Of a stretch of 64,000 nt of DNA, positions 1 through 64,000 are shown one piece after another; position 1 is the stretch's first letter, and every line of letters starts with the position of its first letter. Made by a program: the position numbers and the translations under genes. A model generated the notes under the pieces. The model saw only the letters and a list, made by a program, of their open reading frames with translations. It searched no databases and was not told where the DNA came from. This DNA comes from Dehalococcoidia bacterium (GTDB lineage Bacteria > Chloroflexota > Dehalococcoidia > Lucifugimonadales > Australimonadaceae), in the NCBI GenBank assembly GCA_034422795.1, contig DAOUJK010000054.1, forward strand, positions 10,347 through 74,346, written 5' to 3'.

Positions 1-2079
1 GAGCGGCTGTTCCGGCTGCTGCAGCACGTCAACTTCGACCTGCCCAACGGCTGGCGCATGCCCTCCGACGTCCGCTACTACCTGCCGCACCGGCTGGCGG
101 AGTCCAGCGGGGCGTGGGCCGACGCCAACCGCCACCACCGCATGCGCAGTTGGGCGACGATGCCGGTGCTCTGGTACGACTACAACCGTCCGCTGACCGA
201 GTTGCCGTGGTGGTACGGCGACTACGAACCGTTCGCGTCGGCAAATACAAGCATCCTGCCGGAGTGGGAGCCGAGCGGCAGTTTCGCCGACCTCCGCGTC
301 TGGCTGGATACCAACGCCCGTTACGCCGCGCGGTACGGCCAGTCCGGCATATCGCCGGACGGCAGCATCTCCCATCACGTCGGCAGGCGTCAGGACCTCG
401 CATTCGCAGCCTACGGGTTCTCCTGGATGACGGGAACGACGTTCGAAGTGATGGGCCTCCTCGCGGGTACGCGGTGGCAGGCGAGCGACGAGCCGTACGA
501 CCAGACCGCGGACTTCCTGCTGTTCGCGTACCCGAGGCTCATCTACAAGAACGCCATCGACTTCCAGGCTATAGGGCGGGGCCACTATCAGGAGAGTACC
601 GCAGAGTACGGCTCCGGCAACCTGGCCGACGGCATAGCCACGATATTCGCCGCAGCGAGCGACGACACCGCTATCACACGCGGGTCTGAACTGGACGCTC
701 TCCGCGCTGCGATGGTCGACGGCACACACGAGCAGAGCGGCACCACCGCCTTCTGGGTGAACGACTACCTGGTGCACCGGCGCGGCGGAGCGGGTGAGAC
801 CCCGTACTTCACGTCGGTCAAGATGCAGTCGGCGCGCACGCGCGGGGCTGAGAGCTTCAGCGACAACCGTGGCTTCCACAACGGCAGCGGCGTCCTGCTG
901 GTGAAGGTGGACGGCGACGAATACAACGACAGCCGCCAACGGTGGGACTGGCATGCGCTGCCGGGCGTGACCGAGGAACTGCGCACCGACCGGATCCCTA
1001 GGCAGTCGGACGCGAACGAGTTCAACCCGGACCACTTCGCCGGGGTGGCCTCGAACGGTCGTTATGGACTCGCCGCGTTCCGGTACGCCAGCGACAACAG
1101 GTACGCCTCGGCGTCGGCGAACAAGGGCTACTTCTTCACCGATGACTACGTCCTGGCGCTGGGCAACGGCGTCAAGCGGGAGCGCAACACCAACCGCGAC
1201 CACAGGGGGTCCATCGTCACCACGCTCGACCAGGCTGCGTGGGATACGAACATCACCTACCGGCTGAACGGCGCGGGCAGGGACTCCGTGATACGCAAGG
1301 GCGTGAATACCGATGAGTCGTTCTCGATCACCGGCAGCAGCTGGTTCCACCATGACCGCATCGGCTACGTCATCCTGCCTGCAGGGGAGATCGACGTGAT
1401 GCTCAGAGGCGGCGATAGGGTGGCGGACAGCGATCCGAGGGACTCCGGCCCCGACGTCTTCCATCTGGCGATAGACCACGGCATAAGGCCGGACGGCGAG
1501 AGCGCCGAGGGCCAGTATGCCTACGTGCTCGTACCCAACGTGAGCGCCGCCGACATGCCCATCGTCATGGACCGCATCGAACAGCGGTTCGAGATCGTCA
1601 ACACGCTTGCCGCGCAGGGCCATCGCTACGCCGACGGCGGGATGGTCCTGGTGCAGTTGGCGTTCTACGAGGCGGGCAAGGTCGCATTCGACGACGGCAT
1701 GACGGTTGCCGTCGACAAGCCGGCGCTCGTGCAACTCCAGAAGACGGACGACGGCTGGAACGTCACTGCACAGGACCCGATGCACCACGCGGACGAAGCC
1801 GCGATAGCCGCATCGGACCAGTTCCAGCACATTCTGCTATCGGGCCCCAACCGGATCACGGTCGAGGTGAATGTGCCCCTCCGTGCGGGGACGTACACGT
1901 ACGAGACGCAGGGGCCGGACGTGCGCTTCGTGGATGGACAGACGGTCAGCGTCATCGGCAACGACGGCGCCAGCACACTCACGTTCGAGCTTCCCGACAG
2001 GCTGGACGCTGTCGCGTACGGCTACCGGGAGGAACTCTACGCGGGAATGCCCGCCGTGGTGGACGTGCCGTCTGCGTGA
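1..2079 (+). CDS. Polysaccharide lyase family 8 (chondroitin/hyaluronate lyase-like), 5'-partial
   Basis: Frame is open from base 1 (ORF track starts at 58). PL8-like segments: GISPDGSISHH..AAYG (catalytic His/Tyr region), IGRG, NDYLVHRR, GDEY...WDWHALPGVT, followed by a beta-rich C-terminal half. Confidence 0.8.
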   Translation, partial: ERLFRLLQHVNFDLPNGWRMPSDVRYYLPHRLAESSGAWADANRHHRMRSWATMPVLWYDYNRPLTELPWWYGDYEPFASANTSILPEWEPSGSFADLRVWLDTNARYAARYGQSGISPDGSISHHVGRRQDLAFAAYGFSWMTGTTFEVMGLLAGTRWQASDEPYDQTADFLLFAYPRLIYKNAIDFQAIGRGHYQESTAEYGSGNLADGIATIFAAASDDTAITRGSELDALRAAMVDGTHEQSGTTAFWVNDYLVHRRGGAGETPYFTSVKMQSARTRGAESFSDNRGFHNGSGVLLVKVDGDEYNDSRQRWDWHALPGVTEELRTDRIPRQSDANEFNPDHFAGVASNGRYGLAAFRYASDNRYASASANKGYFFTDDYVLALGNGVKRERNTNRDHRGSIVTTLDQAAWDTNITYRLNGAGRDSVIRKGVNTDESFSITGSSWFHHDRIGYVILPAGEIDVMLRGGDRVADSDPRDSGPDVFHLAIDHGIRPDGESAEGQYAYVLVPNVSAADMPIVMDRIEQRFEIVNTLAAQGHRYADGGMVLVQLAFYEAGKVAFDDGMTVAVDKPALVQLQKTDDGWNVTAQDPMHHADEAAIAASDQFQHILLSGPNRITVEVNVPLRAGTYTYETQGPDVRFVDGQTVSVIGNDGASTLTFELPDRLDAVAYGYREELYAGMPAVVDVPSA

Positions 2080-2114
2080 GCGTATACACCGAACGGCCCG
2101 GTCGGGAGGGTCCC

Positions 2115-2281
2115 ATGACACACGCAGACGCAATAACGCTTTCGCGAGCGGAGTACCAGGTGCAGCTCGCCCGCATCGAGGAGCTAGAGGATATACTCGC
2201 TGCTCGCGTTGCCGACGATGGCAGGCGTACTCCCGCGATGTGGCGTTGGCTATCATCCGCGGGGAACGGCCCTTCGAATAA
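2115..2281 (+). pseudogene. Frameshifted, truncated N-terminal remnant of an XRE-type antitoxin
   Basis: RBS GGGAGGG then MTHADAITLSRAEYQVQLARIEELEDILAARVADDGRRTP; restoring one base near 2234 continues DVALAIIRGERPFE-stop, resembling the N-terminus of HTH antitoxins; the HTH itself is absent. Confidence 0.45.
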
Positions 2282-2298
2282 CCGGCACAGGAGCGCAC

Positions 2299-3165
2299 AT
2301 GCAGTTAGGCGTCGTTTTCCCGCAGAACGAGATAGGCGAGGACCCGGGCGCGGTACGCGCGTTCGCCGAGACAGCCGAGGGTCTCGGGTACGCGCACCTC
2401 ATCTTCTACGACCACGTCCTCGGTGCGGACACGCGGCGCAGGCCTGACTGGCGGGGAGCGTACTCGTACGAGGACACGTTCCACGAGCCGATGGTCACGT
2501 TCGGCTACCTCGCCGCGCTCACCAGCCGTATCGAACTCGTGACCGGGGTCATCATCCTCCCCCAGCGGCAGACGGTGCTTGTTGCCAAGCAGGCGGCGCA
2601 GGTGGACGTGCTCAGTGGTGGGCGGCTCCGCCTCGGGATCGGCATCGGCTGGAACGACGTCGAGTACGAGGGTTTGGGCGAGAACTTCCACAACCGCGGC
2701 AAACGCTCCGAGGAGCAGGTGGAGCTGTTGCGCGCCCTCTGGACGAATGAGTCCGTCGACTTTCAGGGCCGATGGCACAGCATCCCCGGCGCAGGCATCA
2801 GGCCTCTGCCGGTGCAGCGCCCCATTCCCGTCTGGTTCGGCGGCGGACGCTCGGACGGTGTGCTGCGCCGCATCGCCCGCCTGGGCGACGGCTGGTTCCC
2901 GCAACTGCAGGCCGACGAAGCGGGCAAGGAGCGGATCGAAGCGTTCCGGAACTTCGTCGCCGAGGCGGGACGCTCGCTGGATGACGTGGGCGTCGACGCC
3001 CGGGTTGCGGTGTCGCGCGGTGGGATCGACGGCGCGCTGCGGGACTGCGAAACATGGACCAGATGGGGCGTGACGCACGTATCCTTCAACACGCTGCGCG
3101 CAGGTTTTACATCGGCTGACGAGCACATCAACGCCCTGCGCCGCTTCAAAGAAGCGGCAGGGTAG
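2299..3165 (+). CDS. LLM-class F420-dependent oxidoreductase
   Basis: MQLGVVFPQ..., DHVLG, HEPMVTFGYLAA, RQTVLVAKQAAQVDVLSGGRLRLGIGIGWN; ATG at 2299 after AGGAG. Confidence 0.9.
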   Translation: MQLGVVFPQNEIGEDPGAVRAFAETAEGLGYAHLIFYDHVLGADTRRRPDWRGAYSYEDTFHEPMVTFGYLAALTSRIELVTGVIILPQRQTVLVAKQAAQVDVLSGGRLRLGIGIGWNDVEYEGLGENFHNRGKRSEEQVELLRALWTNESVDFQGRWHSIPGAGIRPLPVQRPIPVWFGGGRSDGVLRRIARLGDGWFPQLQADEAGKERIEAFRNFVAEAGRSLDDVGVDARVAVSRGGIDGALRDCETWTRWGVTHVSFNTLRAGFTSADEHINALRRFKEAAG

Positions 3166-3183
3166 GGCGCAGAGGAGGGACAT

Positions 3184-3732
3184 ATGAACATCGCACTGAT
3201 CATCCTGGACATGGCGAAGGGCTACGGCTGGGCGCCTGGTTCCTACGGCTACGAGATGGTGGCGAACGTGCGGCGGCTGAAGGACGCCGCATACGCCGCC
3301 GAGGTGCCCGTCATCCACGTCAACTCGATGCGGCGCGAGAGCGACAACGTCGGCGATTGGTCCCGCGTGTCCATGAAGGAGGGCACGGAGGCGCTCGACG
3401 TCATCCCGGAGCTGCAGCCGGTTGACAGGGACACGCTCGTCTACAAGCGCTACCTGAGCGGCTTCTCTCACAACGATCTGGACTACGTCCTGCGCACGAT
3501 GCACCGCGACACCGTCATCATCGCCGGGGCGTCGACCGACAACACGGTACTCTGGACATCCGCCGATGCGTTCCAACTGCGCTACAAGGTTGTGGTGGTG
3601 GAGGACTGCACGATGGTGCACAGGGAGAGCGAGCCGCCGGAGGTGAAGGAGTACGCCCTCCGCATCGTGCGCAACGTCCTCCACAGCGAAGTGCTGCCTC
3701 TCGACGAGGTCGTCGCCCGGTACCTGAGCTGA
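3184..3732 (+). CDS. Cysteine hydrolase / isochorismatase-like family protein
   Basis: IILDM, KRYLSGF, AGASTDNTV..TSADAF..Y.V.VVEDC pattern; the usual nucleophile Cys position appears to be Thr. Confidence 0.8.
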   Translation: MNIALIILDMAKGYGWAPGSYGYEMVANVRRLKDAAYAAEVPVIHVNSMRRESDNVGDWSRVSMKEGTEALDVIPELQPVDRDTLVYKRYLSGFSHNDLDYVLRTMHRDTVIIAGASTDNTVLWTSADAFQLRYKVVVVEDCTMVHRESEPPEVKEYALRIVRNVLHSEVLPLDEVVARYLS

Positions 3733-3736
3733 GGCC

Positions 3737-4399
3737 ATGGAATGGGGTTACGCGGGGCCAACAGGCCCTGAGCATTGGGCGTCGCTCGCTCCGGAGTACG
3801 CCCCTTGCGCCGAGGGCGTGCAGCAGTCGCCGGTGGACATCGTTGGCTACGAGCGCGCCGCTGCTCCCGCGCTGTCGTTCTCGTACGGCGGCGGCGTGAG
3901 CGGGGTTGAGCTGGTGCGCGGCTCCGTCGTTGTGGAGTTCGCGTCGGGAAGCAGCCTCACGCTCGGAGAACGGCGGTACAGATTGCTGTCGGCCCATGCC
4001 CACGCTCCTGCCGAGCACCGGGTCGACGGCGAGCGGTTCGCGGCGGAACTGCACGTGGTGCATGAAGACGCGTCAGGTGACGCCCTCGTGGTCGGCGTCC
4101 TCTTCCGGATCGGCGACGCCAGTCCTGTCCTGCAGGCGATGCTCGACGCAGTCGCGGGAGAGACGGCGGACTCACTGCTCGACGCAGCGGCCTTCGCTCC
4201 CCTTGCTACTGCGTTCTACTGCTACACCGGCTCGAAGACGACTCCCCCGTGTCAGGAGCCGGTCGAGTGGGTGGTGATGCGCGATGCGGACACCGTATCG
4301 CGGGAGCAGGTGGGCGCGCTGCAGTCGTTCAGCCGCGGGCCGAACAACAGGCCGCTCCAACCGCTGCATGGGCGGAGGATCGTACTGGTTGGAGGGTAG
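3737..4399 (+). CDS. Alpha-class carbonic anhydrase
   Basis: WGYAGPTGPEHW, QSPVDI, HAHAPAEH and ELHVVH (Zn ligands), YTGSKTTPPC, NNRPLQPL; no signal peptide. Confidence 0.9.
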   Translation: MEWGYAGPTGPEHWASLAPEYAPCAEGVQQSPVDIVGYERAAAPALSFSYGGGVSGVELVRGSVVVEFASGSSLTLGERRYRLLSAHAHAPAEHRVDGERFAAELHVVHEDASGDALVVGVLFRIGDASPVLQAMLDAVAGETADSLLDAAAFAPLATAFYCYTGSKTTPPCQEPVEWVVMRDADTVSREQVGALQSFSRGPNNRPLQPLHGRRIVLVGG

Positions 4400-4405
4400 G
4401 GCGTC

Positions 4406-4960
4406 CTAGTTCAGCTGAGGGACCGTGCCGCCGCCGATGATGCCCGGCAGGATGCGCGGCAGGATGCCGGCCCACAGAGGGATGTCCAGCACGAGCCGGA
4501 AGATGATGTACAGCGGCAGGCCCGCTGCCACCATGACCCCGACGGCGTAGACCGGGATGAGGCGGGACTCGATGGTGAGGAAGAGCACCATGAAGACGGG
4601 TATCGCGATATAGAACCCGAAGACGAACGTCATCGCAAAGTAGAGTACGAGCCAGCCGTAGACGATGCCGACGCGTCGCCATGAGCCTGTCTCCATGCCG
4701 CCGGGGCTTCCGCCGGCGTCGTCCTCGGCGGCCTGCGGGGCGTCGTCCTCCGACACTCCGAAGGCCCCGGTCAGCTTGATGAGGCGCGGTGTGACCTCAG
4801 CCAGAACGAGGAACACCAGCAGAGTGATCGTCGGGATGCCGATGACGAACGCCGTGAGCTGTTGCTTGCCCGCGTAGGCGGTTGCCCCGAGCACGATGCT
4901 CAGCGCGATCGTGAGCAGGAAGGCGTAGACGCCGAGGTTGAAGCCGTTGATGCGCGTCAT
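4406..4960 (-). CDS. tctB: Tripartite tricarboxylate transporter small membrane subunit (TctB-like)
   Basis: ~185 aa with 4-5 TM segments, FGFYIAIPVFMVLFL, directly after tctA with a 4-bp overlap. Confidence 0.75.
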   Translation of the reverse strand: MTRINGFNLGVYAFLLTIALSIVLGATAYAGKQQLTAFVIGIPTITLLVFLVLAEVTPRLIKLTGAFGVSEDDAPQAAEDDAGGSPGGMETGSWRRVGIVYGWLVLYFAMTFVFGFYIAIPVFMVLFLTIESRLIPVYAVGVMVAAGLPLYIIFRLVLDIPLWAGILPRILPGIIGGGTVPQLN

Positions 4961-6465
4961 GGCTGCGCCCTCTGCGGTGCGGGGTTCTTCTTCGCTGCCT
5001 TGTACATCGACCATCCGAGCATGAACACGATGGCGAGCAACAGGATGATGGAGACCGGCCGCGTGAAGAAGATCGAGTAGCCGCCCCCGGATATCTGGAG
5101 CGACTGTGTGAACTTCTCCTCCGCAAGCTGCCCAAGAACGAACCCGATGACCAGCGTGATGAGCGGGAACCCCGCCCGCCGCATGGAGAAGCCGACGAGG
5201 GCGGCGAACACCGCGAGCGCCACGTCCCAGATGTTGCTCCGCACGGCGTAGACGCCGATGAACGACAGGATGGCCACGAACGGTGCGATGTACTTCACCG
5301 GCACGAGGCTGATGCGCGCGAGCCATGCGCCCCCGCCCAGGATGATGATGGTCGTCAGCACCTGCGCCGCGATGACGCCCAGGATGATTGCCCACACGAT
5401 GTCCAGCCGGTTCACGAGCAGGTCACGCCCCGGCTGGATGCCGTGTAGCACGAACGCCCCCATCAGGATGACCATCTCCCCGTTGCCGGGGATGCCGAAC
5501 GTGAGCGTTGGCAGCAGGATGCCGCCGTCCTTCGCGTCGTTGGACGATTCGGAGGCGACGACCCCTCCCGGATAGCCGGTGCCGAACAGCTCCGGTGTCT
5601 TGGACGCCTGCTTGGCGGTCGAGTAGGAGAGGAAGTTGGCCACTGCGCCGCCGGCGCCGGGGATGGCCCCGATGACCGTTCCGATGACCGAGCCTCGCAG
5701 CAGGATCGCCTTGTACTGGAAGACCTCGAACGCCCCCCGCATGATCTGCCGGAACCCGCCAAGGTTGACGCTCGCGTCCCTCGCGATGGACCCGCCGCGC
5801 GACGTGTAGACGATCAACTCGCTGAGCGCGAAGAACCCGATGACCAGCGGAACGATCTCGATGCCGTCCCACAGGTACTCGCTGCCCAGCGTGTAGCGCC
5901 TGACGCCGAATACCGGGCTGAACCCGATGAGCGCGATGAGGATGCCGACGCCGCCTGCCGCGATCCCCTTCACCATGTTCTGACGCGACGCGAACGTCAC
6001 GGCGATGAGGCCCAGGATGATGAGCCAGAAGAAGTCCGGCGGGGTGAACGCCCGCAGCATGACCTCCGCAAGCGGCAGCAGCGCCGCCAGCACGACGATG
6101 CTGAACAGCGTCCCGAGCGCCGACGCCGTGGCCGCCAGCCCTATGGCGCGCCCGCCCTCGCCCCGCCTCGTCATAGGGAAACCGTCGAACGTCGTGCAGA
6201 CGTTCGCTATCGTTCCCGGCGTGTTGAGGAGGATGGCGGGCACGCCGCCGCCCGTGCTCGCGGTGCCGATGATGCCCGCGAACACGTACATCGCGATGAT
6301 GGGGTCCCAGCCAAACGTGAACGGCAGGATCAGCGTCATGGCGATGACGCTGCCGAGACCGGGGATCACCCCGAACAGGACGCCGAGCGTCGTGCCCAGG
6401 ATGATCGCCCCGATCACGGCGGGACTCCCCATTCCGGCGAGGCCGTCGAGGAATGCCTCGAACAT
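4957..6465 (-). CDS. tctA: Tripartite tricarboxylate transporter permease TctA
   Basis: GVLFGVIPGLG, ILLNTPGT, IPGAGGAVANF, ESSNDA, PTLTFGIPG motifs; 502 aa hydrophobic protein. Confidence 0.9.
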   Translation of the reverse strand: MFEAFLDGLAGMGSPAVIGAIILGTTLGVLFGVIPGLGSVIAMTLILPFTFGWDPIIAMYVFAGIIGTASTGGGVPAILLNTPGTIANVCTTFDGFPMTRRGEGGRAIGLAATASALGTLFSIVVLAALLPLAEVMLRAFTPPDFFWLIILGLIAVTFASRQNMVKGIAAGGVGILIALIGFSPVFGVRRYTLGSEYLWDGIEIVPLVIGFFALSELIVYTSRGGSIARDASVNLGGFRQIMRGAFEVFQYKAILLRGSVIGTVIGAIPGAGGAVANFLSYSTAKQASKTPELFGTGYPGGVVASESSNDAKDGGILLPTLTFGIPGNGEMVILMGAFVLHGIQPGRDLLVNRLDIVWAIILGVIAAQVLTTIIILGGGAWLARISLVPVKYIAPFVAILSFIGVYAVRSNIWDVALAVFAALVGFSMRRAGFPLITLVIGFVLGQLAEEKFTQSLQISGGGYSIFFTRPVSIILLLAIVFMLGWSMYKAAKKNPAPQRAQP

Positions 6466-6486
6466 GAGAGTGTCGAGCCTCCCCCG

Positions 6487-7488
6487 CTATTGCGCCTGCG
6501 ACTTCTGCCGTACCGTGTCGATGTACTCGGAGACGATGCCGTCCATCCCCTGGACGACGTCGGCCGTCTCGGCGGGGGTCAGCCGCTCGACGCCCATGCC
6601 GGCGTTGTTGATGCCCTCGATCACACCCGGGTCCTGCAGGGCGCTGTCGAACGCGTCCGACAGTATCTGCAGGATGTCGTCCGGCGTGCCGGGGGCCGCC
6701 GCGACGAGTCCGTTGTTCGCGAACTTGGAGCCGCCGAGTTCGGGGAAGCCGAGTTCGTCGACCGTCGGCGCGTCCGGCACCGGGCCGAAGCGCTCGCTGG
6801 AGTACATCCACAGCACCTTGAAGTCCGGGCTCTGCACTGCGGTCAGCGTCGTGCCCGCGATCGGGCCGAGCGCCAGCTCACAGTCGCCGCGCAGCAGGCC
6901 GGCCTGCGTCTCCTGTCCGCGGTAGCCCGTCACCGGGTTCCACGCGATGCCCATCACCTCCGTGGTGACGGACGCGACCAGGAAGGAGTGTCCGGCCAGA
7001 CCGCTCAGGCAGAAGCGGACATCCGGCATGCCCTGCAGGTCCTGCGGCGTGTTGAAGTCGTTCGCGGACGCGGTGTACAGGCCGTAGGTCTGGATGACCG
7101 CGCGTCCGACCCATGAGAGTTCGTTGAAGTCCACGTTCTCAGGGTCCAGTCGTTCCGCCGTTATCTGGTTCGGCATGTTCATGATGGAGATGGCGTGGCC
7201 GTCCGGGTCGGAGCGGGATATCTCCTGAACGGCGCGGCGTCCCCCGCCGCCCTCGATATTCCGCACCACGACGTTCACGCCGAGGTCTTCGCTCATCTTG
7301 TCGGCGATGATGCGGCTCGCGGTGTCGAAGCCGCCGCCCGCTGCGAAGCCGACGAACCACTCGACGTCGCGAGTGGGGAAGTCCGGCTCGTCGTCGCCGC
7401 ACGCTGCGCCGAATGCCGCCACCGCCCCGAGCGCTCCCACGAGGAGCAGGAGCCTTCCCAAACGTCCTATCCTTCCTATCCGTTCCAT
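6487..7488 (-). CDS. tctC: TTT substrate-binding lipoprotein (TctC/Bug family)
   Basis: Lipobox-like FGAAC, VGFAAGGGFDTASR, VVRNIEGGGG, PDGH, PDAPTVDELG. Confidence 0.88.
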   Translation of the reverse strand: MERIGRIGRLGRLLLLVGALGAVAAFGAACGDDEPDFPTRDVEWFVGFAAGGGFDTASRIIADKMSEDLGVNVVVRNIEGGGGRRAVQEISRSDPDGHAISIMNMPNQITAERLDPENVDFNELSWVGRAVIQTYGLYTASANDFNTPQDLQGMPDVRFCLSGLAGHSFLVASVTTEVMGIAWNPVTGYRGQETQAGLLRGDCELALGPIAGTTLTAVQSPDFKVLWMYSSERFGPVPDAPTVDELGFPELGGSKFANNGLVAAAPGTPDDILQILSDAFDSALQDPGVIEGINNAGMGVERLTPAETADVVQGMDGIVSEYIDTVRQKSQAQ

Positions 7489-7519
7489 GTCAGAGTCCTC
7501 CCTGTGTTCTGGATGTGCC

Positions 7520-8551
7520 CTACAACGCGTAGAGCCGCGTCGGGTTGTGGTCCAGTATCTTGTCTGCCACCTCGTCCCCGAGGCCCCCGTTCTCGCGCAG
7601 GTTGCGGAGCGCGTGCAGCTCGGTCGACGTGTCGTTGTGGCCGTAGTCCGTGCCGAGCATGAGGTGGTCTTCCCCGGCGCAGTCGATGATGTAGTCCAGG
7701 TCGTCGGCCGTCTGCACGGCGACCCAGATGTTGCGCTCTTCCAGCAACTCGCGGCCCGGCCAAGCCCTGCCCTGCTTCTCGAAGCGCAGCGCAAGGTCGT
7801 TCATCGCGTAGGGTACCCACGACGCGCTCAGTTCGACGAACCCCCACCGCAGGTCCGGGAAGCGCAGGTGCATGTCCTTCATGATGATGTCGTGGAATGC
7901 GCCGACGCCCGAGAGCTTGAACGTGGAGAAGCCCGCGTCGCGTCCGAAGTAGTCGAAGAACGCGAAGTTGCCGGTCGCGGCGTGGATGCAGACGGGTAGG
8001 TCCAGCCGCTGCGCTTCCTCCCAGAGTGGGCTGAGGTATGGGTCGCTCAGCCGATGGGGCCCCTCGATACCGCGCATGAACACGGCGCACGCGCCGTTCT
8101 CCTTGCCGTACTGCATCTCCTCGATCGACTTGTCGAGCGACATCGTGGGGAGGACGACGGCCCAGCGGAGGCGCCTGCCGCCCTGCCGGTAGATGTCGGC
8201 GAGCCAGCGGTTGTAGCCCTGCGCGAGTGCAAGGTCGACCTCAGGGTGCGTTGCCAGCGGGCGGAGGAAGATGCTGGGGTAGAGGACGTGCGTGTCCACG
8301 CCTAACTCGTCCATGTGGGCGAGCCGTTTGGCGATGTCGCTCGCTTCTCGGGTCGCCTCGTCGGTGTCGAGGCCGACGTTGACCCCCTTGCTGAACGCGC
8401 GGCCGTCTATGTACCAGAACTCAGGCGAGGGCGACTTGTAGCCCTCCTTGGGCAGCAATACGATGGGGCGGAGGTGCTGCAGGTTTTCAGGGATGAAGTC
8501 CCAGGTGCGCTCCGATTCCACCACGTGTGCATCTGCGTCTATCACGGCCAT
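7520..8551 (-). CDS. Amidohydrolase family 2 protein (metal-dependent decarboxylase/hydratase-like)
   Basis: IDADAH, YNRWLAD, PVCIH, FVELSASWVP, LGTDYGH.D. Confidence 0.85.
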   Translation of the reverse strand: MAVIDADAHVVESERTWDFIPENLQHLRPIVLLPKEGYKSPSPEFWYIDGRAFSKGVNVGLDTDEATREASDIAKRLAHMDELGVDTHVLYPSIFLRPLATHPEVDLALAQGYNRWLADIYRQGGRRLRWAVVLPTMSLDKSIEEMQYGKENGACAVFMRGIEGPHRLSDPYLSPLWEEAQRLDLPVCIHAATGNFAFFDYFGRDAGFSTFKLSGVGAFHDIIMKDMHLRFPDLRWGFVELSASWVPYAMNDLALRFEKQGRAWPGRELLEERNIWVAVQTADDLDYIIDCAGEDHLMLGTDYGHNDTSTELHALRNLRENGGLGDEVADKILDHNPTRLYAL

Positions 8552-8690
8552 CGCGCACCTCCCGTCTGCGTCCGTCCGTTCATCTGGGGGCGACTTTATC
8601 TGTGATGGGGTGGCGAGGGCAAGAGAGGCTATAGGGATGGACAGGATGACAGCGCGGGGAGACGATTGGTGGACAGCAGAGGTATCCGTT

Positions 8691-9359
8691 ATGAGAGTTC
8701 AGCGCCAACCCACAACCACTCCCAGCCTAGTGATCTTCGATTGTGACGGGGTACTGGTCGACAGCGTGCCGTTGATAGAGCGTGTGCTCAGGCGCGTTCT
8801 CGAGGACTGCGGCCTCCGCCTGCAACCGGATGAGGAATGGCCGTTCCATGGGGTTTCGAACACCCTTGTCATGGATGCGGTGCAGGTCCGATGGGGCCTG
8901 TCGTTGCCGTCCGACTTCTTGGATGTGGTCAGCCGGGAAGCATGGGACGTGATGGAACGCGAACTCCGGGCGGTCCCGGGAGCGGCTGACGCGGTGCGCT
9001 CGATCGTCGATTCGGGGACCGCCACCTGCGTGGCATCGAGCGGTTCTGCCGAAGCGATAGAGCATCGACTGCGGCTCACCGGCCTCTACCACTGGTTTGA
9101 AGGGCGTCTGTTCGGCGCCGCCTATCTGCTTCGACCGAAACCCTGGCCGGACGTATTCCTTCTTGCCGCTGAGACGATAGGGTTTCTGCCTTCCGAGTGC
9201 GCGGTCATCGAGGATAGCGAGCCGGGTGTCGAGGCTGGTCTGGCAGCCGGGATGCGGGTGCTGGCGTTCGCGCCCGAAGCGAACGCTCTTGTTGCCGGAT
9301 CAACCGGTGTTGAGCGATTCGTCGAGATGGCATCGCTGCCAGCGCTACTTGGGCTCTAG
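8691..9359 (+). CDS. HAD-superfamily hydrolase (class IA)
   Basis: IFDCDGVLVDS (motif I), VASSG, KPWPDVF, VIEDSEPG. Confidence 0.9.
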   Translation: MRVQRQPTTTPSLVIFDCDGVLVDSVPLIERVLRRVLEDCGLRLQPDEEWPFHGVSNTLVMDAVQVRWGLSLPSDFLDVVSREAWDVMERELRAVPGAADAVRSIVDSGTATCVASSGSAEAIEHRLRLTGLYHWFEGRLFGAAYLLRPKPWPDVFLLAAETIGFLPSECAVIEDSEPGVEAGLAAGMRVLAFAPEANALVAGSTGVERFVEMASLPALLGL

Positions 9360-9366
9360 TCGGCCC

Positions 9367-10194
9367 TCACTCCTCCATCCCGAACAGCCGGTCCCGGCGG
9401 AAGCCGAGGTAGTGCTCGGCGACGAAGTTCAGGGGCTTCTTCGCGTCGGCGATGTGCTCGCGGAGCGCGCGGTGGACCGCCGAGGCCTCGCCCGTGTCGT
9501 AGCGCGCCGCGTGGCCGTACATCTCCGCCGCGACCGTCTCGTACTCCTCGGTGCTCAACCTGCGTCGGTATGACGACTGTGCCCGCAGCGCGCCGGAGCC
9601 CGGATAGCGGTGCGCGGTCGCGGCGAAGTCCGGGAAGACGCCCAGGATGAGCAGGCAGAGGTCGCCTGTCCGCCGGTAGAGCGGGAAGCGCTCGTGCTCC
9701 TCGGTCTGCTGGATCAGACGCAGCATCGAGTGCACGTCCAGGTCGCTATAGCGCACCTTGCGCACGACGCCGCGCCGCACCCAGACGCGCTCCGTGTGAC
9801 TGTGCACCTTCGTGAACGACGCCAGCATCGTCGCGAGGTAGTGGAGGATGCGAGGCTGCGCCGCGAACGCCGCCACCTCCGCCGCGTCAAACACGGGCAC
9901 GCGCTCGCCGGAGACCGAGCCGGTGCGCTCGAACGTGTGCCGCGCGCCTTGCAGTTCGTCCACTGCGCGCCGCAGCAGCGCCTCGAAGAAGAGCCGCGGC
10001 GAGACCGGGGCCAGCGACCCGTCGTGCGGTAGCAGCGCCTCGAAGAGCCGTAGACTCCCGAGAACCTCTGCGCGGCGCTCCTCCTCCGCCAGCAGTTGCG
10101 GGAGCTCGTCTTCGCCGGGCGCGTCCGCCCCGAGCGCCTCGCGGATGAAGGCGAGGTCGGAGAAGGTCAGGCCACCGCGCGCGAGGCGAGCCAT
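9367..10194 (-). CDS. Conserved-looking hypothetical protein
   Basis: Coding-like codon use, mostly helical; no recognisable catalytic motif; start uncertain (overlaps the DUF2442 gene end). Confidence 0.65.
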   Translation of the reverse strand: MARLARGGLTFSDLAFIREALGADAPGEDELPQLLAEEERRAEVLGSLRLFEALLPHDGSLAPVSPRLFFEALLRRAVDELQGARHTFERTGSVSGERVPVFDAAEVAAFAAQPRILHYLATMLASFTKVHSHTERVWVRRGVVRKVRYSDLDVHSMLRLIQQTEEHERFPLYRRTGDLCLLILGVFPDFAATAHRYPGSGALRAQSSYRRRLSTEEYETVAAEMYGHAARYDTGEASAVHRALREHIADAKKPLNFVAEHYLGFRRDRLFGMEE

Positions 10195-10469
10195 CGCTTG
10201 AGCGATGCCTGGCTCTCGCCCGACGGCTTGCCCGCCAGCAGGCTCTCGACGCTTATGTCCTCGTCCAGGTCCGGCCAATGGATGCCCTCGCCTCTGCCGA
10301 TGAAACGCCAGTTCCCGCGCTCGCTGCTCGTGGCGTGTATGAGCCGGGGGTACCAGCCGAGTGGCACGGAGATCGTACGGCCATCAGAGAGGTCAACGGT
10401 GAGCGTGTCGTCGGCAACGGCGATGCTCATGGCCTGCGGAGCTCCTGCTTCAACCGGCGAAGTAGTCAT
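10167..10469 (-). CDS. DUF2442 domain protein (putative antitoxin)
   Basis: LSDGRTISVPLGWYPRL..AT..ER.NW..IG.GEGIHWPDLDEDISVE. Confidence 0.9.
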   Translation of the reverse strand: MTTSPVEAGAPQAMSIAVADDTLTVDLSDGRTISVPLGWYPRLIHATSSERGNWRFIGRGEGIHWPDLDEDISVESLLAGKPSGESQASLKRWLASRAVA

Positions 10470-10686
10470 GCCATGCCTCCAGCAGCGCTGCCTCGTTCTC
10501 CTCTACCATGCTATGGACGATACGCACTTCTGCCCTGTTGAATCCACCGTTCCTCTGCAATCGAACGGGCGCTAACCAGAACTTGGCGACCTTGTCGTCG
10601 CGCTCAACGTGCACGTGCTCAGGCTCATCACGGTCGCCCGCGTAGAAGAAGAGGCGGTATGGCCCGCTTCTGAGTACGGTCGGCAT
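10450..10686 (-). CDS. DUF4160 domain protein (putative toxin partner of DUF2442)
   Basis: MPTVLRSGPYRLFFYAGDRDEPEHVHVE..DKVAKFWL. Confidence 0.9.
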   Translation of the reverse strand: MPTVLRSGPYRLFFYAGDRDEPEHVHVERDDKVAKFWLAPVRLQRNGGFNRAEVRIVHSMVEENEAALLEAWHDYFAG

Positions 10687-10881
10687 CGTCAGCTACATGC
10701 TAGCACAGCGGTTCCCTGCCATCCGCCCCTTGCCCGGTTGCGCTCGCCGCGCCTACCATGCGCCCTGTCTCAATACCGGAGACTCAGGGCTCTGGTCATT
10801 CGGCAACGAGTGAGATGTTGCCCGGATGTTGCTGAATGTTGCACCTGCGCGGGGAACATCCTGCGCACAGAAGGAGACACC

Positions 10882-11667
10882 ATGCCCACGGTTGAGGTCC
10901 TGCTGCACGGAGAGTCCATCGCCACCAACTATGGCTCCATCGGCTACTGCAGCACGCTGCTTGTGCGCGGCGACCGCAACATCGTTGTGGATACGGGGCA
11001 CGTGGGCAGGCGGCGCGCGCTGCTCGAGGCGCTCGCCGAGCGCAACCTGGGGCCGTCCGACATCGACGTCGCGGTGATGACGCACTCCCACTGGGACCAC
11101 GCGCAGAACTACGACGTGCTCGACTCCGCCGAGGTGCTGATTCACGAGTGGGAGCGCCGGTACGCGCGCAACCCCCACCCCAACGACTGGGCTACGCCTC
11201 TCTGGACGAGCGCGATGCTGGACACCATCCCTAACCTCAGGGAGGTTGAGGACGGCTACGAGATCGAGCCGGGGGTCCGCATCCTGCACACTCCCGGACA
11301 CTCCGCCGGCACGATGGCCCTCATCGTCGACACCTCCGAAGGGCCGGTCGCGATAACGGGCGACGGCGTGGCGAACGCCCAGGTTGCGGTGACCAGGGTG
11401 AACGCCAACGTCTTCTGGAGCGAGGAGGCCTCGCGCCGGAGCATCGAGCGCGTGCTGGAGGAGGCGGAGGTCATCTACCCGGGTCACGATCGCCCGTTCC
11501 GCGTCCTCGGCAGCGGGGGCGTCGAGCACATCGCGACCCGGCAACTGGTGTTCACGGGCGTCGACCTCGAGGATCCGAACGTCTCCGTCACCGCCGAACG
11601 CCGGCCGCCCTACGTTATGCCCGGTCTGGACGGCCAGACCCTGGAGCGCCTGGGCCTCACCGAGTAG
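10882..11667 (+). CDS. MBL-fold metallohydrolase
   Basis: VVDTG, THSHWDH, TPGHSAG, ITGD, YPGHD; RBS AAGGAG. Confidence 0.9.
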   Translation: MPTVEVLLHGESIATNYGSIGYCSTLLVRGDRNIVVDTGHVGRRRALLEALAERNLGPSDIDVAVMTHSHWDHAQNYDVLDSAEVLIHEWERRYARNPHPNDWATPLWTSAMLDTIPNLREVEDGYEIEPGVRILHTPGHSAGTMALIVDTSEGPVAITGDGVANAQVAVTRVNANVFWSEEASRRSIERVLEEAEVIYPGHDRPFRVLGSGGVEHIATRQLVFTGVDLEDPNVSVTAERRPPYVMPGLDGQTLERLGLTE

Positions 11668-12008
11668 GGCAGGGCACGTCGTCCTGCATAGCCTGGAACC
11701 TCGCAGCCCTGTAGCCTCCCGCGCTTGATGCGCGAGCGAGGGCGCTATGGCGAGTGGAGTGGAGTTGTCATGCTGATCTCAGCCGGCAATCACGTCCAGC
11801 CGGGCTGGGGGGCGTGAAGGGCATACGATGAACTGCGGTGAGGGCCCTGCTGGTGTGACGTGGAATGAGAGGATTGCCCGGCTGGGCAAGCGGGTTGGTG
11901 CGCAGATGGACAGCGAGGCTGCTATTGATACTATCGCTCGTAGATATGCTGGTGAAGTATCAGTATGAGAGTGGGGGCAAAACTGCGCTTAAATCGGCTT
12001 GAAACCGC

Positions 12009-12038
12009 TTGACAGTGCTTTCCCCCGCTGATTAGGAT
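12009..12038 (+). promoter_or_regulatory. Sigma70-type promoter
   Basis: TTGACA (12009-12014), 18-nt spacer, TAGGAT (12033-12038); predicted +1 at about 12045. Confidence 0.65.
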
Positions 12039-12044
12039 TGCCCC

Positions 12045-12148
12045 GTCCTGAGTGACTGTGGTTTGAGTGAGCCGCAGGATGAGGTGGTCCCGGGGGACTG
12101 GGGGGCCGACTCCGAACGGCGATCTCGGGCGCCCCAGTTGCTCAGGAC
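12045..12148 (+). ncRNA. Candidate structured small RNA (unassigned family)
   Basis: 5' GTCCTGAGTGACTG pairs with 3' CAGTTGCTCAGGAC; the interior folds as an irregular rod; begins at the predicted +1 and is followed by ACCTCTTTT. Confidence 0.5.
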
Positions 12149-12302
12149 ACCTCTTTTAACGCGGGCTGGGGGGTGTTATACACGAACCCCTGGGGTCTGC
12201 GCCAGCCCATCTCCGCCTATCGCCCCTCCATCGTCCCTGTGTCCTGCCGTCCGTCGGCGTTATGCGCTATCCTCGCCCGCACACTGGACCGAGGGGTGCC
12301 CT

Positions 12303-12716
12303 ATGGAACCGTTGCGACTTGACGAGGCGGTACGGATGATCCAGGCGGGGCTTTCGAAGGCCCAGGAACTCGGCATCCGCGTCACCATCGCCGTGCTCGA
12401 CCCGCGCGGCGACCTCGTCGCGCTCAACCGCATGGACGGCGCGCTCTGGCGTAGCGTCCCCATCTCGCAGGGCAAGGCTGCGGCGTCGGCTGCGTGGGAC
12501 ATGCCGAGCGGTGATCTGGCCGACCGTTGGGACCAGCCCGTCGTCCGTGCGCTCTCCATGATGGAGAACGGACGCCTCATCCCGTGGCAGGGAGCGCTGC
12601 CCGTCCGCAGGCCGGACGGCACGATGATCGGCGCGATAGGCGTCAGCGGCGCGCGTCCGGCAGAGGACGAGGCGGTTGCCGCTGCCGGTCTCGCCGCGAT
12701 GGAGGCGGGGGAGTGA
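12303..12716 (+). CDS. GlcG/HbpS-family heme-binding protein
   Basis: VTIAVLD..GDLVA..RMDGA, KA..AA, QGALPV, IGAIGVSG. Confidence 0.88.
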   Translation: MEPLRLDEAVRMIQAGLSKAQELGIRVTIAVLDPRGDLVALNRMDGALWRSVPISQGKAAASAAWDMPSGDLADRWDQPVVRALSMMENGRLIPWQGALPVRRPDGTMIGAIGVSGARPAEDEAVAAAGLAAMEAGE

Positions 12717-13789
12717 CGCAGAGCTTCCACATTCGCGAGGAGGACGCCGTTCGTATCGACGCTGCACCGCTGCGCGAGGCAACCGAGGCCCTGTTCCGGA
12801 AGGTAGGCCTCGATGAGACCGACGCTGCGCTCGCGGCGGACGTGCTCGTCACCGCTGACCTCCGGGGCGTGGACAGCCACGGTGTCTCCAACATGCTGAA
12901 GGTCTACTTGGAGCGTTACCAGAACGGCGTGCAGAAGGTTCACCCGCAGTGGCGCGTCGTGCGGGAGCGCGCAGCTTCCGCGAACATCGACTGTGACCGG
13001 GGTCTCGGCGTCGTCATCGCGCCGAAGGCGATGGAGATCGCCATCGAGAAGGCGCGGAGCTCCGGCATCGGCGTCGTCACGATGTTCAACGGCGGACACG
13101 TCGGCATGGCCGCTTACCACGCGATGCTGGCGCTGCCCCACGACATGATCGGCGTCTGCATGACGGCGACCGGCCCGGACGTCGCCCCCACGTTCGGACG
13201 CGCCCCGCGCCTCGGAACGAACCCCATCGCCATCGCGGCCCCCACGCGGGAGGAACGCCCGTGGGTATTCGACATGGCGACCAGCGTCGTGCCGGTCAAC
13301 AAGGTACGGAACGCCCGTCGCATGGGGACGCTGCTGCCGCCGGGGACCATCGCTTCGGAGGACGGTACGCCGGTGATGGAGCCCGCGCCCGTGCCGGACG
13401 ACTACATCCTCCTCCCGCTCGGCACCAACCGCGACGCCGGTTCCCACAAGGGCTATGGGCTCGCGGTGGCGGTCGACATCCTCTGCTCGCTCCTTGCAGG
13501 CTCGGACTACGGCATGCGGATCGGGAGGCAGAACTACCGCCACTACGTCGCCGCCTACAACATCGACGCCTTCAGCGACGTCGGGGAGTTCAAGGCCCGC
13601 ATGGACGATTTCATCCGCGAGTTGAAGGCCACGCCCCCTGCGGCGGGCCACGACCGCGTGATGGTGGCGGGCGATCCGGAGTGGGACGCACTGGAGGAGC
13701 GCTCGGTGCGTGGCATCCCGCTCCACCGGGAGGTGGTCGACTGGTTCCGGGGCGTCTGCGCCGAGTTCGACGTCGAGTGCAGCATCTAG
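12713..13789 (+). CDS. Ldh_2-family (malate/L-lactate/ureidoglycolate-type) oxidoreductase
   Basis: ADLRGVDSHG, GGHVGMAAY, LGTNPIA, FDMATS, SHKGYGL; GTG start overlaps the upstream stop. Confidence 0.9.
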   Translation: MTQSFHIREEDAVRIDAAPLREATEALFRKVGLDETDAALAADVLVTADLRGVDSHGVSNMLKVYLERYQNGVQKVHPQWRVVRERAASANIDCDRGLGVVIAPKAMEIAIEKARSSGIGVVTMFNGGHVGMAAYHAMLALPHDMIGVCMTATGPDVAPTFGRAPRLGTNPIAIAAPTREERPWVFDMATSVVPVNKVRNARRMGTLLPPGTIASEDGTPVMEPAPVPDDYILLPLGTNRDAGSHKGYGLAVAVDILCSLLAGSDYGMRIGRQNYRHYVAAYNIDAFSDVGEFKARMDDFIRELKATPPAAGHDRVMVAGDPEWDALEERSVRGIPLHREVVDWFRGVCAEFDVECSI

Positions 13790-13804
13790 GAGGCGGACGG
13801 CAGC

Positions 13805-14794
13805 ATGAAGGCGGCATGGTACGAGCGGTACGGTCCGGCGCGTGATGTGTTCCACGTCGGCGACATGCCGGATCCGGAGCCTGGGCCCGGCGATGTGCTG
13901 GTGCGCGTCCACGCCTCGGGCGTGAACCCGTCCGACTGGAAGTCCCGCACCGGCTCGCGTGGGCCGCGGATGCCGTTTCGCCGCATCATCCCGCACAGCG
14001 ACGGCGCGGGCGTCGTCGAGGCGGTCGGCGCCGGCGTGGACGCGTCCAGGGTCGGCGAACGAGTCTGGCTGTTCGAGGGGCAGTGGCAGCGTCCGTTCGG
14101 GACCGCCGCGGAGTACATCGCGCTTCCGTCCGGCCATGCTCCAAGCCTTCCGGAGGGTGTGACCTTCCAGGAGGGAGCCTGCATCGGCATACCTGCGATG
14201 ACGGCGCATCGCTGCCTCTTCGCGAGTGGCCCGGTGGACGGCATGACCGTCCTCGTGACTGGTGGCGCTGGAGCGGTCGGGCACTGCGCCATCCAGCTTG
14301 CGAAGTGGGGCGGCGCCACGGTCATCGCCACGGTGAGTTCGGATGAGAAGGCTGGCCATGCGCTACGCGCGGGCGCGGACTATACGGTCAACTACCGCAC
14401 GGAGGACGTCGGCGAGCGCGTGCTGGAGCTCACTGGCGGCGAGGGCGTTGAGCGCATCGTCGAAGTCGACTTCGGCGGGAACCTCGCCGCCAACAAGCGC
14501 GCGCTGCGACTGAACGGCGCCATCGGCTGCTACGCCTCCACCGGCGACCGCGAGCCCGCCGTGGAGTACCAGGCGCTCTCGCGGAAGAACGCGACGGTGC
14601 ACTTCGTGCTCGTCTACTCGGAACCGGAGACCGCCAAGCGGCAGGCGGTGAGAGACATTGCGAAAGCCATTGCCGACAGGGCGCTCACACACCCCATTGC
14701 GGCAACCATGCCGCTGGAGGACATCGCCGCCGCGCACGAACTGCAGGAAAGCAATACGGCCATCGGAAATATCGTCCTGGACCTCACCCGGTGA
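13805..14794 (+). CDS. NADPH:quinone reductase-like MDR enzyme
   Basis: VNPSDWK, PHSDGAGVVEAVG, TGGAGAVG; no Zn-ADH ligands. Confidence 0.9.
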   Translation: MKAAWYERYGPARDVFHVGDMPDPEPGPGDVLVRVHASGVNPSDWKSRTGSRGPRMPFRRIIPHSDGAGVVEAVGAGVDASRVGERVWLFEGQWQRPFGTAAEYIALPSGHAPSLPEGVTFQEGACIGIPAMTAHRCLFASGPVDGMTVLVTGGAGAVGHCAIQLAKWGGATVIATVSSDEKAGHALRAGADYTVNYRTEDVGERVLELTGGEGVERIVEVDFGGNLAANKRALRLNGAIGCYASTGDREPAVEYQALSRKNATVHFVLVYSEPETAKRQAVRDIAKAIADRALTHPIAATMPLEDIAAAHELQESNTAIGNIVLDLTR

Positions 14795-14886
14795 GCCTCT
14801 ATTCGTCGACACGTTATCTGCTACGCTAATGGCGTCGCGGTGGACTGCAACTGCCGCAAACACGTTCGGTACATGGGAGGGCCGAG

Positions 14887-15387
14887 TTGGAGAGTGCGCT
14901 AGCCCACAGTGAGTTGCTCCGGGGCTTTGGCCCCATCCAGATCGAGCGTTTCGAGGACCTGGCTACCATCGTTACCGTGGAAGCGGGGATCGAACTCTTC
15001 AAGAGCGGCGACTATGCACAGCACCTCTACGTCACACTCGATGGCGAGGTCGAATTGAGCATGGACGTCCCCGAGTGGTGGGGCATAGATACCCCGCACC
15101 GCAAGGTCTCCACTGCCAAGGCTGGACAGATATTCGGCTGGTCCGCCTTGGTGGAGCCCTTCGTCTACTCCCTCACCGCGGTCTGCGTTACGGACGCAAC
15201 CCTTGCGCGGTTCGAGGGCTCGCAACTCGCAGACCTGTCGGTCCGCGACCCGCACATCGGCTACCGGCTGCTCAGCCAGGTGCTCAGGGTGGTGTCAGGC
15301 AGGTTCCACACACTTGCCGAAGCCGTGATGGCGCAGCGCGCGGTGCAGGTGTCACAGGCTGCCAGCCGGGCCCACCCCGCGGACTAG
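14887..15387 (+). CDS. Stand-alone cyclic nucleotide-binding domain protein
   Basis: LFKSGD.A..LYV.LDGEVEL, GQIFGWSALV.P..Y..TA; no C-terminal HTH. Confidence 0.8.
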   Translation: MESALAHSELLRGFGPIQIERFEDLATIVTVEAGIELFKSGDYAQHLYVTLDGEVELSMDVPEWWGIDTPHRKVSTAKAGQIFGWSALVEPFVYSLTAVCVTDATLARFEGSQLADLSVRDPHIGYRLLSQVLRVVSGRFHTLAEAVMAQRAVQVSQAASRAHPAD

Positions 15388-15402
15388 GGTTGACCGGGGA
15401 GC

Positions 15403-16959
15403 ATGTTCGACACCCTCATCGTCAACGGGAAGGTGATAGACGGCGCGGGGCGGGCGTGGTTCCGCGCCGCCGTCGGTATCGAGGGCGACACCGTCACGAT
15501 GCTGGAAGGCGACGTGTCGAACGTGGAGGCGGGGCGCACGATAGACGCCTCTGGCATGGCGGTCTGCCCCGGCTTCATCGACATGCACTCCCACTCGGAC
15601 TTCGCACTGCTCACGGCGCCGCGCCATGAGCCGAAAGTGAGCCAGGGAGTGACGACGGAGGCGCTGGGGCAGGATGGTCTCTCCTATGCGCCTATCTCCT
15701 CCGTCAACCGGCAGCACCTCGTGGACTACCTCGCCGCCGTCAACGGACGACCGCCCGAGGGGACCGAGTGGACGTCGGTCGCGTCGTTCCTCGACCTGTT
15801 CGAGGGGACGTCGTCGTGCAACGTCGTCTACTTCGTGCCGCACGCGGCGCTGCGTATCGAGGCGATGGGGTGGGCGGACCGCCTGCCTACGGACGCTGAG
15901 CTGGCGCGGATGCGGGAGCTGGCCGTACAGGGGATGCGTGACGGCGCCTTCGGCTTCTCCACTGGTCTCACCTACGTGCCGAACATCTACAGCGACACCC
16001 ACGAACTGACCTCGATCGTGAGCGCCGTCGCGCCGTACGGCGGGATCTACGTGACGCACAGCCGCTACGCGCTCGGCGACGGTCTGCTCGACCCGTTTCG
16101 CGAGGCGGTCGAGGTCGGCAGGGGAGCGGGCGCGCCGGTGCAGATATCGCACTATCACAACCCCGTTCCTGGCATGGGCGAACGGATGGTGGCGCTGGTG
16201 GACGAGTCGCGTGCGTCGGGCCTCGACGTGACGTTCGACCAGTATCCCTACCCGGCGGCGAGCACGATCCTGCTCTCGCTGATCCCTCCGTGGGTACACG
16301 AGGGCGGCCCCGAGATGCTGCTGAGGCGCATCGCGGACAAGGACGTGCGGGACCGGATAGCGGACGGCGTCTACCCGCAGTGGGGCGGCTCGCTGGCGGA
16401 CTACATGTTCGCGCACGTCGGCTCGGACAAGAACAAGGAGTGGGAGGGCCGCTCGCTGCAGGACATGGCGGACGCGCAGGGGAAGCGGATGGTGGACACG
16501 ATCTGCGACCTGCTGATCGAGGAGCGGCTGGAAGTGGCCTTCGTCGCCCGCACCGGCAACCCGGACAACGTCCGCACCATCATGGCGCACCCGGCCCAGA
16601 TGGTGGGCAGCGATGGACTGATGACCGGCGAGATGCCGAACCCGCGCACCTACGGCACGTTTCCGTACCTGCTGGGGCAGGCGGTCGAGGAGGGGACGCT
16701 CCGCCTGGAGGAGGCGGTGCACAAGATGACGGGTGCTCCGGCGCGGCGGCTTGGGCTCCGCGACCGCGGCATCCTGCGCGACGGCGCGAAGGCGGACATC
16801 GTGGTGTTTGACCCGGAGCGTGTTCGTGCGCGGGCCACGTTCGAGGACCCGAAGCAGATGGCGACGGGCATCGAATACGTGTTCGTCAACGGCACGCCCG
16901 TCTGGGAGCAGGGCCGGCACACCGGCGCGTTCCCGGGCCGTCCGCTCAGGAAATCTTAG
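15403..16959 (+). CDS. N-acyl-D-amino-acid deacylase (D-aminoacylase) family
   Basis: CPGFIDMHSHSD, GVTTE..GQDG, FSTGL.Y.P, MVGSDG, PR.YGTFP, ADIVVFDP. Confidence 0.9.
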   Translation: MFDTLIVNGKVIDGAGRAWFRAAVGIEGDTVTMLEGDVSNVEAGRTIDASGMAVCPGFIDMHSHSDFALLTAPRHEPKVSQGVTTEALGQDGLSYAPISSVNRQHLVDYLAAVNGRPPEGTEWTSVASFLDLFEGTSSCNVVYFVPHAALRIEAMGWADRLPTDAELARMRELAVQGMRDGAFGFSTGLTYVPNIYSDTHELTSIVSAVAPYGGIYVTHSRYALGDGLLDPFREAVEVGRGAGAPVQISHYHNPVPGMGERMVALVDESRASGLDVTFDQYPYPAASTILLSLIPPWVHEGGPEMLLRRIADKDVRDRIADGVYPQWGGSLADYMFAHVGSDKNKEWEGRSLQDMADAQGKRMVDTICDLLIEERLEVAFVARTGNPDNVRTIMAHPAQMVGSDGLMTGEMPNPRTYGTFPYLLGQAVEEGTLRLEEAVHKMTGAPARRLGLRDRGILRDGAKADIVVFDPERVRARATFEDPKQMATGIEYVFVNGTPVWEQGRHTGAFPGRPLRKS

Positions 16960-16982
16960 AGGCAAGGGGAATAGTAGGCTTG

Positions 16983-16991
16983 TGCTATACT
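16983..16991 (+). promoter_or_regulatory. Extended -10 promoter element
   Basis: TGcTATACT upstream of AGGAG and the 17014 ATG. Confidence 0.45.
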
Positions 16992-17013
16992 CTCCTGTCA
17001 GGAGAGCATTGCG

Positions 17014-17448
17014 ATGACAATGGAAGTACCGCCTATTGAGGCGCATGCCGTCCACAGGGATCGGTTGCTCAGTCACGCACGCCGGATGATTGAGCAGGGG
17101 GACCGCTTACAGGCCTCTGAGAAGATATGGGGCGCCGTTACGTATGCCTTGAAAGTGGTGGCGGAGGAGCGGGGTTGGCCGTACGCCTCTCATCAGGATG
17201 GCTACGTTCTGGCACGGCACATATCGCTTCAGACAGGGAATCCGGCGGTTTTCTCCAAGTTTCGTGCAGCCAGCGACACGCACCAGAACTTCTATGAGGA
17301 CAGGTACGGCCTGGAAGACTTGGCGATGAGCCTCGCCGATGCGGAGCAATTGCTGCAGATGTTGCGTGAAGCACATGAGGCGATGCCGCCGGAAACCCCG
17401 CTGCCCGATGACGCTCGCTACCTTGCTCGTCATGGCAGGCGAGGTTAG
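17014..17448 (+). CDS. PaREP1-family (HEPN-like) protein
   Basis: GD..QASEK.WGA, SH, H.NFYED pattern. Confidence 0.7.
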   Translation: MTMEVPPIEAHAVHRDRLLSHARRMIEQGDRLQASEKIWGAVTYALKVVAEERGWPYASHQDGYVLARHISLQTGNPAVFSKFRAASDTHQNFYEDRYGLEDLAMSLADAEQLLQMLREAHEAMPPETPLPDDARYLARHGRRG

Positions 17449-17486
17449 TACCTTCATCGATACGCGTATGGGGCTTAGGTCGAGAG

Positions 17487-18383
17487 CTACTTCGCCTTGG
17501 AGATGACCAGCTCTCCAAACGCGGGGATCTGCTCGTCGATGATGTCGTTCTGGAACTGGACGTGGAACGTGTCGATGCCCGCCTCGCGGTACTGCTCCAC
17601 GGTCTCCAGCACCTGCTCCGCCGTTCCCATCAGCCCGCCTGGATTACCGAACACCGACGCGAGTTTCGTGGACGGGTCCTCGTCGCCGACGTAGGCGTTG
17701 CAGTTCACCACGCGGCGCAACGAGCCGGGGTCGCGTCCTGCGGCGCTCGCGGCCTCCTCGACCGCGGCGAGCTGCCCGCGATAGGCGTCGAGGTCGGACG
17801 GCCACCCGCCGTTGCGTATCCAGCCGTCGGCGACGCGCCCGGTGAGACGGAGCATGCGCGGCAGGGCGGCCCCAAGGAAGATCGGGATCGTGCCGTTCAC
17901 GGGCGTCGGCGTGACGGTTGCCCCCTCGACGCTGTAGCGCTTGCCGGCGTAGGTGAACTGCTCGTTCGCCCACGTGCCCCGCAGAATCTCGATGGCGTCG
18001 ATCAGGCCGTCGACGCGCTCGCCGGGGGTGCCGAACTCGATGCCATAGGTGGTGAAGTGGTTCTCCTGGATGCCCGTGCCGAGCGTCAGGATGAGCCGGT
18101 CGCCGCCGGTGATGTGGTCGAGCGCGGTGGCCATCTTGGAGAGCAACGCCGGGTTGCGGAACGGGACGTTGAGCGTGGAGTGCGTCACGCGAAGCCGGTT
18201 CGTCTGCAGCGCCACCGCAGTCGCGAGCGTCCAACCTTCCAGGTTGTTCTCGGGGGGCCTGTCGCTGAACGAGATGTTCTGGAAACCCGCAGCCTCGGCG
18301 GCCTGCGCTACCGCCACGACGCGGTCGTAAGGGAGTCCCCGCGGGTTGAGTCCGAACCGGATGCTGTTGCTGCTGCGCGCCAT
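17487..18383 (-). CDS. LLM-class flavin-dependent oxidoreductase
   Basis: LEGWTLATAVA, FRNPALLSKMATALDHI.GG.RL.L.LG.G, GRVADGW. Confidence 0.9.
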   Translation of the reverse strand: MARSSNSIRFGLNPRGLPYDRVVAVAQAAEAAGFQNISFSDRPPENNLEGWTLATAVALQTNRLRVTHSTLNVPFRNPALLSKMATALDHITGGDRLILTLGTGIQENHFTTYGIEFGTPGERVDGLIDAIEILRGTWANEQFTYAGKRYSVEGATVTPTPVNGTIPIFLGAALPRMLRLTGRVADGWIRNGGWPSDLDAYRGQLAAVEEAASAAGRDPGSLRRVVNCNAYVGDEDPSTKLASVFGNPGGLMGTAEQVLETVEQYREAGIDTFHVQFQNDIIDEQIPAFGELVISKAK

Positions 18384-18474
18384 GCTCGCTCCTCGGAAGG
18401 TGGTGGGTGTGCCGCGAGCATATCAGCGGGCGGGGGTCTGTCAACGCGGCGGCCGCAGGCGTTACCATGAAGAC

Positions 18475-18906
18475 ATGATCCCCATAACCGACGACATCAG
18501 CCTGGCCGAACATGAACTGGAGTTCCACTACGTCACTGCCGCCGGACCGGGCGGACAGAACGTGAACAAAGTCGCGACCGCCGCGCACCTGCACTTCGAC
18601 GCCGCATCCTCTCCGTCGCTGCCGGACGAGGTGAAGCGACGCCTGCGGAGTGCCGCCGGACGCAGGCTCAGCGCCAACGGCGTGCTCGTCATCAAGGCGC
18701 AGCGCTACCGCAGCCAGGAGCGCAACCGGGACGACGCCGTCGAGCGGCTCGTGAGCATCCTGCGCAATGCTGCCGTGCCTCCGCGCGCACGCCGCGCCAC
18801 GCGCCCGTCGCAGGCGTCGGTGGCGCAGCGACTGGCGGAGAAGCGGCGGCGCGGCAGCCGGAAGCAGTCGCGCTCGTCCCAGGACGGCATCGACGAGGAG
18901 GAGTAG
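18475..18906 (+). CDS. arfB: Alternative ribosome rescue factor ArfB (YaeJ)
   Basis: AAGPGGQNVNKVAT (GGQ motif), YRSQERNR, basic C-tail; TACCAT 7 nt before the ATG suggests a leaderless mRNA. Confidence 0.92.
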   Translation: MIPITDDISLAEHELEFHYVTAAGPGGQNVNKVATAAHLHFDAASSPSLPDEVKRRLRSAAGRRLSANGVLVIKAQRYRSQERNRDDAVERLVSILRNAAVPPRARRATRPSQASVAQRLAEKRRRGSRKQSRSSQDGIDEEE

Positions 18907-18909
18907 CCC

Positions 18910-20091
18910 ATGCCGAGACTCGAGGACCTGCCCGACCTGACGCGGCAGGGGATGCTGAACTTCCCCGCGTTCGACCACGACGACTCGCCGTGCGCGCGGA
19001 TGGCGAAACCGCTGAGCGAGGCGAAGATCGCGCTTGTGACGACGGCGGGCCTGCACCTCCGCGACGACGTGCCGTTCACGGGTGGGGACCAGACGTATCG
19101 CGTCATCCCGTCGTCCGCGCCCGCCTCGGGCATCATCCAGAGCCACATGAGCATCGGGTTCGACCGCACGGGCATCATGCGGGACGTGAACGTCACGTTC
19201 CCCGTAGACCGGCTGCGGGAGATGGTGGAGCGCGGCGAGATAGGCTCCGTCACGGAGAACTACTACTCGTTCATGGGGGCGCAGCGCAGCCCGCGCCGCA
19301 TCGAGGAGGAGACCGGGCCGGAGGTCGGTCGTCTACTGCTGGAGGAGGGCGCCGACGCCGCATTCCTCACGCCGACCTGACCGAACTGCACGCACACGGT
19401 CAGTGTGCTTGCGCGCGCCATCGAAGAGACGGGCCTGCCGACGGTCACCGTCGCGCTCGTCAAGGAGCATGCCCAACGGGTGAAGCCGCCCCGGACGCTG
19501 TGGGTGCCGTTCCCGTTCGGGTTCGCGCTCGGCAACCCGGACGACCCGCCCTTCCAGCAGAAGGTGCTCTCCGCTGCGCTGGGCCTGCTGTCGGAGAACG
19601 ATACCCCCGTGCTCGCCGAGTTCCCTGAGGATGCGGATGCCCCGCCGGTGCTGCTGCAGGCGAGTGCCGCGCAGGCCGATGCGGCGAACCGCAGCGGCGA
19701 CCCCGCTGACGAGGTGACGGCGCTGCGCGGCTACTATGAGCGCTGGGTGGACGAGCACGCGGGCCGGACGATGGTGGGCCTGAGCGGCGTGCCGCAGCGC
19801 CGCTTCCGCGGCCTCGTCCGCGCCATGCAGGCGTTCGCGTCCGGCGACGATACCGCGTTCGTCGACCTGGCGCCGGAGGACGTGCCGCCCGCACGGTTCG
19901 TCCGTCTCGCGTCGGACGACCTCAAGGCGTTCTTCATGGAGGCGCGCTTCTCGCAGCGTCCCAATGACCGCGACGACGAGTTGCAGCGCTGGTTCTGGTC
20001 GGAGACGGCGATGGGGCACCTCATCGCGGCCGTCGCCTCGCGTCTGGTTGAGGAGGGCGACGCGCAGGCTGCGAACGGCATCGCCCGGTAA
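18910..20091 (+). CDS. PrdB/GrdB-family reductase selenoprotein B-like, Sec at UGA 19378-19380, with extra C-terminal domain
   Basis: ORFs 18910..19380 and 19405..20091 share a frame; readthrough gives ADAAFLTPT-U-PNCTHTVSVLARAIEETGLPTV, matching the PrdB-type UxxC site; SECIS hairpin follows. Confidence 0.85.
19392..19408 (+). promoter_or_regulatory. Bacterial SECIS element
   Basis: GCACAC-GGTCA-GTGTGC hairpin; stem starts 11 nt after the UGA; G-initiated loop 17 nt after the UGA. Confidence 0.75.
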
Positions 20092-20100
20092 ACCCGGCGC

Positions 20101-20397
20101 TTAGGCGGGGCGGGTGCGCTCCTTAACGAGTTCGACGCGAAGCTGGAAGCCAAGGGCCTTGGCGATGTCATAGACGGTCTCCAGGCGCGGACTGTGTTCC
20201 CCGGACTCCAGACGGCTGACTACCGTTTTCGTCACGCCGATGCGCTCGGCTAACTCTCGCTGGCTGAGGTGGTTCTCTTTTCTGGCTTTCACGATAGCGT
20301 CTATCAATTCGAACCGGGGCCCGAGCCGCTCGTACTCACGCTGCAGTTCGGGGTCTTCGGATCGGAGTTGTTCGAACAGTTCTTTCGCGTTACGCAT
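20101..20397 (-). CDS. XRE-family HTH antitoxin (HigA-like)
   Basis: RKENHLSQRELAERIGVTKTVVSRLESGEHSP.LET. Confidence 0.88.
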   Translation of the reverse strand: MRNAKELFEQLRSEDPELQREYERLGPRFELIDAIVKARKENHLSQRELAERIGVTKTVVSRLESGEHSPRLETVYDIAKALGFQLRVELVKERTRPA

Positions 20398-20402
20398 GGT
20401 GT

Positions 20403-20744
20403 CTACTCTCTGAGTTGGAGGAGCCTCCTCCTTGCGCGGGCGACACTCTGTTCGGGGGCGCGCCGCCTTGTCTTTCTCCAGGCTTCAAGCAGGTACAACG
20501 CTCCGCCTGCCTCTCCATACGCTACGCGGTGGTCGCCTGCCCTTAACTCGTAGAGACCGATCTTCGAGTCGAGCAGCCGGTCCTGAGGCATACCGAGACC
20601 GGGGCCGTTCTCCCGTAGGAGGTCGATGTAGCGTTCCAGCGTCGCTACAGCCGAACGGTCACCGGAGCGGAGCAGTTGTTGCACGTACTCAGCTACCGGC
20701 TCCCGCTTGCGAGAGTCTTGGTAGATGGCCACACCCCAAATCAT
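20403..20744 (-). CDS. RelE/ParE-superfamily (HigB/Gp49-like) toxin
   Basis: PVAEY..., LRENGPGLGMP, LYELR, HRVAY, LLEAWRK; lies upstream of the HTH gene. Confidence 0.8.
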   Translation of the reverse strand: MIWGVAIYQDSRKREPVAEYVQQLLRSGDRSAVATLERYIDLLRENGPGLGMPQDRLLDSKIGLYELRAGDHRVAYGEAGGALYLLEAWRKTRRRAPEQSVARARRRLLQLRE

Positions 20745-20860
20745 GTTCGTCTCTCCAAGTTCGGCTTACCCTGCACATCGTTGGCCTCCTAAGGCAATCG
20801 TCGGTTGCCCTATCCTTGACGATAACATGTATGTGTCCAATTTGCAAGTCCCTGTTCACC

Positions 20861-22153
20861 CTAGCCCGCCCGGGCTGCTCGGGCGCGTGCGGGGAGCGGG
20901 GGACGGCGGGCGAGGAAGAAGGTCAGGGACCCCACGATGGCGACCGCTCCGAGCGAGAGGAATGCGAAGACGTAGTCTCCCCGGGCGTCGTACATGATGC
21001 CGGCGTAGACCGGCCCGATGATGCTGCCTCCTGCCGTGATGGTGTTCGACCATCCGGCGATCTTGCCGAGCTGCCTCAGCCCGAAGTAGTCGGCGCGGAG
21101 CGCCATCATCAGCGGCCCGCGCATCCCCCATGCGATGCCGTGCAGCGCTATCGCGACGACCACCGCGGGAAGGCTCGTGGAGAGCGCGAGGATGCCGATG
21201 CCCATGCCGTGGCCGAGCATCGCTCCCCCCGCGAGCATGCGCTTCGAGTAGCGGTCGCCCATGAAGCCGCCCGAGACCTGCCCGATGATCTGCGCGACCA
21301 TGAGGCCGGGGAAGAGGAGGGCGGTCTGGGCCAGGTCCCAGTCGTTGTTCTCCACGAGGTGAGGGACCAGGTGGACGGGCACCGTTGCCACAACCAGCAA
21401 GGCGAGGCCGTGTCCGCTGGAGACGAGCCAGAACGAGCGGTCGCGGATTGCCTCACGGAGCGTGAAGTCGTAGTCGGTCCCGGCGGCGCGCCGCGCCGCG
21501 GCATGGCGCGCCGCTTCCTCGTCGCTGTCGCCGTCCGGGTTCAGCCCAAGCTCGCGGGGGCTGCGCCGGAACATGTGCGCGACCGGGAAGCCGATGATGA
21601 ACGAGATGATGCCGGAGAAGACGGCGGTCTCCCGCCATCCGAACGTGGTGATGGACCAGGCGATGAGGGGCGCCACGAGTGCGCCGCTGGCGAAGCCGAT
21701 CGAGGTGAAGGACATGGCGCGGGCGCGCTTGCGGACGAACCAGTGCGCGATGGCGGTGTTGATGGTGAGGAAGCTCGCAAGACTCGTGCCGATGGCGATG
21801 ATGGTGAGCGCCGCGAACAGGTGCCAGAGCTCCTGTATCTGTCCGAGCAGGATGAAGCCGGCCCCGAACAGGAGCGTGCCAAGGTACATGACGGGGCGCG
21901 GGCCGAACTTGTCCAGCATCCAGCCCTGGACGGGGCCGAGGAGGCCGGTCTCGATGCGCAGCAGCCCGAACGCCCACGAGACCGCGCCCCGGCTCCATCC
22001 GAACGCGGCCTCGAACTGGACGAGGTAGAAGCCCTGCGAGAGGAAGAGCAGGGACGACTGCATGATCTGATTGAAGAACGCGGCCCCCACCATGCGCCAG
22101 CCGTAGAAGATGCGGTGTCGCAGGGCGAGGAGGCTTCGGACAGATGCGGCCAT
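20861..22153 (-). CDS. MFS transporter (OFA/MCT-like)
   Basis: About 12 TM segments, GWMLDKFGPR motif A, MGDRYSKR. Confidence 0.9.
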   Translation of the reverse strand: MAASVRSLLALRHRIFYGWRMVGAAFFNQIMQSSLLFLSQGFYLVQFEAAFGWSRGAVSWAFGLLRIETGLLGPVQGWMLDKFGPRPVMYLGTLLFGAGFILLGQIQELWHLFAALTIIAIGTSLASFLTINTAIAHWFVRKRARAMSFTSIGFASGALVAPLIAWSITTFGWRETAVFSGIISFIIGFPVAHMFRRSPRELGLNPDGDSDEEAARHAAARRAAGTDYDFTLREAIRDRSFWLVSSGHGLALLVVATVPVHLVPHLVENNDWDLAQTALLFPGLMVAQIIGQVSGGFMGDRYSKRMLAGGAMLGHGMGIGILALSTSLPAVVVAIALHGIAWGMRGPLMMALRADYFGLRQLGKIAGWSNTITAGGSIIGPVYAGIMYDARGDYVFAFLSLGAVAIVGSLTFFLARRPPLPARARAARAG

Positions 22154-22166
22154 TCGGGCGTGCCGC

Positions 22167-22703
22167 TCAGTCGTACCACTGGCCGGTGATGGTGCGCACC
22201 TCGGGGTAGGTGGGGTCGTCTATCGTGGTCTTGAACGGCGGGAAGAGGAGGTCTATCAGCAGGCCCGGACCTCCCGAAGGCCCCTTGGCGTTGCGCGCCT
22301 GGTGCTGGAGGGCGTCTATCTGCTCCTGCAGGGTCTCGGCGATGCGGAGGAGCGACTCCACCTCCGCGGCGCCGCTCTTCAACTGCGAGCGCAGCAGCGC
22401 GACGCCATCCGCAACCTCCTGGGCCTTGCTCGCCTGCACCTCGGCGATGCCGCCGTGCCATTCGCCGGGCGGATGCCACGTGATGAACGGCGTCATGTCG
22501 CCGCCCCAGCGGAAGGAGAGCTCGCCGGTCTCATGGCTGTGGCGCACGCCCGGTTCGCCCGGGATCTGGAGGAGCGCGGTGACGAGCACCTGGTCCGTCT
22601 CCAGCACGGTGTAGACGCGCCGCCGAGGGCGCCCGTGGACCTCCATGCCGCGCCAGCCCTTCTGGTCGTCCGGCAGCTGGAACGGGTTGATCTCGATGGC
22701 CAT
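22167..22703 (-). CDS. Hypothetical cupin-like protein with helical insert
   Basis: PGVRHSHETGE...HPPGEWHG resembles cupin metal motifs; followed by a predicted coiled segment. Confidence 0.55.
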   Translation of the reverse strand: MAIEINPFQLPDDQKGWRGMEVHGRPRRRVYTVLETDQVLVTALLQIPGEPGVRHSHETGELSFRWGGDMTPFITWHPPGEWHGGIAEVQASKAQEVADGVALLRSQLKSGAAEVESLLRIAETLQEQIDALQHQARNAKGPSGGPGLLIDLLFPPFKTTIDDPTYPEVRTITGQWYD

Positions 22704-22835
22704 CGCTCTCTCCCCCTTATGGACCCTGGCGGACGTAAATGAGACCAGTCCGCCGGTGCGCCTCCACTATACTGTATCCGCTCCCGCGCGCCCGGTTCGG
22801 TGTGGGAGCGACGAACACACGTATCGGAGGATGGC

Positions 22836-24638
22836 ATGACACGGACACGGACGGCGACGTTCCTCATCCTTGCGGCGCTGTTCAGCGCGCTCGCGCTGGG
22901 CGGCTGCGGGGGCAGCGACGTCGAGACGCAGGAAGAGATCGTCGCGCGGCTGCGCGGCAACGCGGACAGTTTCGAGTACGCCGTCGGCACGCACGGCGGC
23001 ACGATCACGTACTCGACGATCGGGGAACCGCTCACGTTCAACCTGGTGCTTGCGGCCGATGCCAGTTCGTCCGGCTACCTCGGCTACGTGTTCGAGGGGC
23101 TGACCGAGACCTCGTGGCTGAACGACGCGATCGAGCCTCGACTGGCGGAGTCGTGGGACCACTCGCAGGACGGGCTGGAGTGGACGTTCCGCCTGCGGCG
23201 CGACGTCTCCTGGCATGACGGCGAGCCGTTCACCGCGCGCGACGTGGACTTCACGTTCAACCGCATCATCTACAACGACGACATCCCCACTCCCAGCCGC
23301 GATGCATTCATCTTCGCCTACACCGACGAGGCGACCGGCGAGCAGAAGGACGGGCGCATGACCGTCACCGCGCTGGACGACCACACGGTGCGGTTCGTGC
23401 TGCCCGTCTCGTACGCGCCGTTCCTGCGCTCGATGAGCGCCGCCATCTACCCGGAGCACGTCCTCGGACCGTACGTGGAGGCGGGGACGTTCACGGAGGT
23501 GTGGGACGTCGATACCGCCCCGTCGGAGGTCATCGGCACAGGGCCGTTCACCATCACGGGCTTTACGCCGGACGACCGGGTCACGCTGCGCCGCAACCCG
23601 GACTACTGGATGAGGGACAGCGCGGGCAACAGCCTTCCGTACATCGACGAGATCGTCTACCTCCTCGTCGACACCCTCGCGGAGGAGCTGGCGCTGTTCC
23701 AGGCGGGCCAGACGGACGCGCACGGCGTGCTGGGCGAGGAGTATCCGGTGCTGGAGCCGCTGCAGGAGGAGGGCGACTTCACCATCTACCGCCGCGGCCC
23801 CGGCTTCGGCACGACTTTCCTGACGTTCAACGTGAACCCCGGCACGGGCCCGGGTGGGCAGCCGTTCGTCCGGCCCGAGGCGCGGGCGTGGTTCAACACG
23901 CTCGAGTTCCGGCAGGCGGTCGCGCACACCGTGGACAGGGAGCGGGTCGTCGAGGAGACGCTCGGCGGGCTCGGCTACCCGCAGTGGTCGTCCCTCAGCC
24001 CCTCCACCGGTGACTTCTACAACTCCGACGTCCGGCGTTACGAGCACGACCTCGACGCGGCGAACGCTTTGCTCGACGGCCTCGGCTGGACGGATACGGA
24101 CGGCGACGGCGTCCGCGAGGACGTAGGCGGCAACCCCATCGCGTTCACGCTCGTCACGAATGAGGGCAACACCGTGCGCGAGCAGGCGACGCGCATCCTC
24201 GCGGAGGGGATGCGGAGCATCGGCCTCGGCGTGGAGGTGCAGGTCATCGACTTCGCCCTGCTCGTCGGACAGCTGACCGCCACGTACGACTGGGAGGCGA
24301 TGGTCATCGGCTTCACCGGCGGGCCGGACCCGTACGGCGCCATATCGTTCTGGCGCAGCGACGCGGACTTCCACCTGTGGTACCCGAACCAGCCGGAGCC
24401 GGCGACGGCGTGGGAGGCAGAGATAGACGAGCTGTACACCGCGGCGAGCCAGGAGCTGGACCACGTGGAGCGGGTGTTGATGTACCGCCGGGCGCAGGAG
24501 ATAGCGGCCGAGCAGACGCCCGTCGTCTACACGGCGCTCCCGGAGCGGCTGACCGCAGTGCGCAACGTGTTCGGCAACGTCACACCCACGCTCTACGGCC
24601 TCTGGGACGACCGCTACGTGTACCGCTCGGACCGGTAG
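22836..24638 (+). CDS. ABC transporter substrate-binding lipoprotein, family 5
   Basis: Lipobox LGGC, EPLTFN, LAESW, F.LRRDV.WHDGEPFTARDVDFT, IGTGPF; no permease genes adjacent. Confidence 0.92.
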   Translation: MTRTRTATFLILAALFSALALGGCGGSDVETQEEIVARLRGNADSFEYAVGTHGGTITYSTIGEPLTFNLVLAADASSSGYLGYVFEGLTETSWLNDAIEPRLAESWDHSQDGLEWTFRLRRDVSWHDGEPFTARDVDFTFNRIIYNDDIPTPSRDAFIFAYTDEATGEQKDGRMTVTALDDHTVRFVLPVSYAPFLRSMSAAIYPEHVLGPYVEAGTFTEVWDVDTAPSEVIGTGPFTITGFTPDDRVTLRRNPDYWMRDSAGNSLPYIDEIVYLLVDTLAEELALFQAGQTDAHGVLGEEYPVLEPLQEEGDFTIYRRGPGFGTTFLTFNVNPGTGPGGQPFVRPEARAWFNTLEFRQAVAHTVDRERVVEETLGGLGYPQWSSLSPSTGDFYNSDVRRYEHDLDAANALLDGLGWTDTDGDGVREDVGGNPIAFTLVTNEGNTVREQATRILAEGMRSIGLGVEVQVIDFALLVGQLTATYDWEAMVIGFTGGPDPYGAISFWRSDADFHLWYPNQPEPATAWEAEIDELYTAASQELDHVERVLMYRRAQEIAAEQTPVVYTALPERLTAVRNVFGNVTPTLYGLWDDRYVYRSDR

Positions 24639-24640
24639 CG

Positions 24641-24966
24641 CCCTCACCCGCCGCGCAAGCGCGTCGACCTCTCCCAGGGAGAGAGGTGGGTGCGAGATTC
24701 CTGTCTCCGGAGGAATGACGGGGGCTGCGCCCCGCGTCCGGCCACCCTCACCCGTCGCGCAAGCGCGTCGACCTCTCCCAGGGAGAGAGGTGGGGGGGGG
24801 CGAGATTCCTGTCTCCGGAGGAATGACGGGGGCTGCGCCCCGCGTCCGGCCACCCTCACCCGCCGCGCAGGCGCGTCGACCTCTCCCAGAGGGAGAGGTG
24901 GGGGACAACCCACGCCCCACCCCGGAGTACCCTCTCCCTAACCCTCTCCCCTTGTAGGGAGAGGGA
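24641..24966. repeat. Tandem array (~2.5 x 104-108 bp) of palindromic REP-like modules
   Basis: CCCTCACCCG..CCTCTCCC..GAGAGG at 24641, 24745 and 24853, alternating with GATTCCTGTCTCCGGAGGAATGACGG. Confidence 0.9.
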
Positions 24967-25353
24967 TCAGGCATCGTCGAAGAAGGCGAGGCGTTCGGAC
25001 GGGAGGATGCGGGCCTCCCCAAGCGGCTGGCGGGCAGGGCAGCTGCAGGTCCTGCCGTGGGCTAAGCGAACCTCGGCGAAGCCGTGAACGATGGCGGTCA
25101 CTACGCGGGCGGGGTCAGGGACACGGCCACCCCTAGCGCATCCCCGCAGGTAAGGGTCCACGGAGGCGATGGTGAGGATGGGAACATCTTCCGCGGCGGC
25201 AGCCTCGACGATCTCCAGCACATCGGGCAAAGGGGCGCCGCTCTCCATGGCATCACGCCAGCGGTCGACGTAGTCCTGGACGATGGGGACGAGGGTCACC
25301 TGGGCCAGCTGGCAGACGAGGTATCGTTCCAGCGCATCCAGTCCGTTGGGCAT
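24967..25353 (-). CDS. Hypothetical protein
   Basis: 128-aa ORF with RBS GGAGG, 11 bp after the HTH gene stop. Confidence 0.55.
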   Translation of the reverse strand: MPNGLDALERYLVCQLAQVTLVPIVQDYVDRWRDAMESGAPLPDVLEIVEAAAAEDVPILTIASVDPYLRGCARGGRVPDPARVVTAIVHGFAEVRLAHGRTCSCPARQPLGEARILPSERLAFFDDA

Positions 25354-25364
25354 CAGGGGCCTCC

Positions 25365-25871
25365 TTACTTGACGTTCTTGAGGAGTGTGAGGGCTTTCTG
25401 GAGCTGGTTGAGGCGGCGGGTGTTCCTGGCGGTTTCTCCCACCTTGACTCCGGTATCGAGGGCAATGCGGACGGCTTGGGTCCTGACACGAGGGTTGGGG
25501 TCTTCGAGGAGAGAGGTGAGGGCTGCCATGCTCTTGAGGGCGAGTCCGTTGAGTTCGGCATGGGCGAGGCTTGCCGCGTCCTCACGCAAGCGCCGAAGTT
25601 CCTCCCGAAAGATGTGGTCCTGCCGCCAGCGCGTGAGCGTAGAGATGCTGATCGCTGCCATCCTCGCGCCCTCTTCGTTGGTGGCGGCAGCGGCGAGATA
25701 GGGGAGCGCGGAAACCTGCCGATCGGAAAGTTCCGGGGGGAACTGCTGTTCATTTCTGCTCACGGGGTAGTTTTCCACTCGTGAATCCGGGGTTTCGGAT
25801 GAATAGTCCAACTGCTCATTACTGCTCATTCGCTGCTCTTTCCGCATCTGTTTATGCTTCTTTCCGCTCAT
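25365..25871 (-). CDS. Phage-type HTH protein (phBC6A51/terminase small subunit-like)
   Basis: LSDRQVSAL.YL..., EGARMAAISISTLTRWRQD..F, then LLEDPNPRVR.QA helices; RBS GGGAGGAG. Confidence 0.6.
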   Translation of the reverse strand: MSGKKHKQMRKEQRMSSNEQLDYSSETPDSRVENYPVSRNEQQFPPELSDRQVSALPYLAAAATNEEGARMAAISISTLTRWRQDHIFREELRRLREDAASLAHAELNGLALKSMAALTSLLEDPNPRVRTQAVRIALDTGVKVGETARNTRRLNQLQKALTLLKNVK

Positions 25872-25984
25872 TTCCGCTCACTCCTCCCATCGGCGTGTGG
25901 TCAGCGCCCTCACAGGGCACCGTCACAGGGTAGAAGGGGCGATATCGTTGACGCAATGGGCGGATGTCACAAATATGACAAGGC

Positions 25985-26450
25985 AACCCTCACCCGCCGC
26001 GGCAAGCGTGGAAGGCCGCCTACAAGGGACACCCCTAGACCGGGCAGGATTACCCTCACCCGCCACGCTATCGCGCGTCGACCTCTCCCCGAGGGAGAGG
26101 TGGGATACCGGGCGCCTACAAGGGACACCTCTACACCGGGCCGGCCCGAGAGGATGCTGCGCGCTGAAGCGCGGGACTCCGCTGCGTTCCGCTCAGCATG
26201 ACAACCTTTCACCACACCCGGAGGGCCCTCACCCGCCGCGCAAGCGCGTTGACCTCTCCCCGAGGGAGAGGTGGGCAGCTCCCAGAGAGGATTTCTCGGC
26301 TTCGCTCGAAATGACAACCCCACGCCTCGCCGGGGGCCCTCACCCGCTGCGCAAGCGCGGCGACCCGTTCGGCAGGCTCAGGGCAGGCTCTCTCCCTCAG
26401 GAGAGGTGGGGTCAGGCTCCCCTCGCCCACTGGGAGAGGGGCTGGGGGTG
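25985..26450. repeat. Mosaic cluster of REP-like palindromes
   Basis: Several CCCTCACCCGCCGC..CTCTCCC..GGGAGAGG units; two CGCCTACAAGGGACAC(C/T)CTA units (26017-26038, 26113-26134); ..GCTCAGCATGACA and ..GCTCGAAATGACA units. Confidence 0.85.
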
Positions 26451-26462
26451 AGGGCTGCACCC

Positions 26463-27413
26463 CTACTGGGCGTGGTGGCGGAGGTGCTCGACGTAGGCGG
26501 CGATGCCGGAGTCGATGTCGTGCTCGGGGGTGTAGCCGACGTCCTCGCCGATGCGGGAGAGATCCATGACAGGGTTGTGGGCGTTCGAGGGGGTGCGGCC
26601 CGGCTTGAGCGCGGAGCAGACCGCGTCCGGCAGCGCTTTCTGGACGGCTTCGAAGACGCGTTTCGTCGACGTGGCCGCGCCGGAGCCGATGTTGTAGGTG
26701 TCGTGCGGGAGCGAGTCGGCGGTGTGCACGAGCTGGATGCCGCGCGCGAGGTCGCCCACGTACGTCCAGTCGCCCTCGTCGTCCTCGTTGATGCCGCCGC
26801 CGGGCCTGTCGGAGAAGTCGGGGTCCTCGCCCTTGAGGGCGGCGTGGCACATGCGGCTCATGGGGTTGAACATGCTGTAGTAGTAGGGGCCGTAGATGCT
26901 GCCGATGCGGAGCGAGACGACGTTGACGCCTGCGCGCGCGGCGTAGTGAAACGCGTGTATCTCCATGCCCTTCTTGAACGCCTCCACCTGCGTGCCGGAG
27001 TGGACGGGCAGGGGCATGTCCTCGCGGAACGGCCCCTCCGGGATGCTGCCGTAGACGGACGTGGAGCTGGCGAGCGACACGCGGCGCATGCCGAGGATGC
27101 GCGCCGCCTCCAGCGTGTTCTGCAGCCCGGCGGTGTAGATGCGGTAGTCCTCCTGCGGGCTGATGCCGCGGGCGGGCGGCGCCGCGAACGAGATGATGCT
27201 GTCCACCTTATGCCGGCTCGCGACGTCCATCACCTCGTATAGTTTCGTGACGTCCATGCGGTCGACGAACGCGCGGTCGTCCAGGTACGGCGTCAGCGCG
27301 TCGGGCACGCGGTGTGTGCTGTGCTGGGTGATGACGACGCTCTCGCCGGTGTCCAGCAGGCGCAGCGCGGTGTTCAGTCCGATGAAACCCATCCCGCCGA
27401 TGATCAGGATCAT
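26463..27413 (-). CDS. NAD-dependent epimerase/dehydratase (extended SDR)
   Basis: IIGGMGFIG, ASSTSVYG, LRIGSIYGP, TYVGDLARG, YNIGSG. Confidence 0.9.
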   Translation of the reverse strand: MILIIGGMGFIGLNTALRLLDTGESVVITQHSTHRVPDALTPYLDDRAFVDRMDVTKLYEVMDVASRHKVDSIISFAAPPARGISPQEDYRIYTAGLQNTLEAARILGMRRVSLASSTSVYGSIPEGPFREDMPLPVHSGTQVEAFKKGMEIHAFHYAARAGVNVVSLRIGSIYGPYYYSMFNPMSRMCHAALKGEDPDFSDRPGGGINEDDEGDWTYVGDLARGIQLVHTADSLPHDTYNIGSGAATSTKRVFEAVQKALPDAVCSALKPGRTPSNAHNPVMDLSRIGEDVGYTPEHDIDSGIAAYVEHLRHHAQ

Positions 27414-27606
27414 GTGCTCGTGCTCCCTGGGGTGGTCGTGCCGTCGGTGACGGCCTCCCTGTTTTACCACGAGCGGGGGATGCGTGTGTGGAGGTGGGAC
27501 AAGAGCAGTGCTATCCTGCTTGTGTGCAGAAGACGGTGGCCCGATGATCTCTGCGCATAGCCATGATAGGGATGATGAACCTGCCCTAATGGCTGAGGTT
27601 GAGTGA

Positions 27607-29013
27607 GTGCGTGCACTGCAAACGGTCGACCTGACACCCGAGCAACTTCCTCTGCTGGCTGATGTTGGCCAAGGAATCCGAGTGATTCGTGGTGCAGCCG
27701 GTAGCGGTAAGACGACCGTAGCGCTCCTTCGGCTGCGCCAACTTTGTCAATCGCGGATCACTCGGCGTATGCGGCTGGCCTCGGCTGAACCTGTCCGTGT
27801 GTTGGTCCTGACGTTTAACCGGACACTACGCGGTTACATCCAAGAACTGGCCAATGATGTGGATGCTATTGATGAAGTGGCAGTAACGGTTGACACATTT
27901 GGCCATTGGGCTCATAACCTAGTTGGAGAACCACGAGTTATTCCTGATGAAGGTCGGAAGTATATTGCTTCCCTACTAACGGACTTGGGTGTGACTTCAG
28001 CGAACTTAGACTACTTTGTTGATGAAATCAAATACATCCAAGGCAGGTTTCCGCCCAATGAGCGCAATCGATACTTAGAAACGACACGTATTGGGAGAGG
28101 TAGAACACCACAAGTATCTCAGCCACTGCGGGAGAGATTACTTGAGGAGGTAGTCAGTCGCTACGAAGAATACAAGCGGAAGCAGGCCCTCCTTGACTGG
28201 AATGACGTTGCTCTTGCAGCTGCTGAAACAGCTGATGGTGTGTACGACGTCGTAATTGTGGACGAAACACAGGATCTCTCGTCTAATCAGATGCGCGCTA
28301 TCTTGGCACACCTTGACCCAAACCACGTTACAACATTTGTCATCGACGCAGCTCAACGAATCTACCCGCAAGGATTCCAATGGTCGGAGCTTGGCGTTAG
28401 TGTACGCCCAGAGATGGTGTATACACTCCATACCAACTATCGTAATACAAAGCAAATTGCTCGCTTGGCTGCTTCGCTCCTCGTGGGTTTGCCAGCCGAC
28501 GCGGATGGCGTGGCACCTGACGAGACCTCTTGCGAACGAACCGGTCCGTTGCCAAAGGTCATTGTGGGCAAATACGGCGCACAGCTTTCGCATATGTTGG
28601 AACAGATTGACGACGCTATCGTGGCTGGAGAAACTGTCGCTATTCTCCACGCGAAAGGAGGAGGCTGGTTTTCCTCTACTGAGGCGGCATTGCGCGCCAG
28701 AGGTATCGAGTATTGTAGCATAAGCCGTGCCTACGAATGGCCAGCTGGTCCAGAGTTGGTGGCCCTGTCGACGATACACTCTGCGAAGGGTCTCGAGTTT
28801 GATCATGTCTTTATGCCAGGTCTCAGCGACGAAGTGACCCCACACGGAGAAGGTGAAGGAGATGGTACTCTCGATGCACTAAGGCGGCTGGTTGCGATGG
28901 GGGTAGGCCGAGCTAGGAAGACTGTCACTATGGGATATAAGAAAGGAGAGATGTCGTCGGTCTTTGAATGGATTGACCCTAGCACGTATGAAATGAGAGA
29001 GGTGCCTGAGTGA
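27607..29013 (+). CDS. Compact SF1 (UvrD/Rep-like) helicase
   Basis: GAAGSGKT, VLTFNRTL, IVDETQD, DAAQRIY, NYRNTKQI, STIHSAKGLEFDHV, RRL...GVGRARK. Confidence 0.9.
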   Translation: MRALQTVDLTPEQLPLLADVGQGIRVIRGAAGSGKTTVALLRLRQLCQSRITRRMRLASAEPVRVLVLTFNRTLRGYIQELANDVDAIDEVAVTVDTFGHWAHNLVGEPRVIPDEGRKYIASLLTDLGVTSANLDYFVDEIKYIQGRFPPNERNRYLETTRIGRGRTPQVSQPLRERLLEEVVSRYEEYKRKQALLDWNDVALAAAETADGVYDVVIVDETQDLSSNQMRAILAHLDPNHVTTFVIDAAQRIYPQGFQWSELGVSVRPEMVYTLHTNYRNTKQIARLAASLLVGLPADADGVAPDETSCERTGPLPKVIVGKYGAQLSHMLEQIDDAIVAGETVAILHAKGGGWFSSTEAALRARGIEYCSISRAYEWPAGPELVALSTIHSAKGLEFDHVFMPGLSDEVTPHGEGEGDGTLDALRRLVAMGVGRARKTVTMGYKKGEMSSVFEWIDPSTYEMREVPE

Positions 29014-29699
29014 ACATTGAGAACAATGAGGCATTGAATGATGAACCAGAATGGAAGAATCCTGAAGACTGGCAATCTCCTGTTGGCATTCGGAATGAAA
29101 TCGAACTGAGAGGCATAACTCAAGTAGTTCATTTTACTACAATGCGTGGAGCAATAGGCATACTCGCATCAAGGGCTGTGAAGAGCCGTGCGCGCTTGGA
29201 GGAGGACAAATTTCTGGAACATGTCTATATGCCTAATGCAAACTTCCGTAAGGATATTCAATAGCTTGACTACGTAAACATGTCTATTGAAAGAATCAAT
29301 GATTGGATGTTTGAAACGTCACGATGGCACCACGGAGACGATAATCCGTGGGTGGTCTTTTCTTTTGAGCCGAGTATTCTAACCCACGAAGGCGTTGTGT
29401 TCGCAACTACGAACAACATATACCCCGCCTGCCAGCGTGAAATGGGCTTGGAGGGATTGCGTAGACTCTTCACTGAGGAAGTCTTTGGACGATACAGTAC
29501 CCGCCATAACCGGAATGGTAAATTGCAATCTTGGCCAACGGATCGGCAAGCAGAAGTGTTGTATCCAGGAGAACTGTCCTGTGACCATCTCCAGCGCATT
29601 GATGTGTTAAAGGAGGAATCGTTGGATGTGGTGGCTGGAATACTTGGTGCTTTTCAGATAGATGTCCCAACTCGCCATGCACCGGAGGTGTTCGCATGA
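29010..29699 (+). pseudogene. DarT/DUF4433-like DNA ADP-ribosyltransferase interrupted by TAG at 29262-29264
   Basis: ORFs 29010..29264 and 29280..29699 share a frame; VHFTT..GIL, DYVNMS, FATTN, PTDRQAEVL (catalytic Glu position); GTGA and ATGA overlaps with both neighbours. Confidence 0.75.
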
Positions 29700-31369
29700 T
29701 GGAACGGCGTCTGTTTGATGACGACAAACCCATGTCGGGTGCGCAGGCCTCGAACGCTGTCCGACCGCTGGCAAGAGACCCTCAAGACTTGTCCCAGAGA
29801 ATTCAGCGGTCGTCGCTGTGGGCCGCATACGGTGACGCATTGGGGTGGATTAGTGAACTAACTGATGAAGTTGGTTTGAAGAGACGCACGAAAGGAGAGC
29901 CACTAGTTCGTCCCGTAGAATGGTTGCGTCGTGTTGGAGGAATTAGCGGTGTTATGGCAGTGCTCCCGCGAGGATGTTATTCAGATGATTCGCAGCTTCG
30001 TCTCGCTACAGGTAGGTCAATTCGCGCAGATGGTTTTGACGTGGAAGCCTTTGCCAGAGTAGAACTCCCGGTCTGGCTTAGCTACGAACTGGGAGGAGGC
30101 AAATCGACTAAAGCGGCAGCTGGTAATTTACTAAAGACTAGAGTGCCATGGTTTGCGAACAATTTTATAGGGTGGACTAATTCTGGAGGCAACGGAGCCG
30201 CCATGCGAATTCAACCACACGTTTGGGCAGCTCCTACGCCTGGACGACCTCAGTCATATCTGTTAGATGTGATTCGTAACGCGGTCTGTTCACACTCTCA
30301 TCCACACGGTGTCATGGGTGCAATCCTGCATGCCCTTACACTCGCGCAGGCGAGAACCGCGAGAGATAACCCAACGCCCAATGACCTGATGGAAGCTTTG
30401 AATATTGCGGCTAATCTATTCGATTTGATTCGTGATGATATGGAATTACACTCGTACTGGCGCAGGGTCCTGGAGCGCGATGGTTACCCAATCGACCATG
30501 CTTGGCTGGAGACGGTGCGAGAAGCTAAGGAAGCTGTCCATATCGCTGCGACTACGCATCACCCTGATGGTGCTGTTCGTTTCAATGCTATTCTCGATGG
30601 ACTGATGCTTCGCGATCCTTCCAAACGTGGTAGTGGCATGCTGACAGCCATCGCCGCCGCAAGCTTAGCTTGGTGTGAGCCGCGACCTGAGGCAGCCCTT
30701 GCAATCGCAGCCAATGCTATCGGAAGTGACACTGACACTATTGCTAGTATGGCAGGCGCTATCTTGGGCATCAATGCGAGTGAAGACCCCCCTGTTGAGG
30801 TCTTGGACGCAGATTTATTTCGATTGGAAGCTGTTCGTTTATCGAGCATCGCACTTGGCAAGACATCGCCAGTGCATCAATATCCGGATTTGCTGGGATG
30901 GTCGGCCCCTAAGACGCGCGCAGATGCTTTGGTGCGCTCTCAGCGCGGAGAATACCATGTAGTCGGCTTGGGTCCCGCTCATTTGCAGGGTGACCCCATA
31001 CTATCGAGAGATCAAGCCTTTATGTGGCAATGGGTCAAACTTGAACTAGGCCAAACCCTGTTTATTAAGCGCCGTAAGCAAATTGATATTGTTGAGGACG
31101 AAACAATCGGAAAGATCGTTGAACGCCATCATTTGGACGATGTAGGGCTTAGTCTTGGGCATGACCAAGATCCTACGAGAACTAACTACATAGTTAGTCA
31201 GCAAGCGTTCCAAGACATGGTTGACTATCTGTGGCGACATCGGGCCAATGATGCAGTTGTGGGGAAGGTCATTCGAAGAGTCGTGAATAGGTGTACCCCT
31301 GCACAAACTGCTGCCTTTTTGGCCGCGTTGATTGAATCTCTTCAGGAAGATGGACCTCGCAGTAAGTGA
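29696..31369 (+). CDS. ADP-ribosylglycohydrolase (DraG/ARH family) with C-terminal extension
   Basis: AYGDALG, YSDDSQL, GNGAAMR, SHSHP, GSDTDTIASMAGAILG; about 170 extra C-terminal residues. Confidence 0.88.
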   Translation: MMERRLFDDDKPMSGAQASNAVRPLARDPQDLSQRIQRSSLWAAYGDALGWISELTDEVGLKRRTKGEPLVRPVEWLRRVGGISGVMAVLPRGCYSDDSQLRLATGRSIRADGFDVEAFARVELPVWLSYELGGGKSTKAAAGNLLKTRVPWFANNFIGWTNSGGNGAAMRIQPHVWAAPTPGRPQSYLLDVIRNAVCSHSHPHGVMGAILHALTLAQARTARDNPTPNDLMEALNIAANLFDLIRDDMELHSYWRRVLERDGYPIDHAWLETVREAKEAVHIAATTHHPDGAVRFNAILDGLMLRDPSKRGSGMLTAIAAASLAWCEPRPEAALAIAANAIGSDTDTIASMAGAILGINASEDPPVEVLDADLFRLEAVRLSSIALGKTSPVHQYPDLLGWSAPKTRADALVRSQRGEYHVVGLGPAHLQGDPILSRDQAFMWQWVKLELGQTLFIKRRKQIDIVEDETIGKIVERHHLDDVGLSLGHDQDPTRTNYIVSQQAFQDMVDYLWRHRANDAVVGKVIRRVVNRCTPAQTAAFLAALIESLQEDGPRSK

Positions 31370-31899
31370 GAGCGTGGCTGAAAATGACCTACAGACTCAT
31401 GCAGGCGGGAGAAGCGGAAGAGCTACATCGCCTGGTGATGCGCGCGTTCGATGAGTTCGTCGCACCGGACCTGCCGGAGGGAGGCAGGGAGCACTTCAAC
31501 GAGTATGCGTCTCCGGCCCGGCTGGGCGCTCCGGAGCGCCGGCAGGAGACCGTCGTCGTCGTGAGCGAGGGGCGGCCGGTGGGCGTGGGCCGCGTCGGGC
31601 GACGGAACGAGACCCCTCACGTCGATTTGCTGTTCGTGGAGAAGGAGATGCACGGGCAGGGTATCGCGCGCGAGATCGTGAGGCGGCTGCTGGACATCGC
31701 TCGTCAGAACGATCCGGCTGCCGAGCGCGTCACAGTCAACGCTACGCGGTACGCGGCGCCGTTCTACGCGCGGGTCGGCTTCCAGCCGAGTGGAGAGGAG
31801 CGGGTCGAGGGTGGCATCATCTCGACGCCGATGGAGATCGCGGTGGGGGAGGAGCACTGCGCTCCACCCCCGGCAGGGCCCTCACCCGCCGTCGCGTAG
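31366..31899 (+). CDS. GNAT-family N-acetyltransferase
   Basis: LLFVEKEMHGQGIAREIV, VNAT.YAAPFYARVGF; alternative start at 31384. Confidence 0.88.
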   Translation: MRAWLKMTYRLMQAGEAEELHRLVMRAFDEFVAPDLPEGGREHFNEYASPARLGAPERRQETVVVVSEGRPVGVGRVGRRNETPHVDLLFVEKEMHGQGIAREIVRRLLDIARQNDPAAERVTVNATRYAAPFYARVGFQPSGEERVEGGIISTPMEIAVGEEHCAPPPAGPSPAVA

Positions 31900-32295
31900 C
31901 GCCGACACCCTCTCCCTCAGGAGAGGGGATCAAACACCCCGCACTACCCCACGCCCCAGCAGTACCCTCTCCCTAACCCTCTCCCCTTGTAGAGAGAGGG
32001 GACCAGGCGGGCGCTCCGCGCCGGTTCACCCCTATCCCCGCATCAAGTGCTGGGACGGCTCTAACCCCCATCGAGGGGAAGGGACCAGGCATCCCGAGAG
32101 ATTTCTCGACTGCGCTTCGCTTCGCTCGAAATGACACCCCCCACGCCGCGCTCCCCACGCCCCGCCGGTTCGCCCTCACCCGCCGCGCTTGCGCGGCGAC
32201 CTCTCCCCGAGGGAGAGGTCGCCAGACACCTGCGGCACGTTATCCCCGAGAGATGTTTCGACTTCGCCTCCGGCTCCGCTCAACATGACAATGCC
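31870..32295. repeat. Cluster of REP-like palindromes
   Basis: CCCTCACCCGCCG..CTCTCCC..GGAGAGG units; AGTACCCTCTCCCTAACCCTCTCCCCTTGTAG near-identical to 24927; ..GCTCGAAATGACA and ..GCTCAACATGACA units. Confidence 0.85.
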
Positions 32296-32341
32296 CCCGT
32301 ACACGGCCGATGTTGGGGTAAGGATCTCGTCGAAGAGACCC

Positions 32342-33643
32342 TCAGGCGTTCGCGGCCTCGCGGGCGTTGGCCTCTTCGACGAGGCGGTGGATGCCCCGGA
32401 CCTGCGCGCTGAAGGCGAATGCGAGAACGGTGACGGCGATGACGGCGCCGCCGCCGAGCGCTATCGCGAACGGCGTGCTGGTGTACTGGGCGATGAAGCC
32501 CGCCTGCAGCGCGCCCAGCGGCGCGAGGCTCCACATCACGCCGCGCAGCCCCATGACGCGTCCGCGGTACTCCGTCGGAATGAGCAGGTTGAGCAGGGTG
32601 TTGGAGGCGGTCTGGAAGACGGCGTAGAGCCCGCCGCTCGAGGCCGCCATCGCGAGCGCCAGCCAATACCACTGCATCTCGCCGTTGACGCCGAACAGCA
32701 GCACGGAGAGTCCAAGCAGCCCCGCGCCGCCGCCGAGCATCCAGGCCTTGCTCTGCTGCTGGCCGAATGAGGCGGAGAGGAAGACGCCGGTGAGCCCGCC
32801 GATGCCGCTGGCGGTCTGGAGCAGGCCGAGCCCCTCCGGCCCCAGGCCCAGCACGTCCTTAGCGAACGCGGGCAGCAGCCACTGGTACGACAGCCCGAAG
32901 TAGCCGATGGAGAAGCTCATCATGAGGAGCAGCAGGAATATACGGTGCGTGACCGCGAACCGCAGTCCGTCCGCGATGTCGTGCAGGACGGTGCGCCCCG
33001 CGGCTCGCGGCAGCTCCGGCAGCCTGATGGTGACGATGGCGACGGCCATCGCGGCGAACCCTGCCGCGATCAGGTAGAAGGCGACTGCGGCTCCGAGGTG
33101 GAAGTCGCCCGTGATGCCCCCCACGATGGCGATAGGCATGGTCCCGACCATCGGGGAGAAGACGCGCGTTCCGTTCCAGACGCCCTGGTTCAGCGCGGTG
33201 GCGAACATGAACTCCCGCCGTTCGATGAGCGCCGGCCACACGACGCGGCGCGCCGGCTGGTCCAGCGACGTGGAGATGCCGATGAGGAACGCGGAGGTTA
33301 CGACGTGCCAGACCTCGACCCGCCCCACCAGCACGAGCGTCGCCAGGACCGCGATGACCAGCGCGGCGACGCCCTCGCCGATCACGATGAGCCGCCGCGG
33401 GTCCAGCCGGTCGGCGAGCGCGCCGGCGACGAGGTTGAAGACGATGGCGGGAACGGCCTGTGCAGCGGCGACGTACCCGAGGACGACGACCTCGCCGGTG
33501 ATGTCGTAGAGCAGCCAGCCCTGGGCGACGAGGAGCGCCTGTTGCGACGTGACGCTTCCCACGAGACCCAGCCAGTAACGGCGATAGTCCCGCCGCCGGA
33601 GGACGGAGACGAACTCGAAGCGTCGGGCCAGGAAATCGCGCAC
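32342..33643 (-). CDS. MFS transporter (MFS_3/H+ antiporter-like)
   Basis: AGALADRLDPRRL, DQPARR, EYRGRVMG; about 12 TM segments. Confidence 0.9.
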   Translation of the reverse strand: MRDFLARRFEFVSVLRRRDYRRYWLGLVGSVTSQQALLVAQGWLLYDITGEVVVLGYVAAAQAVPAIVFNLVAGALADRLDPRRLIVIGEGVAALVIAVLATLVLVGRVEVWHVVTSAFLIGISTSLDQPARRVVWPALIERREFMFATALNQGVWNGTRVFSPMVGTMPIAIVGGITGDFHLGAAVAFYLIAAGFAAMAVAIVTIRLPELPRAAGRTVLHDIADGLRFAVTHRIFLLLLMMSFSIGYFGLSYQWLLPAFAKDVLGLGPEGLGLLQTASGIGGLTGVFLSASFGQQQSKAWMLGGGAGLLGLSVLLFGVNGEMQWYWLALAMAASSGGLYAVFQTASNTLLNLLIPTEYRGRVMGLRGVMWSLAPLGALQAGFIAQYTSTPFAIALGGGAVIAVTVLAFAFSAQVRGIHRLVEEANAREAANA

Positions 33644-33682
33644 GGGGCTACGTTACGCCCGCAGGGCCATGGCGTCGAGGAC

Positions 33683-34549
33683 TCAGAGGGATGCGTACCA
33701 TGCGGCGAGAGCCTGCCCGACCTCGTCGGGCGAGTCCTCCTGGATGAAGTGCAGGCCGCGCACCGTGACCTCGCGCTGGTTGGGCCACGTCCGGCAGAAC
33801 TCGCGCTGCGCACCCGTGAGGATGATGCCGGGCTCGGCGTTGATGAACAGCTTCGGCAGGCCGCTCGTCGAGAGCCAGTCGGCGTAGCGCTGCGTCAGCT
33901 CGACCACGTTGGCGGGCTCGCCGTCGAGCGGTATCTGCCTCGGCCACGTGAGCGTCGGACGCCGCGACTCGCCGGGCTCGAGGTAGGGGCGGCGGTAGAC
34001 CGCGAACTCCTCGTCGGTGAGCGTCCGCATGATGCTGGCGGGCAGCACTCGTTCTACGAAGACGTTCTTCTGGAGGACGATCTCCTCCCCCGCGGGGGAG
34101 CGCATCGCCTGGAAGATGTTGCGCGCCTGCTCCGGCCACTCGTCCCACCGCATCGGGCGCACGATGCCCTCCATGTAGGCGATGCCCTTCACCCGCTCGG
34201 GGTGGCGGCATGCCCAGTCGAACCCGAGCGCCGATCCCCAGTCGTGGCCGACGAGCACGACGCTTCCGGTGAGGCCGAGGGCGTCGAACCAGGCGTCGAG
34301 GTAGCGTGCGTGGTCGGCGAAGCGGTAGGAGCCGTCGGGCGCCTTGCCGGAGTCGCCCATCCCGATGAGGTCGGGGGCGAGGCAGCGCGCCTGCCCGAAC
34401 AGGTGCGGGATGACGTTGCGCCACAGGTAGGACGAGGTGGGGTTGCCGTGCAGGAAGACGACAGGGTCGCCGTCACCGGTGTCGACGTACGCCATCTCGC
34501 TGTCGAGAACCTTGGCCTTGTGGCGGGGGTGCGGGTCGGTTGCGGTCAT
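33683..34549 (-). CDS. Haloalkane dehalogenase (DhaA/LinB-like subfamily)
   Basis: [47 protein letters not shown]. Confidence 0.9.
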
Positions 34550-34630
34550 GAGGGGTCCTTTCGCGTCGCGGGACAGGCCACGAAGCAGGCGGTCCCGTGG
34601 GGGTATCCTATCAACAGCGTGGTTCGACAG

Positions 34631-34714
34631 GCTCACCATGAGCGGTTCCAAGCTCACCACGAGCGGTTCCATGCTCACCGCGAGTGGCCCCATGCTCACC
34701 GCGAGTGGCCCGAC
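34631..34714. repeat. Four degenerate 21-bp tandem repeats
   Basis: GCTCACCATGAGCGGTTCCAA / GCTCACCACGAGCGGTTCCAT / GCTCACCGCGAGTGGCCCCAT / GCTCACCGCGAGTGGCCCGAC. Confidence 0.85.
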
Positions 34715-34739
34715 TGCTGACACCAAAGGAGAGTTGACC

Positions 34740-35582
34740 GTGACTGAGCATCCCACACTTGGCGATTTCATCCTCGGCTTCGAGGGGCTTGGCATCATGC
34801 GCTCCTGGACGGTGGACCCGGCGGGGGTCAAGGCGCGTGTGCGCGGCATCGTCGAGATGGCGGGCCGCCTCGACGAGGAGCCGTGGTCGAGCGCCGTTGC
34901 CGTGGGCGAGCGAACGGTCGAGGACGGCTATGCGGAATGGGCGGCAGTCTACGACGCCCAGCACAACCCGGTGGTGCTCGCCGAGGAACCGGTCGTGCGG
35001 GAGATCGTGTCGCGTTATCCGGTCGGGGACGCGCTCGACGCGGCGTGCGGCACCGGCCGGCACGCCGCGCACCTGGCGTCAGCGGGTCACCGGGTGGTCG
35101 GCATCGACGCCACGCCGGAGATGCTGGAGCAGGCGAGGGCGAAGGTCCCCGCAGCGCGCTTCGAGACGGGCGACCTCGCCGCGCTCCCGCTCCCGGACCA
35201 TGCGGTGGACCTCGCCGTCTGCTCGTTCGCGCTCACGCACTGCGTCGACCTCGGCCCGCCGGTCAGCGAGCTGGCGCGCGTGGTGCGGCCCGGTGGGCAC
35301 GTCGTCATCTCAGACGTACACCCGTTCTCGGTGAGCCTCGGGGGGCAGGCCCGCTACCGTGCCGCCGAGCGGGGGTTCGTCCGCAACCACGTACACCTCG
35401 TATCGGACTACCTCACGGCGTTCAGGGCCGCGGGACTCGAGGTTGTGCGTTGCGTCGAGCCGCTCTGGGGCGATGAGGAGATCGCGACGTTCGAGTTCGC
35501 CGACGACTTCCCGGACATGCTGGACACGGCGGTCAGAGGTCTGCCGATCGTGATCGTGTGGGAGTTGGCGAAGCGCGCGTAG
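34740..35582 (+). CDS. Class I SAM-dependent methyltransferase
   Basis: [29 protein letters not shown]; RBS AAGGAG; GTG start. Confidence 0.88.
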
Positions 35583-35604
35583 GGGAGTCACTCCGCCCCG
35601 CCGG

Positions 35605-35950
35605 TTCACCCTCTCCCTCACTCCACCCCAGCAGGGCCCTCACCCGCCGCGCTAAAGCGCGTTGCCCTCTCCCTCAGGAGAGGGGAGCAAACATCCCGCT
35701 CCCGATTCACCCACTCCCTCACTCCACCCCGAGGGCCCTCACCCGCCGCGCTAAAGCGCGTTGCCCTCTCCCTCAGGAGAGGGGAGCAAACACCCCGCAC
35801 TCCGATTCATCCTCCCTCACTCCACCCCGAGGGCCCTCACCCGCCGCGCTAAAGCGCGTTGCCCTCTCCCTCAGGAGAGGGGAGCAAACATCCCGCTCCG
35901 GATTCACCCTCTCCCTAACCCTCTCCCCTCGAGGGAGAGGGGAGCAAACA
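35605..35950. repeat. Tandem array (3 x 98-99 bp) of palindromic REP-like units
   Basis: GGGCCCTCACCCGCCGCGCTAAAGCGCGTTGCCCTCTCCCTCAGGAGAGGGGAGCAAAC at 35634, 35733 and 35831, between convergent genes. Confidence 0.92.
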
Positions 35951-35978
35951 CCCCGCTGCGGCGCACCGCACCCTCACG

Positions 35979-38900
35979 TCAGCCTGCGGGCACCGTGTCG
36001 GGCACGGGCTGCGGACGGCGGAGGAGCCTGCCCCACAGCCTGGGGATGCTGTCGTTGAAGAGGATGTAGACGATGGGCAGGACGAGGAGCGTGAGCGCCG
36101 TCGAGCTCATCAGGCCGCCGATCACGACGGTTGCCAGCTCGGCGCTGATGATGCCGCCGCTGCCCTCGCTCACCACGGCAAGCGGCAGGAGGGCGAAGCT
36201 GGTGGTGAGGGCGGTCATGAGGATGGGGCGCAGGCGGACGCGCGCGCCGGAGACGAGAGCGTCGTAGACGGCCATGCCCCTGGCGCGCTGCTGCTCAACG
36301 AACGCGATGAGGACGATGGCGTTGGTCACGACGATGCCGATGAGCAGCAGCATGCCCATCATGGCGGGCAGCCCGAGCGAGCGTCCCGTTATGGCGAGCG
36401 CGCCGAACACGCCGATGAGCGCGAGGGGCAGCGTCGTGATGATGACGAACGGGTTCCGCAGGGAGCCGAGGCTGGCGACCATGACGAGGTAGACAAGGAC
36501 GATGCCGACGGCCATGGAGATGAAGACGGCCTGGAAGCCCTCCGCGATGTCGGCGAAGATGCCGCCGCTCTCGACACTCACCCCCGGCGGGAGCTGCAAG
36601 GCCTCGATCTTCTCCTGAACGAGGACCCCGATGGCCTGCGCGTCGTCCGCGATGATGTCGCCGGTGATGCTGGCAGAGCGCACCCCGTCCGTGCGGCTGA
36701 TCTCGACGGGGCCCTCGCGCATGGCGAGGTCGGCGATCTGTCCCAGAGGCGCCGAGCCGACCTGTCCGGCGACGATGAGGGAGCCCAGGTTGCCCAGTTG
36801 CCCGGTGGCGCGGGGGTCTCCGGCGACCACCACGTCGTACGTCAGGCCGTCGATGGTCACGGTCGTCACGGTCTGGCCGATGAGGTAGAGGCTGAGCTGG
36901 AAGGCGACCTGGCGCGTGGTGAGGCCGAGGAAGGCGGCCTTCTCCGGGTCCACCTCTATGGCGACCTCGGGACGGGCCTGGGTCACAGTGTTCTCCAGGT
37001 TGATGACTCCCTCGATCGTGGTGAGGGATGTGGTCAATTCGCGTGAGACGGCGGCGATGTCGCCGTAGTCCGGCCCGGTGACGACGATGTCCACGCCGCC
37101 CGCCGGAGGGCCGTTCTGGATCTCGGTGATGCTGACGGTGCGACCGGGCTTGTCGAGCTCCTCCCTGAGGACCTGGGCGATGTCTTCCGGCGCGTCGTCC
37201 CTGAGGGTGACGAAGAACTCGGCACGCCGGGCTGGTCCGCCACCCGTGAAGCCGAACTCGGACGCGCCGATGGTCACGGAGTAGAGGTCGGAGACGTCGT
37301 TCAGCCGCTCCTCTATCTCGACGACGGTCGCGAGGGTCTGCTCCGGGGCGGTCCCCGGGGGGACGGTGACTTCGATCTGCAGGCTGTCGGTCGCTCCGCC
37401 GAACAGGTTGACGGGGATGACGGCCATCAGACCGAGGCTCGACAGGGTGATCAGGAACGCGGCGAGCAGTGTGATGAGCTTGCGCCGCAGCACCCAGCGC
37501 AGGATGGCGGTGTAGACGCGCTGGAGGGCGGTCTCCGGCAGCACGAGGTCGCCCTCATCGCCCGCTCCCTCCGGGAGGTCGCCGGGGCGGAGGAGGTACG
37601 CGCCGAGGACGGGGACCGCCGTGAGCGCCACGAGCAGGGACGCGATGAGCGCGAAGGTGACGGTGAGCGCGAAGGGCGAGAAGAATGCGCCGAAGAGGCC
37701 CGGGATGAACGCCAGCGGGAGGAAGACAACGACGGTGGTCATGGTGGAGGCGAAGATGGCCGGGCCGACCTCCGTGGTGGCCTCCAGCGCCGCGCGCCAC
37801 CGCTCGCGCCCTCCCTGGATGTGCCGGTAGACGTTCTCCAGCACGACGATGGAGTCGTCCACGACGCGCCCCACGGAGATGGCGAGTCCTCCGAACGTCA
37901 TGAAGTTGAGGGTCATGTCCTGCGAGAACATGAGCAGGATGCCGGTGAGGACGCTCAGCGGGATGGAGAGGGCGATGACGACGGTGGGGCGGAGCGTGTT
38001 GAAGAACCCGCGTACGACCGTCGGCCGTATGGTGAACATGAAGGCGAAGACCACGGAGACGGCGAAGAAGAAGCCGAAGATCGCCTCCCTGGCGAGGGTA
38101 TCGATCTGCCGCTGTATCTCGGGGCCCTGGTCCGCGACCACGACGATCTCGACATCCGGCGGCAGTCCTTTGATGCCGTTCAGCGCTTCGTTGACCGCGG
38201 TGGTCACGTCGACAGTGTTGGCGTCCGGTTGCTTGGTGACGGACACGCCGATACCGGGCTTGCCGTTCGTGCGGTCGATGCTCTCCGGCGTCCCGTTCCC
38301 GAGGGTGACGGTCGCCACGTCGGCAAGACGCACGACGCCGGTGGTTGCAGACCCACCGACGACGAGGTCCTCGATGTCCTGCACGGACTGCAGCGTGTGC
38401 GTAGTCTTCGCGATGACGGCCTGGGAGCCGTCGAAGACGAGCCCGGCAGGGAGCGTGAGGTTGTTCTCGCTCAAGGCGCCCGCGACCTGGAACAGGGGGA
38501 TGTCGTTGGCCGCCATCTTCTCGGCATCGACCGTTATGCGCACACTGCGGTCCACCGTACCGGTAAGCGAAACGTCCATGACGCCGTCGAGTCCGGATAT
38601 CTCCGGCACGATGCGCGACTGCACGATCTCCTGTATCTCCGGCAAGGGCCTGTCCGATATGGCGCTGAACTGGATGACGGGGAAATCGTCCGGGTTGAAG
38701 CGCCCGACGTCCGGCTCCTGCACACCATCCGGGAAGGCGATGCCGCTCACGGCGGCCTCGACAGCCGCCTGGGCCTCCGCCATGTCCGTGCCGTAGCGGA
38801 AGTTCGCGAATATCGCCGACCTGCCCTCGGACGAGGTGGACTGTATCGACTCCAGTTCCGGCGTATCGGAGATGGCGCGCTCGATGGGGTCGGTAACCGA

Positions 38901-39086
38901 TCGGACGACGGCCTCCGGGTCGGCGGAGGGGTAGGCCACGAACACAGCTACCAGCGGAAAGTCGATCTGGGGGAAGAGCTCAACCTGGAGGGACCGGTAG
39001 GCGCCGACGCCCGAGACGAGGACGAGCAGTATGGCAAGCACCGTCACGGTCGGGCGACGCAGGGCCGCGGATGTCAGGAATCTCAC
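35979..39086 (-). CDS. RND efflux permease (AcrB/SwrC-like), no MFP partner adjacent
   Basis: 1035 aa; GRVVDDSIVVLENVY, GIVVTNAIVL, RLRPILMTALTT. Confidence 0.93.
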   Translation of the reverse strand: MRFLTSAALRRPTVTVLAILLVLVSGVGAYRSLQVELFPQIDFPLVAVFVAYPSADPEAVVRSVTDPIERAISDTPELESIQSTSSEGRSAIFANFRYGTDMAEAQAAVEAAVSGIAFPDGVQEPDVGRFNPDDFPVIQFSAISDRPLPEIQEIVQSRIVPEISGLDGVMDVSLTGTVDRSVRITVDAEKMAANDIPLFQVAGALSENNLTLPAGLVFDGSQAVIAKTTHTLQSVQDIEDLVVGGSATTGVVRLADVATVTLGNGTPESIDRTNGKPGIGVSVTKQPDANTVDVTTAVNEALNGIKGLPPDVEIVVVADQGPEIQRQIDTLAREAIFGFFFAVSVVFAFMFTIRPTVVRGFFNTLRPTVVIALSIPLSVLTGILLMFSQDMTLNFMTFGGLAISVGRVVDDSIVVLENVYRHIQGGRERWRAALEATTEVGPAIFASTMTTVVVFLPLAFIPGLFGAFFSPFALTVTFALIASLLVALTAVPVLGAYLLRPGDLPEGAGDEGDLVLPETALQRVYTAILRWVLRRKLITLLAAFLITLSSLGLMAVIPVNLFGGATDSLQIEVTVPPGTAPEQTLATVVEIEERLNDVSDLYSVTIGASEFGFTGGGPARRAEFFVTLRDDAPEDIAQVLREELDKPGRTVSITEIQNGPPAGGVDIVVTGPDYGDIAAVSRELTTSLTTIEGVINLENTVTQARPEVAIEVDPEKAAFLGLTTRQVAFQLSLYLIGQTVTTVTIDGLTYDVVVAGDPRATGQLGNLGSLIVAGQVGSAPLGQIADLAMREGPVEISRTDGVRSASITGDIIADDAQAIGVLVQEKIEALQLPPGVSVESGGIFADIAEGFQAVFISMAVGIVLVYLVMVASLGSLRNPFVIITTLPLALIGVFGALAITGRSLGLPAMMGMLLLIGIVVTNAIVLIAFVEQQRARGMAVYDALVSGARVRLRPILMTALTTSFALLPLAVVSEGSGGIISAELATVVIGGLMSSTALTLLVLPIVYILFNDSIPRLWGRLLRRPQPVPDTVPAG

Positions 39087-39292
39087 TCGCGTCTCCTTAC
39101 TCCCGGTTCCGCAACGGGAGCAGGAGACACTTCCGGGGCGTCGACTGCGGGTCCGTGCAGGCTTCTTGCAGGCATTGGTCTACCGGTAGCAGCTTAAGGA
39201 TACCAACCCCATGGAGCAGGCGGTCAATGTCAATGGTCAATGTCAATTACGCCGTGCGGCGGAAGTCGGATCTATCACGATGCCAGGCGTTC

Positions 39293-39368
39293 TGGCCCGC
39301 CCGGAGGGAATCGAACCCACGACACTCGGTTCCGAAGACCGATGCTCTATCCGCTGAGCTACGGGCGG
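39293..39368 (-). tRNA. tRNA-Arg (anticodon TCG)
   Basis: CCGCCCG/CGGGCGG acceptor stem, TAGCTCAG, anticodon arm TCGGT-CTTCGGA-ACCGA, GGTTCGATTCC, encoded CCA. Confidence 0.92.
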
Positions 39369-39449
39369 GCGCCTCTTTCGATTGTACTATGCCCGGAGCG
39401 CTGGCTGCTCTGGTAGGCTGTTTGTAGGATTCTCCCAGGAAAGGCTGCT

Positions 39450-40088
39450 ATGACCAGTCCCAATCAGCATAAGGATGCATTCCGCAGAGCCACGGACGCG
39501 GTGTCGGAGACGGACCTGGAGCGGATGCTCCTGGACCCCGACGACATGCCGCCTGAGCTTGCCGGGTTCGTTGTTGCGCGCGAGGGCGAGCTGGACAACG
39601 AGACGATGGCCGAGCACGGCTTTCCGGGGCAGACGGAAGAGTCGATCCGGGACGCGGGGCGCATCAGCGGCTACCTGCGCGAGACCAGCCGCGAGTTGGA
39701 GGAGGAGCCGGAGACGGGCCTCATCGTCAGCGCGGGCATGGTGGCGCACCTCTTCCGCGACGGGGAGTCGGTCGAGCGCTGGATAGACGAGACGTTCCTG
39801 ACGGAGTTCGTCGGCAACGCCGGCCGCGTGCTGGACAACGGCCATGAACTGCTCCACGCGGAAGAGGTGCCGGTGTCCGGCTTCCACGGCAAGGCGGCGA
39901 GCGTCTTCGCGGTGCACGACGTGCCGGTGGGCGTCATCGGCTCCACCATCGTGGACTTCGCGCTCGGGCGGCTGCTGGGAGTCGCGTTCGTTGTTGCGCT
40001 GGGCAGCAGCGAGCACCTCTCGACGGCGCGGGACCTGGCGTTGCGCATGGAGCGCCGCTTCGTGAGCGTTGCGCTGGGCGGGTACTAG
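39450..40088 (+). CDS. Hypothetical protein
   Basis: 212-aa acidic ORF with host-like codon use and RBS GGAAAGG. Confidence 0.7.
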   Translation: MTSPNQHKDAFRRATDAVSETDLERMLLDPDDMPPELAGFVVAREGELDNETMAEHGFPGQTEESIRDAGRISGYLRETSRELEEEPETGLIVSAGMVAHLFRDGESVERWIDETFLTEFVGNAGRVLDNGHELLHAEEVPVSGFHGKAASVFAVHDVPVGVIGSTIVDFALGRLLGVAFVVALGSSEHLSTARDLALRMERRFVSVALGGY

Positions 40089-40119
40089 GCGCGACCCGCC
40101 GACCTACCCACCATCCCAG

Positions 40120-40142
40120 CCTTCCCCTATCAAGGGGGAAGG
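40120..40142. repeat. Palindromic REP-like unit
   Basis: CCTTCCCC-TATCAAG-GGGGAAGG; a related copy lies at 42472-42496. Confidence 0.7.
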
Positions 40143-40144
40143 GA

Positions 40145-42388
40145 TCAGGCGGTTTCCTGACGGTTGCGCTCCCGCAGCGCATGGTACACCTTCTCTGCCG
40201 TAACCGGCGCATCGGCGATGCGGACGCCGACGGCGTCGGCCACGGCATTGGCCACCGCAGCGCTGATGCCCTCGATCGCGTACTCCCCGATGCCCTTGGT
40301 GCGATACGGGCCGACCCCCTCCTCGGACTCGACGAGCGCAGTGCGCAACTCGGGGAGGTCGGCGATCGAGGGCAGCTTGTAGTCGGCGAGGGTGGGGTTG
40401 ACGACCCGGCCGCCCTCGAGCAGGAGTTCTTCGGTGAGAGCATGGCCGATGCCCTGCACGACGCCGCCGTTGATCTGCCCCTGGTGGCCGACGGGATTGA
40501 TGATGACGCCTACGTCGTGGGCGCTGGTGAGCTTCAGCAGTTCGACCTCGCCGGTCTCCGGGTCGACGCGCACCTCGGCGACCTGCGCCATCGCCGAGGC
40601 TACGGGAGAGCGCTCGTGTTCGTTGTTGGTAGCGCTTCCCGTGACGGGGGCGCCGGTCTGGGCGACGAGCCCCGCCCAAGGCGTCGACTCACCCGTGTCG
40701 GTCCGCCTCACGGTGGGGCCGGACAACGCGATGCGCTCAGCGGGCCAGCCGAGTAGGCGCGTCGCGAGTTGGAGCAGCGCGGCCCTTGCGCGGGTGGCCG
40801 CCTCGTACGCGGCGGGCCCCGCCACGCGGGTGACCCGGCTCGCGCCGACACCGCTGTCGAACGGTCCGTCGTCCGAGTCCCACGCCTGCACCTCGATGAG
40901 TCCGGGGGCCACGCCCAGCGCTTCGCCGACGATCTGAGCGAGCGCGGTGTACGAGCCGGTGCCCTGCTCGAACACCGAGGTGTGCAGGAGCACCGTGCCG
41001 TCGGGCCGGAACGTCACTGCCGCAGACGACACCCCCTCGCCCTGGTCCTTGTAGGCGAGCGAGATGCCGCGTCCGACATGGGGCGGTTTAGGGTCGTAGT
41101 AGCCGGACGCGCGGATGGCGGCGTCGACGGTCTCCTCAGGCCGCATGATGAGTCCCGGCATGCCGCTGGCGAGCTCCTCACCGCCGCGCACGAGGTTCCT
41201 TCGGCGCAGTTCGAGCGGGTCGAGACCGAGTCGTTGGGCGATGACGTCCATGTGGGACTCGACGGCGAAGTTGGCCTGCACCGCGCCCGGCCCGCGGAAG
41301 AAGCCGCCGGGGACAGTGTTGGTGTAGACGTGGACCGCCTCGATGCGGGTGTGGGGGATGCGGTAGGGCCCGGCAGCGTGGCTCGCGCCGGGGAGGTTGA
41401 CGCCCGGCACCGGCTTGAAGCCGCCGTAGGCGCCGCTGTTGAAGAGCACCTTCGCCTCGTGGGCGGTGAGCGTGCCGTCGCGCTTCACGCCGGTGCGCAT
41501 CCGCACGACGCTGGGGTGGCGCGGGTTGGCTGCGGAGAACTCCTCGGCGAACGTCATGACACTCTTGACCGGCCGGCCGGTCTTCCGGGCCAGGAAGTAG
41601 CAGATGGGGATGTCCATCGGCGAACCCTTGCCACCGAAGTCGCCTCCGATGGTCGAGTGCCGGACGACGATGCGTTCAGCGTCGAGGCCGAGGGCGTCGG
41701 CGAGGTTCAGCTTCAGGCGGTGGGGCGCCTTGTTCGGCGCCCATACCTGCAGCCGGTCGTCGTCATCGATCCACACGACGCACGAGTGGGGTTCAAGATA
41801 GGCCTGGTGCGCGCGCTGTGTGGTGTAGACGCCCTCCACGACGAGGTCGGCCTCGGCGAACCCGCGCTCGGGGTCGCCGCGCCCCCACACGTCGCTGACG
41901 AACGCGTTCGTGGGTTGGGGCAGGGGCGCCGGCAGGCCGTCGTAGGTCTGCAGGTCCGGATGCAGGAGCGGCGCGCCGTCGGCGAGAGCGTCCTCGGGCT
42001 CCAGCACGGAGGGCAGTTCCTCATAGACGACATCGATCAGGTCGACGGCCCGCTGTGCGGTCTCGGCGTCGACGGCTGCGACGGCTGCGACGCGCTCGCC
42101 GGCGAACCGGACATACTCCTGGGCGAGCGCCGGAACGTCGCGCAGCCGCCGCCCATAGAGGACGCCTGCGACGTCGGCCCCCGTCAGCACGGCGTGAACG
42201 CCGGGGAGCCGCCGGGCTCTGGATGTGTCGATGGAGACGATGCTGGCGTGCGGGTAGGGGCTGCGGAGCGCCTTCATCCACAGCATGCCGGGCAGGTCGG
42301 CATCAGCGGTGTAGCGGGCTGCGCCCGTCGTCTTGGCAACGCCGTCGACGCGCGGGGCTGCAGTCCCGATCACGTGGTAGGCCTGCAC
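40145..42388 (-). CDS. Xanthine dehydrogenase-family molybdopterin-binding subunit
   Basis: KTTGAARYTAD, LRSPYPHA, QAYLEPH, IGGDFGGKG, FRGPG, EQGTGS, KGIGE. Confidence 0.92.
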   Translation of the reverse strand: MQAYHVIGTAAPRVDGVAKTTGAARYTADADLPGMLWMKALRSPYPHASIVSIDTSRARRLPGVHAVLTGADVAGVLYGRRLRDVPALAQEYVRFAGERVAAVAAVDAETAQRAVDLIDVVYEELPSVLEPEDALADGAPLLHPDLQTYDGLPAPLPQPTNAFVSDVWGRGDPERGFAEADLVVEGVYTTQRAHQAYLEPHSCVVWIDDDDRLQVWAPNKAPHRLKLNLADALGLDAERIVVRHSTIGGDFGGKGSPMDIPICYFLARKTGRPVKSVMTFAEEFSAANPRHPSVVRMRTGVKRDGTLTAHEAKVLFNSGAYGGFKPVPGVNLPGASHAAGPYRIPHTRIEAVHVYTNTVPGGFFRGPGAVQANFAVESHMDVIAQRLGLDPLELRRRNLVRGGEELASGMPGLIMRPEETVDAAIRASGYYDPKPPHVGRGISLAYKDQGEGVSSAAVTFRPDGTVLLHTSVFEQGTGSYTALAQIVGEALGVAPGLIEVQAWDSDDGPFDSGVGASRVTRVAGPAAYEAATRARAALLQLATRLLGWPAERIALSGPTVRRTDTGESTPWAGLVAQTGAPVTGSATNNEHERSPVASAMAQVAEVRVDPETGEVELLKLTSAHDVGVIINPVGHQGQINGGVVQGIGHALTEELLLEGGRVVNPTLADYKLPSIADLPELRTALVESEEGVGPYRTKGIGEYAIEGISAAVANAVADAVGVRIADAPVTAEKVYHALRERNRQETA

Positions 42389-42453
42389 GCGGCCTCCTCC
42401 TTACAGTGGGCGCTTCGGGAGGGCGTGCATAAGGGAAGCCTCACGCCCCATAG

Positions 42454-42496
42454 CCCTCACCCCCATCCCAACCTTCCGCCATCAAGGGGGAAGAGG
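42454..42496. repeat. Palindromic REP-like unit
   Basis: CCCTCACCCCCATCCCAACCTTCCGCCATCAAGGGGGAAGAGG. Confidence 0.65.
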
Positions 42497-42511
42497 TCCA
42501 GCCGGATGGGC

Positions 42512-42835
42512 CTAGTTCTTGCGGGGGCCGACCGAGACCTCGCCGTTCTCCACGCTCACCTCGTAGATGGGGAGCGGGATCTCGGCGGGAGGCGCGGTGA
42601 CCTCGCCGGAGAGCACGTTGAACCGCGTGCCGTGGCAGTCGCACTCGATCTCGTCGTCTTCGTCCACCGCGCCGTAGAAGAGGTCGCACTCCTCGTGGGT
42701 GCACATGTTATCGAATGCGATGACTTCGCCCCGCAACTCGGTGAGGATGACCTGGTTCTCTCCCACCTGCACCAGTTTCAGTTCGCTGGCGGACACTTCG
42801 TCGCGCGCCGCGACGCGTTCGTAGCCTTCCGGCAT
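42512..42835 (-). CDS. Rieske [2Fe-2S] ferredoxin
   Basis: CTHEEC ... CDCHGTRF. Confidence 0.9.
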   Translation of the reverse strand: MPEGYERVAARDEVSASELKLVQVGENQVILTELRGEVIAFDNMCTHEECDLFYGAVDEDDEIECDCHGTRFNVLSGEVTAPPAEIPLPIYEVSVENGEVSVGPRKN

Positions 42836-42868
42836 GTCGCACTCTCCTGTGTAATCTGCTTCGCTCCG

Positions 42869-43612
42869 CTAGAGGACGGAGCCGCCGCCGTCGTTCCTGA
42901 GGGTCTGTCCGTAGAGGTGGCGGGCGTCGTCGCTTGCGAGGAAGAGGGCTACGCTGGCCTGTTCCTCCGGGTAGCCCGGGCGCCCTCCGACGAGGTTGTT
43001 GGTCTGCCGGTCCTCCATGGCGATCATGCCGCCCACCTGGGAGCCGGTGATCCCCGGCGCGATGGCATTCGTACGGATGCCGTACTGCGCCAACTGCACC
43101 GCCATGTCCATCGTCAGCGTGACGATGGCGCCCTTCGCCATGTCGTAGGCGACGCGCTGCCTGTTGCCGTTGAACGCGGAGCCGGACGAGAAGTTGACGA
43201 TAGCCCCGCCGTCGCCCTGCTTCACCATCTGCTCCGCAACGTACTTACAGGTGAAGTAGGTGCCGTTCTGGGTCACCTCGATGATCTTCCGGTAGTCCTC
43301 GTCGTCCAACTCCAGCATCGGTTTGCGGTCGGAGATGGCGGCGCAGTTCAGGAGGATGTCGATGCGACCGTAGTGGCCGACGACCTTCGCAATCATGTTC
43401 TTGACGTCGTCGACCTTCTGCACCTCGCCCACGACGTACATGCACTCGCCGCCCTGCTCCGCAACCTCCTCGGTTACGGCCGCGGCGCGGCTCTCCTCCA
43501 TGTCGAAGATGGCGATCTTCGCGCCCTCGGAGGCGAACAGCCTGGAGGAAGCGCGACCGATGTTCCTGCCACCTCCCACGATCACCGCGACCTTGCCGTC
43601 GAGCCTGCCCAT
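42869..43612 (-). CDS. Short-chain dehydrogenase/reductase
   Basis: GGGRNIG, NFSSGS, YDMAK (YxxxK), TNAIAPG. Confidence 0.92.
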   Translation of the reverse strand: MGRLDGKVAVIVGGGRNIGRASSRLFASEGAKIAIFDMEESRAAAVTEEVAEQGGECMYVVGEVQKVDDVKNMIAKVVGHYGRIDILLNCAAISDRKPMLELDDEDYRKIIEVTQNGTYFTCKYVAEQMVKQGDGGAIVNFSSGSAFNGNRQRVAYDMAKGAIVTLTMDMAVQLAQYGIRTNAIAPGITGSQVGGMIAMEDRQTNNLVGGRPGYPEEQASVALFLASDDARHLYGQTLRNDGGGSVL

Positions 43613-43700
43613 GTTGCACCTTCTGCATCGTGGTTGGGGACGCACACCGCGCCCCGCGGGATTCTATGCGAACGGGCTTAAGGGGGGAAGGGCAGGGCGA

Positions 43701-43925
43701 TCAGGCGTAGCGGGAGCGGCTCTCCCGGACGAGCGCGACGATGTCTCCAGTTGATATGCCGAGGTCGACGCCTTCAACGTCCAGCGGTGAACGAGTGGAA
43801 GCCTCCGGCTGCAGGACGAACGTCCTGCCGTCCCTGCGGCGTATCCTCACCGCGCCGTCGCGCTGGGCTGCGTCCAGCACGGCTGCGAGCCGCTGTCGCG
43901 CTTCCGAGTAGGTGTAGACCTTCAT
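43701..43925 (-). CDS. Phd/YefM-type antitoxin
   Basis: MKVYTYSEARQRLAAVLDAA..DG.V.I.RRDG; overlaps the toxin stop by 4 bp. Confidence 0.8.
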   Translation of the reverse strand: MKVYTYSEARQRLAAVLDAAQRDGAVRIRRRDGRTFVLQPEASTRSPLDVEGVDLGISTGDIVALVRESRSRYA

Positions 43926-44320
43926 GATTTGACCTCCAGAACGCGGACTCCGGCAGCATCGGCGTTCGTCGCAAGTTCGGAGTCCAATGTGAGTAGCGGC
44001 AAGTGCACGTTCAAGGCGCAAGCAAGCACGTAAGCGTCGTAAGCATAGAGACCCAGTTCGTGCGCAAGCCGGACGGACTGACCGAGGTCCACATCCAGGA
44101 ACCGGAATTGCATCCGCTCGTAACTCCTGATTGCTCGCTGCGCCTGGGACAAGGTGATTCTGTGCCGCTTGAACATCCCCGAGAAGGCATTTCCAACCTC
44201 CCAATGGACGGAGGCAGGCGCCATCAGGTTCGCCCCGACCGTGTGTGCAATGATGGCCTTACGTTCCGGCTCGTCCGCAATGACGGCGATGATCGCGGAA
44301 GTGTCGATTACCAAATCCAT
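43922..44320 (-). CDS. vapC: PIN-domain (VapC) toxin
   Basis: VIDTSA, EVGNA, YAYDAYVL, LLTLD. Confidence 0.88.
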   Translation of the reverse strand: MDLVIDTSAIIAVIADEPERKAIIAHTVGANLMAPASVHWEVGNAFSGMFKRHRITLSQAQRAIRSYERMQFRFLDVDLGQSVRLAHELGLYAYDAYVLACALNVHLPLLTLDSELATNADAAGVRVLEVKS

Positions 44321-44326
44321 ACAACG

Positions 44327-44357
44327 ATTGTACAATTGTACATATATTACCTGTCAA
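44327..44357 (-). promoter_or_regulatory. Promoter and palindromic operator of the TA operon
   Basis: Minus strand TTGACA-19 nt-TACAAT ending 7 nt before the ATG; perfect palindrome TGTACAATTGTACA at 44329-44342 overlapping the -10. Confidence 0.65.
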
Positions 44358-44393
44358 CAGTAGTGTGAAGAAGATTCAATCGGAAAGGAGAAC

Positions 44394-44470
44394 TGGGGTG
44401 AGCGGAGGGAATCGAACCCTCGATCTCCAGGGCCACAACCTGGCGTCTTAACCCCTCGACCACGCCCACC
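44394..44470 (-). tRNA. tRNA-His (anticodon GTG)
   Basis: Encoded G-1, GTGGGCG/CGCTCAC acceptor, CCAGG-TTGTGGC-CCTGG anticodon arm, GGTTCGATTCC, CCA. Confidence 0.93.
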
Positions 44471-44599
44471 ACGGAAGGCCCATTGTAGCAGAAGGAGCGC
44501 CGACTCCAATGGACGCCCCTCCGGGAGTGCATGCCAGATGCGAAAGAGAGGGGTATAGTCTGGGTGAGCACAGCGAAGCAGCTCGAAGGGAGGGAGGTC

Positions 44600-44995
44600 A
44601 TGGCAGAAGAGGTGAGACGGTTCAAGTACCCCGGTTCGGCAGGCCCGGGCGCACGGGACCGCGGTCCCACGCGGGGCCGTTCGTACGACCTGCTCTCCAA
44701 TCACATGGTTATCAGCACCGTGCAGGTCATGGAGAAAGGTCAGACCACCGGGCTCCACCATCACAACGACCAGGACGGCTACTGGATGGTGCTTGCGGGG
44801 AAAGCGCGCTTCTCCGGCGAGGGCGATACGCACTACGGGGACCTCGGCCCGATGGAGGGCATCTTCATGCCCCGCTACACCCGCTACTCGTTCGAGAGCA
44901 TCGACGAAGAGCCGCTGCAGATACTGCGGGTGAGCCAGATGCGCCCGGTGGAAGGCAAGCCGCAAGCGAAAAGGCCAGAGCAGGCACGCGCGTAA
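44600..44995 (+). CDS. Cupin-domain protein (paralog 1)
   Basis: GLHHHNDQDGYWMVLAGKARF, GI.MPRYTRY.F; RBS GGGAGG. Confidence 0.8.
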   Translation: MAEEVRRFKYPGSAGPGARDRGPTRGRSYDLLSNHMVISTVQVMEKGQTTGLHHHNDQDGYWMVLAGKARFSGEGDTHYGDLGPMEGIFMPRYTRYSFESIDEEPLQILRVSQMRPVEGKPQAKRPEQARA

Positions 44996-45041
44996 TGGCC
45001 GCTCCCAACGCGAGCGGGTACGCACGATGGGAGGAGCAGTC

Positions 45042-45431
45042 ATGCCGAACGAAGTGAAACGCTTCAGCTACCCAGGCCCCGAGGACTCCAGGGCACGCGA
45101 CCGGGGCCCGGAAAAGGGCCGTTCGTACGACCTGCTCTACAACGACAGCATGATCAGCACTGTACAGATCATGCAGAAGGGGCAGGGCAACGCGCTGCAC
45201 TACCATAACGATGAGGACGGCTACTGGCTGGTGCTATCCGGCAAGGCGAGATTCTTCGGCGAGGGCGACACGCACTTCGGGGACCTCGGCCCCATGGAGG
45301 GCATCTACACGCCCCGCTATACGCGCTACGGGTTCGAGTGCATCAGCGACGAGCCACTGCAGGTCCTCCGCGTCAGCCAGATGCGGGAGTTGGAAGGAAA
45401 GCCTGGTACGCCGGGGATGGTTGTCATCTGA
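45042..45431 (+). CDS. Cupin-domain protein (paralog 2)
   Basis: ALHYHNDEDGYWLVLSGKARF; closely similar to paralog 1; RBS GGAGGAG. Confidence 0.8.
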   Translation: MPNEVKRFSYPGPEDSRARDRGPEKGRSYDLLYNDSMISTVQIMQKGQGNALHYHNDEDGYWLVLSGKARFFGEGDTHFGDLGPMEGIYTPRYTRYGFECISDEPLQVLRVSQMRELEGKPGTPGMVVI

Positions 45432-45444
45432 TCCACCCGCGCAG

Positions 45445-46974
45445 TCAGGCTACCCGCGCCAGATCCTCGACCAACTTGACCAAGGTGCGCGTGGGGACGC
45501 CGGTCGCGCCCTTGACGACGTGGCCGCTGGCGCGCTCCGACATGAACGTCCCGGCTATGTCCAGGTGCGCCCATTCCACGTCTTCCGTGAACTCGCCGAT
45601 GAAGAGGGCCGCGGTGATGCTGCCCGCCGGACGTCCTCCCGTGTTCTTCACGTCCGCATAGTCGGAGCGGTTCTGCCGCTTGTACTCCTCGAACAGCGGG
45701 AGCTGCCACATCTTCTCGCCAGTGGCCTTCGACGCGGCGAGCACTGAATCAACCAGTCCCTGGGACGTGCCCATGACGCCGCTCGCGACGTGGCCGAGCG
45801 CGACGACGACCGCGCCGGTCAGCGTTGCGATGTCCACAACGCGCCGCGCTTGCTTCACCTCCTTGATGTAGCAGATGGCGTCCGCGAGGATGAGCCGCCC
45901 TTCCGCGTCCGTGTTGTCGACCTCGATCGTCTTGCCGTTCATGGCGCGGATGATGTCGCCGGGGCGCTGGGCAGTCCCGGACGGCATGTTCTCGACGGCG
46001 GGGACGACGCCGAAGACGTTGATCTTCGGCTTGAGCGCCGCGATGCCCTTCATCGCGCCGATGACGGACGCGCCGCCGCTCATGTCGCCCTTCATCTCCC
46101 ACATGCTGGCGGCGGGCTTGATGGAGATGCCGCCGGAATCGAACGTGATGCCCTTGCCGACGATGGCGACGTTGTTCTCCGGATGCTCCGGGTCGCCCGC
46201 GTACTCCATGATGATGAGGCGCGGCTCGTTGGCGCTGCCCTGCGTGACGGCGAGCATCGCGCCCATGCCGCGCTCCATCATGTCCTCCCGTCCAAGCACG
46301 GTGATGGGCAGCCCGGCGTCGTTGGCGACCTCGGTCGCGACCTCGGCCATGCGCGCGGGGTTGACGACGTTCGCGGGTTCGTTCACGAGGTCGCGCGCTA
46401 TGGCAGCGCATTCGGCGAGGAGCGTTCCCTTCGCGGCGCCCGCAGCGAGCGTTTGAATGCGGCCCGCGTCCTGCTCCACGATGATGAGTTCGTCGAGCGA
46501 CTTGCCGTCGTCCCCGTCGCTGCCGTTGGACTTCGAGCGGTAGCGCTTGAACTCGTAGAGGCCGAGGAGGGTGCCCTCCGCCATCGCCTGGGCCGACTCG
46601 CCCGCGTCCAAGCCACCGATGCCCGCGCCGTGGGCGATGGCCGCGGCGCGCTTCGCACCCAACTGTCGCAGCCGCCGCGCCACGCCGCCGGAGACCGCTC
46701 GCACGACGTCGGTGTTGAACTTCTCCCGCTTGCCAAGCCCGGCCACGACGACGCGTTTGGCGGGGAGTTTACCGAACGTATGGATGGTGACGGTCTCGCC
46801 CTCTCTGCCGACGATCTCTTTGTCCGCGATGAGCGCGGAGATAGCGCCGTCGAGAGCCTGGTCCACAGCCCCGGTGCCGCCGCCGGGCGACGTCACTCCC
46901 TGGAACAGGTTGACGACGATGGCGTCCGCTTCGTATCGCGTGATCGAGCCTTCCTCAACTCGCACAGTGGTCAT
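45445..46974 (-). CDS. pepA: Leucyl aminopeptidase (M17)
   Basis: GKGITFDSGG, MKGDMSG, NTDAEGRL, ATLTGA, WAHLDIAG. Confidence 0.95.
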   Translation of the reverse strand: MTTVRVEEGSITRYEADAIVVNLFQGVTSPGGGTGAVDQALDGAISALIADKEIVGREGETVTIHTFGKLPAKRVVVAGLGKREKFNTDVVRAVSGGVARRLRQLGAKRAAAIAHGAGIGGLDAGESAQAMAEGTLLGLYEFKRYRSKSNGSDGDDGKSLDELIIVEQDAGRIQTLAAGAAKGTLLAECAAIARDLVNEPANVVNPARMAEVATEVANDAGLPITVLGREDMMERGMGAMLAVTQGSANEPRLIIMEYAGDPEHPENNVAIVGKGITFDSGGISIKPAASMWEMKGDMSGGASVIGAMKGIAALKPKINVFGVVPAVENMPSGTAQRPGDIIRAMNGKTIEVDNTDAEGRLILADAICYIKEVKQARRVVDIATLTGAVVVALGHVASGVMGTSQGLVDSVLAASKATGEKMWQLPLFEEYKRQNRSDYADVKNTGGRPAGSITAALFIGEFTEDVEWAHLDIAGTFMSERASGHVVKGATGVPTRTLVKLVEDLARVA

Positions 46975-47129
46975 ATCGCGCTGCCTCGCTTCTCGGGGGT
47001 CGCGTTAGCGTACCACAGCGAGGGCGCCCCACTCCCCTTCCGTCGCGCCGGTCCTGAGCGGCAGCACCCTGCTCAACAATGACGCGCCTCCTCCCATCAA
47101 CCCCACCGCGCGTGCTGCCCGCACGCCCT

Positions 47130-47156
47130 GGATCCCCGCCGGTGCGGGAATGACGG
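47130..47156. repeat. CGTC-tagged REP-like palindrome
   Basis: GGATCCCCGCCGGTGCGGGAATGACGG; near-identical copy at 48267-48293. Confidence 0.8.
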
Positions 47157-47214
47157 ATGCTCATTCTCACAAAGGAATGCGTTGTGAGCAGGCGCGACGA
47201 TAGGACGTCGGGGT

Positions 47215-48069
47215 TCAGTCCAGGGTGTGGAAGGCGCAGCCGACGAGCCCCGGGCCGGTGTGCGCACCGATGGCGGGAGTGAACTCCGTGATGAAGAGCT
47301 CTTCGATGCGCAGCCGCGCCTGGAGTTGCTCCGCAAGCATCTCGGCCTTCTCCGGCTCAGCGGCGTGCATAACGGCGGCGCGGGTGAGGCGCCCGCCGGT
47401 CCGCTCGTGGGCGATAGCAGTGAGGCGGGCCAGCGCCTTCGCCTCGGTGCGGGGCCGCTCCACCATGCCGATGCGCCCGGCGGAGAGCTGGAGGATGGGT
47501 TTCATCTTGAGGGCGCTCCCCATCCACATGAACAGCCGCGGAACGCGGCCGCCGCGCCAGAGGTAGTAGAGCGTATCGAGGTAGCCGATGAAGTGGGTAT
47601 CGCCGATGAGCTGCTTCATGCGGGCGACCACGTCGCCTGTCGACGCACCGGAGGCGGCGAGCCGCGCGGCGTCCAGCGCGATGAGACCCTGCGCCGCGCC
47701 CGCGCTCCGGGAGTCCAGCAGAGAGACGCGCAAGTTCGGAAGCTGCGTTTCGGTGAGCCTGACCGCTTCCGCCGCCGCGCTGTGCGCCGCGCTCAACTCG
47801 GCGGAGAGCGTCAGGCATACGACCTCGTCCGCCGTCTCGCTCGCGCGACGGATGGCGTCCAGGAACGCACCAGGCGATGGCGCTGCGGTGGTGGGCAGTT
47901 CGCCGCTCGACTTCAGGAGCGCGTAGAAGTCCGCGGGAGCGATGTCCACACCGTCGGCGTAGACGCGTCCACCGATGCGCACCTCAAGCGGTGCGAAGAA
48001 GAGCGGGAGCCCGCGAGTGACGTCCGCAGGCAGTGATACGTTGGAATCCGAGACGACGGCTGTGGACAT
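47215..48069 (-). CDS. DegV-family fatty acid-binding protein
   Basis: VVSDS, PTTAAPSP, LSAELSA, DSRS, GGR, KPIL, IGAHTGPG. Confidence 0.92.
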   Translation of the reverse strand: MSTAVVSDSNVSLPADVTRGLPLFFAPLEVRIGGRVYADGVDIAPADFYALLKSSGELPTTAAPSPGAFLDAIRRASETADEVVCLTLSAELSAAHSAAAEAVRLTETQLPNLRVSLLDSRSAGAAQGLIALDAARLAASGASTGDVVARMKQLIGDTHFIGYLDTLYYLWRGGRVPRLFMWMGSALKMKPILQLSAGRIGMVERPRTEAKALARLTAIAHERTGGRLTRAAVMHAAEPEKAEMLAEQLQARLRIEELFITEFTPAIGAHTGPGLVGCAFHTLD

Positions 48070-48266
48070 GAGCGTCCGGCATTATAGGACGCGGCGCGTT
48101 CCGTGTTCGGCACCGCACTCCAACCCGGGATGCGAACCCCTGCCTTCGCAGGAATGCCCCGGGGGCCTTGTCAGGCCGCGCAAGCGAATGAAAACGAGAG
48201 GCGCCCTCACCCCAGCCCCGCCACCGCGTGCCGCTGCCCTGCGCACGTGCGACCGAGGGTCGCCTG

Positions 48267-48293
48267 GGATTCCCGCCGGTGCGGGAATGACGG
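48267..48293. repeat. CGTC-tagged REP-like palindrome
   Basis: GGATTCCCGCCGGTGCGGGAATGACGG. Confidence 0.8.
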
Positions 48294-48359
48294 AAGTGTG
48301 CCGGCGTAACGCTATCTTCACAAGAACGACGAGAAGGTGAGCGGTGCGTGAGTTTTGCT

Positions 48360-48620
48360 TCAGCCGAAGCTGCGGATCATCGAACGAAGGACGACGAGCG
48401 CGATGATGGCTGCCAGCGGCGTAAGGTCCAGCATCCCTGCCGTAGGGATGACTCGCCGCAGGGGGCGGTAGAGCGGGTCGAGCGCCATACCGATGACTAC
48501 GTAGAGGCGCATGACTGCGTCGTTCCTGATGCCCATGATGATGAGCCAGGAGAGGAGCGCGTGAGCGAGTATCGTCAGCAGGAGGAGCGTAATGATGCTC
48601 TCTGCGAGGGATGCAATCAA
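48360..48620 (-). CDS. yggT: YggT-family membrane protein
   Basis: ALLSW, DPLYRPLRRVIP..GMLDLTP. Confidence 0.9.
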   Translation of the reverse strand: MIASLAESIITLLLLTILAHALLSWLIIMGIRNDAVMRLYVVIGMALDPLYRPLRRVIPTAGMLDLTPLAAIIALVVLRSMIRSFG

Positions 48621-49423
48621 CGCTTGCCCCCCAACTCCTGCGACCGGCGGAACGCGGCAGACACCCCCTCGATGAGGGCGCTCTTGAAGCCCTTGCGCTC
48701 CATCTCGCGCAGCGCAGCCGCTGTCGTGCCGCCGGGGGACGTGACCCGCTCCCGCAGGATGGCGGGCGATTCGCCGGACTCGCTGGCGAGCCGGGCCGAG
48801 CCGAGGGTTGTCTCAACCGCAAGGGTCTGCGCCATGTCGCGCGGCATGCCGACGAATACGCCTGCCTCGGTAAGCGCCTCGATGAACGCAAAGACGTAGG
48901 CGGGACCGCTGCCGGAAACGGCGGTCGCCATGTCGAGGTAGTCCTCACTGTCGACGCGCCACTGGCGCCCGAGCGTGCCGAGGAGCGCTGCGGCGGCTTC
49001 CCGCGCGGCGTCCGGCACCGTGGGCGTCGCCGTCCAGACGGAGACGCCCACGCCGATCTGGGCGGGGGTGTTAGGCATCACGCGGATGACGCGCTCGTGT
49101 CCCAGCCCTTCGGCGAGCGACCGTATCGTCACTCCGGCGGCGATGGAGAGGACAGTCTGCTCGGCGTCGAGCGCGCCGTGCAGGTCGTGGTAGACGTGAC
49201 CGATGTGCTGCGGCTTGACTGCGATGACAACGACCTCCGCGCCTTTGACCGCGGGCACGTTGTCTGCATGAACGGCGACGCCGTAGCGCTCCGCGAGGTC
49301 GTTCCGCCGGGCAGGGACTGGCTCGCCGACGCTGACGTTGCCCGCCACACACAGCCCGGAAGCGATCGCCCTGCTGAGCATCGCCTCTGCCATGATGCCG
49401 CCGCCTGCGAACCCGACGCGCAT
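48617..49423 (-). CDS. proC: Pyrroline-5-carboxylate reductase
   Basis: GGGIMAEA, AVKPQ, IRVMPNTP, TAVSGSGPAY, VTSPGGTT. Confidence 0.95.
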   Translation of the reverse strand: MRVGFAGGGIMAEAMLSRAIASGLCVAGNVSVGEPVPARRNDLAERYGVAVHADNVPAVKGAEVVVIAVKPQHIGHVYHDLHGALDAEQTVLSIAAGVTIRSLAEGLGHERVIRVMPNTPAQIGVGVSVWTATPTVPDAAREAAAALLGTLGRQWRVDSEDYLDMATAVSGSGPAYVFAFIEALTEAGVFVGMPRDMAQTLAVETTLGSARLASESGESPAILRERVTSPGGTTAAALREMERKGFKSALIEGVSAAFRRSQELGGKR

Positions 49424-49519
49424 GCGCTCCTCTCCCGTACAACGAAGCGCCAGCGATGTCCGTGCCGGCGCGTGTGGAAAGTATAGCATCAGAGGGAGAA
49501 CGAGAAGGGGAGCACTGCT

Positions 49520-49655
49520 CCACCCAGCCCCCGCAGGGCCCTCACCGCGCGCTGAAGCGGGTTGCCCTCGCCCTCAGCTGAGGGCACGAACCCGAGAGGA
49601 TGTTGCGCGCTAAAATCGCGGACTTTGCCTCCGGCTTCGCTCAACATGACAACCT
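49520..49655. repeat. REP-like palindrome cluster
   Basis: GGGCCCTCACCGCGCGCTGAAGCGG.. and ..CTCCGGCTTCGCTCAACATGACA units like those at 26150 and 32250. Confidence 0.7.
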
Positions 49656-49687
49656 ACACACTGACCCACCGGTGTACCGGACGCGCT

Positions 49688-50710
49688 TCAACTCTCGTTG
49701 CGAGGGGAGGGGAGGCGGCCGGTGCGTGAAACCTCCGCCGCGTAGCGGATGGCCTCGATCATGCCCCGTGGGTCGGCGACACCCTTGCCGGCGATGTCGA
49801 ACGCAGTCCCGTGGTCGACGGAGGTCCGCAGGAACGGCAGGCCGATATTGAGCGTGATGCTCGCCGCCCAGTCGTGCACCTTGACTGCGATGTGGCCCTG
49901 GTCGTGGTACATGGCGAGCACGGCGTCGTAGCGGCCCTCGATGGCGTGTCCGAAGATGGAATCTGCGGGAACGGGGCCGATGGCGGCGATACCTTCCGCA
50001 TTCGCGTCCTCGACGGCGGGCCGTATCTCTTCAATCTCCTCCGTTCCGATGAGCCCGGCCTCACCCCCATGCGGATTGAGGGCGGCGACGCCGATGCGTG
50101 GTGCGGGAATGCCGTGCGAGGTGAAGAAGCCGTGCGTGAGGCGCAGGGCCTCGAGCACTCGCTCGCGGGTGACGTGGAGGGCGGCTTCGCGGAGCGGGTA
50201 GTGCGTGGTGAGATGCACCACGTTGAGGCCGTTCGTGAGGAGCATAGTGAGGACGCGGGGGACGCCGGCGAGGTGCTGGTATATCTCCTGGTGGCCGAAG
50301 TCCTCGTGGCCGGCAAGGCGGGCGGCCTCCTTGCTGATGGGAGCTGTGGCGATAGCGTCAACCACGCCCTCCATCGCGAGGCGGGCCGCAGCCGCAGCCC
50401 ACTCGACAGCTGCAGCCCCTGCGCGCGGCGAGGTCTCACCATGGGGCAGGGCGGCGAGACTGTCGTCGTCGAGCGGGGAGATGACGTTCACGAGTCCCGG
50501 CGCGCGAGCGTCGCCGACGCCGTCGACGCTCCGGGCGCGGAGGTCGCTGCCGATGAGGTCGAACTCCCGGTCAAGTACAGCGGGGGAGCCGACGACGAAC
50601 AGTGCGGCATCCTCTTCCATACCAGGTTGGGCGAGCGCCCTGGCAACGACCTCCGGCCCAATACCGGTGGGGTCGCCGAGAGTTATGGCGATGCGCGGGC
50701 GTGCGTCCAT
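49688..50710 (-). CDS. pdxA: 4-hydroxythreonine-4-phosphate dehydrogenase PdxA family
   Basis: TLGDPTGIGPE, TAPISK, ALNPHGGE, AMYHDQG, RTSVDHGTAFDIAG. Confidence 0.93.
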   Translation of the reverse strand: MDARPRIAITLGDPTGIGPEVVARALAQPGMEEDAALFVVGSPAVLDREFDLIGSDLRARSVDGVGDARAPGLVNVISPLDDDSLAALPHGETSPRAGAAAVEWAAAAARLAMEGVVDAIATAPISKEAARLAGHEDFGHQEIYQHLAGVPRVLTMLLTNGLNVVHLTTHYPLREAALHVTRERVLEALRLTHGFFTSHGIPAPRIGVAALNPHGGEAGLIGTEEIEEIRPAVEDANAEGIAAIGPVPADSIFGHAIEGRYDAVLAMYHDQGHIAVKVHDWAASITLNIGLPFLRTSVDHGTAFDIAGKGVADPRGMIEAIRYAAEVSRTGRLPSPRNES

Positions 50711-50940
50711 ACGGTGTGTCCGTCTGCAGGAAGTTGGCACCGATTATAGCGGGTTAAACAGGGCGGGCCCCGTGGGAACATACCCAACGGGGCCCGATGG
50801 CCCACTCCCGTGGCGCGTCGAGAGGGGCCTGCGGAGGAGGGAGACGTGGAAGAGCGCAGGGGAGAGCGCACTTCCGGTCGCTTCGGCCCGAAGGCCGGAG
50901 CACGTAAGCGTCGATATGTCGTCCAAGGGGGAGGAGTGGA

Positions 50941-51525
50941 TCAGCCGCGCGCGGGACTGCCGTCGAGCGGTCTCGTCATACTCGGCCTGCGGCCCCGTCG
51001 TCCGGTGCGCTTGACGGGCAACGCGAACTCGTTGGGGATGAGGGTGAGCTGGCTTACGCCAGTGTCGGAGGACGCGGCACCGGTGGACTGGAACTCGCGA
51101 ATCTCTTCGATGAACCCGTCCAGCGTGTCGTAGTCTCGGTAGACGCTGGCGTAGCGGACATAGGCAACAGGGTCGAGCTGGCGTAGGCGTTCCAGCGTCA
51201 GGTCGCCGATGACGGAAGCCGGGACTTCGGCCTTGCCGAGGTCCTGGAGGTCGTTCTCAATCTCGCCGACGAGTTTCTCCAGGGTGCCGCTGGGAAGAGG
51301 ACGCTTGGTACATGCGAGACGGATGCTGCGGAGGAGCTTCTGCTTATCGAACTCGTCGCGCCGACCGTCGCGCTTGATGACCTGCAGAGCGGCGTGTTGG
51401 ATGCGCTCGTAGGTGGTAAAGCGTACGCCGCACCTGACGCACTCCCTGCGCCGACGGATGTCCTGGCCGGTGTCCCGGGAGTCGGTTACCCGGGTGTTGG
51501 GGTCTCCGCAGTTCGGACAGTGCAT
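50941..51525 (-). CDS. nrdR: Transcriptional repressor NrdR
   Basis: MHCPNC..DSR..RRRRECVRCGVRFTTYE, ATP-cone, VAYVRYASVY. Confidence 0.97.
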   Translation of the reverse strand: MHCPNCGDPNTRVTDSRDTGQDIRRRRECVRCGVRFTTYERIQHAALQVIKRDGRRDEFDKQKLLRSIRLACTKRPLPSGTLEKLVGEIENDLQDLGKAEVPASVIGDLTLERLRQLDPVAYVRYASVYRDYDTLDGFIEEIREFQSTGAASSDTGVSQLTLIPNEFALPVKRTGRRGRRPSMTRPLDGSPARG

Positions 51526-51901
51526 CGTGACCCTCGCGGCTGGAATCGTGCGGTGTCCCTATGGAGGGGGCACCGTCCATGCCTTGGACAACAATATAGA
51601 GGATTTTAAGGTGCGCGGGCTACCAGATAAAGCCCTTTTGACTGACAAGGGCTATTCTTTTGCAGCGCGCGCAGAAAGTCAATAGGCAATTTTCGAGATT
51701 CTACCAATAGCCGGAGGAAGCAGCCGCGGCATTGGCATATATTGCGTTAATGGGGCACTCGAGCAGGACATGCGAGGCCCCCCGGGAAGGTCCTCCCGGG
51801 GGGCTTAATCGCAAAACCTGCGGAGCGGGCCTGGGGAAACCTGCTCCGCGCTCCGCCGCTGTGGGGGACAAGCGGCGGAGTTCGGTTGTCTGGATGGTCT
51901 T

Positions 51902-52990
51902 CTATTCCGCCCGCCGGTTGGTGGGGCGGAGGAACGGCGGGAGGTCGAAGTCGGCCTCGTCGCTGATGGCGCGGCGGAGGAATTCGGCGATGCCGTCGTC
52001 GTTGAGGCTCATCTGCTCAATGCTGGGGAGGCCGGTAGCGATGATGGTGACGCACATCTCGTCCTCCATCTTGGGGTCCGTCACCATGCCGAAGATGATG
52101 TTGGCGTCCGGGTCGACGGAGTTGGCGATGACGTCGGCGGCGCGCTGCACTTCCTTGAGGGTCATGTTGGCGCCGCCTGTGATATTGAGGAGAACGCCCC
52201 GCGCGCCTTCGATGTTGACATCCAGCATGGGGCTGTGGATGGCGCTCTTCGCGGCCTCTATGGCACGGTTCTCGCCGTGCGCGGCGCCTATGGACATCCA
52301 GGCCGGGCCCGCGCCGGTCATGATGGTCTTAACGTCGGCGAAGTCCAGGTTGATCTCACCGGGGATCGTCACCAGCTCCGCGATGGACTTCACGCCGAGA
52401 CGGAGCACGTCGTCAGCCAGTTTGAAGGCATCCTCGGCAGAGAGGTCGTCGTCGCACATTGCGCCGAGGCGGTCGTTCGGGACGACGATGAGGGTATCCA
52501 CAGCCTCGCGCAGGCGGGTCAGGCCGTCGTCCGCATTCTTGCTGCGCTTGCGGCCTTCGAACCGGAAAGGCTTGGTTACGACGGCGATGGTAAGCGCGCC
52601 AGTCTCACGGGCAACCTCTGCGACGACCGGGGCTGCGCCGGTCCCGGTGCCGCCGCCCATGCCGCTGGCGATGAACAACATGTCGGCGCCACGGACCGAT
52701 TCGTAGATCTCTTCGCGGGACTCTTCGGCTGCGGTGCGCCCGATCTCAGGGTCGCCGCCGACGCCGAGACCGCGCGTGATCGTGTCGCCGATGCGTATCT
52801 TGACCGGCACATCGAGACGCACGAGGTGCTGGGCGTCCGTGTTCACGGCCAGGTACTCAACGTGCGGGACGCGCTCGCGGTACATGCGGTTGACGGCATT
52901 GCAGCCACCGCCACCTACGCCGATGACCTTTACGCGTGCGATACCGTCGATGTCCGCCTTGTGCTCATTGCCGAAAAGTTCCATGGTCAT
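51902..52990 (-). CDS. ftsZ: Cell division protein FtsZ
   Basis: GVGGGGCNA, GMGGGTGTG, NLDFAD, C-terminal DLPPFLR. Confidence 0.98.
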   Translation of the reverse strand: MTMELFGNEHKADIDGIARVKVIGVGGGGCNAVNRMYRERVPHVEYLAVNTDAQHLVRLDVPVKIRIGDTITRGLGVGGDPEIGRTAAEESREEIYESVRGADMLFIASGMGGGTGTGAAPVVAEVARETGALTIAVVTKPFRFEGRKRSKNADDGLTRLREAVDTLIVVPNDRLGAMCDDDLSAEDAFKLADDVLRLGVKSIAELVTIPGEINLDFADVKTIMTGAGPAWMSIGAAHGENRAIEAAKSAIHSPMLDVNIEGARGVLLNITGGANMTLKEVQRAADVIANSVDPDANIIFGMVTDPKMEDEMCVTIIATGLPSIEQMSLNDDGIAEFLRRAISDEADFDLPPFLRPTNRRAE

Positions 52991-53108
52991 AACCGTTACC
53001 CCTTTGCCTGGTCCTGTGTTGGACTGATGGTGTTGTCCTCTGCTGAGACGCCCTCTTCCGCTCTGTTGCCCTGCTATTCCCGCTGTGGGAACGCCCTGTG
53101 TTGTCGGC

Positions 53109-54311
53109 TCATACACCCGCTCCCGTTGGTTCCCTTGACTTGAAGCGGGACAGCCAGCCGCGGGACCGCCCTCCAGGTGGAGCGGTGGGCCCGAGTGGTG
53201 CGAGTGCGTCCACGTGCCGCTGCCGCATGGCCCACAGCACCAGTCCAACGGCCGTGGAGTAGGCGGGGTCCATCAACTCATCCGGCAACCCAAGCGTGGG
53301 TGAGGGAGTTCCGATGCGCACCGGGCGTTTCCCATAATCCGCGACGATGTCCACGAGCCCGGGCAGCACGGATGCACCCCCGGTCAGCACGATCCCGCCG
53401 GATGGGATATGCGTGAGTCCGTTGGAGGCAAGGCGGTGCATCATGAGCCGTACGAGCTCCACGGCCCGGTCATGCAAAAGCCGGTTGAGCTTCTTGACGT
53501 GGACGGAAGTGACATTACTGCCCAGCCCCGGCTTCACCTCAGCGGTGTCGCGTTCGGTGAGATGCTCGAACCAGACGGACCCCTTCGAGATCTTGGCGCG
53601 CTCGGCGGCGATAGGCAGCAGGCCGAGCCCGGTTGCAATGTCGGTTGTGAAGTGTTGCCCCGCGATCGGGATGCTGCACGTGTACCATGCAGACCCCTCA
53701 CGGTAAACGACAACGTCCGTTGAGCCCCCGCCGATGTCCACGAGGACAACGCCGAGGACCCGCTCGTCCGGATTGAGGACAGCTTCGCCGCTGGCGAGGT
53801 GCTCAGCGACGAGTCCGCGGAGGGTTACGCCGGCTGCGGAGATAGTGGCGAGCAGGGTGTCCACCGGCACTGAGTCGCCCATGATGACGTGCGATTCCTC
53901 GAACGATCGGGGAACGGTCTGAATGATCCGCATGCCGATGGGGTTGTGAGCGATGGACTGCATCAGGCCGTCGACGTTGGACTGAGTGAAGTAACCCTCG
54001 CCATTGACGATGCCGTGTTCCGTCTCATCGCGGCGAACGTTGTGCGACTGAAGGTGGCTGCCGGTGACGCCTGCGATGGCAGGGGGGAGTTTGCGTCCAA
54101 GCGTCTTCTCCGCCTCACTCACGGAAAGCCGGATGCACTCCTTCATCGCATCCGGGGTAACGACCATTCCCTTGCGCATGCCGGCCGAAGCCGCGTGGCC
54201 CCTGGCAACGATCTCCACTCCACCTTCCATGCCGACCCTTGCGACGAGTGTGACAACCTTCGTCGTTCCGACATCGATGGCGGTATAGAGCTGTTCACGC
54301 GAGTTTGTCAT
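53109..54311 (-). CDS. ftsA: Cell division protein FtsA (apparent deletion in domain 1C)
   Basis: AIDVGTTK, VDIGGGSTD, AERAK, VLTGGAS; located between rsmH and ftsZ. Confidence 0.92.
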   Translation of the reverse strand: MTNSREQLYTAIDVGTTKVVTLVARVGMEGGVEIVARGHAASAGMRKGMVVTPDAMKECIRLSVSEAEKTLGRKLPPAIAGVTGSHLQSHNVRRDETEHGIVNGEGYFTQSNVDGLMQSIAHNPIGMRIIQTVPRSFEESHVIMGDSVPVDTLLATISAAGVTLRGLVAEHLASGEAVLNPDERVLGVVLVDIGGGSTDVVVYREGSAWYTCSIPIAGQHFTTDIATGLGLLPIAAERAKISKGSVWFEHLTERDTAEVKPGLGSNVTSVHVKKLNRLLHDRAVELVRLMMHRLASNGLTHIPSGGIVLTGGASVLPGLVDIVADYGKRPVRIGTPSPTLGLPDELMDPAYSTAVGLVLWAMRQRHVDALAPLGPTAPPGGRSRGWLSRFKSREPTGAGV

Positions 54312-54327
54312 CTGACCCCTTCTGACC

Positions 54328-55200
54328 TCATACGTGTTCGGCAACGCGCATCCGCGCACTACGGCTGCGCCTGTTGCGGGCGACCTCATCGGCCCCCGGC
54401 CTGAGAACGTGTTTCGTCAGGGGGCGGACCACACCGCTGCTGACGAATCGCTTTACCTCGCGATCTTCGAGAGAGTGGTAGGCGATGGTTACGAGGCGCC
54501 CCCCAACGTTCAGGACGGAGGCGGACTGGCTGAGGCCGAGCCGGAGGTTGCCGACTTCGTCGTTCGTGGCCATGCGGAGCGCCTGGAATGTTCGGGTGGC
54601 CGGATGAGTCCGGCCCTTGCGGTAACCGGACGCATGCGCAACGACCTCCGCAAGCTCAACGGCATCAGTCAACGGTCGGGCTGCGACGATGGCGCGTGCG
54701 ATACGTCGTGAGCGCGGCTCCTCGCCGAGCGTGTAGATCAGGTCTGCGAGTTCCTGCTCCGGCAGGCCGTTAACGAGGTCTGCGGCGGAGGGTCCTTCCG
54801 GCGTGAACCGCATGTCCAACGGAGCGGAACGGCGGAAACTGAACCCGCGCTCCTCGGAGTCGAGCTGGCGAGATGAGAGTCCCAGGTCGAACAGGACGCC
54901 GTCGGCGGGTACGAACCCGTGAGTGCGGGCCTGGGAGGCGACCGTGCCGAAGTTGGCATTGACGACAACGGCGCGGTCACCGAAGGGGCGCAGCCGCTCA
55001 GTTGCGGGGAGGACGGCCTCCGGGTCTGCGTCGAGGCCGAGAACACGTCCATCCGGAGCGGACGCTTCCAGGATGGCGGTGGCATGTCCCGCGTCGCCGA
55101 GGGTACAGTCAACGTAGGCACCGCCCGGGCGAACGGCGAGCCCAGTGATGACCTCGGCGGTCATGACTGGTTCGTGGTATATGTGGCTGTTGTCGGGCAT
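54328..55200 (-). CDS. rsmH: 16S rRNA m4C1402 methyltransferase RsmH
   Basis: HEPVM, DCTLGDAGH, FDLGLSS.Q, GFSF, LDMR, TRTFQALR, YHSLEDR, RSRSARMR. Confidence 0.97.
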   Translation of the reverse strand: MPDNSHIYHEPVMTAEVITGLAVRPGGAYVDCTLGDAGHATAILEASAPDGRVLGLDADPEAVLPATERLRPFGDRAVVVNANFGTVASQARTHGFVPADGVLFDLGLSSRQLDSEERGFSFRRSAPLDMRFTPEGPSAADLVNGLPEQELADLIYTLGEEPRSRRIARAIVAARPLTDAVELAEVVAHASGYRKGRTHPATRTFQALRMATNDEVGNLRLGLSQSASVLNVGGRLVTIAYHSLEDREVKRFVSSGVVRPLTKHVLRPGADEVARNRRSRSARMRVAEHV

Positions 55201-55528
55201 CAGGCTGCTTCTGCTCCGGTGGCAACGTGCAGGAAAACGTTAGACGTTGTCTAAGACTGAATCAATGCGTTTGCATAGCATTCAATCGGGTTTATGCGGC
55301 TCGAGCCAGGGCATCCATAAGGCGATTACCATGCGAACCGGGGAGCAGTTGCGCTATGGACACAGGCTGTGACGAACGCGGCCACAACATGTTGTAGGTA
55401 AGTCTCAGACTTCTCTTAGAAACGCCGCCAGGTTCTTCTACGGCAACAGAGCAGTTGCTATAATGCACTCCGCCCTGCGCCCGGGCATCTGCTGCCGCAG
55501 GGCTACTCCATGCTGTCGAGAATGCCGT

Positions 55529-56713
55529 ATGACGCAAGAGACTGCTGCCTTCACGCCTCCGTACCGGCTGCTCATGGGAGCTGGACCGTCCAACGTGCAC
55601 CCTCGCGTACTGCAGGCGATGAGTTCCTCGCTTCTCGGGCATCTGGACCCGAACTTCCTCGCCGTGATGGACGACGTACGCGCTCTGTTGCGGTACGTCT
55701 TCCAGACCGAGAACGCGGTGACGCTGCCGATCTCCGGTACCGGCACTGCAGGCATGGAAGCCTCGATGGTGAACATCATCGAACCCGGCGACACGTTCGT
55801 GGTGGGCATCAACGGGTACTTCGGTCAGCGATTGGGGGAGATCGCGGAACGCAGCGGGGCGAACGTCATCAGGGTCGAGCACGAGTTGGGCAAACCCGTG
55901 GACGCCGATCGCTTGCGCTCAGCGCTCAGCGCGGCCGGGAAGGTGAAGGGAGTCGGTGTCGTGCATGCAGAGACGTCCACTGGCGCGGCCACCTCCATTA
56001 AGGAGATAGCAGACGTTGCCCATGAGGCGGGGGCGTTACTGGTTGTGGACGCGGTCACGTCGCTCGGTGGCGTGGAGTTGCGCGTGGACGAGTGGGGAGT
56101 GGACGTCTGCTACAGCTGCACGCAGAAGTGCGTAGGAGCGCCTCCGGGACTTGCGCCCCTGACGCTGAGCCCGCGAGCGGTAGAGATGCTGCAGAGCCGT
56201 ACCGGCAAAGTGCGGAGCTTCTATCTCGACCTCACGGAACTGAGCAGCTACTGGGACCGCCGGGCGTACCATCACACTGCGCCGATATCCATGATCTACG
56301 CGCTGCGCGAGGCGCTCCGGTTGATCGCGGAAGAGGGGATAGAGGCGCGCTGGGAGCGTCACAGCAGGAATGGGGCAGCACTGCGTGCCGGACTGCAGGC
56401 GATGGGGTTGAGCCTCGTGGCAGACCCGGAAGTACAACTACCGAGTCTTACCGCGGTCCACGCGCCTGACGAGGTCGACGAAGCCCAGGCACGCCGCTAC
56501 CTGTTGGACCGACACAACGTTGAATTGAGCGGTGGCCTGGGAGCGCTTGCAGGGAAGGCGTGGCGCATCGGGCTGATGGGCCACAACAGCACCACTCCGA
56601 ATGTGCTCACCGTTCTCGGCGCGCTCGAAGAAGCGATGGGCGACCAGGGATATGAAACGCAGGCCGGGGCGGGTGTCGCGGCGGCGCAGCGAACACTGCG
56701 CGGGGTTGACTAG
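55529..56713 (+). CDS. Class V PLP aminotransferase (alanine/serine-glyoxylate family)
   Basis: LMGAGPS, SGTGTAGME, HAETSTG, VDAVTS, QKC, WRIGLMG. Confidence 0.92.
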   Translation: MTQETAAFTPPYRLLMGAGPSNVHPRVLQAMSSSLLGHLDPNFLAVMDDVRALLRYVFQTENAVTLPISGTGTAGMEASMVNIIEPGDTFVVGINGYFGQRLGEIAERSGANVIRVEHELGKPVDADRLRSALSAAGKVKGVGVVHAETSTGAATSIKEIADVAHEAGALLVVDAVTSLGGVELRVDEWGVDVCYSCTQKCVGAPPGLAPLTLSPRAVEMLQSRTGKVRSFYLDLTELSSYWDRRAYHHTAPISMIYALREALRLIAEEGIEARWERHSRNGAALRAGLQAMGLSLVADPEVQLPSLTAVHAPDEVDEAQARRYLLDRHNVELSGGLGALAGKAWRIGLMGHNSTTPNVLTVLGALEEAMGDQGYETQAGAGVAAAQRTLRGVD

Positions 56714-56716
56714 CGA

Positions 56717-57496
56717 CTACGGCTTGACCGCTTTCACGCTCAGTATGGGCCAGTAGAACCCGATCGTGCCGTTCATTCGGGGCGTGATGCCGAACGCTTG
56801 CGCCGCTGCCATGGGCGCATCCTTCAGCGCCTGCTCCAACCGGACGGCCTCCTCCTCCGGCATCCCGGCACGTTCCGTCCAATCCGGGTACTCGAGGTCG
56901 ACGCGCGAGAGGTCGGTCTGCGCGATGCTCAGCTCCGCGCGTTCCATGGCGCCGACCCATTCGGCCTCAGCGAGGTTCCGCACGTGGGACGGGTCACGCC
57001 AGACCTCGATATCGTGCATCCAGGCGGTGGCCTCGGGGTCTTCAGGCGAGATCGTGTCGATGAGGATGAGCTCTCCGCCGGGCGCGAGGGCGCGATGCAC
57101 CTCCCTGAGCCAGGCGTCGACGCTCAGGAAGTGGTGCGCGGCGGTGCGGCAGGTGATGAGGTCCAGGCTGCCATCCCGGCAGGGCAGAGACTCGGCTGCG
57201 GTGAGCATCAACTCGGTCTGCGGGGCCCCTCGTTCGACACGCAGTGAACGCGCCTGTTCGAGCATCTCAGGCGTCACGTCCGTGGCGATGACCCGGTCGC
57301 AGTGGTCGGCGACGGCGAACGCGGTGAAGCCCGGACCCGCGCCGATGTCCACGGCCGTCCGGTAGCGGCGGTCGCTCAGCATGGACGCGGCGGAGGCGAG
57401 TGCGCCGGGCTGCGCGTGCGTCCTGCTCGCGCCGTAGGCCCTCGCGAGCCGTCCGAACTGGCTCTGGGAGCTTCTGTCCGGCTGTGCATTCATCAT
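56717..57496 (-). CDS. Class I SAM-dependent methyltransferase
   Basis: VDIGAGPG, TDVTPEML, CRTAAHHF, RDPSH. Confidence 0.88.
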   Translation of the reverse strand: MMNAQPDRSSQSQFGRLARAYGASRTHAQPGALASAASMLSDRRYRTAVDIGAGPGFTAFAVADHCDRVIATDVTPEMLEQARSLRVERGAPQTELMLTAAESLPCRDGSLDLITCRTAAHHFLSVDAWLREVHRALAPGGELILIDTISPEDPEATAWMHDIEVWRDPSHVRNLAEAEWVGAMERAELSIAQTDLSRVDLEYPDWTERAGMPEEEAVRLEQALKDAPMAAAQAFGITPRMNGTIGFYWPILSVKAVKP

Positions 57497-57510
57497 CGGG
57501 CGTTCTTCTC

Positions 57511-57681
57511 CTAGAAAGCGAGCCAGGCGAGCACCGCGGTCACGATCCCCACGGTGAGCCCTGCCAGCGTTACCGCTGCCTCTTCCAGCGTTACGGGGCC
57601 GAGGTAGAGCAATGGAAAGCTGACGATGGTGCCTGCGAGGACGACGTGGCGGAGCTTGCGTTTCGTTGCGGCTGAGAGCAT
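57511..57681 (-). CDS. Small 56-aa membrane protein (absent from the ORF track)
   Basis: MLSAATKRKLRHVVLAGTIVSFPLLYLGPVTLEEAAVTLAGLTVGIVTAVLAWLAF; RBS GAGGT; fills the gap between two co-oriented genes. Confidence 0.6.
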   Translation of the reverse strand: MLSAATKRKLRHVVLAGTIVSFPLLYLGPVTLEEAAVTLAGLTVGIVTAVLAWLAF

Positions 57682-57684
57682 GGC

Positions 57685-59295
57685 CTACCTCGATAGCGTC
57701 GGTAGCAGTTCGATGATGATGATGGCCTCGATGCCTGCAAGGACAACGAGGCCGAGGATGTACGGGATGACGATGCGGAAGATGTCCCGCTCCTTGCCCG
57801 CGAGACCGACGACCGCCGCGCCCACGAGCACCTTTGCCGGGGCCATGGGGCTGCCGACGGACGCGCCGATGGACTGGATGCTGGAGATGGTGACCGTCCC
57901 GATACCCAGTTCCCGTGCCGTCTCCAGTTGGAGCAGTCCGAACATGACGTTCGAGTTGGTGTTGCTGCCGCTCATGAACGAGCCAAGCAGCCCGATAAAC
58001 GGCGAGACGAACGGGAAGAACGAGCCGGATACGTTCGCGATGCCCTGCGCCAGCAGCACGGTCATGCCGGTGTCCGCCATGACGACCGCCATCATCACCA
58101 TGGTTGTGACGCCGATGGAGGAGCTGAGGCTCTGCCCGTAGGTGAGCTTCATCGCCTCCCAGGCGACACCCTTCCGCCAGCGCTTCGCGAGGACGTACAC
58201 GACCGCGCTGATCACGATGCTATAGAAGATGAGCGGGGCGGGATGGTTGAGCACGCGTATCGGCGCATAGTCGTTTGCGGCGGCAACGGCGAATCCCTGG
58301 GCGGACGTGAACGCCGGATAGTCGAGCGACCACTGTATGCCGCGCACCGCCTCCTTCACCGGGCCGATCTGCGATATGACGCTCAACGTGATGAGCAGCA
58401 GATAGGGCATGAAGGCGAGGATGAACGGCATGGGCCGAGCGTCGGGCTCGTCTGCCGCTCCGGCGGGCGGCGTGTCGGGCAGGGGCTGCGTCTGCGGGGC
58501 ACCCCGCAGCAGCGGCGTGCGCGAGAGTATGGCCAGCGCCACCATACCGAGGATCCCCGGAACGGTGGATGCTATCTGCGGCGCGCCGCCCCACGCGAGC
58601 GCGTACATCGCCGCAGCCATGACTGAGCCGACGACGACAACGAGCGGCAAGCTGCGGCGCACCGCGCTCAGCCCGCCTTGGATGTGGGCGACGAGCATGC
58701 CGCTCGCGACGATGATGGGCGCGAAGAGCAACGCCATGTGGGGAGCAATGACCTCGCCCTCAATGCCGGTGACCAGTTGGATGGTGTAGTAGGACGAGCC
58801 CATGGAGCCGAACGTCACGGCCCAGCCGTGCCCGACGAGCGCCATCGCTGCGGCGCGGGCAGGTGGGAAGCCAAGCATGATGAGCAGCGGGGCAGAGACA
58901 GCCACGGGCACCCCGAACCCGGTGATGCCCTGGATGAAGCTGGAGAACCCCCACCCGATGAGTAGCGCCTGCACGAGGCGGTCACTGGCAAGCCGGGCCA
59001 TCGTTCGTCCGATGGCGTCGATGCCCTTGAGCCTGTCCACCATGTTGAACAGGTAGACGGACGTCCAGACGATGGTGAGCACGAAGACAGCGAGGCTCAG
59101 CCCCTTGGCGCTCGCTATGGCGACGTGGTCCCGCATCGCGCCGAAGACGAGCAGCGCCAGCGCGAGCGCCAACAGCCATGCGGCGGCCCCGGCGCGCGGC
59201 GCGCTCCAGTTCAGCCAGATGATGGCGACGACGAGGAGGACGACCGGCGAGGCGGCCAGCAGCCAGTTGATGGGCGTGAGGTCAGGGCCTGTCAT
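57685..59295 (-). CDS. lctP: L-lactate permease family transporter
   Basis: FIQGITGFGVPVA, PFIGLLGSFMSGSNTNSNVMFG.LQ. Confidence 0.88.
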   Translation of the reverse strand: MTGPDLTPINWLLAASPVVLLVVAIIWLNWSAPRAGAAAWLLALALALLVFGAMRDHVAIASAKGLSLAVFVLTIVWTSVYLFNMVDRLKGIDAIGRTMARLASDRLVQALLIGWGFSSFIQGITGFGVPVAVSAPLLIMLGFPPARAAAMALVGHGWAVTFGSMGSSYYTIQLVTGIEGEVIAPHMALLFAPIIVASGMLVAHIQGGLSAVRRSLPLVVVVGSVMAAAMYALAWGGAPQIASTVPGILGMVALAILSRTPLLRGAPQTQPLPDTPPAGAADEPDARPMPFILAFMPYLLLITLSVISQIGPVKEAVRGIQWSLDYPAFTSAQGFAVAAANDYAPIRVLNHPAPLIFYSIVISAVVYVLAKRWRKGVAWEAMKLTYGQSLSSSIGVTTMVMMAVVMADTGMTVLLAQGIANVSGSFFPFVSPFIGLLGSFMSGSNTNSNVMFGLLQLETARELGIGTVTISSIQSIGASVGSPMAPAKVLVGAAVVGLAGKERDIFRIVIPYILGLVVLAGIEAIIIIELLPTLSR

Positions 59296-59378
59296 GGAGA
59301 GGCGCAGGATAGCCGTCCTGCCTGCTCCGCACAACGGCGGCAGGGCGGCGCTGGTACAATCCGAAGAGGTTCCTGCTC

Positions 59379-61235
59379 ATGGTTCTCTCGCTCTCCGAAC
59401 GCTTATCCCGCGGTCTGCTGCTCTGCGACGGCGCCACCGGCACGCAGATGTACGCACATGGCCTCACCGCCGCGTTGCCGGAACCGGCGAACGTCGACCA
59501 GCCGGACATCGTGAAGGGAGTGCATCTCTCCTATCTTCGTGCAGGCGCGGAACTCATAGAGACGAACACCTTCGGCGCGAACGCCGCCAAACTCGGCGCG
59601 CACACGATGGCCTCGCGCGTGGAAGAGCTGAACCACGCCGGGGTTGCGCTGGCGAAGGAAGCGGTGCGGCTGCACGGTCAGAACGTCTGGGTTGCGGGGT
59701 CAATGGGCCCGCTGCCGCCGGACGTAACCGGGGCGGGTCTCTTCTCTCCGGCATCCGCGTGGAACGTGTTTGCGGAGCAGGCGGCTGCGCTCTCGGATGC
59801 CGGAGCGGACCTGGTCCTGCTCGAGACGTTCACCTCACTTCCGCAGCTCAGGCAAGCCATCGAGGCGGTGCAGTCCGTGTCCGAGTTGCCGGTCATCGCC
59901 CAGATGACCTTCACCGGCGACGGACTGACACCGGGCGGAGACTCTCCGGAGGAGGTTGCTGCAGCGTTGAACGACGCCGGACTGGCCGCGCTGGGCGCCA
60001 ACTGCAGCGTGGGGCCAGACCTGCTGCTGAGTGTCGTTGAGCGCATGGCGGCGACGGCCGCCGTACCACTCATCGTTCAGCCGAACGCGGGCCTGCCTGC
60101 CTACGTGGGGGGGCGGCTACAGTACGCCGCTTCCCCGGAGTACTTCGCGGAGACAGCGCGCGAGATCGCGCGCGCCGGAGCAGCGGCGATCGGCGGGTGC
60201 TGCGGGACGACGCCTGCGCATGTCGCCGCTGCCCGTGACGCGGTGCGCGGAGCCCTGCAGTCTTCAGCACGCCGTACCGCCACTCCCGCCATTGCGCGAA
60301 CGCAGCGCGTCGAGGCCCCGGCTGCTCCACCGACGGGACTGGCGGAACGCATCACGCGGGGCGAGTTCGTCGTCACAGTGGAACTGGCGCCGCCGCGCGG
60401 GTTCGACATCAGCGGAACACTGGACAAGTTACGGGGCGTCGCCGGGAGTGTCAGCGCAGTGAACGTTGCGGACAGCCCTCGCGCGCAGGGGAGGATGAGC
60501 GCACTCGCCACAGGAAGCCTCGTGCAGTCGCGGCTTGGTGTCGAGACGGTGATGCACATAGCCATCCGTCATCGCAACCTGCTGGCCTTGCACTCTGACC
60601 TGTTGGGGGCGCATGCACTCGGGTTGCGGAACGTCTTCACGGTAATGGGCGACATTCCACTCACGGGCGATTATCCCTACGCGACCGCAGTGAGCGACGT
60701 TACAGCGTCCGGGCTGATCCAACTGATGGCCGGATTCAACGAGGGCGTGGATGGGAACGGACGGGAGATCGGCCAACCAACGTCGTTCTTCATCGGCGCG
60801 GCCTTGAACTTCAACGCGCTGGACCTGGACAGGGAACTTCGCGTGCTGGAGCGCAAGGTCAAGGCCGGGGCACACTTCCTGCTGACGCAGCCGGTGTACG
60901 CGGCGGAGCACGTGGAGCGCGTGTGGTCACTACTGGGAGGATTCCCGCTTCCGGTCATCATGGGAGTGCTGCCGCTTCGGAACGCGCGTCACGCGCGTTT
61001 CCTGCACAACGAGGTCCCAGGCATCGTGGTACCGGATGACGTGATGCGGCGCATGGATCTCGCCGAGTACCGGGGCGACGCCGGCGGTAAGGAGGGCATC
61101 GCGCTGAGCCGTGAACTTCTGACGTCGCTCTCCGGGCGCATCGCGGGGGCGTATTTCATGCCGCCGTTCGAGCGTTTCAGCGTGGTGCCGGAGACGATGA
61201 AGGGGCTGTCGTTGCCAGAGCCCGGCTCGCAGTAA
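59379..61235 (+). CDS. yitJ: Bifunctional homocysteine S-methyltransferase / 5,10-methylene-THF reductase
   Basis: DGATGT, ETNTF, GANCS, PNAG, GGCCG (HMT domain); VELAPP, DSP, FLLTQP (MTHFR domain). Confidence 0.93.
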   Translation: MVLSLSERLSRGLLLCDGATGTQMYAHGLTAALPEPANVDQPDIVKGVHLSYLRAGAELIETNTFGANAAKLGAHTMASRVEELNHAGVALAKEAVRLHGQNVWVAGSMGPLPPDVTGAGLFSPASAWNVFAEQAAALSDAGADLVLLETFTSLPQLRQAIEAVQSVSELPVIAQMTFTGDGLTPGGDSPEEVAAALNDAGLAALGANCSVGPDLLLSVVERMAATAAVPLIVQPNAGLPAYVGGRLQYAASPEYFAETAREIARAGAAAIGGCCGTTPAHVAAARDAVRGALQSSARRTATPAIARTQRVEAPAAPPTGLAERITRGEFVVTVELAPPRGFDISGTLDKLRGVAGSVSAVNVADSPRAQGRMSALATGSLVQSRLGVETVMHIAIRHRNLLALHSDLLGAHALGLRNVFTVMGDIPLTGDYPYATAVSDVTASGLIQLMAGFNEGVDGNGREIGQPTSFFIGAALNFNALDLDRELRVLERKVKAGAHFLLTQPVYAAEHVERVWSLLGGFPLPVIMGVLPLRNARHARFLHNEVPGIVVPDDVMRRMDLAEYRGDAGGKEGIALSRELLTSLSGRIAGAYFMPPFERFSVVPETMKGLSLPEPGSQ

Positions 61236-61274
61236 GCCCCGGATGGTATCCTGACCGCACCCAACCGTACACGT

Positions 61275-61350
61275 GGGGCCGTAGCTCAGTTGGGAGAGCA
61301 CCTGCTTTGCAAGCAGGGGGTCAGGGGTTCGAGTCCCCTCGGCTCCACCA
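61275..61350 (+). tRNA. tRNA-Ala (anticodon TGC)
   Basis: GGGGCCG/CGGCTCC acceptor, CCTGC-TTTGCAA-GCAGG anticodon arm, GGTTCGAGTCC, CCA. Confidence 0.96.
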
Positions 61351-61535
61351 AACTTGACGATACACAGAACTGTCTTTGAAATGTGGCTGGTCCTGTCAGG
61401 CTCGCCAAAACCTGCTACCACATGACTGTTGCCGGGGCAGCACAGTGGAGTGATGCTCAGCCGACGGGTCAATCACTCGCAAATCGTGCTCAAGTGGGTT
61501 GAGCGGTCAGGGGCAGGTGGTGTCGTTCCCGATCA

Positions 61536-62768
61536 TCAATCCGTCTTGGTCGATGAACCGTCGCCACCCACGTCATGCCCCTCGGGGGCGAGTCCCGGGA
61601 AGAACCTGAGGCTGGCCTGCTGGATAAGCTGGTGTTGGGTCGGCTCGTCCAACTCTCCGATAAAGGGCCGGAAGGTCTTCAGCTGGTTCTCGATCGACCG
61701 AGCATCGCGCTCGCGATCCCGGTGATGGTTGGACTGGCCGAACAGGAGAAACGCCGTCCCCGACAGCAGCACCAGCACAGAGATACGAGTGACATTGAAC
61801 GTTACGTTATCGGCTAGGGAAGAACTTACGTTCTCGAAGTCTCGGAAGAACCAAACTATGATCACCACTGCTGCTATGGCGAAGACGGCCGCGACCGCTC
61901 GCAAGATATTGGCCACCCATGCCTGGCGGGTGGCCTCCCGCATCCACGCTCCGGCCACATTCTCAGTTGCGGTTACCCCCAAGATCTTCTCGGTTCTGTC
62001 TAGGTGCCCCTTCATTTCTCCCAGGATGCCTTCCGCGTTGGTTCTGAACTCTCCCAGGATTTGGTCCGAATCGCGGTTCAATCCATCCACTACCCCGTCG
62101 AACGTCGCTCTCTGTTGCCGCTGCTGGTTCTCGAATGACCGTGACCTCTCGGACTCAGACTGGCCGAAGGTGGTCTGCTGGTCTCCGATAATCTTGTCCA
62201 CGCGCCTCTCAACGTTCCCCGCCTTCTTGTCGATGCCGTCGAATCGCGAGTCCAGCGAAGCCAGCCGCTTTCTCTTATCTTCATCCAGCGCTTCGGTCGC
62301 CGTCTTGAAGCTGGAGATATCCTGTCTGGCTCTCACCAGTTCCGACACCACCTGTTCGACCAGCGGTTCTTGGGTAAGCGGCATCGGCAATCGTCCCACA
62401 GCATCGAGGAACCCTTCCGATCTTTCTGATAGGTCTCTTAGTCTCTCGGTGGCCATGCCTCGCTGAGGCGGAAACTGGCTGATCTCATTGTCAGCATCCT
62501 CCAAGGTCTGGTTGGCGTCGTAGACGTAGTTTGTGATCTCAGACAGAACTGCAACTGGAATCAGCAATGCCTGAGAGACCCTTAGCCGGTTGTCTGCATA
62601 TTCGATTCGGAACCGGACATCGTCGACCGCTTGGACTCCGTCGTTCGTACGTATCCGCGGCCTGAACTTCTGCAACCGGGCAGCAAGGCTTTCGAGCGCA
62701 GCAACCGCCTCGTTCTTGGTGGCGTCAGCTACCATCCGTTCCTGCTTTCCGAGCTGGCGTGACCCCAT
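61536..62768 (-). CDS. Long coiled-coil protein with two C-terminal TM helices (DUF6161-like)
   Basis: About 250 aa of charged helical sequence, then AVAAVFAIAAVVIIVWFF and ISVLVLLSGTAFLLF, then a short cytoplasmic helix. Confidence 0.65.
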   Translation of the reverse strand: MGSRQLGKQERMVADATKNEAVAALESLAARLQKFRPRIRTNDGVQAVDDVRFRIEYADNRLRVSQALLIPVAVLSEITNYVYDANQTLEDADNEISQFPPQRGMATERLRDLSERSEGFLDAVGRLPMPLTQEPLVEQVVSELVRARQDISSFKTATEALDEDKRKRLASLDSRFDGIDKKAGNVERRVDKIIGDQQTTFGQSESERSRSFENQQRQQRATFDGVVDGLNRDSDQILGEFRTNAEGILGEMKGHLDRTEKILGVTATENVAGAWMREATRQAWVANILRAVAAVFAIAAVVIIVWFFRDFENVSSSLADNVTFNVTRISVLVLLSGTAFLLFGQSNHHRDRERDARSIENQLKTFRPFIGELDEPTQHQLIQQASLRFFPGLAPEGHDVGGDGSSTKTD

Positions 62769-63355
62769 TGACCCCTTGCAGGTGGAAGTGGCAAGGGATT
62801 ATTCATGTTTGGCTGGCAGGTTGTTACTAGGGCATGTACCAGTCCCCTACATGCGCTCTCGTTTAGGCTCTGCATCTGCAATCGCTTAGATGTTGTGGGG
62901 TCCGTGTAGGTGGTCCATGGTGCCTCACTCGCGTGCGGCCCCCTCCGGCTCTCATCACCCATCAGGATACAGCAACACCCACTTCCTCGAATAATGGCGA
63001 CTTGACATTCGTAGAACTACGATGCGGGTACGCAGTACACTCAGCATCGACGTAGGCGAGTCCACCCGGCAAGCAGTCTACGCTGCCTGGCCCGTTTCAT
63101 TGGTGCGCGGATGAATAGGCGAGACAAGAACACGATAGGGCTCATTGCCGAAGTCCTTGTCTCCGTGTTCATCCTGTGGGCAGCATGGCCAGACCTCATT
63201 GCGCCGAATCTCCCCACGGTCTGGCAGATGCTGACCGGTGGGTCGTGACGGAGAGGCTCTGTCAACCGGCAGGACTTACAGTGGGGAGCGACGGCACTTG
63301 GTGTAAGCAGATAGAATGTGGAGCACTATGCTCGGCCGACCGCGGAGTGTGTCTG

Positions 63356-63781
63356 ATGCGGAACAAGCAACAGAAAGACAATCGGATTTCGTTCCTCACC
63401 AAACAGTACTCATTGCTGCTGGCTCCTGGGTTCTGGGAGCGATTGTGGAATAGGCGACACCTCCTCACTCTTGAGCAGTCGTATCTGTTGCTGCTGTCCC
63501 AAGAGAAGTTCTTTTTGGGCGATTACCGCACTGCCCTCATCCGGCTGGCCGAGTGCATCGACACTCCGGGGGGGATGGAAAAGCACACAGCGAACAAAGT
63601 GTGTCTCATGGCTTCGCTCATGGAGTCGCTGTGTGAACTGTTCCCATGGCCGTACCAGGTGCTCTATGCGGGAGTCGCGGCGAACCGCTTGGTCGCACCG
63701 GAGTTGGAGCGGATATCCCCATCCCCCTCCTACAAGGCATCAGTCATCAAACGGTTGAGACAGACAAAGACCGGAGAATGA
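63356..63781 (+). CDS. Hypothetical protein
   Basis: Leu-rich ORF (frame open from 63176); no motif recognised. Confidence 0.45.
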   Translation: MRNKQQKDNRISFLTKQYSLLLAPGFWERLWNRRHLLTLEQSYLLLLSQEKFFLGDYRTALIRLAECIDTPGGMEKHTANKVCLMASLMESLCELFPWPYQVLYAGVAANRLVAPELERISPSPSYKASVIKRLRQTKTGE

Positions 63782-63914
63782 ACTATGAGGGTTCCGGCAT
63801 CGTTCGGAGCAGGACGCCAAGGGAGAGTCATTGCCCACGGAACCGTGTAAGCCGGGGATGGCGCGTGCGAACGTGGGTTGAGCTGGCACCGGGCTAGTCG
63901 AGGAAGGGCCCGCC

Positions 63915-64000
63915 ATGGAGCTGCCGGAACACGTCGAGGAATGCCGCCTCGCGGCCCGGTGGGGTGTGCCCGAGGAATACCCGGTAGACTTGCTCGTCTG
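63915..64000 (+). CDS. Hypothetical protein, 3'-partial
   Basis: RBS AGGAAGG then MELPEHVEECRLAARWGVPEEYPVDLLV running off the window end. Confidence 0.35.
   Translation, partial: MELPEHVEECRLAARWGVPEEYPVDLLV

Follow-up and report, generated by a model that had tools for sequence, protein, structure and literature searches.

An in-frame TGA codon raises two connected questions: whether it ends a gene or is translated as selenocysteine (Sec), and, if it is translated, what kind of enzyme carries the residue. The codon lies within a 64-kb stretch of DNA (64,000 nucleotides, 65% G+C; hereafter the window) from a SAR202 (Chloroflexota) bacterium. On the forward strand, an open reading frame begins with an ATG at 18910 and ends with a TAA stop codon at 20089–20091, and the TGA at 19378–19380 (+) is its sole in-frame interruption. 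When the interruption is translated, the coding sequence at 18910–20091 (+) contains 393 codons followed by the TAA, with Sec at position 157. A GGAGG Shine-Dalgarno sequence (18897–18901, +) is located 8 nt 5′ of the ATG, within the final codons of arfB, the gene just upstream, which ends with a TAG stop codon at 18904–18906. The peptide context of the TGA is FLTPT-stop-PNCTHTVSV, confirming both the position and the TPT-U-PNC context given in the original prediction, and the Sec-spanning peptide would read FLTPT-U-PNCTHTVSVLAR. Three codons downstream, a TGC (19387–19389, +) encodes Cys160, the putative resolving partner in the U-P-N-C motif, which is invariant in 51 of the 51 diverse family members that were aligned.

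Public gene calls on the source scaffold (ENA ERZ23495130, scaffold_270, 171 kb) cut the gene into two products, one of 156 aa that matches PF07355 and one of 228 aa that has no Pfam match, which is the splitting by standard open reading frame calling that had been proposed. Taken at face value, such calls describe a true stop codon, and the locus would be either a pseudogene or two genes encoding 156 and 228 amino acids; most of the family's database entries are fragments of this kind, and a GTG codon at 19405 could start the second open reading frame. The composition of the locus was compared with the window's real genes, which have a third-position G+C content (GC3) of about 0.8–0.9 and a G+C content at codon position 2 of about 0.45–0.5. 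The GC3 is 0.92 upstream of the TGA and 0.90 downstream, the G+C content at codon position 2 is about 0.47, and the frame is the same on both sides. Within the 64-kb window, the codon at 19378 is the sole in-frame TGA that has a coding signal both before and after it. Among 40 other genes of the window, 16 also end normally with TGA and, therefore, the codon has not been reassigned genome-wide. The latter count bears on a second alternative, according to which the UGA is read through without Sec, by near-cognate insertion of Trp or Cys or under a reassigned code.

Protein searches were carried out with the TGA read through and Cys substituted for Sec. Across 5.8 billion proteins, two classes of relatives were returned. 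The first class contains fragments of about 228 aa, 60–96% identical, that start right after the TGA and represent the same gene, likewise split, in other assemblies. The second class contains full-length proteins of 394–399 aa that are 43–47% identical, cover 100% of the query and align with it over their whole length, from MPxL to GIAR. A Cys lies under the TGA column in all 15 aligned full-length homologues, within the motif TPTCPxCTHT, as had been expected for a Sec site. These Cys forms are single proteins, and their invariant U/C-P-x-C motif straddles the boundary that a true stop codon would impose; both observations argue against two genes or a pseudogene. Cys is also the only sense replacement of the codon among homologues, which speaks against read-through by another amino acid. 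Together with the continuous frame and the coding signal on both sides, the 394–399 aa homologues bear out the proposal of one selenoprotein of about 393 aa.

A genomic survey, restricted to one genome per species, returned at least 590 stretches that encode the protein, and 80 loci were kept. The tblastn alignments in related loci cover residues 1–393. The closest of the 80 loci belong to Dehalococcoidia / SAR202 metagenome-assembled genomes (MAGs), several of them sponge-derived, with about 87% DNA identity and 88–94% protein identity. This kinship assigns the window to the SAR202 Chloroflexota. The codon at the Sec column is TGA in 74 loci, a Cys codon (TGC or TGT) in four and TAG in two. 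The TGA loci are distributed across the Chloroflexota, Actinomycetota, Acidobacteriota, Eremiobacterota, Desulfobacterota and Sumerlaeota, the Alpha-, Beta- and Gammaproteobacteria, and also one Clostridiales MAG. A nonsense mutation would not persist at one column in 74 loci spread over so many phyla while the protein stays conserved before and after it, which weighs against a true stop codon. Both TAG loci are from the Geodermatophilaceae (Geodermatophilus chilensis and Modestobacter sp. DSM 44400). A passage in PMC5330540, citing Mukai et al. 2016, describes a tRNA-Sec with a CUA anticodon and UAG-encoded Sec in the Geodermatophilaceae. It is exactly in the lineage that decodes UAG as Sec that TAG replaces TGA at the site, a further argument against a true stop. 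The site's codon thus tracks the Sec codon of each lineage, and a residue other than selenocysteine is therefore hard to explain. Judged from these codons, the family is widespread and has a strong preference for Sec over Cys, with 76 predicted Sec forms versus four Cys forms among the 80 loci.

We now turn to the RNA element that would direct Sec insertion. A SECIS-like hairpin is located at 19388–19412 (+), identified by single-sequence folding, covariation and RNAalifold. Its upper stem pairs GCACAC (19392–19397) with GTGTGC (19403–19408) around the apical loop GGTCA (GGUCA in the RNA; 19398–19402), and a 3-bp lower stem pairs 19388–19390 with 19410–19412. The upper stem is perfect and the hairpin's onset is 11 nt past the TGA; the predicted hairpin, with its G-initiated loop, is thus found exactly at 19392–19408. 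Its folding energy, however, is ordinary for a G+C-rich sequence (z = 0.31 versus shuffles, single-sequence fold), and a perfect 6-bp hairpin follows about 3% of the window's TGA triplets at the same distance by chance. Taken alone, the hairpin is weak evidence for a SECIS. Because the energy of the single sequence is no better than that of shuffles, we relied on comparative data.

We aligned, without gaps, the 42 nt from the stop codon onward in 77 Sec-form sequences, of which 69 are distinct. Across the distinct sequences, 88.6% of the upper-stem cells in a seven-pair stem are paired, and 61 of the 69 have at least six of the seven pairs. Compensatory, two-sided changes occur at five of the seven pairs; at two stem positions, for example, A-U is replaced by G-C in about 20 sequences apiece. 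Covariation scored 0.312, compared to a mean of 0.172 after column shuffling (none of 500 shuffles reach 0.312) and to 0.18 or less in a control that slides the partner columns. RNAalifold predicted the same stem independently. The loop's first base, G22, is invariant in the Sec forms, and U23 is at least 90% conserved.

The stem sits within a conserved coding motif, C-T-H/R-T/A-V-S/G-V/A, and constraint on the protein could explain some of the covariation. Because the stem falls within conserved codons, the Cys forms were used as a control. In seven of seven Cys-form genes the stem is broken, with two to five of the seven pairs left and contiguous runs of at most four. This decay argues against protein constraint as the source of the covariation, and the hairpin therefore accompanies the stop codon, as expected for a SECIS. 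The link between hairpin and stop codon is difficult to reconcile with a pseudogene or a gene boundary, and a SECIS-type hairpin beside the codon likewise counts against read-through without Sec. The hairpin matches no SECIS family in Rfam, either across the whole window at the gathering threshold or within 19330–19480 at a permissive E-value. The covariation in Sec forms and its loss in Cys forms support a predicted SECIS of the Sec-form genes, directly 3′ of the UGA as originally proposed.

Reading UGA as Sec requires the dedicated machinery, and we looked for it in the window and beyond. Pfam scans of about 50 window genes named none of the SelA, SelB and SelD families. Searches with tblastn across the window and the 80 loci (1.5 Mb) gave no match to selA or selD, using approximate E. 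coli probe sequences. ARAGORN detected no tRNA-Sec in the 64-kb window or in 25 related loci; the window's tRNAs are tRNA-Arg, tRNA-His and tRNA-Ala only. The machinery's absence from the window is what favors read-through without Sec. The genome of a close relative provides the counter-evidence. Contig MPMJ01000025.1, from the SAR202 cluster bacterium bin16, encodes a protein 90% identical to the window protein, and the functional table for this bin (Table S4; Slaby et al. 2017, PMC5649159) lists one SelA (COG1921), one SelB (COG3276) and one SelD (COG0709). Bin16 (MPMJ00000000) has 65.6% G+C and an estimated size of 3.7 Mb, and most of the sponge-symbiont bins have both SelA and SelB (PMC5649159).

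Weighing these lines of evidence, we are highly confident that 18910–20091 is one gene, a genuine Sec-encoding single open reading frame, as predicted from its codon column, its homologues and its hairpin. A true stop codon that leaves a pseudogene or two genes appears extremely improbable to us, and we assign an equally slight chance to UGA read-through by Trp, Cys or a reassigned code.

The second question is what the Sec-containing protein does. The original prediction had called it a PrdB/GrdB-like UxxC reductase, and a part of this assignment stands. The best NCBIfam match is TIGR04483 (PrdB), with an E-value of 3.5e-45 and 154.3 bits. It defines a PrdB/GrdB-like domain with the redox motif at residues 30–229 (18997–19596, +), aligned to profile positions 22–220 of 238 and crossing the TGA. 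Pfam PF07355 (GRDB) also matches (43.4 bits versus a gathering threshold of 22, E = 3.5e-11), pairing residues 22–156 with profile positions 210–347 of 347, so that the profile's end falls just before U157. The UxxC at the homologous site is U157-P-N-C160, and alignments to both the PrdB and the GrdB models of NCBIfam extend across it. These matches support the assignment of the predicted selenoprotein, with its UxxC site, to the GrdB/PrdB superfamily. In contrast, the narrower identification as PrdB itself falls short on its score, on the missing PrdA and on an extra domain.

A genuine PrdB would be a subunit of D-proline reductase (EC 1.21.4.1) and, together with the pyruvoyl subunit PrdA, would convert D-proline to 5-aminovalerate. 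The rank of TIGR04483 among the NCBIfam models points in this direction, as do the UxxC motif, which is the motif listed for PrdB, and the JGI label of the Cys homologues, 'D-proline reductase (dithiol) PrdB'. The score, however, is only about half of the model's equivalog cutoff of 300, and the protein has 393 aa versus a 238-position model, with an extra C-terminal domain that is present family-wide. PrdB proper was rejected as the protein's identity on the basis of these two differences and the lack of a PrdA partner in the window. An identity as GrdB was also rejected, since only the C-terminal half of the glycine-reductase-type profiles is matched and the scores are below their cutoffs (50.9 versus 602 for TIGR01917, 60.7 versus 800 for NF040794, 59.2 versus 775 for NF040795 and 58.8 versus 65.45 for the subfamily model TIGR01918). 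One Cys form is nonetheless labeled by NCBI as a 'glycine/sarcosine/betaine reductase selenoprotein B family protein'.

The extra domain occupies residues 232–393 (19603–20088, +). Relatives and a fold model delineate it as a C-terminal domain of about 165 residues, largely helical and specific to the family. It is covered by no Pfam or NCBIfam model, and it is conserved in every relative aligned. A search of 1.84 billion representatives with the domain gave 224 matches. Among the matches listed, the domain is limited to this family, occurring at about residues 233–394 of full-length Cys forms or in post-TGA fragments, whose status was judged from protein length and match position. Most of the database representatives that contain the domain match, in their length and in where the domain lies, what the same split artefact would produce. 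Across 51 diverse members, the residues R64, D85, D92, N94, D100, R101, P155, P158, C160, T161, E172, P194, R195 and Q216 are invariant, and E268, G290, E344 and T366 in the C-terminal domain are near-invariant.

If the protein were a subunit of a proline or glycine reductase, its partners would be sought among the neighboring genes. In the window, these neighbors include arfB, a luciferase-like oxidoreductase, an amidohydrolase, a toxin-antitoxin pair and an MFS transporter. Among about 50 window genes scanned with Pfam, none was assigned to a PrdA/GrdE-type, PrdC or GrdA family, and no grdA, grdE or grdC genes are found near the selenoprotein gene. When neighbors were clustered across 81 loci, no partner was conserved outside the SAR202 clade, that is, beyond close relatives, and the largest true neighbor cluster was present in at most 15 of the 81 loci. 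Spot Pfam checks in ten other lineages revealed heterogeneous neighbors, including MurJ, TetR regulators, a cupin, an FMN reductase and flavin monooxygenases. The hosts belong mostly to aerobic lineages from marine and soil habitats and are not Stickland fermenters. The absent partners and the hosts' metabolism add to the score and the extra domain as arguments against D-proline reductase, and we consider it very unlikely that the protein is a genuine PrdB. The predicted selenoprotein is better described as an enzyme that stands alone, with a C-terminal domain of its own and no pyruvoyl partner nearby and, therefore, it is probably not a D-proline or glycine reductase.

A single type of neighbor offers a lead to the enzyme's electron donor. 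In four actinobacterial loci, a gene encoding a GcvH-like lipoyl carrier, with the lipoyl-lysine motif ES[TV]KTA, lies directly downstream; two of these loci encode TAG-Sec forms and two encode Cys forms. No GcvH-like gene adjoins the SAR202 copy.

To place the motif within a fold, we used an AlphaFold2 model of a Cys homologue, P0041, that is 47% identical to the window protein (pLDDT 89.4, pTM 0.89). In the model, the C157-x-x-C160 motif forms the N-terminus of a helix (158–173) that follows a strand (150–154), and helices within residues 266–395 pack against the N-terminal domain. From this model, we infer that Sec157 and Cys160 would have the geometry of a thioredoxin/glutaredoxin-type redox center. 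A comparison of the family profile with PDB sequences found no PrdB or GrdB structure and only faint glutaredoxin motif matches, and a Foldseek search of the PDB with the P0041 model returned nothing significant (best E = 0.011, TM = 0.25). Because no solved structure resembles the model, the catalytic scheme is drawn by analogy.

During translation, the ribosome would reach UGA-157 and the downstream hairpin would recruit SelB-GTP with Sec-tRNA(Sec), as in the standard bacterial Sec pathway. Sec would be inserted at position 157, and translation would then continue to the TAA. In the folded enzyme, the Sec157 selenolate most likely acts as the nucleophile in a reductive cleavage, attacking a bound substrate or an intermediate derived from it. 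Cys160 would then resolve the adduct, leaving a selenenyl-sulfide that could be re-reduced by a dithiol donor, either thioredoxin or, in the actinobacterial relatives, a lipoyl protein. The motif, the fold model and the known chemistry of GrdB and PrdB make this the most likely course of the reaction.

We further propose that the marine and soil 'PrdB' of about 390 residues is a separate, stand-alone Sec reductase, recharged in the Actinomycetota by the GcvH-like protein and employed by SAR202 in the breakdown of recalcitrant matter. We regard the odds on this combined proposal as even. If it is correct, a 'PrdB' of about 390 residues that has a private C-terminal domain, and that is not a proline reductase, would be among the ocean's most abundant selenoproteins. 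The actinobacterial enzyme would be recharged by a GcvH-like lipoyl protein that is dedicated to it and encoded by the next gene downstream, and SAR202 bacteria would use theirs for the breakdown of recalcitrant organic matter that is characteristic of them. For annotation, the consequence is more immediate. Merging two hypothetical open reading frames restores a conserved redox enzyme and marks a SAR202 lineage as a user of Sec.

The locus can be compared with several known systems, beginning with the recoding signal. In E. coli, the fdhF SECIS is a hairpin directly 3′ of the UGA within the coding sequence. The hairpin described here is similarly intragenic, begins 11 nt 3′ of its UGA and has a conserved G-U in its apical loop. 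In contrast to the fdhF type, its stem is shorter, with 6–7 bp in the upper stem and a weak lower stem, the bulged U is absent and no Rfam model matches it.

The redox motif invites comparison with the CxxC centers of thioredoxin and glutaredoxin. Both have a hydrophobic strand, the sequence T-P-T-[C/U]-P-x-C (compare PTCPFC in glutaredoxin) and a helix, in that order. The likeness is a local one, however, and there is no overall relationship of fold or sequence; the profile E-values are 0.13–0.5, and Foldseek found no match to a thioredoxin fold.

Within the superfamily, recent reviews describe both PrdB and GrdB as UxxC selenoproteins. The protein has in common with GrdB, GrdF and GrdH their C-terminal half (profile positions of about 205–410), including the Sec site, while the N-terminal 200 residues of GrdB's two-domain architecture of about 430 aa are absent. 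With the clostridial PrdB (TIGR04483; Kabisch et al. 1999) it shares a homologous domain of about 200 residues and an equivalent UxxC Sec site. It differs from that protein of about 240 aa by some 165 additional C-terminal residues, by a score that is half of the cutoff, by the lack of prdA and prdC nearby and by its host, which is a SAR202 Chloroflexota bacterium and not a Stickland-fermenting clostridium.

The closest correspondence is with a family already known from the ocean. A survey of the Sargasso Sea counted 42 Sec and one Cys 'proline reductase PrdB' sequences (Zhang, Fomenko and Gladyshev 2005, PMC1088965), and a survey of the GOS data counted 235 Sec and 110 Cys sequences (Zhang and Gladyshev 2008, PMC2398784), placing 'proline reductase PrdB', a pfam07355 family with a UxxC motif, among the selenoproteins most abundant in the sea (PMC1088965, PMC2398784). 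Selenoproteome surveys have included the family since 2005, and specialists will therefore not be surprised that such a selenoprotein exists. These surveys name the family by homology only (PMC1088965, PMC2398784), and the enzyme from which the name is borrowed is a clostridial one with a partner subunit that the family lacks. Their account describes neither the extra C-terminal domain nor the missing PrdA partner, and our literature search found no paper that separates the stand-alone form of about 390 aa from the clostridial PrdB or that tests its function. Matched by description only, the gene presented here and the survey family share pfam07355, the UxxC motif, a marine occurrence and an excess of Sec over Cys forms; the gene is most probably an unannotated member of this marine 'proline reductase PrdB' family.

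The window's selenoprotein gene is immediately preceded by arfB, which encodes the ribosome-rescue peptidyl-tRNA hydrolase ArfB (window 18475-18906, + strand; NF006718, 170 bits versus a cutoff of 100). Only 3 nt separate the TAG stop codon of arfB from the ATG of the selenoprotein gene, whose Shine-Dalgarno sequence falls within the final codons of arfB. This pairing is found across a neighbour cluster of 14 loci, made up of the window and close relatives of SAR202 type. On its other side, the selenoprotein gene is directly followed by a toxin-antitoxin-like pair encoded on the opposite strand (window 20101-20744, - strand), consisting of an HTH_3 antitoxin (20101-20397, -) and a Gp49/HigB-like toxin (20403-20744, -). 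Toxin-antitoxin pairs of such type are reported to be enriched in sponge-symbiont genomes (PMC5649159).

Elsewhere, the window encodes a polysaccharide lyase family 8 protein (58-2079), a eukaryotic-type (alpha) carbonic anhydrase (3737-4399) and a homocysteine S-methyltransferase/methylenetetrahydrofolate reductase fusion (59379-61235). Luciferase-like oxidoreductases, a common gene type in SAR202, are encoded at 2209-3165 and 17487-18383. Public gene calls place a small ORF with a PaREP1 domain (PF05942; 17014-17448, + strand), a family first described in archaea, between an amidohydrolase gene and a luciferase-like gene.

Within public protein sets, mis-calling of the PrdB-like family looks systematic. 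The Pfam GRDB profile (PF07355) covers window residues 22-156, stopping exactly one residue before the selenocysteine. Database representatives of the C-terminal domain (P0001-P0269) are mostly ORFs of 200-250 aa, whose length and domain position are as expected for post-TGA fragments.

Two loci carry a second PrdB-like match. At L043, a locus of the Rhodospirillaceae MAG RS386, a second paralogue (11228-12430) of the same family follows directly after the first in tandem, with an in-frame TGA (PV-*-PNCTRAVGA) and a hairpin of its own. At L065, from a Clostridiales MAG, a shorter second match (4902-5519, - strand; query residues 31-233, 33% identity) is encoded on the other strand, some 4.5 kb away from the long form, and may be a classical short PrdB alongside the long form in one genome. 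A Sec form was also present on a 2.6-kb contig binned as the archaeon Nitrosopumilus sp. (L060); its hairpin is of bacterial type and the family is otherwise bacterial, and the contig is probably misbinned.

At four actinobacterial-type loci, the PrdB-like gene is directly followed by a gene for a GcvH-like lipoyl carrier (PF01597, motif ES[TV]KTA), located at L017:5675-6040, L021:6735-7109, L083:6246-6623 and L084:6199-6600. The adjoining PrdB-like genes include both Sec and Cys forms, and the GcvH-like neighbour is absent from the window and from all loci other than these four. The carrier may be a dedicated dithiol electron donor.

Two of these loci have TAG, not TGA, at the Sec column: L017 from Geodermatophilus chilensis (4845-4847) and L021 from Modestobacter sp. 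DSM 44400 (5918-5920). Both retain the 3' hairpin, which is GCACAC-GGTCA-GTGTGC in L021 and has the same stem with a GGTCT loop in L017. A tRNA-Sec(CUA) and UAG-Sec recoding have been described in Geodermatophilaceae (PMC5330540), and the TAG codons with their retained hairpins fit this system. Because the selenoproteins named for UAG-Sec recoding in that paper are FDH, UGSC-motif proteins and AhpC, the PrdB-like gene may be an additional case beside them.
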